This document shows, piece after piece, positions 1-64,000 of a stretch of DNA of 64,000 nucleotides. Source of the stretch: Octopus vulgaris (Eukaryota); contig OX597814.1 of assembly GCA_951406725.2 (NCBI GenBank), positions 204,972,001-205,036,000 of the forward strand, given 5' to 3'. The translations under genes were made by a program, and so were the position numbers. Position 1 is the first letter of the stretch, and each line of letters begins with the position of its first letter. Under the pieces are notes generated by a model. It saw only the letters and a list, made by a program, of their open reading frames with translations, was not told the origin of the DNA and did no database searches.

Positions 1-191
1 TAATATATACACTGTTATATATTTTGTTTTATATTGTTCTGTTTACCTTCCTTTTTGTACAAATGTGTATTATATTATATAAGTGTAGCATTATGATATA
101 TAAGTTTTTATATTTTACATTTTTATATTTTTATATTTATATGTATATGATTATATAATATTTTTCACTATTATAACAAATTTAATTTAAT

Positions 192-301
192 TCTCTGAAG
201 AGGCCGTGGGGCATCCTTGTTAATGCCTCATTTATACCTGCCTTTATGGCTTATAGGTTAAATGAGGTATGACTGTCCTCACTGCCGAAACAGCTGTCAG
301 T
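192..301 (+). ncRNA. type I hammerhead ribozyme motif with long stem II
   Basis: CTGAAGA (195-201), ggc...gcc closing an extended hairpin, GAAA (287-290), palindromic cagctg, GTC cleavage triplet (296-298); stem I only about 2 bp adjacent to the core. Confidence 0.7.
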
Positions 302-506
302 TTTGATTTATTTGCATATTATATTTGAAATTTTTTACTTATATCTCTTTATCTTTTTACTTTTACTATTACTGTATATCTCATTTCATTTTATATATTG
401 CCTTTACTCATATGTAATGGTGTATTAAAGTATGGATTGAGTATCATCGGATAGTTGATGTTTTACTGATTTAAGTATGTTTCTCCATTCTCTAATTTTG
501 TAGTAT

Positions 507-537
507 TTGTATATATATATATATATTTGTGTGTATA

Positions 538-570
<33 letters not shown>

Positions 571-580
571 TGTGTGTATA

Positions 581-613
<33 letters not shown>

Positions 614-624
614 GCATATGTATG

Positions 625-655
<31 letters not shown>

Positions 656-666
656 GCATATGTATG

Positions 667-699
<33 letters not shown>

Positions 700-1214
700 G
701 CATATGTATGTATATGTATATATATATATGCATATGTATGTATATGTATATATATATATGCATATGTATGTATATGTATATATATATATATATATATGCA
801 TATGTATGTATATGTATATATATATAAATATATATATATATATGCATATGTATGTATATGTATATATATAAATATATATATATATATGCATATGTATGTA
901 TATGTATATATAAATATATATATATATATATGCATATGTATGTATATGTATATATATATAAATATATATATATATATGCATATGTATGTATATGTATATA
1001 TATATAAATATATATATATATATGCATATGTATGTATATGTATATATATATAAATATATATATATATATGCATATGTATGTATATGTATATATATATAAA
1101 TATATATATATATATGTATATGTATTTATGTATGTATATATATGTATATGTATATTTATATATGTATATATAGATGTATGTATATGTATATATACGTATG
1201 TGTGTATATATATA
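507..1214. repeat. compound (TA)n microsatellite with recurring GCATATGTATGTATATG unit
   Basis: directly visible. Confidence 0.95.
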
Positions 1215-1515
1215 TACAAAATGAGAAAATGGAGAAATATATCTAAATCAATCATCAACTGTCAGATAATACCGAATCATATACTTCATTAAAACACTAC
1301 ACAATAGCAATGAGGTTAGACATTAATACAGATATAAATTTTTATATCTTGTTATGTTTATTTAGTTATATCTCACCATATTGTTTGTAATTATTGTACT
1401 GTATTAATGTCTAATCTCATTGCTATTGTGTAGTGTTTTAATGAAGTATATGAATCGGTATTATCTGATAGTTGATGATTGATTTAGATATATTTCTCCA
1501 TTTTCTCATTTTGTA
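1215..1515. repeat. inverted repeat, 117-bp arms (1215-1331 / 1399-1515)
   Basis: Arms are near-perfect reverse complements; a diverged copy of the right arm lies at about 415-505. Confidence 0.9.
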
Positions 1516-2494
1516 TTATTAATTTATGGTAAAAATAATTTTACCTTTGCCCACCTAATACAGTAAATGAATTAATTGCATCGCAATTTTTAACATTTAT
1601 GTATTAGCTTTGTTGGGTACTTCTCTAGCAGTATATTGGATATATGTTATCCCATGAGGGTTGAATTTACAACCCCTATCTCATTTTATATATATATATA
1701 TATATAAATATATATATATGTATAATGTATATTTATATTGGCTTCCATGCCGGTGGCAAGTAAAAATGCTGGTGATACATGAAAAATCATTCAAGCGAGG
1801 TCATTGCTATGGCCGCTGGACTGGCTCCTGTGAAGGTGGCATTTAAAAAAACACCATTTGAGCGTGGCCATTGCCAGTATCGCCTTACTGGCCCTCATGC
1901 CAGTCGTATGTAAAACCACCTACTACAACAGGGGTCGCCACCACCCCCTCCCGGATCTTCATGGAGCTTTAGGTATTTTCGCTCAATAAACACACACAAC
2001 GCCCGGTCTGGGAATTGAAACCGCGATCCTCAGACTGCGAGTCTGCTGCCCTAACCATTGGGCCTCCTCTCACAGCTGCTGCTGGTGCCACATGAAAAGC
2101 ATCCTGTACACTCTGGATAGTGGTCAGCAACAAGAAGGGCATCCAGCCATAGAAACAATTCCAAAGAAGACAGTAGAGCTTGGTGCAGGCTTCTGACTTG
2201 ACAGTTCCTATCAAAATGTTCGACCAATGCCAGCATGGAAAGAGGACTTTAAATGATGATGATTATGACATCTGCAATGAAAAAGAAAAGAAAAACCATT
2301 TAGGTAGATTCAAAATAAAATAATGCTAGAACATAAACAATAATGGCAGTGTGGTAAGAAGTTTGTTTCCCAACCACCTGGTTCGAGGTTCAGTTCCACT
2401 GCAAGGCACTTTGGGTGAGTGTCTTCTATAATAGCTTTTGGCTGACCAAAGCTTTGTGAGTGGATTTGGTAGACAGAAACTAAAAGAAGTTCAT

Positions 2495-3005
2495 CACCAT
2501 CATCATCATCGTTTAATGTCTGCTTTCTGTGCTGGCATGGGTTGGATGGTTTGACTTAGGATTGGCAAGCCAGGAGGCTGCACCAAGCTCCAATCTGATG
2601 TGGCAAGGTTTCTACAGCTGGATGCCCTTCCTAATGCCAACCACTCTGAGAGTGTAGTGGGTGATTTTTACATGCCACCAGTACAGGAGCCAGTCAGGCA
2701 GCACTGGCATCGGCCACACTCGAATGGTGATTTTTACGTGTCATGTGTAAAAGGATTCAAGCGAGGTCGTTGCCAGTACCGTGTGACTGGTCCACGTGCC
2801 GGTGGCATATAAAAAGCACCCACCACACTCTTGGAGTGGTTGGCGTTAGGAAGGGCATCCAGCTGTAGAAACACTGCCAGATCAAGATTGGAGCCTGGTG
2901 CAGCCATCTGGTTCGCCAGCCCTCAGTCAAAATTGTCCAACCCATGCTAGCATGGAAAGCGGACGTTAAACGATGATGATGATGATGATGATAATGATGA
3001 TGATG
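2495..3005. mobile_element. head-to-head pair of RTE 3' UTR fragments (representative of more than 25 copies in the window)
   Basis: catcatcatcgtttaa...ggatgcccttcctaa on one strand followed by the reverse-complement copy; other copies at e.g. 13886, 19290, 20195, 20870, 21545, 29575, 44960, 50995, 53648, 57055. Confidence 0.85.
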
Positions 3006-3239
3006 TTGGTAGCTCAGAAAACGTACCACTTCATCTATCAGCCAAGCAGAGGCTACCCTTACATCTGGCAACAATTTCTGTGACGCAAACGGATTATTTT
3101 TTCAGTTCGATCCATTTTGTGCCAAAGGTCAGTCAATGAAAAAACAAGATTACAAGTTTTTGTTATAAATTTTTGCCCTTCTAGAGTTTTTTTTTTTTGG
3201 CCTATCTATGTCACCGCTGAAAGACTTAAATGGGTCAGT

Positions 3240-3790
3240 TGTGTGACACCAGTATCGACTACAGTTATCATCTCACTTGACTTGCCAAGTCTTCTCAAGT
3301 ACAGCATATCTCCAAAAGTCTCGGTTGCTTGTCATTGCCTCTGTGAGGCCTAACGTTTGAAGGTCATGCTTCACCACCTCATCCCATGTGTTCCTGAGTT
3401 ACCTCTTCCACAGGTTCCCTCCACTGTTAGGGTGTGACACTTCTTCACACAGCTGCCCTCATCCATAAGCATTAAATGACCATACTAGCACAGTCGTCTC
3501 TCTTGCATACCACATCTGATGCTTCTTATGTCCAACTGTTCTCTCAGGATGCTTACATACACTCTGTCATACATGCATACTGACATTACACATCTAGCAG
3601 AGCATACTAGCTTCATTTCTTTCAAGCCTATGCATGTCCTCAGCAGTCACAGCCCATGTTTCACTGCCGTGTAGCACGGCTGTTCACACACATGCTTCAT
3701 ACGATCTACCTTTTGCTCTGAGCGAGAGGCCCTCCGTCACCAGCAGAGGTAGGAGCTCTCTGAACTTTGCCCAGGCTATTCTTATTCTAT
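3240..3790 (-). mobile_element. decayed RTE LINE ORF fragment
   Basis: Aligns by eye with 48170-48670; similar fragments at about 34300-34560, 44470-44810, 54510-54950, 61082-61400. Confidence 0.8.
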
Positions 3791-4450
3791 ACATAAATGT
3801 GTGTGAGAGAGATTTGTGTCTGTTTGTTACCCACCATCTGAAATATTGAGATAAGTTATCTACTTCATGGTTAGATAAAAATCACAGTTTATACTAACTG
3901 CTGTCCACCCCCCACCCCCCCGTGTTTGTTCAGTCAACACACCACTCCTCAGCTTTACCCCTCCCCACCTCCCACAGTACCTGCTTCTACTATTGCTTCC
4001 TGCACCTAAGTTAAAATTATTAAATGTTTGCAGAAGATATGTTTAACAATGAGACTTCAAAGTTAACAGTTACTATTAATATCAAATATTATGTTTCAAC
4101 TCTAGGAATAGAGTTTAAATCCTCTTGTTTGGTGCCTGTTTAGTATATCAGCTGTACAAGCCTTCAAAACACACACACACACCTACCTACTCATGTAGTG
4201 GGAGGATATACTTGAGTGTGAATGTAAAGATAGAAGAATAAAATATTTCTCTGATTGTTTTGTACAAAAGGTGGTGGTCACATGATATTCAATGCCATAG
4301 TGTATATATATATATATACATATATTTACAGTGTATATGCATATACACATATATATACATATATATACATATACACTGTAAATATATGTATATATACATA
4401 TACACTGTAAATCATCATCATCATCGTTAAACGACGATGATGATGATGAT

Positions 4451-7400
4451 TTACAGTGTATATGTATATATACATATATTTACAGTGTATATGTATATAC
4501 ACATATATTTACAGTGTATATGTATATACACATATATTTACAGTGTATATGTATATATATACATATATTTACAGTGTATATGTATATACACATATATTTA
4601 CAGTGTATATGTATATATACATATATTTACAGTGTATATGTATATACACATATATTTACAGTGTATATGTATATATACATATATTTACAGTGTATATGCA
4701 TATATACATATATTTACAGTGTATATGTATATACACATATATTTACAGTGTATATGTATATATACATATATTTACAGTGTATATGTATATACACATATAT
4801 TTACAGTGTATATGTATATACACATATATTTACAGTGTATATGCATATATACATATATTTACAGTGTATATGTATATATACATATATTTACAGTGTATAT
4901 GTATATACACATATATTTACAGTGTATATGTATATATACATATATTTACAGTGTATATGTATATATACATATATTTACAGTGTATATGTATATATACATA
5001 TATTTACAGTGTATATGTATATACACATATATTTACAGTGTATATGTATATACACATATATTTACAGTGTATATGTATATATACATATATTTACAGTGTA
5101 TATGTATATACACATATATTTACAGTGTATATGTATATACACATATATTTACAGTGTATATGTATATATACATATATTTACAGTGTATATGTATATATAC
5201 ATATATTTACAGTGTATATGTATATATACATATATTTACAGTGTATATGTATATATACATATATTTACAGTGTATATGTATATATACATATATTTACAGT
5301 GTATATGTATATATACATATATTTACAGTGTATATGTATATATACATATATTTACAGTGTATATATACATATATTTACAGTGTATATGTATATACACATA
5401 TATTTACAGTGTATATGTATATACACATATATTTACAGTGTATATGTATATATACATATATTTACAGTGTATATGTATATACACATATATTTACAGTGTA
5501 TATGTATACATACATATATTTACAGTGTATATGTATATATACATATATTTACAGTGTATATGTATATACACATATATTTACAGTGTATATGTATATACAC
5601 ATATATTTACAGTGTATATGTATATACACATATATTTACAGTGTATATGTATATACACATATTTACAGTGTATATGTATATATACATATATTTACAGTGT
5701 ATATGTATATATACATATATTTACAGTGTATATGTATATACACATATATTTACAGTGTATATGTATATACACATATATTTACAGTGTATATGTATACATA
5801 CATATATTTACAGTGTATATGTATATATACATATATTTACAGTGTATATGTATATACACATATATTTACAGTGTATATGTATATACACATATATTTACAG
5901 TGTATATGTATATATACATATATTTACAGTGTATATGTATATACACATATATTTACAGTGTATATGTATACATACATATATTTACAGTGTATATGTATAT
6001 ATACATATATTTACAGTGTATATGTATATACACATATATTTACAGTGTATATGTATATACACATATATTTACAGTGTATATGCATATACACATATATTTA
6101 CAGTGTATATGTATATACACATATATTTACAGTGTATATGTATATATATACATATATTTACAGTGTATATGTATATATATACATATATTTACAGTGTATA
6201 TGTATATATACATATATTTACAGTGTATATGTATATACACATATATTTACAGTGTATATGTATATATATACATATATTTACAGTGTATATGCATATATAC
6301 ATATATTTACAGTGTATATGTATATACACATATATTTACAGTGTATATGCATATACACATATATTTACAGTGTATATGCATATATACATATATTTACAGT
6401 GTATATGCATATATACATATATTTACAGTGTATATGTATATATACATATATTTACAGTGTATATGTATATATACATATATTTACAGTGTATATGTATATA
6501 TACATATATTTACAGTGTATATGTATATATACATATATTTACAGTGTATATGTATATACACATATATTTACAGTGTATATGTATATATACATATATTTAC
6601 AGTGTATATGTATATATACATATATTTACAGTGTATATGTATATACACATATATTTACAGTGTATATGCATATATACATATATTTACAGTGTATATGCAT
6701 ATACACATATATTTACAGTGTATATGTATATACACATATATTTACAGTGTATATGTATATACACATATATTTACAGTGTATATGTATATATACATATATT
6801 TACAGTGTATATGTATATATACATATATTTACAGTGTATATGTATATATACATATATTTACAGTGTATATGTATATACACATATATTTACAGTGTATATG
6901 CATATACACATATATTTACAGTGTATATGTATATACACATATATTTACAGTGTATATGTATATACACATATATTTACAGTGTATATGCATATACACATAT
7001 ATTTACAGTGTATATGCATATATACATATATTTACAGTGTATATGCATATACACATATATTTACAGTGTATATGCATATACACATATATTTACAGTGTAT
7101 ATGCATATACACATATATTTACAGTGTATATGTATATACACATATATTTACAGTGTATATGCATATACACATATATTTACAGTGTATATGCATATATACA
7201 TATATTTACAGTGTATATGTATATATACATATATTTACAGTGTATATGTATATACACATATATTTACAGTGTATATGTATATATACATATATTTACAGTG
7301 TATATGTATATATACATATATTTACAGTGTATATGTATATATACATATATTTACAGTGTATATGTATATATACATATATTTACAGTGTATATGTATATAT

Positions 7401-7552
7401 ACATATATTTACAGTGTATATGTATATACACATATATTTACAGTGTATATGTATATATACATATATTTACAGTGTATATGTATATATACATATATTTACA
7501 GTGTATATGTATATATACATATATTTACAGTGTATATGTATATATACATATT
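4451..7552. repeat. 29-bp tandem satellite (TTTACAGTGTATATGTATATAYACATATA), about 105 copies
   Basis: 29-nt periodicity of ACAGTG; the 1000-aa ORFs here are artefacts. Confidence 0.97.
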
Positions 7553-8442
7553 TTCACAGTCACACACACACATATATCTATCTGCCTGTGGAGTTAATAG
7601 AGGGGTACCTCCGGGTAGATTGACGTGTACCCGGGTGAATAATTGATCGAATATATGATGTAATTTTATAAATCATCATCATCATTATTTAGCATCTATA
7701 TTCTATGCTGGCATGGGTTGGACAGTTTGAATGGGCTGGTACACTGGAAGGCTGCACCAGGCTCCAGTCTGATTTGACATGGCTTCCTATGGCTGGATGC
7801 CCTTCCTAACGCCAACCACTCTGAGAGTGTAATAGGTGCTTTTATGTGCCATTTGCATGACCCCAGTATCTGCCACAACTGCAATTTTGCTCAGCTTCAT
7901 GGGTCTTCTTCCCAAGCATGACGTAATGCCAAAGGTCTTGGTCATTGCCTCCATGAGGCCCAACACTCGAAAGGAACTCAGCCACCTTGCCTTCATGGGA
8001 CCCAACACTTAAATGGAAGATCATTTGTCATATTTAAGCAAAATGTTTTTCTCTTTATATCATCATCATCATCATCATTTAATGTCCATTTTCCATGCTG
8101 ACATGGGTTGGATGATTTGACAGGAGCTGGCAAACTGGAAAACAACACCAGACTCCAATTGTCTGGTTTGGCATGGTTTCTACTGCTGGATGCCCTTCCT
8201 AATGTCAACCACTTTACAGAGTGTACTGCGTGCTTTTTATGTGGGACTGGCTCCAATAATTTATACATGGCACCAGCAAGAGTGCTCTTTACATAGAACA
8301 AAAGAAAATTATTCGGTGTGTAAAATGCTTTTCTCTTCAGTTTTTGTGTTAATTCATTAAGTATTGTCTCATTACTAGAACCGCTCTTTTAATTAACTTT
8401 TTTAATATAGTCTAATTATTGAAGCATGTCTCTTAATTGTAG

Positions 8443-8517
8443 ATGTTTGCTGGAGTTATTCAAGCAAGTGGAACTGCCAGACACCAGAGTTTTGTGGAGA
8501 AATGTAAAAATTTTGAA
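8443..8517 (+). CDS. ACOX3: ACOX3 coding exon (MFAGVIQASGTARHQSFVEKCKNFE)
   Basis: ttgtag| acceptor, |gtaagt donor, 75 nt, phase 0/0; resembles the ACOX3 segment preceding IFGCFALTE. Confidence 0.8.
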
Positions 8518-9867
8518 GTAAGTGTATATGTCACTTTATATCAGTGCCATCATCATCATCATCATCATCATCCGCTTTCCATGCTGGCATGAGTTGGATG
8601 GTTTGACCAGGGCTGGCAAGCTGGAAGGCAGCACCAGACTCCAGTCTGATTTGGTATGGTTTATACAGCTGGATGCCTTTCCTAATGCCAACCACTCTGG
8701 GAGTGTAATAGGTGCTTTTATGTGCCACTGGCATGGGTGCCATTTGTGTGACACTGCCATGACTGTGGCTTGATGGGTCTTCTTCTCAAGCATGGCATAA
8801 TGCCAAATAGACTCGGCCGTTGCCTCCGTGAGGCCCAATGCTCAAAGACCGGCATAATGCTAAATGGTCTTGGTCCTTGTCTTCATGAAGCTCAATGCTC
8901 AAAAGGTGCTTCTACATGCCACTGGCACGGGTGCCATTTATGTGACACCAGTATCTGCCACAACTGTGGTTTTGCTCAGCTTGATGGGTCTTCTTCTCAA
9001 GCACAATATAATGCCAAAGGTGTTAGTCATTGCCTTTGTGAGGACCAGTGCTCGAAAAGAGCTGAACCACTTTGCCTCCATGAGGCTCAACACTTGAAAG
9101 GTACTTTTTACGTGCCACCTGCACAGGTGCCAGTTATGTAACACCAGCATCAGTCACGACTGCAATTACACTTGGCTTGATGGGTCTTCTCAATCACAGC
9201 ATATTGCCAAAGGTCTTGGTCGCTAGTCATTGCCTCTGTGAGGCCCAAAGTCCAGAGATCATGCTTCACCACCTCATCCCATGTCTTCCTGGTCTAACTC
9301 TGCTACAGGTTCCTGCCATAGTTAGGGATTGGCACTTCTTTGCACAGCTGTCACAGTGTATATGAAAAATATAAAATCCTCACCACCACCACTACCATCA
9401 TTGTCATCATCATCACCACCACCCAGCCCCAACCCCACCGCACTCCCACCACCATCATTATTATCCTCCTCATCATCATCATCATCACTATCAAATTTGC
9501 TTGGCTCAGGGGGAAATTTCTTAAATTCTAAAAGTTAGGTGTTTAGTTGGTGCCCTCATGAGAGGAAATATAAGTTAGAGACATGGAACTCTCCATTTGC
9601 TGACTAATGAACAGAAGCCATACATAAATTGGCCCTTTTCAGATACATCTAGAACTTGTCAAAAGGGGTTTTTGTTTTCAAGAATTTCATTTCTGGGTTT
9701 TATTTCACAATCTTGCTGACGAAGACTGTATTCTTACCTTCATTAATAAAGAGTTTATGTACCTCCAGTCAGCAGGTCTGAGAGCCTAAGAGATGTGAAA
9801 CTAATGGTAATTTTCTAACCAGCTATAGCCCAAAACCACATTAATAACATACATACATCCATCCATC

Positions 9868-10840
9868 ATGCATGTGATTAGCAGCTGTCCTAAAATTTCA
9901 TCATGGTACTACTTCCCTAAGCAGCATAATGTTGTTGCTAAAACAATTTACAATACCATCCACAAAAAAGACTGTCCCAAAATAAACTTAGAAAATCCCT
10001 CTGTTATTGAATACATTCATAAACACCAACTCAAGGAATACTGGTGGAATATTCCCATCAAAACTTCTGTCAAATGTAAGCGTAACAGACTAGATTTTGT
10101 CGTTTGGGGCAGAGGGGCAAAGGTATGTACCATCATAGAGGTCAGCTGCCCTGCAGATATAAATATCTCTTTGAAAATCAAAGATAAAGAGGATATCTAT
10201 GGACAACTGCTTTGAAACCTCCAGCTTCTATATCTAGACTATGAATTCATATTCATACCAATAATAATTGGAGCACTAGATTTTGTTAATAAATGCTTAA
10301 AGGAGAATCTGGATAAACTGGGATTTCCAGAAAGAGAAATTGACTGGCTGATTCGTACATTACAAGTTCAATCTGTGAGTGGAACAGTAAAACTATGCAG
10401 GACTTTTCTCAAGTTCCAAACATGAATTTGTCTGTATTAACTACATACCAAAGATGGAGCCTTGTATTTTTGTTGGAAACCAGCTCCCTCCTCAGTGGAA
10501 GATTTATAATAATTAAAAAATAGAAGAAATATACACACATATCCTGAAATCAGAAATTAGCTGTCCAGCAGATATTAGCATATATACTGAAGGTCAGGGA
10601 AAAAGAGAATACCTATGCTGAACTATTGAGAAATCTGCATTTACTCTATCCAGATTACAAGTTCAGGTTTATACCTGTAATTATTGGGGCACAGGGATAT
10701 ATAACACACTGCCTAAATACCAATCTTGAGGAATTAGGCTTCTCAAAACCAGAAAAGAGAAAGCTAATTTGAAGACTACAGATCCAATCCATCAGTGGAA
10801 CTGAAAATCTTTAAAACTTTCCGGAAGTTTCTTATTTAAA
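9868..10840 (+). mobile_element. two decayed 3' fragments of a non-LTR retrotransposon with restriction-like endonuclease (R4/Dong/NeSL-type)
   Basis: HVISSC..., NRLDFVVW, IIEVSCP, K..IYGQL, IPIIIGAL motifs with stops; second partial copy at about 10560-10840. Confidence 0.7.
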
Positions 10841-10926
10841 TATATATGAGTATGTCTAGATATGTAACTATATGCATGAGAAGATATACATAAAGCAAAA
10901 CATACAAATCTTCACACATACATACA

Positions 10927-11250
10927 TGGTCATGAATGACCATGGGATTGTGCCGAGAAAGTTACCCTCTGAGGCAGAATTTCAGGCTAGGTTGTTTACA
11001 GAAGACCAGCAGTCGCCCCTGCATACCAGCCTCCCCTCTCCATGCCACTGATGTTATCCAAGGGAAAGGCAAAGGGGTCGATACAGCTTGGCACCAGTGA
11101 CGTCACAACTCATTTCTACAGCTGAGTGAACTGGAGCAACGTGAAATAAAGTGTCTTGCTCAAGAACACAACACGCAGCCTGGTCCACGAATTGAAATCA
11201 CAACCTCATGATCATAAGCTCGACGCTCTAACCACTGAGCCATGTGCCTT
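10927..11250 (-). mobile_element. tRNA-derived SINE (family D)
   Basis: Minus strand starts ggcacatggctcagtggttagagcg (A-box) and includes ttcttgagcaagacact; related decayed copies at about 17270-17545 and 63330-63430. Confidence 0.65.
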
Positions 11251-11339
11251 TACATACAAACAAACAAACCCACCCACCCTATTGTTGGTGTTGAAATTCA
11301 AATGATGGCACCTTGGATCTAGGAAACTGTTTCTAGAAA

Positions 11340-11725
11340 TCTTTATTTATAAAAGTGAGGTTGTGTGCTGTCTGTCTCCTACGATTTAGATTCCTAACTA
11401 CTCCCACATTTTGCGGTGCAGTTTAACCAAAACCGGGTATCTTATAGTCGTGATTCATATCGAGCCTTTCTGGGTATTGGCGCGCGTCTACGATGAGTCT
11501 ACGATTTAAAAAAAAATTTACCATCAATTTTTCCCATTTTTAACGCATTTTTGGCATATATAAGGGAAGCAACTCTATAAAAATTTATTATTAAATCTCA
11601 GAACGTAAAAAGCTACAGTAACCCCCCCCCCCCATATTGAGATGGCTATTATACTTCACATCTCTAAAAATGCTTATATAGTTATTTCCCTTACAAACCC
11701 GAGCAATGCCGGGCGATACTGCTAG
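11340..11725 (+). mobile_element. non-autonomous Helitron
   Basis: 5' TC, subterminal hairpin cccgagcaatgccggg, 3' CTAG, inserted between A and T with no TSD; second copy at 28333-28728. Confidence 0.85.
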
Positions 11726-11937
11726 TCTTGAAATAAAACTGAACAATGACATACAAATCTACATATATGGGTATGAAGACTATAGAAACTTTAAAATACA
11801 GGCAACAGAGTGGTAGGAAAAAAAATCAAGTTGTAGGACAATGTAATCAAATCGGTTTTTATTCAGAAAACTTCCTCTCACTTCTTTTCTCTTCAGAAAC
11901 CTCTGTAGTAGTCTGCCCAACAGTTCAGCATCTTTAA

Positions 11938-12159
11938 CCCTTTCATTACTGTATTTATTTTGAGATGTTCTGTGTTTCTTTCAATTAATTTTAAATTTAA
12001 CAAAGAATTTAGTAAAATTACTTAGTTATCATTGAGTTAGTGTTAGAAACATAAATTGTGACTAAGGTTTGGTGGAAGATTTTAATTCAAAACTTTTGAA
12101 AACAAGACATTTGTATTACAGAGCCAGAGCCAGTTTGAACCAAGTTGGTATCAAAAGGG
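11938..12159 (+). mobile_element. piggyBac-type MITE
   Basis: TTAA|CCCTTT...AAAGGG|TTAA; further copies at 12180-12398 and 22027-22248. Confidence 0.8.
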
Positions 12160-12179
12160 TTAAATTAATCATTTGTTAA

Positions 12180-12398
12180 CCCTTTTGTCACCATATTTCT
12201 GTTGAAATATTTTGTGTTTCTTTCAATTAATTCTAAATTTAACAAAGAATTTAGTAAAATAACTTAGTTATCATTAAGCTAGTGTTAGGAACATAAATTG
12301 TGACTAAGGTTTGGAAGATTTTGATTCAAAACTTCTGAAATCAAGACATTTGTACTACAGAGCCAGAGCCAGTTTCAGCCAGGTTGGTAACGAAAGGG
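12180..12398 (+). mobile_element. piggyBac-type MITE (tandem second copy)
   Basis: TTAA-flanked CCCTTT...AAAGGG, similar along its length to 11938-12159. Confidence 0.8.
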
Positions 12399-12636
12399 TT
12401 AATGCAGAAAAATCTCCATCTCTCATGATCAGTCATGACTGAATTTGTGAAAGGAGTCACAGTTTTGTTTTCACATGATGCTGTACTATTACCATCATTC
12501 TTTACTCTTCACTTTCATGCTATAACATTCGTCACAGCATTATCACCATCACATTGTATTCATATAACCTTCATATTCCTGTACGATTGCCACCACTGTA
12601 CTCACACTATTAATCGTTGTTGTTGTATTTCTGCAG

Positions 12637-12726
12637 ATATTTGGTTGTTTTGCCCTCACTGAGATGGGTCATGGCAGTAACACAAGAGCCATACAAACTG
12701 TGGCCACCTATCAACCCTCAACACAG
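12637..12726 (+). CDS. ACOX3: ACOX3 coding exon ([30 protein letters not shown])
   Basis: ctgcag| acceptor, |gttggt donor, 90 nt; FAD-binding TE-x-x-HGS motif. Confidence 0.93.
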
Positions 12727-12828
12727 GTTGGTTTACAACACTTTCTGTTTTATTCAGTTTCTGTTTGGTCTCTTCTTGCATATGATGATGATGAAGATGA
12801 AGGCGATGCTGCTGCTGCTGCTGCTGCT

Positions 12829-13210
12829 GTTTGTTTGTTTGTTGAGCAAAGTGGTCTTCGTCCCAAAGCTCGCAAGATCGTGTCTGAGGAGAAGTCCGAA
12901 ACGTGGCCCTTTGCTATTCATAAGACCCGCATAAGAGAAAGCAGGTCAACCCCCGACACCGAGAGCATCGACGGATGGATGAATGCACATCCAGGCTCAG
13001 CGGTTGCGTAGGAAGTCGGGGACAAGAAACAGGAAGAAAGAGTGTGAGAAAGTTGGAGTACAACAGGGGTCGCCACCACCCCCTGCTGGAGCCTCGTGGA
13101 GCTTTAGTTGTTTTCGCTCAATAAACACACACAATGCCCGGTCTGGGAATCAAAACCGCGATCCTCCAACTGCGAGTCTGCTGCACTTACCACTGGGCCA
13201 TTGTGCCTCC
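12829..13210 (-). mobile_element. tRNA-derived SINE (family C, tail type 1 ending in (CAAA)n)
   Basis: Head ggcacaatggcccagtggtaag...gattcccagaccggg shared with 44082-44385 and about 1925-2065. Confidence 0.75.
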
Positions 13211-14817
13211 ACTTGCTGCTGCTGTTGGTTTCTTTGGTCCATGTGACTAATCTACTACCACCACCACCACCACCGTCATCACATCATGTCTGTCATGTGA
13301 CTGAGAGCCTGCTTTATTTAGATCAATTATGCGTGTGTGTGTGTCTATGTCATGCATCAAATTCGATACACGTGCATATATACACATTCTTACATATGTA
13401 CATACATACATATGCGTATTCATCATATTGACAAAGCATGAAAGAAAGAGAGAGAGAGAAAGAGGATTGATGTTAGAAGTGTAGGATGGAAACTTTCTGA
13501 AAAGTACATATTTTTGTAATGAAATTTTGCAGAGATAGATTTTCAATGGAATAGGTTGTGATTATGTTGATAGAATTTATTGAAATAATAACATTTATTG
13601 CAAATATACAAAAGAGAAATTTATGTTCTTTAATTTTATTTTAAGGTATAAGTATTTTTCTTTAGAAAATTAGTATTCATTTCATCATTTTGTCTTAGCA
13701 CCAAGAAGTTTGATAGAAGTTAAATTAAAATTATTTTATGTAGCTGGATATTACCCATGGTGGTAAAAGCATACTTTCAAAGTTACCTGTCATATGATGG
13801 ATAATACTTTAGAATCCATATATTCACATTGCTTAAATATAAACTCATATATTATTATATGCTCACACGCTTTCCTGAAATTTAAATCATCATCATCATT
13901 ATCATCATCATTTAACGTCCGTTTTCCGCGCTAGCACGGGTTGGACAGATTGACCGGGGTCTGGGAAGCCAGAAGGCTGCACCAGGCTCCAGTCTTATCT
14001 GGCAGTGTTTCTACAGCTGGATGCCCTTCCTAACGCCAACCACTCCGAGAGTGTAGTGGGTGCTTTTTACATGCCACCGGCACAGGTGCCAAGGGAGTCT
14101 GGCAAACATGCATGACTGGTTGGTGTGCTTTTAACGTGCCACCGGCACGGAAGCCATTCAAGGTGACACTGGCATCGGTCACACTCGGATGGTGCTTTTT
14201 ACGTGCCACCGGCACAGAAGCCAGTCGAGGTGGTGCTGGCATCGGCCACGTTCGGATGGTGCTTTTTACGTGTCACCGGCACAGAAGCCAGTATATCTTT
14301 ATACTGTCATGTTACACAATGTTGAAATCTACTCCTATATGTCTTTGAACTGACGTATCCCACATTGTTTGAATGGAAATACATCCTTCTACACATACAT
14401 TTCACATTTTTAAAATGTAAAACTGTAATAAACACATTTCCCATTGTTTAACCTCGAGCATTCAGATTTCTCTGCCAAATACAATGCTTCTTTATTCCCA
14501 TCGTTTTGAATTAATCATGCATTATCTTGTGGCTTCAAAGTTTTGATGATATGATTATTTTTACAATGACATTCTTGGGTAGGTATTAGAGACCAGGTCT
14601 GGTTGGTTTGAGCACAAAGCAGGGAGAATATTTGGCCCTGATGTAACTGGCTCAAATGCTAAAAGGTTGAATATAAAAATGTCTATGTTGATATTGTTGA
14701 AATGCCAGTATATATCTTTATCTCTACACATTTCCTGTTATTTAAATATCAACACATATTCTACTGATTAATCCATTGATAATTACTTTAATTCATTTAT
14801 AAATAATTTACTTATAG

Positions 14818-15050
14818 GAATTCATACTGAACACACCACAATTGGAAGCTACTAAAATGTGGGTTGGTAACCTTGGTAAACATGCAAGCCATGCTGTTGT
14901 CTATGCTCAGTTGCACACTCCAGATGGTGTGAACCATGGACTTCATACTTTTGTTGTTCCAATCAGAGATGTACACACAATGAAAGCATTACCTGGAGTT
15001 CTGGTTGGTGACATGGGACATAAAATTTCAATTAATGGCCTCGACAATGG
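14818..15050 (+). CDS. ACOX3: ACOX3 coding exon (EFILNTPQLEATKMWVGNLGK...INGLDNG)
   Basis: ttatag| acceptor, |gtgaga donor, 233 nt, phase 0/2. Confidence 0.95.
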
Positions 15051-15985
15051 GTGAGATTTTTTCTCTTCTTTTTCTATCTAAGGGTGGTTGTTGTTGTTGT
15101 TAGTTTAAAGCTGGCAGAGGGTACTGTCAGTTTGAGTGAGGAAATGAAATGCTACGAATCCTTTACCGAGAAAGAGAAGTGAGGGTTCTGTATGTTATCC
15201 TGTATTAGTTTGTTTACATCCCCATAACTTAGTGGTTTCGGCAAAGAGACTGATAGAATAAGTTCCGGACTTAAAGAAAAAGAGCCAGTACCAAAGTTAA
15301 TTCATTTGAGTAAACTCTTTGAGGCAGTGCTCCAGCATGGCTGCAGTTGAATGACTAAAACGAGTGAAAGACAATCCATTTGATCCTCTTCTTTTCATGA
15401 CTGCTGCCACTGGGGCTGCTTCTGGTGGTTGCTGTTGTTGTTGTTGATGGTGAATGAAAATGTATTTCTGGTTCTAAGTGAAGAAGTAACTAACAACACT
15501 TGTGAACAATTAACAGAATATTTAATTACTGTACATAGTGTTTTATGTGTTGCTTTTTTACAAATACTAACAGCAATAATTACATTGTGGGGGAGACATA
15601 CTGCTTGGGATTTGCAACAAGCTTACTGATATAGCAATCACTTTGGCTGGCCTCATCACAACTGGAAAATAATTGCACTGTACTTGTGGCAACAAATATT
15701 CCAGTTCTGCTATCTGCCATCCGTCTTAAATGGTTAGATGTGGAGATGAAAATGGAGACACAACATGTGGCTGTCTCAGCATTCTGCGATTACCACTAAA
15801 AACCACCTTCATATATATGGGGACAATGAGAAAGTTCTAGAAAATTGAATCGTGTTATGGCTTGATGCTGATTGATCACTTAACAGACCAATCACATGAA
15901 ACTACTGTGGTTTGATTGTGATGTCTGCATGGTGACCTAATGATTCCGTTTTGAATCAACACTACACAGTAATTGCTGTTAATGC

Positions 15986-16428
15986 AACGAGCTGGCAGAA
16001 TCGTTAGCATGCTGGGCGAAATGCTTAGCGGTATTTCGTCTGCCGTTACGTTCTGAGTTCAAATTCCACCGAGGTTGACTTTTCCTTTCATCCTTTTGGG
16101 GTCGATAAATTAAGTTACAGTACGCAATGGTGTCGATATAATTGACTTAATCCGTTTGTCTGTCCTTGTTTGTCCCCTCTGTGTGTAGCTCCTTGTGGGC
16201 AATAAAGAAATAAGAATCGTTAGCATGCTGGGCGAAATGCTTAGCGGTATTTCGTCTGCCGTTACGTTCTGAGTTCAAATTCCACCGAGGTTGACTTTTC
16301 CTTTCATCCTTTTGGGGTCGATTAAATAAGTACCAGTTACGCACTGGGGTTGATATAATCAACTTAATCGTTTGTCTGTCCTTGTTTGTTCCCTCTGTGT
16401 TTAGCCCCTTGTGGGCAGTAAAGAAATG
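15986..16428 (+). mobile_element. tRNA-derived SINE family B, tandem dimer
   Basis: gagctggcagaa...gagttcaaattcc...cctttcatccttt.ggggtcgat; other copies at about 18355-18680, 29125-29520, 34050-34281, 54280-54490(-), 57610-57820(-), 61480-61870. Confidence 0.8.
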
Positions 16429-17727
16429 AGTGATTGCTGTTAACAGAGGTGTCTGACCAAGTGCTTAGGGTTGATTCATTCCAGACGTGGCTGTGTGCTT
16501 AAGAAGTTTGCTTCCCAAGCACCTGAAACGCTGTTTTTGATGTCTTCACATAGCCATTATCTTGTTTGAGGTACAGGGTGTTCTTAGATTTGTCACATTG
16601 TTCTGTTAGCTTTTGTTTTAAAGGGTGAGATATAATTAGGGAACATCATACAACAATATCAAAAAAAATTTGCATCCTGGTCTTTCTCCAAGAACTCATA
16701 ATAATAAGAATTGTTTCAGATTTTGGCATGAAACCAACAATTTTAGTGGAGATGGTTAATTGATTATATTGACCCCAGCAGTTGGCTGTATTTTATTGGT
16801 TGGATGAAAGCTATAACTGACTTTGGTGAGATTTGAACTCAGAATGGAAAGAGTGGAAGAAATGCTATGAAGTATTTTGTCCATTGTGCTAACCATTCAG
16901 CCAGGTCAAGGCCTTAATCATAATGCTTTCTGATTTTGGCACAAGGCCAGCAATTTTGATGAAAGAGTGTTAATTGATACTATCAACCGCATTATTTGAC
17001 GTACATTTTTTTTTTTTTGAGGAATGAAAGGTAGACTTGATCTTGGTGGGATTTAATCTCAGAATCTAAAGCGCTAGAAGAAATGCCGATAAAGCAAGGC
17101 AGCTCTTTGTAAAGCACTTGGGTAATTTGGGACATATTTTTTGTTGTGTGAAGGATGTGAAAGGACAAATCTTAAAAGGATGGTTTCAGTTATCTACGTA
17201 ACCATTTCTGATGTGTCAGGAGTGAAGTGTGTGTGTGTGCTGCCAATGATTATGGACTCCCCTGTCATTAGACAATGGATGAGGCTTCTGTAATTTCTTG
17301 CCAAACAACCACACAAATGATTTGTTCATAGTGATCAAATGTTTGTGTTACAGATAAGCTCACTCTCTCCATCAAATCAACATTTCCTGTACAAGTGTGT
17401 ATCACACACTGGATGTTGAAATGATCACAGAGCAACATGAAATGAAATGTTTTGCTCAAGAACACAACACACTACCCAGCCTGGGAATTGAAATCACGAT
17501 CTTGTGATTGCAAGTGTTACACCCAAGTCACTAGGCCCATGTTCCTTGATGTACTGCTAGGGGTAATGAATATAAAACCAGTAGAGATTCAACTAGTTGG
17601 CTGACATGAAGTGTTTGTGAACATGAATGAGCTGTGAACATATGACATGTATTTTGTATTATGTGGACACTTTGAGATGTATCCTATTTTATTGTAATAA
17701 AGTAAATATGTTTCATTTATTTTCTAG

Positions 17728-17824
17728 GTTTGTTTCTTTCAACAATGTGAGAATACCGCGGGAAAACTTACTCAATAAGAGTGCAGATGTCACTGTAGAC
17801 GGACAGTATGTGTCACCATATAAG
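17728..17824 (+). CDS. ACOX3: ACOX3 coding exon (FVSFNNVRIPRENLLNKSADVTVDGQYVSPYK)
   Basis: ttctag| acceptor, |gtaaaa donor, 97 nt, phase 2/0. Confidence 0.95.
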
Positions 17825-18038
17825 GTAAAAAACAACATTAATTTATACTTTATTCTAAAAACACTAATTGCTTAGATTAGTGTTATTCTAACTGTAATTG
17901 TTTAAATGTTTGATGGAGTAGGATGTGGTCTAGTCATCCATATTGTTAATCAGGTTGTACAGGAAAGTATGACACCCTGGTGACTGATGTCGCAGCATCA
18001 TAATCAGCTGTTGCAAGGGTAAAGGAGATGCCTGAGAT

Positions 18039-18265
18039 CAGTGGTTCTTGATCATTTTTTGCTTATGGACTCCTTTGATTACTGGACTCCCATCTTAAAA
18101 AATAAATCCTGTCATATTTGTATGATTAAATACTAGGAATTATATAAAAGTAATTGTTGCAATATTTTGTGTACTATTGATATATAACCAATTTATTGCT
18201 CATAAACTTTAACAAAATCTTCTTGGGTCCCCAAAGGTTATATGGACCATGGTTGGGGACCACTG
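18039..18265. mobile_element. hAT-type MITE (decayed)
   Basis: CAGTGGT...ACCACTG termini; imperfect 8-bp TSD cctgagat/cctcagaa. Confidence 0.55.
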
Positions 18266-18773
18266 CCTCAGAAATAATTACAGGGTTCAATGAGACATAA
18301 CATAATGGCTGTAGTAAAAGCGGTTCAATATCTTTTAATTAATTATTTTAACAACAAGGCTGTGAGCTGGCAGAAACGTTAGCACGCTGGGTCGATCTAA
18401 TAGACTGGTCCCCTCCCCAAAAATTTTGGGTCTTGTGCCTAGTGTAGAAAAGAATATTTTAAAGGTGGCGAGCTGGCAAAAAAGTTAGCATGCTGGGCAA
18501 AATGCTTAGCAGCATTTCGTCTGTCTTTATGTTCTGAGTCCAAATTCCGCTGAGGTTGACTTTGCCTTTCATCCTTTCGGAGTCAATGAATTAAATACCA
18601 GTTGTGTATTGGGGTCGATCTAATCAACTGGCCCTCTCCCCCCAAAATTTCGGACCTTGTGCTTAGAATAGAAAAGAATTATTTTAACAATGAAAACAAA
18701 ACATTGTCTGATATCATACAACAGCCATAATTATACACTTAATTATTTCTTTGTAATTTCTTTTAACATGTAG

Positions 18774-18953
18774 AAAAGCAAACGGTTCAGCATTTCCTTG
18801 GCTGTTCTTTCAAACGGTCGAGTTGCAATCACTGGGTTTGGAGCAACACTCTTGAAGATGGGGTTGACTATTGCAATACGTTATTCAGCTGCACGGCGCC
18901 AGTTTGGACCAAAGGAAGATGAAGAAATACCAATTCTAGAATACCCATTACAA
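18774..18953 (+). CDS. ACOX3: ACOX3 coding exon (KSKRFSISLAVLSNGRV...RRQFGPKEDEEIPILEYPLQ)
   Basis: atgtag| acceptor, |gtaaga donor, 180 nt. Confidence 0.93.
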
Positions 18954-21900
18954 GTAAGACTAATTACTTTATGTTTTATCTTTGAAAATCTTCATTTCTA
19001 TATTTTTTCATTTTATTAGGAAAACGATTAAAAAATATTTAATTTAAACATTTTAGAAGCTTTTATACAACATTTAGGAAATCTCAAATAAGACTGCTCA
19101 GCTTCACTTAAGTTACTTTTCACTATCAACAGAAATTTCAGTGAATACTTCCCCCACTGTTCCTGGTCAGTAGACCCCCCCCTCAGTAGACCTACACCAT
19201 TTATTTCTCTTTTTCCCACTCTCACTGTCTCTCTTTCTTTCTAACTCTCCCACTTTTCTCTCCTTCCTTGTCCTACTGAGGTAGCCGGCTAACTGGCTTC
19301 TGTGTCGGTGGCACGTAAAAGGGCACCATTCGAGCGTGATTGTTACCAACTTCGCCTTACTGGCACCTGTGCCGGTGGCATGTGTATAAAGATTCAAACG
19401 AGGTCGTTGCCAGTACCGCCTGACTGGCCCCGTGCCAGTGGCACGTAAAAAGCACCCACTACACTCTCGGAGTGGTTGGCATTAGGAAGAGCATCAAGCT
19501 GTAGAAACTCTGCTAGATCAAGATTGGAGCCTGGTGCAGCCATCTGGTTCGCTAGCCCTCAGTGAAAATCGTCCAACTCATGCTAGCATGGAAAGTGGAC
19601 CTTAAATAATGATGATGATGATAGTGAGGCAAGTACCTCTATCATACTCTAACCTCTTGCCTGGCTCACCACCACTTCCCTCTACGCCATTCCCTCTCTC
19701 AACTTTGAGGTCTTTGCTTTGCAACTTACTCAGTGACCCGATTTGTGCTGGTATCATGTAAAAAATCTCCTGTACCAGTGCCACGTAAAAAGCACACAGT
19801 ACACTCTGTAAAGTGGTTGGTGTTAGGAAGGGCATCCAGCCATAGAAACTTTGCCAAAACAGATGACTAGATTCTGGTGCAGCTCACTGGATTGCCAGCT
19901 ACTGTCAACCCTCCAACCATGCTGGCATGGAAAACGGACATTAAATGATGATAATATCACCTGTGTATTTCAGTTATATACACTCAACCTGTGTATATTT
20001 CATTTGTAGATATATTCGCAGTTTTGAGAATATGTTCTGACCACTTCATCACCAATATCTTTATTTTCTTTCCCGCTTTTCCCACTCACTCTCATATAAC
20101 ATCGGGTAACCATGTATCTCTTCTGTATCAAGACATCTGTGCCTGTCTCTCTTTCATACTGTAACCTGGGGGCCCATGTGTGGGTCGTTGCCCATGCATG
20201 GGTCGTTGCCAGTGCTGCCTGACTGGCTCCCCGTGCCAGTGGCATGTAAATAGCACCATCCGAACATGGTCGATCCCAGCACCCTGCCCCGACTGGCTCC
20301 TGTGCTAGTAGCACATAAGAAGCACAATCCGAACATGGCCAATGCCAGTGCTGCCTGACTGGCTCCTGTGCCAGTGACACATAAAAAGCACCCACTACAC
20401 TCTCAGAGTGGTTGGCGTTATGAAGGGTATCCAGCTGTAGAAACACTACCAGATCAGATTGGAGCCTGCTGCAGCCTCCTGGCTTGCCAGTTCCCAATCA
20501 AACGGTCCAACCCATGCCAGCATGGAACACAGACGTTAAACAATGATGATGATGGACCTCTTTGATTACTATTTTATTCTGGTGCCCCCCCCCCCATACC
20601 CATTTGATGTTTAAAACCTAGCTTTATAGAAACTTCTTTCGAAATTCCTATTTTGTTCTTTGTACGTTTACTTGTGTAAGTTGAATTATACAAAATGTTA
20701 GAGAAAGAAACCTTGCTGTTTCTTGCAATACATACCTATACATGCAGTTAAGGCAAAATTTATATCAAGGACCCTTAAAATATTGTGAATTCTTAATTTA
20801 TCATTTTGTTGTATAGACCCTGTGCTTGAGGAGACCTATTGAATCAAGTACATCAACATAAAAAATCAATGGAAATTGTAGTTGTGATCCCTGTACCGGT
20901 GGCACATAAAATGCACCATCCGAACGTGGCAGATGCCAGTGCCGCCTTGACTGGCTACCGTGCCAGTGGCATGTAAAAAGCACCAACCGATCGTGGCCAT
21001 TGCCAGCCTTGCCTGGCATCTGTGCCGGTGGCACGTAAAGAGCACCCACTACACTCACGGAGTAGTCAGCGTTAGGAAGGGCATCCAGCTGTAGAAACAC
21101 TGTCAGATCAGACTGGAGCCTGGTGCAGCCTTCTAGCTTCCCAGACCCCGGTTGAACCGTCCAACCCATGCTAGCATGGTAAACAGGTGTTAAACGATGA
21201 TGATGATGATGTATAGATCCTCCAAAATCTTATGTAGACCTTCAGTGGCCATATGGACCTCAGTTAAGAACCACTGGTTTAGCTTCTCACCTTCTAGCAT
21301 AGCCACCTTCCCCATCAACTATGACCTCTTCCTCAGTTGAGAGGTGGGGGTGCTTCTTCTTTGTCTTATGAGGCACTTGGCAATCTTACTAGTACCAGTG
21401 TAATGGAGAAGGCACCCTGTACAAACTGTAAAGTGGTTAGTGACAGGAAAGGCATCCAGCTGTAGAAAACATGCCAAAGCAGACATTGGAGTTTGATGAA
21501 TTCTCTGGCTTGTTAGGTCCTGTCCAACCTATGCCAGCATGGAACATCATCATCATCATCATCATCATCATCGTTTAACGTCCATTATCCATGCTAGCAT
21601 GGGTTGGACAGTTCGACCGGGATCTGGGAAGCCAGAAGGCTGCACCAGGCTCCAGTCTGATCTGGCAGTGTTTCTACAGCTGGATGCCCTTCCTAACGCC
21701 AACCACTCCGTGAGTGTAGTGGGTGCTTTTTGCATGCCACCTGCACAGGTGCCAGGCGAGGCTGACAACAGCCACGATCGGATTGGTGCATTTTACGTGC
21801 CACCGGCACGGAAGCCAGTCGAGGTGGCACTGGCATCGGCCACGATTTGGATGGTGCTCGTGGCCGATGCACCAGCCACAGCCACGAGCGGAATATTAAA

Positions 21901-22026
21901 TGATGATGATGATCATCATGTGTATTCTGTTGACTGGCATACAGAGGTTCTGGTCATCTTTATAATGACACCATCTGAACTGATTTATCTTCTCTTCCCT
22001 CTACACTGTCAACTCTTCAGCTTTAA

Positions 22027-22248
22027 CCCTTTTGATACCAACCCGGCTGAAACCATCTCTGGCTCTGTAGTACAAATCTCTTGTTTTCATAAGTTTTGAA
22101 TTAAAATCTTCCACCAAACCTTAGTCACAATTTATGTTCCTAACACTAGCTTAATGATAACTAAGTTATTTTACTAAATTCTTTGTTATATTTAAAATTA
22201 ATTGAAAGAAACACAGAGCATCTCAAAATAAATACAGAAATGAAAGGG
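22027..22248 (-). mobile_element. piggyBac-type MITE (inverted copy)
   Basis: TTAA-flanked; reverse complement of 11938-12159. Confidence 0.8.
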
Positions 22249-22439
22249 TTAAAGGCTGTCCTAGTTATTTATTGCAACTTATGTTTTTCTTTAGCACCAA
22301 ACCAAATCCTTCATTTTTTTCTCTTTCTGGTTCTATTTCATCTTCAAGGGACATTTCTGACCCCTACTTTGACCAAATCAATGAAATGTTCTTATAAACA
22401 ATATCATATTTATGTCTTCCTCAAAATTTTTCATTACAG

Positions 22440-22562
22440 CAATGGCGCTTACTTCCATATTTGGCTGCTAACTATTGTCTGGAACACTTTAGTAAATCTC
22501 TTTTTAGTGAACTTGTAAAAGTTCATGTTGGACACATGTTTGGGGACCAAAGTGATTACATG
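22440..22562 (+). CDS. ACOX3: ACOX3 coding exon (QWRLLPYLAANYCLEHFSKSLF...DQSDYM)
   Basis: ttacag| acceptor, |gtaagt donor, 123 nt. Confidence 0.93.
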
Positions 22563-25166
22563 GTAAGTTGAGCTTTGTTTTACCTTTTATTTTTCTCTTG
22601 TTTCGGTTATTGGACTGTGGCCATGCTGGAACACTACTTTCATCAAATCAGCCCTAGTACTTATTTTTTAAGTCTAGTACTTAATCTGTCTGTCTCTTTT
22701 GCTGAACTACTAAGTTGCAGGGATGTAAACAAACCAACATGGGTTGTCAACCACAACACACACATGATGGGGTTCTACACAGTCCCATCATCATCATCGT
22801 TTAACGTCTGCTTTCCATGCTAGCATGGGTTGGACGATTTTGATCGAGGGCTGCACCAGGCTTCAATCTTGATCTGGCAGAGTTTCTACAGCTGGATGCC
22901 CTTCCTAATGCCAATCACTTCGAGAGTGTAGTGGGTGCTTTTACGTGGCGAGTCAGGCGGTACTGGCAACAACCTCGCTCGAATCTTTTACACATGCCAC
23001 TGGCATTGATCAGCCTGGGGCTGTAGTAGAAGACACTTGTCTAGGGTACTGCACAGTGGGACCGAACCTGAAACTCTATGGTTGCAAGTGAACTTCCTAA
23101 CCACACAGCCATGCATATTTATTATATTTATTTATATATTTTATTTCACAGTTTGTCTGCAATAATGTCTTCAGTAACAAGTCTCCAATGGAACAATCAC
23201 TTGTTCAGTGTATTTCTGAAGACTAGAGTAACACGGGAGAATCTTTAGCTCAATGTAGAACAAATATCTTAAGGGGTTTTCCCTCTCTCTCTTTCGGAGA
23301 GGCACAAGCACCTACACTCACATATACATACACGGCAGTAACTTCCACCTACCAAATTCAATCACAAAGCTTTGGTCGGCCTAGGGCTATAGCAGAAGAC
23401 ACTTGCCCAAAGTGCCACGCAGTGGGACTGAACCCGAAACCACGTAGCTAGGAAGCAAGCTCCCTAACCACACAGCCATGCCCGCGCCTAATATGTTGTT
23501 TATAGGTTTCTCTCAATATACATCAGCAAAATGCACAGACACACGTCTATAAACATAGTTTGGTCCTGTGGTTAAGAAACTTGCTTCCTAACCTCATGCT
23601 TTCTGGTTCAGTTCCACTGCTTTCTACATTGGGCCAGTTTTTTTTTCTATTGTAGCTGTGGGTGTGTGCATGCGTGTGTGCATGCACATTCTTGTCATGA
23701 CACTACACAATAATTGTAAATGAGCATCACTGTCATACAGGTGGTGTTGATTGTTTCCAATCTTCCATGAAAACATGTCCAGCCATGGGGAAATGATATC
23801 TTCCTTGGAAACAGGTGACGAACGGTGACAGGAAGAATATTACTGATAGTGACTTCTACAAATGCCTAAGTTTTTAAACACTGGACTTTGTACCATTGAT
23901 CTTTACATTGTCAAAGTAAAAGATTAAGTTGTATAAAACCCAAATTAAGTAAATCTACTGACGCATTCTACACCTACCTACCTACCAAAAGGGACACACC
24001 TAAATACCCACACCTGCTTACAATGTCCTACATACATAAATAAATTCTAAATAATATAACTCCAAATTTAACGAATATAAATTTTTCCATTACAAACAAC
24101 TCTAAAAACCTAATTACTACTCCACTCCAACCTGCACTTCCAAGGAAGATTTTCACTCAACAGAGACTATATGAAGCCAAGATTATCTTCAATTCATAGC
24201 AGTCCAATGATGGCTTAACAGACTGAAACTTTGAAGTCCCTGTCAAAAATTTTCTTGTTTGAGATGGCATATAAAAAGCACCATTCGAGCATGGCCAATG
24301 CCAGTGATGCCTGACTGGGACCCGTGCCAGTGGCACGTAAAAAAGCACCATTTGAGCATGGTCGATGCCAGTGCCATCTGACTGGCTCCTGTGTTGGTGG
24401 CACGTAAAAAGCACCCACTACACTCTCAGTGTGGTTGGGGTTATGAAGGTCATCCAGCTGTAGAAACCTTACCAAATCAGATTGGAGTCTGGTGCAGTCT
24501 CCTGGCTTGCCAGTCCTCAGTCAAACTGTCCAATCCATGCCAGCATGGAAAGCAGATGTTAAACGACGGTGATAATGATCATACACACACACACACACAA
24601 TAGGCTTCTGCATAGTTTCTGTGTCTCTGTTTACTGAATTTTATCTAAATCACCCATATAGTATTGCTCAACTCACATCTATAATAGAAGACACTAATCC
24701 ATGGTGTCCCACTGCAAGTTTGAACCTAGAATCTTATGAGCTCAAAGCAAACTTCTCCACCATGGCAGCACACCTTTTATAAATTGATTTAGTATTTCTG
24801 AGGTAATCAATTCATTATGGCTGCCTAATTTTGCTAATGGCAAAAAGTGGATTACTCTGTTTTGAGTGCATGGCACCTTTTTCTGTTGTGGATTACCACA
24901 GATGGAAACGGAAGAGAACCTCAAAAGAAATTAGTATTTATGGACTTTCAAGTGTCCATTTAGCATTTATTAAACTGCTGCAGAGTGGGCTAGAAAAATA
25001 AGAAATGAAGTATCTTGCTGAAGGACACAAAGCACTACCTGATCCTGGAATTGAACCCAAAACATTCTGTTCATGAACCTACACTCTAACCACTAGACTG
25101 CACCTAGATTGAAAAATATTAACTATTTAGATACAAGAAAAAAATTATTGATTAGAACCATATTCT

Positions 25167-25221
25167 ATGGCGGTGCCCCAGCATGGCCACAGCTCATAAG
25201 CTGAAACTAGAATCATTCAAT
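25167..25221 (+). mobile_element. extremely 5'-truncated copy (about 55 bp) of the CR1/L2-group LINE 3' end
   Basis: Near-identical to 41594-41650; 7-bp TSD catattc at 25159-25165 and 25222-25228. Confidence 0.8.
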
Positions 25222-26096
25222 CATATTCGCCTTGCTGTTTTTGTAAGGTAAACTTGCGGTGAGACATGAGTTAATTCCTTAATACACATCAAGGTAGGTA
25301 GCTCTGGTGCTTGGCTGCAAATATAAAATATCCAATGAGTTTTGCAGTTTATAATTTACATGACTCAACAAGACTGGTGTCATGGTTTCACAATCCTGTC
25401 TGATATCTTTTGAAATTATTTACATAATGTTGCAACTCAAGCAACCATGTTATTGCATTGTTTTAGACTGATCTAGTTTATAGCAGGAAAACAGTAACAA
25501 AGTGCTAAATAAGAGGACACAGTATAATATCCTGTGAGAAAGAAACGAAGGAGGATTTAACGGTTTGGGCTGTGGCCTTTCTTTGGGGGACATTAAAAAC
25601 AAGAAAGGGGGTTACATGAAAAGTAACCTTAACTTTCTTTGTAGATAAGGTTGCTTATCCATAAATTATTGTGTTTCTGTTGAAGCCAGCATGGTGAATG
25701 GAAAAAGGAAGAGGATATAGCAGGAGTGCAGAATGGTGTATTACATGCAAAGGAGTGCAGTGGGGGAAGAGAAGAGACATGCATTTTGTGTATGAGTGAC
25801 TGTTTAGGAGCTGGGAATTGGAGATGCGTGTGTATGGTAGATGGGTAGCAGATCTGTGTGAGTGAAGTTCATTGGACAGTGTTTATTGTCGTGTGCAGAT
25901 ATTCAAGAAGACAGTGTTATTAGAGAAAGGCAACAAAAAGATTAATCCTAGTTTGAAGGCTGCGTTTAGCTTGAAACTAAGTTGCTGATCATGGTGAAGA
26001 TGAGAAATAGGAGGTCAATGGTATAAAATAGCACCACAGATGTGGCCAGGAGACTGGATAAAGTAACATGATGTTTTTTTCTCTTCTGATTGACAG

Positions 26097-26217
26097 TGGG
26101 GATTAATCCGTGAAATACATGCGCTGTCATCTGCTAGCAAACCTCTGGGAAGCTGGTTAGCTCGAGATGGACTTCAAGAGTGCAGAGAAGCTTGTGGTGG
26201 AAATGGCTATCTTGCTG
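26097..26217 (+). CDS. ACOX3: ACOX3 coding exon ([40 protein letters not shown])
   Basis: tgacag| acceptor, |gtgagt donor, 121 nt, phase 0/1. Confidence 0.95.
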
Positions 26218-26616
26218 GTGAGTGTCTCTATCCACAAACAATATATTTACATCATCTTCATCATCATCATTATTTAGCATCTGTATTCCATGCTGGCATG
26301 GGTTAGATGGTTTGACTGGAATTGGTGAGCCAGAAAGGTGCACCAGTCTGTTTAGGCTTGGTTTCCATGGCTGGATGTCCTTCCTAATGCCAGTCACTCC
26401 ATAGTATGTACGGGGCGCATTTTACATATCACTGGTGTATAGACAGGAAACCTTTTTCTATTTTATCTCCCTGTTTATTTTTGTGTTGCTTTCTGTTGAA
26501 GAGCGTAAGCTCGAAACATAAAAACTTACTCATTTCCCAAGCGTTAAACTAATACATCTGTTTGCTGTTTACACACCCGTCTTTGTCTTTTGGTTTTTGT
26601 AAGTTCTCACTATATT

Positions 26617-27029
26617 ACTCTTTTCTCTTTTACTTGTTTCAGTCATTTGACTGCGGCCATGCTAGAGCACCGCCTTTAGTCGAGCAAATCGACCCCGGGA
26701 CTTATTCTTTGTAAGCCCAGTACTTATTCTATCAGTCTCTTTTACCGAACCGCTAAGTGACGGGGACGTAAACACACCAGCATCGGCTGTCAAGCAATGC
26801 TAGGGGGGACAAACACAGACACACAAACACACACACACATACATATATATACATATACATATATACGACATGCTTCTTTCAGTTTCCGTCTACCAAATCC
26901 ACTCACAAGGCATTGGTCGGCCCGGGGCTATAGCAGAAGACACTTGCCCAAGATGCCACGCAGTGGGACTGAACCCGGAACCATGTGGTTGGTTAGCAAG
27001 CTACTTACCACACAGCCACTCCTGTGCCT
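26617..27029 (-). mobile_element. SINE family A, full length
   Basis: Reverse complement of 52961-53358. Confidence 0.8.
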
Positions 27030-27049
27030 TTTTATATATATATATATAT

Positions 27050-28311
27050 TTTTTTCTAGTTTCAGCTCAGAGCTGCGGCTATGCTGATGCACCGCTGTTT
27101 TGTGCTACACTGTTATTGCGACGAACCTCGTCTAATATGTGGCACTTGGTGAAGAATGTAGTTTGATACAGCTACTCTCATTTGCACCTCTTGCCGTGAG
27201 GTAGGTTCATCTGGGACTCTTGACAGGAAGATGTCCAGTTTTGATTTAAAAACTGCTACATCTACTTTGTGCAAGTTCCTCAGACTCTTTGGGAGAATAT
27301 TAAAAAGCTGTGGGCCCTTGAAACCCAGGCTGTTGCAGAAGCTGGTCCTGAAGCGTGATGGCATTGCTGGGATCTTTGGCACTATGCAGTGTCGTCCCGT
27401 TCTAGCATTGGTGTAGCTTACAATGCCAAAATTTGGCACAATTCCTTCCAGGATCTTCCAGACATATATTACCGCATACCTCTCCCGTCTTCTCTCCAGG
27501 GATTAGAGTCTTAGCTGTTTCAACCTTTCCCAGTAGCTGAGCTGTTGCAAAGAGACGATCTTCTTTGTGAATCTTCTCTGGATAGCTTCAAGGTCTGCTG
27601 TTAATTTTACACTGGTGGGTGACCATAGCTGTGAGCAGTAATCCAGGCGACTGAGGACGAATGTCCGCCAGAGGACCATCATGGTTTCCTTATCTCTGGT
27701 TCTGAATGTTCTTAGGACCCACCCAGCCAGTTGTCTGCACTTTGTCGCCATCCTGGTAATGTGCACTTAGAAAGAGGTATCATCACTCATGTCAATACCC
27801 AGGTCCCTCACAGACTTAGGCTCTGGGATTGAAATTCCCTGTGGACCGGTGTATCCTGTAAGTTTAATATTCAATTTTGGATGCTGGTAGTGCAGGGCCT
27901 GGAATTTTTCCGCATTAAACTGCATATTATTATCCTCAGCCCATCTGTAGATTGAGTCCAACTCCTGCTGCAGGTGTGCAACATCGCTGGGGTTCTGTAT
28001 TTTCTGCGAGACTTTCGTATCGTCTGCATAGCTGGCCAGAGTGGCTATCCGGGCATTTGAGTGCATATCTGAGAGGGCCACTATAAAAAGCAGTGGTCCC
28101 AAGACAGTGCCCTGTGGAACACCACTCACTATTTGTGTGTTCATAGAGGTGGCTCCATTAACCACTACTGCCTGACTCCTATCTTTCAGGAAGTCATGCA
28201 ACCACACTCCAAGTTTTCCAGCTATGCCGAGGTCACGTAATTTGTGGCATATCATACCATGATCCACCTTGTCAAAAGCTTTTGCAAAATCAAGGTAGAT
28301 TACGTCCACAT
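27050..28311 (-). mobile_element. 5'-truncated CR1/L2-group LINE (RT C-terminal half, nonsense mutations), sister subfamily of the 36-41 kb element
   Basis: YLDFAKAFDKVDH, SGVPQGTVLGP, YADD; in-frame stops at about 27767 and 27503; similar 3' tail gagctgaaactag. Confidence 0.9.
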
Positions 28312-28332
28312 TTATAAATGTATATAAAAATA

Positions 28333-28728
28333 CTAGCAGTATCGCCTGGCGTTGCTCGGGTTTGTAAGGGAAATAACTACATAAGCATTTTTAGAGATGT
28401 AAAGTATAATAGCCATCTCAATATGGCTAACCACAAAGGGAGGGTGTTACTGTAGCTTTTTACGTTCTGAGATTTAATAATAAATTTTTAGAGAGTTGCT
28501 TCCCTTATATATGCCAAAAATGCATTAAAAATGGGGAAAATTGATGGTAAATTTTTTTTTAAATCGTAGACTCATCGTAGACGCGTGCTAATACCCAGAA
28601 GGGCTTGATATGAATCACGACTATAAGATACCTGGTTTTGGTTAAACTGCACTGCAAAATGTGGGAGTAGTTAGGAATCTAAATTGTAGGAGACAGACAG
28701 CACACAACCTCACTTTTATATATAAAGA
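28333..28728 (-). mobile_element. non-autonomous Helitron (same family as 11340-11725)
   Basis: Reverse-complement copy with TC...hairpin-CTAG ends at an A^T site. Confidence 0.85.
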
Positions 28729-30636
28729 TATGTAAATATGTATAAATGTAATGTATAAATAAATTTGATTGTTTAAAAGTTTTGAATTAAATATTTAAAG
28801 CATCTGACGATTATTTCGCAGAAGAGTTGCCCCTATAATGGAATCCTATATTGATAAGCATTTATATATATCACTTGTATTAAATATATAAATACTTTAA
28901 TAGTATTAATATTTTGATACAATTGAGCACTCAATATAAATTCAGTACATAATATTCTTATTGAATATATTTACCTAAAGATTTAAACACAAACATTTAC
29001 TCACTATAAACAAGTCCTTCGTGTGGTTGTTTGGCAAGAAACTGCTGAACCCTCATACGATGTCTGATGATGGGAGAGTCCATGATATAGAAAGAGAGAG
29101 AGAGAAACACAAAGGCCAATAAGGCAGCGAACTGGCAGAAACATTAGCATGCCAGGCGAAATGCTTAGCGGTATTTCGTCTGCTGCTACGTTCTCAGTTC
29201 AAATTCCGCTGAGGTCGACTTTGCTTTTCATCCTTTCGGGGTCAATTAAATAAGCACCCAATGATATAATCGACTTAATCTGTCTGTCTGTCTGTCCTGG
29301 TTTGTCTCCTCTGTGTTTAGCCCCTTGTGAGTAGTAAAGAAATAGGTATTTTGTCTACCGTTATGTTCTGAGTTCAAATTCCGCCGAGGTCGACTTTGCT
29401 TTGCATCCTTTCGGGGTCGATAAATTAAGTACCAGTTATGCACTGGGGTCGATGTAATCGACTTAATGTCCTTGTTTGTCCCTTCTATGTTTAGCCCCTT
29501 TTGGGCAATAAAGAAATAAGAAACACAAAGGCCAATGAAACACATCTGGGCTTAACATACTTACAAAATAATTACATCATCATCATCGTTTAATGTCCAT
29601 TTTCCATGCTAGTACGGGTTGGACAGTTCGACTGGGGTCTGGGAAGTCAGGAGGCTGCACCAGGCTCCAGTCTGATCTGGCAGTGTTTCTACAGCTAGAT
29701 GCCCTTCCTAATGCCGACTACTCCGTGAGTGTAGTGGGTGCTTTTTACGTGCCAGGGGAGGCTGGCAACGGCCACGATTGGTTGGTGCTTTTTACGTGCC
29801 ACCAGCACGGAAGCCAGTCAAGGCGGCGCTGGCATCGGACACATTCAGATGATGCATTTTACGTGCCAGAGTATAGAATAAAGCAAACAAAAAGAAGAAA
29901 TAGGATGAGAGGACAGTTAAAGTCTATTGTGCCAACTTTAGACTTGTAGTGTGGTCAGTACAGAAGAGCAGGGAGTAAACATCAGTTTGTAAAGAGCAAT
30001 TCCTAAGGGAAGACAGGTAAAAGTCCATAAAGGGGGAGTGAAAGAGAATTACAGTAAAAGGGGAGGTTAGTTTATACAGAAAAAAAATGAATTTATGTAA
30101 TGGGAGAAAGATTTTTAGTATTTGACTGCCTCCTGTGCAGGTGGCACGTAAAAGACACCATTTGAGTGTGGCCATTGCCAGTGCCGCCTGACTGGCCCTC
30201 ATGCCAATGGCATGTAAAAGCACCTACTACATTCTTGGAGGGGTTGGCATTAGGAAGGGCATCCAGCTGTAGAAACTCTGCCAGATCAGATTGGAGCCTG
30301 GTGCAGCCATCTGACTCACCAGTCCTCAGTCAAATCGTCCAACTCATGCTAGCATGGAAACGATGATGATGACATGCAAAAATTACATCTGAGAATCAAT
30401 TGAGTAGAGAGGTCTTGTTGTGGTGTAATACAGTGAGCAGTGTGAGGCAGCGTAATTGACAAAAATGCCAATCTGTAGTGTAGGGGTCTCTACAGATGGC
30501 AGAGCTTGGCACTGTCCTGTGATCTGTCAAACCAGGTAACTCATCTCAGCATTAAATGCAGTTGTTAAATGATGATGATGATGAGCAGGGGAATAGATTT
30601 GCTATTTAGTTTACTGTTGTCTTTTTTCTATTTCAG

Positions 30637-30765
30637 TGAATCGTTTAGGAGAATTACGAGGCAGTAATGACCCAAACTGTACATATGAAGGAGACAACAA
30701 CGTCTTATTACGTCAGACAAGTAATTATCTTCTCAGTCTCTTTGATGAGAAACTCAAGAATCCAG
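30637..30765 (+). CDS. ACOX3: ACOX3 coding exon with catalytic Glu ([32 protein letters not shown]...)
   Basis: tttcag| acceptor, |gtaaat donor, 129 nt, phase 1/1; TYEGDN motif. Confidence 0.95.
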
Positions 30766-31619
30766 GTAAATATTATTCTTGTAATTGAAGAACCAGTTAA
30801 TTATCATTATTGCAGCAATCATACATACGGCAAATTTACCAATTTCTCTGTAGAATGGCAGCATGCAATGTAACTGCACATTGCTGTATCCACTGTTTCT
30901 TGGTGATTCCCTATTCCTGGCAGATTACACCTTTGTACCATTGAGGCAAGAACCCTCTAATCTATGGGGTCTGTTTGGGTAGTCCATTGCTAGTGAAAGT
31001 TTTATGGGGTCAAAGTGCAAATCCAACCTCAACCACTTTTAATTTCCTTTTTTCCAACACCCAGAAGAAATGAGGCTGAGAAAAATGATGAACAGCCTTA
31101 ATCCATTTTCAACCCTTATTGGGGCTCCCCATATAAGAGTTGTAAGAATTCTTTGAAGTGTAACGTAAAAGATATTAATGATGATATAGAAAATAAGTTA
31201 GAAGATGGAAGAATCATATTTTAAATTTTGTATTTAAAGATGTATGTGTGGCTGTGTTGTTAAGAAACTTGCTTCCTAACCAGGTGGTCTTGGGTTCAAT
31301 ATTACTGCATCGTACTTTAGGCAAGTGTGACATTTACTTTAGCCATGAGTGTACCAATGCCTTGTGAGTGGATTTGGTAAATGGAAAGTAAAAGAAGCTG
31401 TGTTATCTATCTACCTACCTACCTACCTGCCTACACACACACACACACACACAGTAATGTTGAACAGTGAAAATGAGTGCTCAACACTGCATTGGTGGAT
31501 AAATATTCTTTATTACCAATGGTTTCATGTAAAGAGATTTCTTTACAGTTTTCATGCATACTACATGGGAATGTTGGCACTCATCTCTCATTTTGGATGA
31601 GAATACACAAAGTCACACA

Positions 31620-33960
31620 AGTCTATACAAGATTTTAAAATCTATCAATAAATAAATATATAGATCATAAGAGGTAAGTTATAAAGAAATCTTAATTGTT
31701 GTCCTCTTTGCATTAGCCCATTATTTTTAAAGTATAAAATGAATGATAAATATAATATAAGTAAAAACTCTACGTACATTTCATGGCTATAATTAAATTC
31801 GAATTACAATTAAGTTTAAATTCAATTGAAATAAATTTGAATTAAAATTATAGCCAATCTTCAGGTTAATGATAATAATTAAATAAATAAGCAAATAGAG
31901 TTAAACAATATTTATCTAAGAAATAAATAAAATAATAATTTTTCTTATAGAAAAACTCCATTATCTGAATTAGAAACTTAAAGCATTAGATTATTTCCTA
32001 CAACCCATTTATTATGTTAAATATTTATTTTTAAGGTAAAAAAAATAGATAGAAATATGTATTTATCTATGAAGATATAATATGGCTTTAAAAACACATA
32101 ATAAACTCTTGAATATCCTTAACTTAGTTATAGTCCAATATTTAATTACCAAATTATTTAACAAAATAATCACTATCAACAAATATAGTAATTAAAATCT
32201 AAAATTTACTCTATCAATAAATATATAGACATATATTGAAAAATATATAAATTAATTAGTCCATTATTACTTACATAAATATTATAAATATCAATATAAT
32301 ATATTTATGAAATACATTTAAAAATTAAAAACGTATAACCTATCTTAAAAGAACCATATAACTATTTTACGATCTATATACCTCAGTGACTAAGTAATAT
32401 CTTACAAATTACTTAGTTATAATCTAATAATTAAATACATATCAACAACTAAATAATTATAGATTCAAATTAACAATCGGTTGTTATATAGTATACAATA
32501 CAATAAAACTTCTTAAAATATCTTAAATAGAAAAGGTTTACTTAGCTTTCAAAAACCGTGTCATTAACTAAAATTTTAAAATGAAAAACGTCTTTTAAGC
32601 ATTTATAAGAATACTCGTGGAATTACATTATTAACAGAAATAGAATAAACAGATGGAAAAATTCTTTTAACAATGAAAACTACGAATATATTTTATCAAT
32701 GGAAAATACCGCTATATTTTAGCTTTAATAGATAAAGAGAACAAAGTCACTAATAGAGAATATAATCACTATATACTATATCTTTCACTATAACCCTAAA
32801 ATTTATAATTAACTACAATAAATTATACTCAAAACTCTATAAATTAAATAATTTATATAACTACCATTTACTGTATATACTCTAAAAATCTTATAAAAAT
32901 TAATTTTATATATAAAAAGGTTAGGTTGGAGTCAAATCTTTATTTAAATAAAAGAGCTTTTAGACACATTCAAAATTAACTCAGTAGTAATTTAAACATT
33001 ATCTATATTATGACCACTAATTAATCAACTAAATTAATTTAAAACTATAATGTAATAAAATTCATTAATATAATATTAATTAATTAAATAAACATCTAAA
33101 TAAATCTACTTCAAAATATATAATAAACACATTTTGATTAATTAAAAAAATTTATTACAAACTATAAACTTAACTGTAATATAAAATAAATATATATTAT
33201 ATATCATATTAATACTCAAAACAAATTCTAAATAATAATAAATTAAACTTATTATATAGGTAGACTAATTTATATTTAGATCAAATACTTCATTCTTTAA
33301 TTGAATAAATAAAGTAAATATTATCATTATAAATAAATATTACATAAAGAAAAAAATTATTATCCTACACATTCAAAATTATTAATTTAACATTACTAAA
33401 ACTATATATACTTAATACTATCAATTTTAGTAGACATATAATAATCATAATAACAATAACAATATCAACCACAAAAAAACCCAAAAAAACTATCTGTTAA
33501 TCTATATTCATTAAATACATTATATATTTAGTAATAAAATAAACATCTAAATATAATCTAACTATAAGTATTTAAAGAACCTTTACTAACTCTTATTGAC
33601 TAATACTCAAACCATGTACAGAATTGCAAACACAACACTACTATAAATCACATACTAAATTTTAGAATTCATACTAGTACAAATATAACTACACTGAGCA
33701 CTGTATACAATAATTTCATTCATTCATTATTATTATAATTATAAAATCAAATATAGTCGCTATTTATCTAAAAATTTATTATATAAGTAAAGTAATTTGT
33801 GTCTACATTTAATTTTACACTCGTCCAATGTATTCTCTAATTTATTATGATCATTAAATAATATTTCATTAAACTCACTAGAACATAAATAACAATAATT
33901 GCTACCTTATACTATATGATTTGGCCTTACAAATTATATCCCACTTTAAATTATACTTAA
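31620..33960. other. unexplained extremely AT-rich block with A>T, C>G skew (NUMT-like composition)
   Basis: Free of the SINEs and microsatellites that fill the rest of the window; G-poor; no collinear mitochondrial match confirmed by eye. Confidence 0.4.
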
Positions 33961-34049
33961 TTCTTTGGGATTTTAATCAGTGTCTTCTTCATCATATTCA
34001 TCATCATTTGATGTCTATGTTCTGTGCTGGCATAGGTTGGATGGTTTAA

Positions 34050-34281
34050 TGGCGGCGAGCTGGCAGAAATGTTAGCACGCCAGGCGAAATGCTTTGCGGT
34101 ATTTCGTCTGCCGTTGCGTTCTGAGTTCAAATTCCGCCGAGGTCGACTTTGCCTTTCATCCTTTCGGGGTCGATAAATTAAGGACCAGTTACGCACCGGG
34201 GTCGATATAATCAACTTAATCCGTTTGTCTGTCCTTGATTGTCCCTTCTATGTTTAGCCCCTTGTGGGTAGTAAAGAAATA
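34050..34281 (+). mobile_element. tRNA-derived SINE family B, well-preserved copy
   Basis: ggcggcgagctggcagaaatgttagcacgcc...gagttcaaattccgccgaggtcgac...gtaaagaaat. Confidence 0.8.
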
Positions 34282-34580
34282 AGTTTAACATACAATCTGC
34301 CCTTCGTGTTGAGGGAGAAGATCTTTGCTGTCAGCAGAGGTAACAACTTCCTAAACTTTTCCAATCTATTCTTATCCTGATTATTGTACATTCTAAACAA
34401 TCACTTCTGCTATTAATTTTGTCACCTAGCTAACAAGAGCTATTAACTAGATCTAGTGAGCCCAGCAGTGGAGAGTCTGTTTCTGGTGTGTTCTTTGTGT
34501 GTATTACTCATGAGCATTTACCATATACACAGCTTACTTTCACGGTTAGCATTTCATTTCTAACTTTTTTCTTCTTTCAG

Positions 34581-34691
34581 CAACAATCATCAGTTCTCCT
34601 ATAAAGTCTGTTGATTTCATTAATGATTATGAACAAATTCTTCAAACTAGATTTGAAGCTAGATCTATAGAAGACTGCAAGAATCCCCTGA
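34581..34691 (+). CDS. ACOX3: ACOX3 coding exon (TIISSPIKSVDFINDYEQILQTRFEARSIEDCKNPL)
   Basis: tttcag| acceptor, |gtaagt donor, 111 nt, phase 1/1. Confidence 0.9.
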
Positions 34692-36559
34692 GTAAGTATA
34701 AAAATGATTTTATTAAAATATCTGTAACGGTTAAGATTGATTAGGTACACATATTAATGTGAAATGTTGGAGTCAGCAGTTGTAACGATAAAAATTCGTT
34801 GTTATAATGGCATGTTGTAAGATGTGAAAGATGAACAATGCATAAAGTTTTAAGGAAATATTTATTTTTACCATTACATTATACAATACCTTACCTCGAT
34901 GGGCAGGTGATGAAATCGTAAAGCCTCCGAAGTGAAGATAGATGTAGAGTTTGTGTTTGTGTTCTCGTCATTGTGTAGTAGTGGTTACAGAGAGAGAGAG
35001 ACTGATGTTGTAAGAGAACAGAATTAGAGCTAGTGAGAGTGAGAGAGTGTGGGATGAAACAACTGCTTTGTTGGTGTGATACCATAGTTGTTGTAGCCGG
35101 TCAGCCAGACTCCGTTCTCACTAACTGAGTTGTCACCAAGCAACCACTGTTTTTTGTTTGTGGGTTCTTGTTTTTATAACTATCCAGAAGGATAGACATA
35201 TCATTGAGAACAATAGATTTAGTTGGTGATCTTGTTTATCTTAATTCTAGCTTTTGGTGAAATAGAAGAGATTAGAAAGGGTCAAGTGGTGAAGACATTA
35301 TTTTGGCCTAGCTAAAGGCATCTGGCAAATGTAAAACTGCTGTCACAGAAAAAACCCATTGTTTCACCGTGAGAAAAGTTCTGTTGAAGTGTTAATTTAA
35401 ATTTGGCTATGGTGGATCGAATCCACTTCATGCATGCAAGATTCACTTACATATCTAGGTACAAGTATGGCTGTGTGGTAAGAGGTTTGCTTCTCAACCA
35501 CATGGTTCTGGGTTCAGTCCCACTGCATGACACCTTGGGCAAATGTTTTCTACTATAGCTTCAGGCTGACTAAAGCCTTGTAAGTGGATTTGGTAGATGG
35601 AAACTGAAAGAAGCCCGTTGCATATATCATCATTGTCATCATTTAATGTCCGTTATCCATGGTGGCATGGGATGGATGGTGTGGCCAAGCGATGGGGGTG
35701 GAGGGGTTTGCACCAAACACCAGTCTGATGGCTGGATGCCCTTCATAATACCAATCACTTTACTGAGTGTGCTGAATGCTTTTAATGTGGCGCTGCATGG
35801 GCGCCTTTATGTGGCGCTGCACAGGTGCTCATACACATTGCCACACAAGCACCACCATGAGTGTTTTTCACAACCAGAAGGATCAGTGTTAACGTTTCTA
35901 CTGCGAGGCATGGGTCTTCTTGAGTACAGCAAGGGGCCAGGTGTCCTGGTCCTTTGTCATCTCACCTGAAAGGTTCAGCTTCCTGAGGTTGATCTTCAGT
36001 ACTTCATTCTATGTCTTCCTGGGTCTCCCACTTCCACGTGATCCGTCCACTATGAGCTCCTGTGAAACTGTCCAACCCATGCCTGCATGGAAAGCAGACA
36101 TTAAATGATGATATATATATATGGTTCCGTTTTCAGCAGAGAAAGACGTGATTGCCTTTGCTCTGTGAAAAAGTCTGCATAGAACGGCGAAATAACCCAC
36201 TGTAGTTGCAAAACGTAAAACTCTAAGTCATAGAGATCACTACAACACTTTGGTTAAAAATATTTTAAAAAATATATACATATACACAGTAATTTTCATT
36301 TTCGCTGAAACGCACATGGTGCAAAAATAACTGAATCAAGTTATCTCCTGCAAGAAAGAAAAAAGAAGCATCTCTCCCGAAAAAAATCCCGTAAACCAAA
36401 AAAAAATTATCCAGACCACATTGTTGGATTAAGTATCAATTTCATCTATTTCATATTTTATTTATTATTCTATTTTATCTTTCACTTAGGCCCACATCTT
36501 AGTTAAAGTTGCGATCGTCATTTGGTTTGTTTACATTTTCAATAACTGTTCTCGATATA

Positions 36560-37755
36560 ATAATTTTCCAGATACTCTATCTTCTAATTAGCCTTAAGAT
36601 TAAATTAAATAACGTTTAATATTGATACCGTCAAATTAGCCTTAGGATTAAATTAAATAACGTTTAATATAGTTTAATATTGTTAATAATTATTGTTAAT
36701 TAGCCTTAAGATTAAATTAAATAACGTTTAATATTGTTTTAATATTGTTAATAAAATTTTCAGATACTCTATCTTCTAATTAGCCTTAAGATTAAATTAA
36801 ATAACGTTAAATATTAATAACGTCTAATTAGCCTTAGGATTAAATTAAATAACGTTTAATATTGTTAATAATTATTGTTAATTAGCCTTAAGATTAAATT
36901 AAATAACGTTTAATATTGTTTAATATTGTTAATAATTACTGTTAATTAGCCTTAAGATTAAATTAAATAACGTTTAATATTGTCTAATATTGTTAATAAT
37001 TATTGTTAATTAGCCTTAGGATTAAATTAAATAACGTTTAATATTGTTTAATATTGTTAATAATTATTGTTAATTAGCCTTAAGATTAAATTAAATAACG
37101 TTTAATATTGTTTTAATATTGTTAATACTTCTTCAGATACTCTATCTTCTAATTAGCCTTAAGATTAAATTAAATAACGTTTAATATTACCCACACTCTA
37201 ATATAATATTAACATTGCTAATATATTTTCAGATACTCTATCTCCTGATTAGCCTTAAGATTAAATAACGTTTTTATCCACACTCTAATATAATATTAAT
37301 ATTGCTAATATATTTTCAGATACTCTATCTTCTAATTAGCCTTAAGATTAAATTAAATAACGTTTAATATTAATAACGTCTAATTAGCCTTAAGATTAAA
37401 TTAAATAACGGTTAATATTGCTTAATATTGTATATATAATTTTTCAGATACTCTGTCTTCTAATTAGCCTTAAGATTAAATTAAATAACGTTTAATATTA
37501 CCCACACTCTAATATAATATTAATATTGCTAATATATTTTCAGATACTCTATCTCCAAATTAGCCTTAAGATTAAATAACGTTTTTTTACCCACACTCTA
37601 ATATAATATTAATATTGCTAATATATTTTCAGATACTCTATCTCCTAATTAGCCTTAAGATTAAATAACGTTTTTACCCAAATAACGTTTTTACACAAAC
37701 TTTAATATTGTTAATATTTCTTTTTCAAGTACTCTATCTTCTAATTAGCCTTAAT
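36560..37755 (+). repeat. modular AT-rich minisatellite, about 17 copies of TTAGCCTTA(A/G)GATTAAA...TAACGTT
   Basis: Core repeat separated by a small set of recurring modules (cagatactctat, cccacactctaat, aattattgtt). Confidence 0.9.
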
Positions 37756-37815
37756 ATCTTCCTGTCTTCTCTCGAACATAATTAGATAGATAAACGGATA
37801 GACGGATTATCCAGC

Positions 37816-38621
37816 ATGTCCAGAGCATGGAGACGTGACGAGCTGGATTTATTCGTACGAGCATGGGAGTGCGCCGGCGGAGATAGCCCTAGCGAGGTGA
37901 TTGCGGCTGCGCTGAAGAGCAGAGGCTACAAGAGGACAGCGGCTCAGATGGAGCGAAAGAGACAGGAATTCGTGCGCTCATATGCGCTTGTACGGTCGCA
38001 CATTGGCGCACTTGATGCCATCTTTGAGAACGAGCGGGGCAAAGATGGCAAGAATGGAGACGATGAAAGAAGTCACCCCCACCTGGTGGACGCCCAGGAG
38101 GAGGTTTTGAATGAGAAACCTGCCCGGGAAGTGAACCCAGGTGCAAGTTCTCCAACCGGCAGCAAGGGCCATGGAGAAGGAGTAGAAGTGGAACCGCAAA
38201 GGATGGAACCAAACAGCGCACACGGGTGTGTATGTTCTACCTGAGAGGTTCCTGCTGGCACGGAAAGGAAGGTGCAGGCTGCCGCTTTGCACATCGGGGA
38301 CCCTGCCACAGAGACACGAGGCAGATGGACAAACCATCAACACAAAGAAAAGGGATGGACTACGCACCACCTGCCCCAAAGCGGAGGTACGCAGATGTTG
38401 TGCGCGCCACAAACAGCCAACATGATGTTGTCGAAAGAGCAGCTGCTGAGCAACAATCTTTTTTGTGCATGGCACAACAGATTGTACAGCAGCTGACCTG
38501 GCTTCATCAAACCCAAGCCCGCAGGTGGGACTACCCACTATATACCAGACCACCACAGCAAACAGACACAGGATGGACACCGCCGGCAACAACGTACACC
38601 TCACCTCGATACTCCTACTGA
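37816..38621 (+). pseudogene. LINE ORF1 (Myb/trihelix-like N-terminus + CCCH zinc finger), one frameshift near 38222
   Basis: WRRDELDLFVRAW...IAAALKSRGYKRTAAQMERKRQEF; the other frame gives CMFYLRGSCWHGKEGAGCRFAH. Confidence 0.7.
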
Positions 38622-41569
38622 ACATCAGAGGACTGCAAACACTCAGTAACAGGACAAAGATCCCGTTCCTGAGAGACTTTGTTGCATGCAATCAAGCCTT
38701 ATGCATAGCACTTACAGAAACGCACCTGAAACCGGACATAGCAGATGCGGAGTTACACATACCACAGTATGCTGTACTACGGACCGACAGGAAAGAAAGG
38801 AGTCATGGAGGTGTTGCTATGTACATCCGTGAGGACCTCACACCCCAGGTCCTCTTGTCATACTCAAACTCGGTGTGTGACACACTAATTGTACATATTA
38901 GGCAACTTGATGTAGTTGTGTGTGCTACATATCGCCCTCCAGATGCCCCAAGCCATGTGGGCAAGTTCGAAGACTGCCTTATAAAAATAGAAGAAATTCT
39001 AACCACATTAGAACAACACATAGGTGTGCTTCTTATGGGAGACTTCAATCTGCCCAATGTCAGATGGCCCGAGGGCCTTTCTCTCCCAGGAATGACAAGA
39101 TGTGAATGAGGACAGGCGAGGTCCCTCCTGAACCTCATCAACACCCTGTACATGGAGCAGGTAATACTCCAACCAACCAGGGCAGGTAACACACTGGATC
39201 TCTGCTTCACAAATGACATGGATCTCATCCATAATGTGAAAGTGACACCGACACTACTCTCGGATCACAACATGATAGAGCTGACCATGTACGGGCCAAA
39301 AGAGAGCACGGACATGCAGCCTACAAGAAACCATCAAAATCTTTCCAGCTTGAACTACCATAAGGCAAACTGGAAACAAATTGAGAAAGAGATCCTCAAA
39401 CAAAACTGGCCTGAATGTCTCTCCTCGCCAGACATCGACGTGAAACTTCAACAATTCATGTCTGTAATGCAAGCCATATGCTACAAATGTGTCCCAGAGA
39501 GAAAGGCCACTGTACACAAGTACAAAATCCCCAGAGAGAGGAAAATTTTAATGAGACGGCGTACGAAATTTTCAAATCGCCTAAACAAACAGATTGAAAG
39601 CAGTGAAAAGTCCCGCCTAAAAATAAAACTGTTGGAAATCGAAAAATGTCTGCAACTCTCCCATGAAAAAGAAAGAGCAGACAAAGAAGCCTGGGCTATA
39701 GAAAACATAAAATCTAACCCCAGAGCTTTCTACAGGTATGCCAGAGAAACAGCTACAGTGCACTGTAGAATAGGGCCACTCCTTGAAAAGGATGGCACAC
39801 TTACAGGAAAACCAATGAGGGTAAGTGAAATACTGAATGAGCAATTCAAGAGTGTTTTCACTCCACCCCTTGGGCATCTCCAAATCACCAATCCAACTGA
39901 CTTTTTTACCACTGCAGATATAAAATCAGAGGCGGCGACGATAGATTACATCGATATAAAGGAAGACGATGTAACCAAGGCTATAGATGAAATGAAAACA
40001 GACTCAGCTACTGGCCCCGATGGATTCCCGGCAATCCTCCTAAAAGCATGTAAGAGAGTCCTTGCAAGACCACTGCAGTTCCTCTTTCAGAGCTTCCTTG
40101 CAGCTGGCAAACTTCCAGGAAAACTGAAGGAAGGTAAAATATGCCCCATTCATAAAGGAGGTAGCAGAGCGGAAGCCAAGAACTATAGACCTATCTCTCT
40201 GACCTCACACATCAGCAAGGTCATGGAACGAATAGTCAGAAGGAAGCTGATCACCTTCCTTGAAGAGAATGACTTGCTGCCCGACACCCAACATGGTTTC
40301 CGACCAGGGAGAAGCTGTTTAACTCAGCTCCTACAACACTATGACTGGGTGCTGAAACGGCTGCTCAACCACTCAAATGTGGAAGTGATATATCTCGACT
40401 TTGCAAAGGCCTTTGATAAAGTCGATCATGGAATGATATGTCACAAACTGCGTGATCTCAACATAGTTGGAAAACTGGGAGAATGGCTTCATGACTTTCT
40501 GAAGGATAGAAGTCAGGTGGTAGTAGCCAATGGGGCCACCTCCATTAACACACAAATAGTGAGCGGTGTTCCGCAGGGCACTGTTCTGGGACCACTACTG
40601 TTCATAATGGCCCTCTCAGACATGCCCTCAGCCACGCAGAGAGCCACGATCACAAGTTATGCAGATGATACAAAAGTCTCACAGGCAATACAGAACCCTG
40701 AGGACACTAAACACCTGCAATGTGAGCTGGACGAAATATACAAGTGGGCTGAAAAGAATAGCATGCAGTTCAATGCTGGAAAGTTTCAAGCTTTATACTA
40801 TCAGCATGCAAAACTGAATGCAATACCCAATGAATACACTGGACCCGGAGGGATTGCAATCCCAGAGGCACAATCAGTGCGTGACCTGGGTATTCACATG
40901 AGTGATGACGTGACCTTTCATGTACATGTTGCTAAACTGACAATGAAATGTAGACGGCTGGCTGGATGGATTCTTAGAACCTTTAGAACAAGAGAACAAG
41001 AAACCATGATGGTCCTCTGGAAGACACTTGTCCTAAGCCACTTTGACTATTGCTCTCAGCTATGGTCACCATCCAGTGTCAAGTTGATCACAGAACTTGA
41101 GGCGATCCAACGAAGCTACACAAAGAAGATAGCCTCTATGCAGAATGTAAGCTACTGGGAAAGACTCAAGAGATTAAAATTATATTCCCTGGAGCGTAGG
41201 CGGGAAAGATATGCCATAATATACATCTGGAAGATCCTGGAGGGAAGTGTCCTGAACTTTGGCATCGAGAGTTACGCAAATGCCAGAACTGGGCGCCACT
41301 GCGTGGTGCCTAGGACTCCAAACCTGCCATCAAGATGTAGGACAAGATTCTGTGATAGCCTGGGCTTCCGAGGCCCACAGCTCTTCAATATCCTCCCGAT
41401 GAACCTGAGAGACCTGCATGGGGTGGATACAGATGTCTTTAAAATGAAGCTGGATCTCTTCCTGTCAGGTGTCCCAGATGAACCAACTTCACGGCAGGAG
41501 GGGCAGATGAGGGCAGCTGCATCGAACTCTCTCATGCACCAAATAGCAGTTGCTAGAAAGCCTCCATGA
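38573..41569 (+). pseudogene. LINE ORF2 (APE endonuclease + reverse transcriptase, about 998 aa) with one in-frame TGA at 39107-39109
   Basis: LNIRGL, LTETHL, GGVAMY, YRPP, MGDFN, LDLCFT, SDH (APE); YRPISL, QHGFR, DFAKAFD, GVPQG, YADD (RT); the two ORF-track pieces are in the same frame. Confidence 0.92.
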
Positions 41570-42050
41570 AGTGAAACCAAGTAGCAACACCAAATGGCGG
41601 TGCCCCAGCATGGCCACAGCTCATAAGCTGAAACTAGAATCAATCAATCAATCATATGTATATTTATGTGTTTGTGTTTGTCCCCCACTGTCACTTGACA
41701 ACCATTGTTGGTTTGTTTATGTCCCTGTAACTTAGTGATTTGGCAAAAGAAACAGATAGAATAAGTATCAGTCTTAAAAATAAAATAAGTGGTGGGGGTC
41801 AATTCATTTGAATAAAATTTCTTCAAGGCAGTGCTCCAGCATGGCCGCAGTCTAATGACTTGAAACAAGTAAAAGATAAAAGCTAAAGAGACCTCTCAAC
41901 ATCTGTTCCCAAATAAATACACAGTTGAGACGGGGGTGGAGATGCCTTTTCTTTCCTTTGTCTTGAAAGTCTTGCACTACTGTCAGTGTCATGAAAAAAG
42001 CATCCGGTACATTCTATGAAGTGGTTGGCATTAGGAAAGGTATATTCAGC

Positions 42051-42567
42051 TGTAGCGTGTAGCCATTTTCAAATAGTAGCACCAATTTGTGGTAGCTGGC
42101 AATATGACGTAATGTCGTATTGCCGAAGAAATATGTTTGTCGTTTTTCCATTGGTTAATATAACAGCTCATATAGGAATTCTAAGAATATTTGTATGTGA
42201 TTTCGATTCTTTAAAGTCAAGTCGAGCAGTTATAAGAACCCTGGATTTTGGGAAAAACTTCAGTGTTTGTTGGATTTTCCTTGGACACAGCATAAAAAAT
42301 AGCCAATGTCTCAAAGGAGTGAGTGTCGTGGAGTTTAGTTACATCCAGCCAACACTGAAGTTTTTCCCAAAATCCAGGGTTTTTATAACTGCTCAACTTG
42401 ACTTTAAAGAATCGAAATCACATACAAATATTCTTAGAATTCCTATATGAGCAGTTATATTAACCAATGGAAAAACGACAATCATATTTCTTCGGCAATA
42501 TGACATTACGTCATATTGCCAGCTACCACAAATTGGCGCTACTATTTGAAAATGGCTACACGCTACA
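42051..42567. mobile_element. fold-back MITE with 225-bp TIRs, TGT...ACA ends, 4-bp TSD (Ginger-like)
   Basis: Arms 42051-42275 and 42343-42567; CAGC duplicated at 42047-42050 and 42568-42571; interrupts an RTE 3' UTR copy. Confidence 0.85.
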
Positions 42568-43508
42568 CAGCCATAAGGAACCATATAAATACAAATATTG
42601 GAGTTTGATGAAATCGTCTGGCTCATTGGATATTGTCAAACTGTCCAAGCCATGCCAGCACGGAATGCCGATATTAAATGATGGTGATGAGGATGGTGAC
42701 TCTTTCAAAATGATACAGCACTTAGGAACTACGGTTCTGGGTAAAGAAATTTCTAGAGAATTTAGATCTCGTTCAAATGTAAGTCAAAGACAAATTTTTG
42801 TGAACAAGTTTTAATTTTAGAATGATTCAGAGGCTTTCTGAAATTTGGTAAATATGGTTTTGGGAAGGATGTTCAAGAAAACAATCACTACCACCACCAC
42901 CATCGCCATCATTTTACATCCATGTTGGCATGGGTTGGGTGGTTCAACAAGATCCAAAGAGTCCAAAGACTGCATCACTCTCCAGAGTCTACTTTGGTAT
43001 GGTGTCTGCCGCTGAATGCCTTTCTTAACACCAACCACTTTACAAAGTGCCCCAGGAGCTTTTTACATGCCACCAGCACAAGTGAGATTGCCATAATGTT
43101 TGCAAAACTATGAATTCTTAAGAGGCAGTTTTATGCTAGGAAATAAGGGTAAACATATGAGGGAAGAGGACCCTGAAGTAGATGTGCTGCATGAAGGGAA
43201 AGGGTGTGAATTGACCGGGGTGGAGCTGGAGAGAGATGTCTCTAAATAATATTGCATGATGCTAACATTTGATGCTGTTGCGGTGGCAGAATCATTAGCA
43301 TGCCAGGCAAAATGTCTGTCTCTACATTCTAAGTTTGAATTCAGTCGAGGTCAACTTTGCCCTTCATCCATTCAGGGTCGATAAAATAAGCACCCAATGA
43401 ACCCCGAGGTCAAAGTAATTGACTTAACCTCTTCCCCAAAATTGCTGGCAGTGTGCCAAAATCTGAAACCAAATATTGATGTTGTTCGTGTTGTTATTGT
43501 TGTTGCAG

Positions 43509-43811
43509 TATCCTTACATGCCTATCAATGGCTAGTCTGCAAGTTGCTGGTGGAGTGCAATGACAAGATCAGAATGGAGTCTGAACATCAGAGCTGCATG
43601 TTTGATGCCATAAATAACAGCCAAGTGTACCATTGTCGCAGCCTGTCACTGGCCTACATAGAACTGACTGTAATGAAAGTGTTTTATGAATTTCTAATGA
43701 GACAGCAACAAGAATCACCCAATAGTCAAGAATTGATCCACGTCCTGACGAAATTAGTCAGCCTTTATGGTTTATGGAGCATTGACAAACACATGGCAGC
43801 ATTATACCAAG
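43509..43811 (+). CDS. ACOX3: ACOX3 coding exon (SLHAYQWLVCKLL...LYGLWSIDKHMAALYQ)
   Basis: ttgcag| acceptor, |gtaagt donor, 303 nt, phase 1/1. Confidence 0.93.
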
Positions 43812-44081
43812 GTAAGTGGTCACCAGATTTATTACCTCCCTTCTAGTTTTCCTATTTTATACATATATACATTACTCTCTATCTATCTATCTATCTATCT
43901 ATCTATATATATATATATGTAAAAGTAAAAAAATATACAAACTGGGACAAGAACGTGAAACATTTAGAAGACGACAAAAAACACGGACGGGACAGTCGAA
44001 GCCCTCAATCATCAGTCAAGAACCGGATCATCTTCGCAATTTCGGCTGATTAATCTTGAATATATATATATATATATATAT

Positions 44082-44385
44082 AGGCGCAATGGCCCAGTGG
44101 TTAGGGCAGCGGACTCGTGGTCGTAGGATCGTGGTTTCGATTCCCAGACCGGGCGTTGTGAGTGTTTATTGAGCGAAAACACCTAAAAGCTCCACAAGGC
44201 TCCGGCAGGGGGTGGTGATCCCTGCTGTACTCTTTCACCACTCTTTCTCCCACTCTTTCTTCTGTTGGCCTGTTTGCTTAGCCAGCGGGGTGGCGTCATT
44301 TGAAGGCTAAAACAATGCGAACGCATTGTGACCAGCGATGTGTAACTACTTCTGATAGACTGGTCGGTCACATGATCACGTGATA
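44082..44385 (+). mobile_element. tRNA-derived SINE (family C, tail type 2) inserted in (TA)n
   Basis: A-box tggcccagtggttag, B-box-like ggtttcgattccc; flanked by TA repeats. Confidence 0.8.
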
Positions 44386-46294
44386 TATATATATATATAT
44401 ATAAAGCTGTGTGTTATTTTGTTAAGGTTACTTCTACAGAAATGAGGCATTAGGTACATCTTATGGAGTTTCTACCTATGCCTTTTCTACAGATCGAGCA
44501 GGGCCATCTATCTGAAGGGATTTGTGATTTATCTGCCTTCCTACTTACTAAGACTTTAGTTTTTGCTAACTCTAAGGCTCTTCGATTCTAGACCTTGCTT
44601 CTTAACCGGGAACTTCTCTAGTTCTGATAGTGATTTAGCAGTAAGAGCAAGGTCATAAGCATAGAGGAGCTCCCAGGGGCAGCCTGTCTTGAATTCTTTT
44701 GTTATTGCCTGGGCGACTATGATGAACAAGAGGGGGCTGAGCACTAATCCTTGGTGAACCCTTACTTGTACCCTGAATTCTTTGATGTACACATTGCCAA
44801 CCCTCACCTTATCAATGATAATTTCTTTATATATTTTAATATATAGATATATATACACATGTATATGTATGCATGTGTGTATATATATATATATATATAT
44901 ACACATATATATGTATATATACATAGATGTATGTATAAGTGATCAAAATTTAAAAAATTCATCATCATCATCATCATCATTTAGCGTCCGCTTTCCATGC
45001 TAGCATGGGTTGGACGGTTCAACTGGGGTCTGTGAAGCCAGAAGGCTGCATCAGGCCCAGTCTGATCTGGCAGTGTTTCTACGGCTGGATGCCCTTCCTA
45101 ACGCCAACCACTCCGTGAGTGTAGTGGGTGCTTTTTACGTGCCACCCGCTCAGGTGCCAGACGGAGCTGACAAACGGCCACAGACGGATGGTGCTTTTTA
45201 CGTGCCACCGGCACGGGGGCCAGGCGAGGCTGGCAATGGCCACGATCGGATGGTGCTTTTTACGTGCCAAAATTTTAAAAATTAGAGGATAAAAATTGGA
45301 AGATTAAAATATTGAAACATATTTTAAATTTAAAGATTAGAAATTAAACAATTGAACAATTAAAAATAAATTTGAATTGAATTAAAAATTTTTAAGAAAT
45401 AAATAATTTTTTAAAATTTGAAATGTAAGAATTCAATCATTTTTACTGTCGATGTCAGTGCTGGCTGACTGGTCCCATGCCGATGACATGTAAAAAGCAC
45501 CATTCAAGAGTGGCCGATGCCAGTACCTCCTGACTGGCTCTTGTGCCAGTGGCACGTAAAAAACACCCATTACACACTCGTAGTGGTTGGCATTAGGAAG
45601 GGCATCCAGCTGTAGAAACATTGCCAGATTGGATTGAAGACTGATGCAGCCTTCAGGCTCACCAGCCCTCAGTCAAACCATCCAACCCATGTCAGCATGG
45701 AACGCAAACATTAAACGACGATAAATATAATACATACATACAAATGTATGTATGTATGCATGCACATATGCATGTATTGGCGCAACAAGATACACACCAA
45801 CCCATCAGGAGCAAAGAATGGCTGAAATTGTGCTCTTGGGGAGAGAAGGCAAAATCCTTAATTCATATGCTCCAAATATCACATCATCATCATCATCGTT
45901 TAATGTCTGCCTTCCATGCTAGCATGGGTTGGATGATTTTGACTGAGGGCTGGCAAACCAGACGACTGCACCAGGCTCAAAATTTACTCTAAAAAGAGAA
46001 AACAGACAGGCATGGATGAAAGCATACATATACTCATGCATCCACGTCAGAAAGGAGGAACCTAATTAGAAGATTACAGATACAAATTATTAATGAAACT
46101 GTCAAAATTTGTAAACTTTCCTAAAGTTTAGTGTATGTGCAACTATATGTGTGTGAATACATGCAATAAATAAAACATGAAAATCTGCAAACGCTAACTC
46201 AAGTATTGCACATATACCTTGGATCTAGATTAGAAACTGGCTCTTTCTTTATTAGCAAGAAATCTAGAAATAAAACTGAATAACACACACACAC

Positions 46295-46543
46295 ATCCAT
46301 TACAGCTAATCTTACTAGTCAGTTTTGCACTGGATATTAGATAACCAGATAACAGCATGGTTAAGTAATACTGCATGCTCTTCAGAGAAGACAGCTATGA
46401 TCAAAATATATATGAGCATATTTATTTTTTTCCGGTATATGCCATCTCTGAAGAGCGTGTGGTATCACTTAACTATACTGGTATATAACATTCAGTTTTA
46501 ATGCTCAATGCAAAACCAATTAGTAAGATCAGCTGTCATGGAT
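46295..46543. ncRNA. inverted pair of decayed hammerhead ribozyme motifs
   Basis: + arm: atct-CTGAAGA-gcgt...atgc-AAAA-ccaattag-TA-agat. - arm: tct-CTGAAGA-gcat...gtgc-AAAA-ctgactag-TA-aga. GAAA is changed to AAAA in both. Confidence 0.55.
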
Positions 46544-46751
46544 CTATAATACTGCATACTTTGATTAATGTATCCACTCTAATGGTTAATATATGAATGC
46601 ATCTTTTTTCTAACTCATGGATTCTTAGAGAACTAATGTGTGTGTGTGTGTGTGTGTGTGTGGTATATCATAATACTTACTTTTGTCATAAGAATCTGTC
46701 TTGTCTTTATTGTTTTTGTATTGACATTTCTTGTCTTTTACTGATCTTCAG

Positions 46752-46906
46752 GAGGTTATTGTAGTGGAGAACTCCCAGTCAAGTGGATCCATTGTGCCAT
46801 CTTGGAATTGTGTGCGGAACTGAAGGATGAAGCAGTGGCTCTTGTTGATGCTGTGGCCCCCACTGATTTCATTTTGAACTCTCCTATTGGACATTCAAAC
46901 GGAGAG
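46752..46906 (+). CDS. ACOX3: ACOX3 coding exon (GYCSGELPVKW...LKDEAVALVDAVAPTDFILNSPIGHSNGE)
   Basis: cttcag| acceptor, |gtaaga donor, 155 nt, phase 1/0. Confidence 0.94.
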
Positions 46907-47139
46907 GTAAGAACAGAAGTCTATAATTATGTTTTTTATGTTTAACTTCTTTCAGTCATTGGGTTGTGGCCATGCTGGAGCAGTGTCTTGAAGGGCATTA
47001 TTGGAACAAATTGGTCCTAGTACTTATCTCTTTAAGTCTGGTGCTCATTCTGTTTGCTTCTTGTGTCAAATCTACTAAGCTACAGGGACATAAACAAACC
47101 AACACCGGTTATGAAGCAGTGAATAGGTGAGGCATAAAG

Positions 47140-47177
<38 letters not shown>

Positions 47178-47586
47178 GTAAACACACACAAATTCCCACA
47201 TATTTTCTGTCTACCATATTCCCTCATAACCACTTTCTCACGGTGCCACGCAGTGGGACTGAACCTGAAACCATGTGACTGCAAAGCAAGCCTCTTAGCT
47301 ACCCAACCAGGCCTGTACCTTGTTATGATATGTTATACATGTGTTAATATTATTTCACTGATATTTCACATATCACAGCCTGATTAGTTTGGTTAACAGA
47401 CACAGTGTAGCCTTAGTTTTGTTTACATCATATAAAGAGAGGCAGTCCCTCTGCATGGCATCTTGGGCAAGTGTTTTCTACTATAACTTTGAGTCAACCA
47501 AAGCTCTGTGGATGGATTTGGGAGACAGAAACTGAAAAAAGCCTGTTGCATATATAATAACAAAATAATAATTAATACATATGCAT

Positions 47587-50132
47587 ATCATCATCATCAT
47601 CGTTTAACGTCCGTTCTCCATGTTAGCATGGGTTGGACGGTTCGACTGGGGATCTGGGAAGCCAGAAGGCTGCACTAGGCAGGCTCCGGTCTTATCTGGC
47701 AACGTTTCTACAGCTGGATGCCCTTCCTAACGCCAACCACTCCGTGAGTGTAGTGGGTGCTTTTTACGTGCCACCTGCACTGGTGCCAGGCGAGGCTGGC
47801 ATCGGCCACGGTCGGATTGGTGCATTTTATGGAAGCCAGTCGAGGCGGCACTGGCTTCGGCTACGATTTGGATGGTGCTTTTTCGTGCCATCGACACGGA
47901 AGCCAGTCGAGGCGGCGCTGGCATCGGCCATAATTCGGATAGTGCTTTCTACGAACCTCCAGTCCCAGGGCCCTGGCATCTGCCGGGTGCTAGTCATAGG
48001 ATTGGTTCAATTTCGATTTCACTTGCCCCAACAGGTCTTCGCAAGCAAGGGGGGTTGCCATAGGTGCCTGTCGTCGGATGAGGTTTGATATCGACTTCGC
48101 TTGCCTCAACAGGTCTTTGTGTGTCCAATGGGGGAAAGGCATGCATAAGTGGGCTGGACTCACTTGTCCTGCCTGGTCTTCTCACGCACAGCATATTTCC
48201 AAAGGTCTCGGTCGCCGGTCATTTCCTCAGTGAGACCCAAGGTTCGAAGGTCGTGCTTCACCACCTCATCCCAGGTTTTCCTGGGTCTACCTCTTCCACG
48301 GGTTCCCTCAACTGCTAGGGATTGGCACTTTTTCACACACCTATCTTCATCCATTCTCGCCACATGACCATACCAGCTCAATCGTCTCTCTTGCACACCA
48401 CAACTGATGCTTCTTAGGTCCAACATTTCTCTCAGGGTACTAACGCTCTGTCGAGTATGCACGCTGACATTACACATCCATCGGAGCATACTGGCTTCAT
48501 TCCTCACGAGCTTACGCATGTCCTCAGCAGTCACGGCCCATGTTTCACTGCCATGTAGCATGGCTGTTCGTACACATGCATCATACAGTCTGCCTTTTAC
48601 TCTGAGTGAGAGGCCTTTAGTCACCAGCAGAGGTAAGAGCTCCCTAAACTTTGCCCAGGCTATTCTTACTCTAACAGTTACACTTACAATGCACCCACCC
48701 CCACTACTGACTTGGTCACCTAGATAATGGAAGCTATCAACTACTTCTAGTTTTTCCCCCTGGAAAGTGACGGAAGTTTTTTTCTGCAGATTTTCAGAGA
48801 TTATTGCTCCTGAGCATCTGCCACATACAAAAACTATCTTTCCAGTTAGCCTTCCTTTGACATTGCTGCACCTCTTATGTGTCCATAGCTTACACTGGGT
48901 GCATCTTATAGAGTTTCTACCTACACCTTTTCTACAGATCGAGCAGGGCCATCTTCCTGAAGACATTTGTGGATTGTCTACCTTCCTACTTATTAGTACT
49001 TTGGTTTTAGCTAGGTTGACTCTAAGGCCCCTCGATTCTAAACCCTCCTTCCACACCTGGAACTTCTCCTCCAGTTCTGACAGTGACTCAGCAATTAGAG
49101 CAAGGTTGTCAGCATATAGGAGCTCCCAGGGGCAACCTGTCTTGAATTCCTCCGTAATTGCCTGGAGGACTATGATAAATAGGAGGGGGCTGAGTACTGA
49201 ACCCTGGTGGACCCCAACCTCTACTTTGAATTCTTCTGTGTACATGTTGCCAACCCTTACCTTACTTACGGCATCCCTGTACATGGCTTGCACAGCCCTC
49301 ACCAGCCATTCATCTATCCCTAGTTTCCTCATTGACCACCAGATAAGGGATCGGGGGACCCTGTCGAAGGCTTTCTCCATGTCAACGAAAGCCAGGTACA
49401 GGGGCTTATCTTTGGCTAGGTATTTCTCCTGCAGCTGTCTCACCAGAAATATGGCATCAGTGGTGCTTTTCCCTGGCATGAAACCAAACTGCATCTCGTC
49501 CAAATTGACTCTCTCCCTAATCAGTTGGGCTATGACCCTCTCTGTAACCTTCATTACCTGATCCAACAGCTTGATACCTCTGTAATTATTTGTATCTAGG
49601 GCGTCTCCCTTACCTTTGTAGCAGTTGACTAGTATGCTGCTACACCAGTCATTGGGTATGACTCCTTCGTGTATCACCTGGTTAACTATACGGGTGACTA
49701 GGTTATAGCCGACACTGCCAGATATTTTGAGCATCTCTGCAGTAATTCCTGATGGGCCTGGGGCTTTCCCTGTCTTCATGCTTCTAATTGCTTTAACTAC
49801 CAAAGAATTGTCAACTCGGATGGCTGGTCCCTCTGTTGGGTTGACATTCGGCAGACTCTCTTTATCCCATTCATTTTCTTTATTCAGCAACCTTTCATAG
49901 TGGCATCTCCAAACCTCTCTCTTTGCATCCTCATTTAGCGCAAATGAACCATCATCCATGCGGACACATTTCTCTCCTACCACATCACGATTCTCTCTCA
50001 CACACTGTCTTGCAACACGAAATACCTCAAGTCTTTCATCCTCATGGCACAGAACATTGGCAAATTTTTTCTTATCCGCTTCCCCTCTGGCTAAATAAAC
50101 CTGTCTCCTAGCTTCCCTTCTGGCTGTCTGAT
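47587..50132 (-). mobile_element. 5'-truncated RTE-clade LINE (RT with embedded PHD finger, 3' UTR, (GAT)n tail)
   Basis: Open frame with KGKGD, YRGIKLL, QFGF, FVDMEKAFDRV, GVHQGSVLSP, YADN, RGRGRPRKTW; 3' UTR leads into ...acgttaaacgatgatgatg. Confidence 0.93.
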
Positions 50133-50544
50133 GTACATACCTACATCTATATGTATGTATACATGCATATATGGGTACAGGACACCAAAAAAACGTAGAA
50201 CACAACAAGAAACGAAAACATAAATGGAGTAATTACTATGAAATATTGTGTAGAATATATTGTATAAAGGGTCGTGGGTAAGGCCAAAACAATGGAAAGT
50301 AAATGCAAGGTAAATCACAAGAAAACAAATATGTAAATTAATGTAGACTTACTTTGTATTCAATATTGCGTGTGTGTGAGCTCACACACACACATATATC
50401 AGCAACATTCATTTAGTTTCTTGAAAACAAGGTCATAACCCCAAAATATTGAATACAAGGTAAGTCTACATTAATTCCCGTGTTTGTTTTCTTGTGATTT
50501 ATCTTGCATTTACTACACATTGTGTTGGCCTTACACTGATCCTT

Positions 50545-50598
<54 letters not shown>

Positions 50599-50776
50599 CA
50601 AAAAGAAAATGGAGAAACAATTTAGTTGGTTTATCAGCTTTACGATATTAGAATGTTGACTTATTTATTTATTTAACAAAATGAGAACCATAATAACATA
50701 CATTGAAATTCAATACATGTAAGATAAGAATACAATTATAAAAACCTTAATATAAATTATTGGAATCATTAAAATC

Positions 50777-50900
50777 AGTCTTACAGCTGTTTCAGCCTTT
50801 GGAAAAAGTAATTTGTTGTGCTCATACAAGTCAATTTATTGAGGTTGTAGGCAGTTAAAAATGAGGTACTTATATATTTCCATAGGCCTCGTCAGAGATT
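50777..50900 (-). ncRNA. type I hammerhead ribozyme motif with long stem II
   Basis: Minus strand reads tct-CTGACGA-ggcctatggaaa...tttccaaaggct-GAAA-cagctg-TA-aga; all core nucleotides intact. Confidence 0.75.
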
Positions 50901-51362
50901 ATAAAGTACATGAAAGATATAAATATATACATGAAACAAGATTCACGTACAAATCAATAAATATAAATATATACAAATAAATACACACTTACATATGCAT
51001 CATCATCATCGTTTAATGTCCGTTCTCCATGCTAGCATGGGGTGGACGGTTCGACCGGGGTCTGGGAAGCCAGAAGGCTGCACCAGGCTCCGGTCTTATC
51101 TGGCAATGTTTCTACAGCTGGATGCCCTTCCTAATGCCAACCACTCCGTGAGTGTAGTGGGTGCTTTTTACGTGCCACCTGCACTGGTGCCAGGCGAGGC
51201 TGGCATCGGCGACGGTCGGATTGGTGCATTTTATGGAAGCCAGTCGAGGCGGCACTGACTTTGGCTTAGGCTCATATATATATATATACATACATAAGCA
51301 AATATATACACCTAAACATAAATAGACATAATTAAACATGCGCACAAATATATAGACAATTA

Positions 51363-51408
<46 letters not shown>

Positions 51409-51591
51409 TACTGGAGCGCAACATATACGTCCATGTCTATGAGTACATATATAATATTTAATTATTACTAACATTATTATTATTATTAATAATAACAATA
51501 ATATATATACACACACACACACATATATACATACACACACACATAACATACACACACACACACACACACATATATACATACACACACACAC

Positions 51592-51630
<39 letters not shown>

Positions 51631-51677
51631 TACACACACACATATACATACACACACATATACACACAAACACACAC

Positions 51678-51712
<35 letters not shown>

Positions 51713-51993
51713 TTTACTTGTTTCAGTCATTTGACTGTGGCCATGCTGGAGCACCGCCTTTAGTCGAGGAAATCGACCCCAGAACTTATTCTTTGTAAGC
51801 CTAGTACTTATTCTATCGGTCTCTTTTGCCGAACCGCTAAGTTACGGAGACGTAAACACACCAGCATCGGTTGTCAAGCGATGTTGGAGGGGGGGGGGGA
51901 CAAGCACAACACACATACATATATATATATATATATGTATATGCATATATACGATGGGCGTCTTTCAGTTTCCATCTACCAAATCCACTCACA

Positions 51994-52032
<39 letters not shown>

Positions 52033-52053
52033 GATCGATAGATATACATACAT

Positions 52054-52104
<51 letters not shown>

Positions 52105-52523
52105 TAGATATACATACATACACACACATATATACATATACATGCATGTATCAATCTATATTATAACCACTAGTAAAGTAAATATTTTATGTAATTTTTA
52201 TGTATATTTTCTTAGTAACTAAAATGAGTACTAAATAGATACAATGTATTTATCACCCGATATTTCTATGTAAATCATAAATTTACTTACATATTATTAA
52301 ATGTAAAAAATAAATTCTTACAATTAGCTGCACATGTATAATTTAAACGAAAAGAAGTAATTCATGATTATTAATCTACAATAATTAATAAAGCCTACAA
52401 AATTATTTTTTATTATGAGGATTAATTGATTAGTTAACTCAAGAAACAACTATATAATCCAAACTTATGTTATAGAGATTTTATATATATACACACATCA
52501 CATAGTATAAACATATATATGCT

Positions 52524-52530
52524 GAAGTAT

Positions 52531-52576
<46 letters not shown>

Positions 52577-52766
52577 GTACATATACATACGCACACATAT
52601 AACAATATACACATGCACAGATATACTAATATTTACGTCCACAAAGTCGCAGATACAAATATATAGCTATGTCTATATTAATAAATATACAAGTACATAC
52701 ACATATACTTATATATCAACATATAGATCAATATATAGATCAACATATAGATAATATATGAAGTAT

Positions 52767-52799
<33 letters not shown>

Positions 52800-52960
52800 C
52801 GTACATATACATACGCACACATATAACAATATACACATGCACAGATATACTAATATTTACGTCCACAAAGTCGCAGATACAAATATATAGCTATGTCTAT
52901 ATTAATAAATATACAAGTACATACACATATACTTATATATCAACATATAGATCAATATAT
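52524..52960. repeat. direct tandem duplication of about 235 bp containing a TA tract
   Basis: gaagtatacac...gtccacaaagtcgcagatac...gatcaatatatag occurs twice in tandem. Confidence 0.85.
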
Positions 52961-53358
52961 AGGCGCAGGAGTGGCTGTGTGGTAAGTAGCCTGCTTACCG
53001 ACCACACGGTTCCGGGTTCAGTCCCACTGCGTGGCATCTTGGGCAAGTGTCTTCTGCTATAGCCCCGGGCCGACCAATGCCTTGTGAGTGGATTTGGTAG
53101 ACGGAAACTGAAAGAAGCCTGTCGTATATATGTATATATATATATGTATGTGTGTGTTTGTGTGTCTGTGTTTGTCCCCCTGGCATTGCTTGACAACCGA
53201 TGCTGGTGTGTTTATGTCCCCGTAACTTAGCGGTTCGGCAAAAAAAGACCGATAGAATAAGTACTGGGCTTACAAAGAATAAGTCCCGGGGTCGAGTTGC
53301 TCGACTAAAGGCGGTGCCCCAGCATGGCTGCAGTCAAATGACTGAAACAAGTAAAAGA
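52961..53358 (+). mobile_element. tRNA-derived SINE family A (probably octopus OR2/CORE-type), full length
   Basis: A-box gtggctgtgtggtaag, B-box gggttcagtccc, CORE-like ttgggcaagtgtc, internal TA/TG microsatellite, LINE-like 3' tail; family name is from recall. Confidence 0.8.
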
Positions 53359-53604
53359 ATATACCAACACAGACATATCCATATACCTATATACAGTTAG
53401 TAGGTTTCACAAATGAACAATTAAACTTATTTGTAGTTAAATAGTTTGATATAGACATTACGATCATAATAAAAAAAAACCCAGCAACCTACCTATGTCT
53501 ATAAATACAATGATACAGACAATTATAATACATATATATGTAAACCTGCATATATACAATATTAATTCATATAACAACCTACTTATATATATCTGCACAC
53601 ATAT

Positions 53605-53646
<42 letters not shown>

Positions 53647-53993
53647 AGCACGTAAAAAGCACCATCCGACCGTGCCCGTTTGCCAGCCCCATCTGGCACC
53701 TGTGCCGGTGGCACGTAAAAAGCACCATCCAACCGTGCCCGTTTGCCAGCCCTGTCTGGCACCTGTGCTGGTGGCACGTAAAAAGCACCATCCGACCGTG
53801 CCCGTTTGCCAGCCCCGTCTGGCACGTAAAAAGCACCCACTACACTCACGGAGTGGTTGGCGTTAGGAAGGGCATCCAGCCGTAGAAACATTGCCAGATC
53901 AGACTGGGCCTGGTGCAGCCTTCTAGCTTCCCAGACCCCAGTTGAACTGTCCAACCCATGCTAGCATGGAAAGCGGACGCTAGATGATGATGA

Positions 53994-54043
<50 letters not shown>

Positions 54044-55526
54044 CTAGCTAGAGTGGCCTTCATACTGTCATGAAGGGATGAATGTCTTTCTGTGATTCAT
54101 TCAATAATGCAGTTTCACCTGATGAAATGAATCAATGATGATGATCAACCGGATGCCCACAGACAATAATGTACCAATCCCAAGGATACCACCTCTGATG
54201 TAAAAGTCATGTGATTTGTGGGAACATGCATAGCGATGTATTAAATATTTATAAATTCCTTCCTGGAATTATTATTATTTGTTTCTTTATTACCCACAAG
54301 GGGCTAAATATAGAGGAGACAAACAAGGACAGACAAATGGATCGACAGTGCGTAACTGGTACTTAATTTATCGAAAAGATGAAAGGCAAAGTCGACCTTG
54401 GTGGAATTTGAACTCAGGACGTAATGACAGACGAAATACGGCTACACATTTCGCCCAGCCTGCTAACAGTTCTGCCAGCTCGCTGCCTTGAGAATTATTA
54501 TTATTATTATTACCTCTGCTGGCAATAAAGGGCCTCTCCCACAGAGTGAAAAGCAGATTGTATAATGCCTGTGCGCGAACAGCTATGCTTCATGACAGTG
54601 AAACATGGGCTGTGAGAGCCGAGGACATATGTAGGGTTGAAAGAAATGAAGCCAGTATGGTTCACTGGATGTGCAATGTCAGTGCGTATGTTTGACAGAG
54701 TGTAAGCATCTTGAGAGAAAAGTTAGGGATAAGATGCATCAGATGTTGTGTGCAAGAGGGATGACTGCACTGGTATGGTCATGGGATGTGTATGAATGAG
54801 GGCAGCTGTGTAAAGAAGTGCTGATCTCTAACTATGGAGGGAATCTGTGAAAGAGGTAGACCCAGGAAGACATGGGACAAAGTGTTGAAGCATACTCTTT
54901 GAACTTTGAACCTCCTAGAGGCAAAGACTAGTAACCAAGACCTTTGGTGATGGAGGTCAAGTGGTTGAGTTCTAATTAAGTGTTGGGCCTCACAGAAGCA
55001 AAGTGACTGAGTTCCTTTCAAGCACTGAGTCTCATGGAGGCAAAGTGGCTGAGTTCCTTTTCAGTGTTGGGTCTCAGAGAGGCAATGACCAAGACTTTCA
55101 GCATTATGTCATGCTTGGAAAGCTGACCCATCAAGCTGAGCAAAATTGCAGTTGTGGCAGATACTAGTGTTACGCAAATGACACCCATGCCACTGGCACA
55201 TAAAAGCACCCATTACACTCTCAGAGTGGTTGGTGTTAGGAAGGGCATCCAGCTGTAGAAACTCTGCCAGATCAGCCTGACGTCTAGTGCAGCCTTCCAG
55301 CCCTGGTCAAACGGTCCAACCCATGCCAGCATGGACAACGGATGTTTAATGATGATGACACACACACACACACACGTGTGTGTGTCTGTGTCTTTTTCAC
55401 CCTGCCACACACTCACTTGGCAACTGATGTTGGTGTATTTATATCCCTGTGACTTAGCAGTTCAGCAAAAGGAGCCAATATAATACGTATCAGGCTTAAA
55501 AAAATAATTACTGGGGTTGAGTCGTT

Positions 55527-55721
55527 TACTCTTTTACTTGTTTCAGTCATTGGACTGTGGCCATGCTGGAGCATCACCTTTAGTTGAGAAAATCGACCCC
55601 AGGACTTATTCTTTGTAAGCTTAGTACTTATTCTATTGGTTCTTCTGCTGAACCGCTAAGTTAAGGGGATGTAAACACAACAGCATCGGTTGTCAAAGCA
55701 ATGGTGGAGGGACAAACACAG

Positions 55722-55762
<41 letters not shown>

Positions 55763-55924
55763 ATGGGCTTCTTTCAATTTCCGTCTACCAAATCCACTTA
55801 CAAGGCTTTGGTCAGCCCGAGGCTATAGTAGAAGAAACTTGCCCAAGGTGCCACACAGTGGGACTGAACCCGGAACCACGTGGTTGGTAAGCAAGCTACT
55901 TGCCACACAGCCACTCCTGTGCCT
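55527..55924 (-). mobile_element. SINE family A, full length
   Basis: Reverse complement of 52961-53358. Confidence 0.8.
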
Positions 55925-56170
55925 CTTAGTATATTTACATTTGATATCTGCCAAATATGTTTATCATTGCTTTGTTTTATTTTGTGAAACGTTCTAACAA
56001 CTGTCTTAAAAAATAGAAAAAAGAAATAACCTTAGTGGGATTTGATCTCAGAACATAAGGAGGTGGAACAAATACTTTGAGAGGTTTTGTTTGACGTTCT
56101 AAATATTCTGCCAGTTCACCATCTTATTATTGTCTTCCACTAATAATAATAATAATAATAATAATAATAA

Positions 56171-56781
56171 GAGTGTGGAAAATGTGACCGACTTGGTGAA
56201 GTGGCTGTGAGAGCCTTGCACAAAAAGAATACAAGCACCGCCACGATAAAGTGTGTGTGTATCTTCATTGGTTTTTATACCGTAAATACCAATATGAAGT
56301 AACAGAGAACTGGTATGAGCATGTACCAAGTAAAGTTATGTAGGAGGATGGAAAAGTAACGATACTCTTGGGACTATAATTTTCAGACGAATCTTGTAAT
56401 CGAACACCGTCGGCTGGTCATATTGAATAAGAGAGACCAATACGGTCAGATTACTGATGTAGCCATACCAAATGACATGGATGTTGTGAGAGAAGAGGTT
56501 GAAAAAATCACCAAATACTCTGAACTGAAAGTGGAAATGGCAAGACTGTATTGAATGCGAGAGGGTAATGTAAAAGCGATACCAGTGGTGATCAGAGTGT
56601 TGGGCTCAATCCCATTGAAACTTCAAAACTTCTTAAGGCAACTGGAAACCCCATGCAAGAAGCAGCCTTATTGGGCACAGCAGACATCTTAAGGAAAGTA
56701 TTATCAGTCTGAGGTCCTTGTTGTGACTTGACAGATGACTAAAGACTCCGGTTCATTATTACCTACACTGTGTTATGAGGG
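56171..56781 (+). mobile_element. decayed Dong/R4-like non-LTR fragment flanked by (TAA)n
   Basis: LAQKEYKHRHDKV, DVAIP, KITKYSELK, IPVVI motifs (REL endonuclease region); TAA repeats on both sides. Confidence 0.65.
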
Positions 56782-58246
56782 AATAATAATAATAATTCTT
56801 TCTACGATAGGCACAAGTCGATTACAGTGTATAACTGGTACTTTATTTATCCCCCCTGAAAAGATAAAAGGCAAAGTCGACCTCAGCAGAACTTGAACTC
56901 AGAATGTAGCAATAGGCAAAATACCACTAAGCATTTTGCCCAGCATGCTAACAATTCTGCCAGCTTGGAACTGCACGCATATTGTGTAAAGTACTATCTG
57001 TCTGAAATCTTTGTTGTGACTTGAGAGACAGTACAAATCCCTGGTTGACACAAAGCACCATTCGAGCGTGATCGTTACCAGCGTCGCCTTATTGGTACTT
57101 GTGCCGGTGGTACATGAAAAAACATTCGAGCGAGGTCGTTACCAGTACCGCCTGACTGGTCCTCGTGCTGGTGGCACATAAAAGCACCCACTACACTCTT
57201 GGAGTGGTTAGCGTTAGGAAGGGCATCCAGCTGTAGAAACTCTGCCAGATCAGATTGGAGCCTGGTGCAGCCATCTGGCTCACCAGTCCTCAGTCAAACC
57301 GTCCAACCCATGCCAGCATGGAAAGCGGACTTTAAACGATGATGATGAAGAACAACCTCACGATATTGTATACTGTGTGAGGTCTATAATAATAATTTCT
57401 AATTTTGGGATGGGGAAGTTGATTACATTGCCCCCCCCCATGTTCAACTAGTAATTATGTTATCAATCCTGATGGGATGGAAGTCAAAGTGAACCTCTGT
57501 AGCATTTGAACCCAGAACATAAAGATGAACAAAATGCCGCTTTGCACGTTACCCGGCATGCTTATGATGCTTCCACTGCTTTAATGACAAAAACAACCAA
57601 CAATAATAATGATTTCAAACTTTTGCCATGAGGGCAGCTTGTGGGAGGGGATTAAATCGATTACATCGGCCCCAGTGCATAACTGATACTCGTTTGATTG
57701 ACCCCGAAAGGATGAAAGGCAAAGTCGACCTCGGCGGAATTTGAACTAAGAACATAGCAATGGGTGAAATACCACTAAGCATTTCTCCTGGCGTGCTAAT
57801 GATTCTGCCAGCTCGCCGCCTTCAACAGCAACAGCAGCCGTCCAAGAATTTGGACCTGGAGATCTCCATTTCCAGGGACTTCGAGGGCCACCTCCCAGTG
57901 GTGTTGGGCGTCAACGAAGAGCCCTCAACTACAACAAGATGACCAAAGTTTTTTTTCTCCCGCCCCTAAGCCCCAGGCCATCACCCTTACCCGTCTTGTT
58001 GCTTAACAGCAACAACAACCAATAATAATCATTTAAGTCCAAGGTCAGCAATTTTGAGGTTAGAATTTGCCAATTACATCAACCCCAGTATTTAACTGGT
58101 ACTTTATTTTATCAACATGGAAAGTATGAAAGACAAAGTTGAACTCAGAAGATTAGAGTACTGGAAAAAAACTGATGCTCTTAATAGTGTCAGTTCCTGA
58201 TCCTTTCCAATAATGAAACTTATTGCTTGTTTGTCTTTATTTTCAG

Positions 58247-58369
58247 ATTTACAAGAATTTGTACAGTGCCATGACACAAGGAAAACATGTGTTTGAGCGG
58301 CCAGAATGGTGGAAAGAATTTTCCAGTCCTATTACTGTTGGTTCTTTACCAACAAAGAGCAAACTGTGA
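58247..58369 (+). CDS. ACOX3: ACOX3 last coding exon ending in PTS1 (IYKNLYSAM...ERPEWWKEF...LPTKSKL*)
   Basis: tttcag| acceptor; AGC AAA CTG TGA TGA gives C-terminal SKL followed by tandem stops. Confidence 0.95.
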   Translation: MYKNLYSAMTQGKHVFERPEWWKEFSSPITVGSLPTKSKL

Positions 58370-59112
58370 TGATGTTGACGGGGGCCATTGCTTGCTGTTA
58401 TATTAACACAGAAATATTGTTAAACCCAAGAAATATATATTTTTTATGACCTGTTCTTCAAATTTTACTTTGTTAAACTAAATATATTGCTTATTGTCAT
58501 CAACAGATCTTGTTTTAAATTCTTATTATTGTTTTCAGTCATTAGCCATACTGGAGCACCGTCTTTGAGGTGTTTCAGTTGATTATTGTTGTGAAGTAAA
58601 CTTATTAACTATATGGCCTTGATAGGTTTTTATAAATAATTTATAAATCATTATTGAACCAACTCACCACCAAACAAAAAAATGTAAAATTTTTTAAATG
58701 AAGTGCACTTCTATTTTTTTTTCATAATTTTTATTCTTTGATAATTTTAATATTAAATAATAAAAGATTTAGTGGGATTTTGATAAATTAATTCAAGTTT
58801 CACCTGGAGGTAGACCAGTAAGGAGTAACCTCTTTGACTCCACCCCACTAATAACCAACCACTTGTCCTCACTGAAACTGTTCTAAACACCCACCCCTTT
58901 CACACATTAAGTCTTGTCTACAGTTGATATCTGTTAGATATAGCATTACTATAACCCAAAGGTTTCTGGTTCAATTTTTAGTTATTGTTGTTAATTCTTC
59001 TCTTGACACCTGGCCCCACCATGTACTATGTAAATTACTTTCTTTATAAAAGAATCATCACCTGTAATTTCTCATTTCTATCTCATGAAATCGAATGGCC
59101 GAGAAGCTAATG

Positions 59113-59295
59113 CAGGGGTCCCCAAACTTTTTAGATCATCAACCCCTTCATGGAATCCTTGAGCCCTCATCGACACTCCCAAGCATGTACAAGAAGATAA
59201 ATAGATAATAATTAAGTAGATGTGCATTCATCAACCCCTTGAATAGTTCCATCAACCCCCTAGGGGTTTTGCAGGGACCACTTTGGAGACCCCTG
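59113..59295. mobile_element. hAT-type MITE
   Basis: CAGGGGTC.CCAAA...TTTGGAGACCCCTG TIRs; near-identical 8-bp flanks agctaatg/gcctaatg. Confidence 0.7.
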
Positions 59296-60224
59296 GCCTA
59301 ATGTATTGTATGACTGACTCCTATGGTTAGTTCAGTATGCCACATTACTTTAGCAGATCCTGGTTCTAAAGAAGGTGTAGTTTAACTGATGTGTAACATT
59401 CCTAAAATGGGTCCTGGCACTAGGAAAGGCTCAGTTTAGATGATATCACATGATAGAAAGCAAAAAAAACAAAATTTAGAACAATAAAAGAAAAAAAAAT
59501 ATTTACCTTTGAACTAATCATACTCTCTCTGCGTAGTGCGGTGGTGGTGGTGATGGAGGTAGGGGTGGTGATGATTATGAGAATATTAATTATTCCTAAT
59601 TTGTGCAAATGAGTTCCCGAATAAACACTGAACGTTATGAGTAAAAGCACTTTGATGTTTAACACTTTGACATTTAAACAAGCCAGATCCAGACCAAATA
59701 TTCCACACTGGACAGAGCTCAGCTCTCAAACCTACCTTGCAATGTTGTTCTAAAAAGACAAAAAAAAACAACAATTACATCATTAATTCTCAAAGCTGCG
59801 AGATAATGCATGATTAATTAAAAACAATTTGAATAAATAAGAATTCCATTTGACTAATTAACTTGAGTGTTAAAGGTGTTAAATTAAAATTAGGTTGATT
59901 AATTCTTATATTGTAACAACAGAGTTTTTCAAGATCTGTAATTTTCCAAACTCCATTCATGTTTCCAAGTGATTCTGTTTTCTTTGACAGTTCAGTCTTT
60001 ACAAAATCAAAAATCTTGTATATTTTTCTAATCTGTTAAATATATTCAGCTTTAAATAAAAAGACAAAATATAACTAAAAATAAAACAAACATACAAAAA
60101 CATGCCTGTTATCAACATGGTATGTATGTGTTTGTGGCAATCAGTAATAATTTAATTAAAGAATTTATAATGAAGTTGACATTCGTTGTTGTAATTTGAG
60201 TCCCTTGTTATTTTTGTAATTAAT

Positions 60225-61080
60225 GAAGCACGGCCTTCGAACTTTAGGTCTCACCAAGGAAATGACTAGAGACCGAGACCTATGGAAGTATGCTGTGCGT
60301 GAGAAGACCCGGCAAGACCAGTGAGAACAGTCAAATCAAACCAAATCAACATCAGTGGAAATTGCAGCTGTGGTTAAGCGAACCATCCGATCGTTTGTCC
60401 GTTGCCAGCCTCGCCTGGCCCTTGTGATGGTAGCACGTAAAAACACCATCCGTTTGTGTCTGTTGCCAGCCTCGCACCATCCGCTTGTGTCCGTTGCCAG
60501 CCTCGCCAGGCCCTTGTGATGGTAGCACGTAAAAACACCATCCGTTCGTGTCCGTTGCCAGCCTCGCCTGGCCCTTGTGATGGTAGCACGTAAAAACACC
60601 ATCCATTCGTGTCCGTTGCCAGCCTCGCCTGGCCCCCGTGCTGTAGGCACGTAAAACCACCATCCGCTCGTGTCCGTTGCCAGCCTTGCCTGGCCCCCGT
60701 GCCGTTGGCACGTAAAAGCACCGTCCGCTCGTGTCCGTTGCCAGCCTCGTCTGGCCCCGTGCTGGTAGCACGTAAAAGCACCATCTGTTTGTGTCCGTTG
60801 CCAGCCTCGCCTGGCCCCCTGTGCCGGTGGCACGTAAAACACCATCTGTTCGTGGCCGTTTGCCAGCTCTGTCTGGCACCTGTGGAGATGGCACGTAAAA
60901 AGCACCCACTACACTCACGGAGTGGTTGGCGTTAGGAAGGGCATCCAGCCGTAGAAACACTGCCAAATCTGACTGGGCCTGATGAAGCCTTCCGGCTTCA
61001 CAGACCCCAGTTAAACCGTCCAACCCATGCTAGCATGGAAAACGGACGCTAAATGATGATGATGATGATGATGATGATGA
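60225..61080 (+). mobile_element. RTE LINE 3' end with expanded ~58-bp tandem modules in the 3' UTR
   Basis: Ends of ORF (KHGLRTLGLTKEMTRDRDLWKYAVREKTRQDQ*), repeated gcacgtaaaa.cacc modules, (GAT)n tail. Confidence 0.85.
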
Positions 61081-62790
61081 AGCTAGTATGCTCCGCTGGT
61101 TGTGTAAAGTCAGTGTGCATACACGACAGAGTGTAAGCACCCTGAGAGAAAAGTTGGACACAGAAGCAAAAGAGACGATTGAGCTGGTATGGTCAAGTGT
61201 GTTGTGTATGGATGAGGACAGTTGTGTGAAGAGGTGACACACCCTACTAGTGGAGGGAACCTGTGGGAGAAGTAGACCCAGGAAGACATGGGATAAGGTG
61301 GTGAAGCACGACCTTTGAACATTGGGCCTCAGAGAAGCAATGATAGGAGACTGAGACCTTTGGAGATATGCTGTGTTTGAGAAGACCTGGTAAACCAACT
61401 GAGATTGTAGATGTGGTGATGCCAGTGTCGAATAAATGGCTCGTTTAAAAGTATCCTTCAATCGTCGGGGCAATATTCTGTGCAGAAATGTTAGCACACC
61501 AGGCAAAATGCTTATCGGTATTTCGTCTGCCGTTATGTTCTGAGCTCAAGTTCCGCCGAGGTCGACTTTACCTTTCATCCTTACGGGGTCGATTAAATAA
61601 GCACCAGTTACGCACTGGGGTCGATATAATCGACTTAATCCGTTTGTCTGTCCTTGTTTGTCCTCTCTGTGTTTGGCCCCTTGTGGGTAGTAAAGAATTA
61701 GGTATTTCATCTGTCTTTATGTTCTGTGTTCAAATTCTGCTGAGGTCGGCTTTGCCTTTCATCCTTTCAGGGTTGATAAATTAAGTTCCAGTTGCGTACT
61801 GGGGTTGATCTAATCGACTGCACTCCCCCACTCAAATTTCGGGCCTTGTGTCTAGTGTAGAAAAGAATATTCTGTGCTTGAGAAGACTTGTGGCCGATGC
61901 TAGTACCACCCTGAGTGGCATGTAAAAAGCACCATTTGAGCATGGCCAAGCATGGTTGATGCCAGTGTTGCATGACTGGTTCCCATGTCAGTGGCACATA
62001 CAATGAAGATGATGAAAGTAAAAAAGATATATTTTTTTATCTTTTACTCGTTTCAATCATTGGACTGTGGCCATGCTGGGGCACTGCCTCGAAAGGTTTA
62101 GTTGAACAAATTGACCTGAGCCCTTCTGCTTTTTTAAGCCTGGGTCTTCTATCAGTTTGAATCGCTAAGTTGTAGGGCTGGGGTGACAGACATAAACACA
62201 CACATAAACGTGTGTGTATATATATTCTTTTACTTGTTTCAGTCATTTGACTGTAGCCACGCTGGAGCACTGCCTTTAGTCGAACAAATCTGCCCAAGGA
62301 CTTATTCTTTGTAAGCTTAGCACTTATTCTATTGTTCACTTTTGCTGACCCGCTAAGTTACGAGTATGTAAACACACCAATATTGGTTGTCAGCGATGGG
62401 GGGGGGACAAAAACAGACACACAAGTATATACATATACATATATATATATTATCATCATCATCATCATCATCATCGTTTAGCGTCCGCTTTCCATGCTAG
62501 CATGGGTTGGACGGTTCAACTGGGGTCTGTGAAGCTGGAAGGCTTCGTCAGGCCCAGTCAGACCTGGCAGTGTTTCTACGGCTGGATGCTCTTCCTAACG
62601 CCAACCACTCCGTATATATACATACACACACAACGGGATTCTTCTAGTTTCTGTCGATCAAATCCACTCGCAAGGGTTTGGTCAGCCTGAAGATATAGTA
62701 GAAGACACTTGCCCAAGGTGCCATACAAAGGGACTGAACCTGGAACCATGTGGTTGGGAAGCAAGCTTCTTACTGCAAAGCCACTCTGTG

Positions 62791-62838
<48 letters not shown>

Positions 62839-64000
62839 CATACTTTAATGTATGTTTTCCAAGGTAGCATGGGTTAGACACTTTGACAGTAGCTGGTAAG
62901 GCCTGGTCCTTAAAAAGCACTATTTGGGTGTGGCCGATGCCAGTGCTGCCTGACTGGCACTTGTGCCAAATTTTCTGCACTTTTCAATGTATTGACATCT
63001 GCAACAAGTCTAAGTGCAGTTAATTCAAGAAGTGTTATATGTTAGTCATCATCATCATCATCAAGATGTCTGTTTTCTATACTGGCATAAGTTAGATGGT
63101 TTTTCTGGAATTGGTAAGCCGGAGAGCTGCACCAGGTTCCAGTTTGAATTTGACTTGGTTTCTACAACTGGATGCACGTCCTAATGCCATGCAACAGGTG
63201 CTACCCATTTTTGCCAGCTGAATGGACTGGGGCAATGGGAAATAAGAGCACAGTACACAACCAGGAATAAAGCTATGAACCGAATACCCAAACCCCTAAA
63301 CCACATGCCTCCGTGGCCCATCTAGCCAACATGCATTGGGTTCAGTTCCTGGTCTAAGCAATACATTGTGTTCTTGAGCATGGTACTTCACTTGACATTG
63401 CTCCAGTACACTTAGTTAGATTTGAATACCAACTCATAGATGGTGTAGCCTTCTCTCACCTCCATCTTTCACACCCTCAAAGTGCCACCAAGTGACGATT
63501 TGGGAGCATCTAGAAGGTACTTGCGTCTGATCCTAACAACATCGGCACCTAAAACTATTGGTAAACCATGGCAACTCCTACCATATCGTTTTCCCTGGTG
63601 TGAGATAGCTAGGCTTGTTTCATTTTTCTTGGGACTACATCATACAATATGTTCTTTCTAAAAGCTGGAATGGTTTGAGGAATACTTGACTGCTATATCT
63701 AGCAAGCAGAGCAACCACATAGGGAGCTTCCCCCTCATTATTTCATGGAAATGGTTGGAATTGTAAGGAATTGGTTTAAGTATAATTCAGATGGTTCTAT
63801 GTAAATGAGGGACATGTCTGATAAGAAGAAGAGTATCTGGACCTGGCACAGTAAGGAAAACTGGTGGGCATCCATTGGGGTCCTTACTGCATGTCAGAAG
63901 GGGACAGCTTAGTCAAAGCTGATCTTCAGCATAACAACAACAGCAACTAAAACAACAAACCTTTGACTCACTGATGTTCTTTATTCCAGTGTCATGTTGT

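What the first reader, a model, noticed from the sequence alone, without database searches (positions are those of the whole stretch)
50595..50960. Second hammerhead-bearing element with the same architecture but diverged sequence
Seen on the - strand: tct-CUGACGA, an 11-of-12-bp stem II base (ggcctatggaaa/tttccaaaggct), GAAA, CAGCUG, UA, then aga. About 180 nt further on is the same terminal motif tttctccattttct..tttgta next to (TA)n, as at about 480-507 and 1493-1515. The stem II sequence differs from the copy at 192-301 while pairing is kept. Inference: this is structural conservation across subfamilies of a microsatellite-targeting, ribozyme-carrying retroelement, possibly undescribed in cephalopods. 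It is the best candidate for a novel system here.
Basis: partly seen in the sequence, partly recalled or inferred. Interest (0 to 1): 0.75.

Follow-up and report, generated by a model that had tools for sequence, protein, structure and literature searches.

The report
Hydra-clade Penelope end, long-armed hammerhead
This is the broken-off tail end of a known kind of animal jumping gene (a Hydra-clade Penelope-like retrotransposon) that carries a hammerhead RNA motif predicted to cut itself; the class is already described in octopus, and what is unusual is one arm of the motif, about four times longer than in published relatives.

Summary
Observation confirmed: a type I hammerhead motif at 50898-50779 (-), then the shared end motif and (TA)16. 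It is one of about 1,700 related copies; the copy at 192-301 belongs to a younger sister subfamily (about 1,300 copies, 99% alike). Both are 3' ends (pseudo-LTRs) of Penelope-like retroelements encoding RT plus GIY-YIG endonuclease. The proteins carry the Hydra-clade marks (RWK, DKT, CxCX5C), not Neptune's. Craig et al. 2021 already list a hammerhead-bearing, (TA)n-targeting Hydra element from an octopus, so 'undescribed in cephalopods' and 'novel system' fail. Departures from print: helix II domain 85-112 nt (Hydra: about 10-24), conserved helix I of 2 bp, 5.6-kb unit, 174-nt structured tail (30-40 in print). In 8 of 8 two-armed insertions only one arm carries the tail. No copy (0 of 30) starts at the predicted cut; cleavage is untested. 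A sister lineage lacks the linker cysteine motif yet still ends in (TA)n, against the proposed targeting role of that motif. The scan noted long-armed Hydra-type hammerheads before on other DNA.

The parts
50594..50996 (-). Contiguous 3' end (pseudo-LTR) of an older subfamily ('B') of a Hydra-clade Penelope-like element
   Evidence: 39 other near-full-length copies at 84-93% identity; B-like ends flank RT/EN ORFs elsewhere
50779..50898 (-). Type I hammerhead motif; predicted cut between 50782 and 50781
   Evidence: core conserved across 28 copies of about ten subfamilies
50794..50888 (-). Extended helix II domain, 95 nt, four stacked helices
50783..50790 (-). 8-nt palindrome forming helix III; predicted dimerisation site
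50594..50617 (-). End motif and 3' end site 1 (likely first reverse-transcription start site)
   Evidence: interpretation from PMC11167929
50564..50595 (.). (TA)16 target microsatellite
50998..51272 (.). Unrelated SINE-like repeat inserted into the element's 3' UTR
   Evidence: matches in many unrelated loci; the label SINE-like is my inference
51273..51500 (-). Upstream 3' UTR segment of the same element
   Evidence: shared with upstream flanks of other B copies
51714..51994 (.). Second unrelated repeat inserted in the 3' UTR
52140..52500 (-). Most upstream recognisable 3' UTR segment; no ORF left in the window
   Evidence: 83% to L144; tblastn of the window with RT and EN pieces empty
1..507 (+). 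3' end of the young sister subfamily ('A'); hammerhead core 195-201, GAAA 287-290, predicted cut 298/299; inverted arm with tail lies just upstream of the window
1216..1690 (.). Short two-armed insertion of a third subfamily, truncated below the hammerhead: - arm ends at site 1 (1216), + arm carries the tail (about 1515-1690), (TA)n on both sides

Best explanation
The finding is the 3' end (pseudo-LTR) of a 5'-truncated, decayed copy of a Hydra-clade Penelope-like retrotransposon, lying next to a TA microsatellite and carrying a type I hammerhead motif that likely cuts only as a dimer or with protein help. Shown: full-length relatives are 5.6-kb units of 5' UTR, one RT + GIY-YIG ORF region and a 2.4-kb AT-rich 3' UTR with the hammerhead about 200 nt before the end; copies sit as tandems, 5'-truncated singles and head-to-head pairs; 3' ends fall at two sites 174 nt apart, both abutting (TA)n. 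Inferred, by analogy with the anole element PAc: a tandem copy is transcribed through the pseudo-LTR, the RT-endonuclease (probably a dimer) nicks both strands of (TA)n and primes reverse transcription internally at the two sites that bracket a hairpin-rich 174-nt tail, which gives two-armed insertions with a tail on one arm only. Inferred for the ribozyme: as a monomer it folds inactive (core CUG can pair with CAG of the helix III palindrome; helix I is 2 bp), two copies pair through the 8-nt palindrome to form helix III, and cleavage trims multimeric or read-through transcripts but is not the step that defines inserted ends.
For: Young subfamily A runs upstream into RT and EN reading frames in tandem and inverted copies (unit 5,600 nt). 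B-like ends with tail directly precede an ORF in L149, L151, L154, L156 and follow RT(-EN) in L153 and L144 (6 of 21 RT-bearing loci examined, plus intermediate subfamilies L161, L163 with ends on both sides). RTs of A- and B-linked ORFs form one group (13 of 43 rows, SH-aLRT 100, quick tree; 63-84% identity to A). RWK/RWR, DKT, CxCX5C, CxxC-x2-E and CxH motifs present, matching the Hydra definition (PMC8557442 section 11). Pfam GIY-YIG in 6 of 10 EN pieces (best E 3e-4); predicted EN fold ranks I-TevI, EndoII and UvrC in its top 8 (best E 0.054); predicted RT fold matches RTs including telomerase (E 5e-5 to 1e-4). Ends: A 33 at site 1 (33 followed by TA), 12 at site 2 (11), 3 read-through, of 48; B 30 at site 1 (23 followed by TA), 5 at site 2 (4), of 41 aligned out of 44. 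In 30 unselected A copies, 8 head-to-head pairs each had exactly one arm at site 2. Core departs from majority at 6 of 319 cells (1.9%) against 9.9% in domain II and 5.4% downstream in 29 B copies. Named structure: 79.5% of cells paired vs 75.4 shuffled (0/500) and 30-39% in slid controls; closing pair of helix II is G-U 17, A-U 6, G-C 4 of 28. Active monomer fold 6.9 (B) and 5.4 (A) kcal/mol above the minimum; palindrome-linked dimer 5.7 and 6.9 kcal/mol below two monomers.
Against: No ORF was found attached to a copy over 90% identical to this exact subfamily; the ORF-linked ends match it at 68-88% (tail 85-94%), so this subfamily could be a deletion derivative. No fetched A copy had RT and EN in one unbroken frame; breaks fall at homopolymer runs that differ between copies. 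Helix I is only 2 conserved pairs, below the 3-7 of the published minimal descriptor, so the motif may be catalytically poor. 0 of 30 A copies start at the predicted cut, and words before and after the cut are about equally frequent (616 vs 664). Number of pairs with two-sided change is not above shuffles (17 vs 14.0, 43/500), the structure was drawn from these sequences, and RNAalifold recovered only the base of domain II on the plain alignment. Clade placement rests on motifs; no tree with reference Hydra, Nematis and Neptune proteins was possible. EN structural match is below the E 0.001 line.
Confidence: 0.9

Rival explanations
1. Subfamily B is a non-autonomous, retrozyme-like or deletion-derived element that only shares its end with a Hydra-clade partner and is copied in trans.
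For: No ORF on a copy over 90% identical to B; most top copies are short and the window copy has no ORF remnant; retrozymes derived from PLE ends are in print (bioRxiv 10.64898/2026.07.22.740005, passages) and were noted in this genome by the scan (e1-8667016).
Against: B copies have ragged 5' ends that extend more than 2 kb into a 3' UTR homologous to that of A; no 150-500-nt tandem monomers among the 30 loci; B-like ends flank ORFs in 6 loci and the RTs grade continuously into A.
Confidence: 0.07
2. The hammerhead words are real but the motif in this lineage is catalytically dead or nearly so and is kept as a protein-binding or dimerisation structure.
For: 2-bp helix I, inactive predicted monomer; no copy ends at the cut; PAc ribozyme needed protein, was dispensable for insertion in vitro and left no cut ends in RNA-seq (PMC11167929).
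Against: All catalytic positions, C/A at the cleavage position and the 10.1-11.1 pair are kept across about ten subfamilies while flanks diverge; a 2-bp helix I has a precedent in D. virilis Penelope, whose extended construct cleaved weakly (PMC4209133).
Confidence: 0.25
3. The partner is a Neptune- or Nematis-type element.
For: C-terminal GIY-YIG, cysteine linker and microsatellite bias are shared with these clades.
Against: Linker is CxCX5C rather than CX2-5CxxC; DKT rather than DKG; RWK present; CxxC/CxH flank the conserved E and N.
Confidence: 0.03

Closest known systems
Hydra clade of C-terminal EN+ Penelope-like elements, including Hydra-1_Obim of Octopus bimaculoides (Craig et al. 2021, PMC8557442; passages, section 11 and supplement files S1/S2 part 2 read)
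   Same: RT + C-terminal GIY-YIG, RWK, DKT, CxCX5C linker, CxxC/CxH, (TA)n targets, type I hammerhead near the 3' end, tandem and inverted copies, tail on one end.
   Different: Unit 5.6 kb (published generally under 3 kb; Hydra-1_Obim 2,507 bp); domain II 85-112 nt (about 10-24 nt in the Hydra rows of File S2, counted by eye; about 50 nt in two non-Hydra PLE-X rows); conserved helix I 2 bp (3-7+ in File S2); even 8-nt palindromic helix III; tail 174 nt (30-40 in the text); thousands of copies.
Minimal PLE hammerheads (Cervera and de la Pena 2014, PMC4209133; parts 1-2 of 4 and supplement passages read, one supplement file not searchable)
   Same: Type I, palindromic helix III, predicted to work as dimers, mostly found as single motifs in truncated PLEs, many families per genome.
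   Different: Published helix II 7-8 bp with a small loop; here a four-helix arm of about 95 nt.
PAc Poseidon element of the green anole (Frangieh et al. 2024, PMC11167929; parts 1-2 of 4 read)
   Same: Two discrete 3' ends that define a tail; AT-rich targets; hammerhead cut not reflected in inserted ends.
   Different: Different clade; there the start sites lie inside the ORF start and are 30-40 nt apart, here in the 5' UTR about 140-310 nt before the ATG and 174 nt apart.
Metazoan non-LTR retrozymes (Cervera and de la Pena 2020, PMC7229834; passages read)
   Same: Type I hammerhead with palindromic helix III in an AT-rich repeat.
   Different: Retrozymes are 170-400-nt non-coding tandem monomers; this sequence is the end of a multi-kilobase coding element.

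Membership tests
EN+ Penelope-like elements | RT followed by C-terminal GIY-YIG endonuclease | tested here: met
   (in relatives; the window copy has lost the ORF)
EN+ Penelope-like elements | Pseudo-LTRs from tandem/partial tandem copies, inverted 5'-truncated arms, tail on one end | tested here: met
Hydra clade | RWK motif and DKT in place of DKG | tested here: met
   RWR/RWK and DKT in A, L151, L156, L161
Hydra clade | CxCX5C linker motif | tested here: met
   8 of 8 EN pieces returned by the motif search, from subfamily A and B-related loci; absent in 16 of 16 pieces of the sister lineage
Hydra clade | CxxC and CxH on either side of conserved E and N | tested here: met
   alignment A2; CxH degraded in some old copies
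Hydra clade | CCHH motif absent | tested here: inconclusive
   not evident in A2 but not aligned to a CCHH-bearing reference
Hydra clade | Insertion into (TA)n | tested here: met
Hydra clade | Hammerhead near the 3' end | tested here: met
   dimensions non-canonical
Hydra clade | RT phylogeny groups with Hydra references | not testable with these tools
   no reference proteins on hand; tree holds only own-genome rows
Neptune / Nematis | CX2-5CxxC linker and DKG | tested here: not met
   vs definitions
Non-LTR retrozyme | Short non-coding tandem monomers of 170-400 nt | tested here: not met
Hammerhead ribozyme (type I) | Conserved core with helices I-III | tested here: met
   helix I 2-3 bp, helix III plausible only as a dimer
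Hammerhead ribozyme (type I) | Site-specific self-cleavage | not testable with these tools
   no bench data; no raw RNA reads on hand

The most novel reading that the evidence does not exclude
These octopus-type Hydra elements have evolved a distinct gated hammerhead (95-nt arm, 2-bp helix I, core locked against the helix III palindrome until two RNAs pair) together with a 174-nt hairpin tail bounded by two RT start sites, each used by one subunit of a dimeric RT-endonuclease; and because a sister lineage without the linker cysteine motif hits the same (TA)n targets, microsatellite targeting in PLEs is set by the endonuclease core or the RNA, not by the proposed zinc finger.
Probability: 0.3. 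Interest if true: 0.6.

Novelty: new variant of a known kind. Interest (0 to 1): 0.35.

Why it matters
The class is known, so this is no new system. It matters modestly for two open questions on Penelope-like elements: what their hammerheads do, and how tails, inverted arms and microsatellite targeting arise. A very young family (99% identical, about 1,300 copies) with sharply separated end sites, a one-tail-per-insertion pattern and a natural pair of lineages with and without the linker cysteine motif is good material for those tests. The long arm also means that standard hammerhead descriptors with short loop 2 would likely miss thousands of motifs in such genomes.

Tried and rejected
Rfam scan of the window: no hammerhead family among the 150 listed of 287 matches (137 weaker ones not shown; the list is microsatellite noise). 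Pfam on four ORF pieces at E 0.1: nothing relevant; PDB sequence search with the RT profile: only chance hits. First apparent ORF links were rejected: in L019/L075 the B copy is inserted behind an element of the sister lineage, and the ORF pieces in L003, L007 and L023 are only 33-42% identical to A and were not counted. DNA-transposon reading of the inverted arms rejected because arms differ in length, are 5'-truncated and only one has the tail. RNA runs: no RNA holder listed; four contig sets laid on 130-505 gave no usable ends, and five A>G differences in shallow contigs cannot be told from other copies. First tail alignment held two spurious rows (L061:5552-5750, L014:736-950) and was redone on 14 of 16 rows. 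Careful tree did not finish; the quick tree is cited. Three rows were left out of the EN alignment. L093 and L119 were left out of the structure set, and 28 of 65 distinct motifs were aligned. Lunse et al. 2017 on dimer cleavage was not held; seen only as cited in PMC6765202 (passages). Literature searches found no paper on long-armed hammerheads in cephalopod PLEs; a 2026 octopus repeat annotation (PMC13282606, passages) reports 31 recently active Penelope-like families and does not use the words ribozyme or Hydra in its main text; its supplement, Repbase/Dfam and subscription papers were not seen.

Full report
Observation. The motif is as described. On the - strand the core CUGACGA starts at 50895, the base of helix II pairs 11 of 12, GAAA starts at 50793, the palindrome follows and A17 is at 50782. 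The end motif starts at 50617 and runs into (TA)16. A descriptor search gave 1 hit in the window, mean 0.02 in 100 shuffles and 0 of 100 with a palindromic helix III. The copy alone folds only weakly better than shuffles (z -2.0; the young copy at 185-312 gives -4.8).

Copy number and age. The finding ('B') has 1,996 first-look candidates, with the 39 best other copies 84-93% identical. The copy at 192-301 ('A') has 1,561 candidates and its 40 best are 99-100% identical. Exact 18-nt words across the 3' core occur 1,697 (B and close relatives) and 1,296 (A) times, controls 0. The A and B ends align along their length (score 134 vs shuffled max 99 of 200).

What the repeat is. Upstream of A copies lie an AT-rich 3' UTR of about 2.4 kb and reading frames for an RT and a GIY-YIG endonuclease separated by an asparagine-rich linker; copies occur as 5,600-nt tandems and with inverted 5'-truncated arms. 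B copies also extend upstream into a homologous UTR, and the window copy reaches about 52500 with two foreign repeats inserted and no ORF left. Among 21 RT-bearing loci found by following B's upstream sequence, B-like ends plus tail precede the ORF in four (L149, L151, L154, L156) and follow RT or RT-EN in two (L144, L153), at 68-88% identity to the window copy; L161 and L163 are intermediate subfamilies with ends on both sides. No ORF was found on a copy over 90% identical to B. These RTs form one group of 13 rows (support 100, quick tree) apart from a sister lineage of 30 rows at about 50% identity. Domain identity: Pfam GIY-YIG in 6 of 10 EN pieces, best E 3e-4; predicted EN fold nearest I-TevI, E 0.054; predicted RT fold matches DRT9, telomerase and group II intron RTs, E from 5e-5.

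Clade. Craig et al. 2021 define the Hydra clade by RWK, DKT, a CxCX5C linker, loss of CCHH, CxxC and CxH around E and N, (TA)n insertion and canonical hammerheads. The A and B proteins show these motifs; CCHH loss was only inspected, and no reference tree was possible. Their supplement lists Hydra-1_Obim from Octopus bimaculoides, 2,507 bp, (TA)n target, with a hammerhead. So the combination is described in a cephalopod, and the Neptune guess is not met.

The ribozyme. Sixty-five distinct motifs were pulled from the loci; domain II is 85-112 nt in this lineage and 47-60 nt in the sister lineage, against about 10-24 nt in the Hydra rows of File S2 and about 50 nt in two PLE-X rows (counted by eye). 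On 28 representatives a four-helix arm has 79.5% of cells paired (shuffles 75.4, 0/500; slid controls 30-39%), with clear two-sided changes such as G-U/A-U/G-C at the closing pair (17/6/4), G-C/A-U at column pair 37-136 (12/10) and at 74-107 (13/6); the count of covarying pairs is not above shuffles (17 vs 14.0, 43/500), and the structure was drawn from these sequences. In 29 B copies the 11 core positions depart from the majority at 1.9% against 9.9% in the arm and 5.4% downstream; 20 of 29 keep core and palindrome whole. Helix I has only 2 conserved pairs. RNAalifold pairs the core CUG with CAG of the palindrome; the active monomer is 5-7 kcal/mol above the minimum and the palindrome-linked dimer 6-7 below two monomers. 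This fits the dimer-cleaving PLE hammerheads in print. There is no genomic trace of cutting: 30 of 30 unselected A copies are intact across the site and words on either side are about equally common (616, 664), as was reported for PAc.

Ends and mechanism. 3' ends fall at two sites: of 48 A ends 33 at site 1, 12 at site 2, 3 read through into the next unit, and 44 of the 45 terminal ends abut (TA)n; of 41 aligned B ends 30 at site 1 and 5 at site 2. The sites are 203 and 377 nt after the predicted cut. In all 8 head-to-head pairs among 30 unselected copies one arm ends at site 2 and the other at or just short of site 1; the small element at 1216-1690 and the A element at the window's start follow the same rule. 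The tail folds into four conserved hairpins (43 pairs, 6 with two-sided change, -31.8 kcal/mol on 14 rows). Frangieh et al. showed that a PLE tail is the stretch between two internal RT start sites and predicted a protein dimer that nicks both strands. I infer the same here, with a longer tail in the 5' UTR; the finding's copy is a single arm primed at site 1.

Sister lineage. It lacks any CxC in the 80 residues before GIY-YIG (0 of 16 pieces), yet of 31 ends examined 9 meet (TA)n at a short site, 13 at a site about 150 nt further, and 9 read through into an ORF; all share the core of the same end motif. This sits badly with the suggestion that the linker motif mediates TA targeting, though old insertions could predate the loss and the Hydra membership of that lineage is not proven.

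Verdict. Real feature, known class, modest variant. Earlier scan notes on other DNA reached similar readings; I saw them after stating the Hydra reading and they are not independent evidence. Interest 0.35.

Noticed in passing
L084, L104, L110 and relatives (G000, e.g. C1:75008481-75018381): A second Hydra-like lineage with long open ORFs (777-904 aa) has no CxCX5C linker yet ends in (TA)n at two sites about 150 nt apart and shares the end-motif core; hammerheads have 47-60-nt arms and 4-5-bp helix I.
   Followed up: partly
L079, L084-L087, L089 (3' UTR about 4300-4420 in oriented loci); L131, L167: A young family carries a U4C core variant (CCGAAGA) in all copies seen.
   Followed up: no
L074-L116: Many other unrelated hammerhead families with palindromic helix III (CGAUCG, CGUACG, CAAUUG, CGCGCG) occur in these loci, several in inverted pairs.
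   Followed up: no
window 48163-50232 (-): A 690-codon open frame of an unrelated non-LTR (RTE-like, label from recall) reverse transcriptase just downstream of the finding.
   Followed up: no
window 50260-50550: MITE-like element with inverted repeats of about 120 nt between the (TA)n run and that ORF.
   Followed up: no
window 4449-7560: 29-nt satellite, 107 copies, 96% matches.
   Followed up: no
L061-L069: All young 5.6-kb copies fetched are frame-broken at homopolymer runs that differ between copies; assembly error or slippage.
   Followed up: no
L070 (upstream of the window): A 357-codon frame resembling a Helitron-type PIF1 helicase (label from recall) lies upstream of the window's first element.
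   Followed up: no
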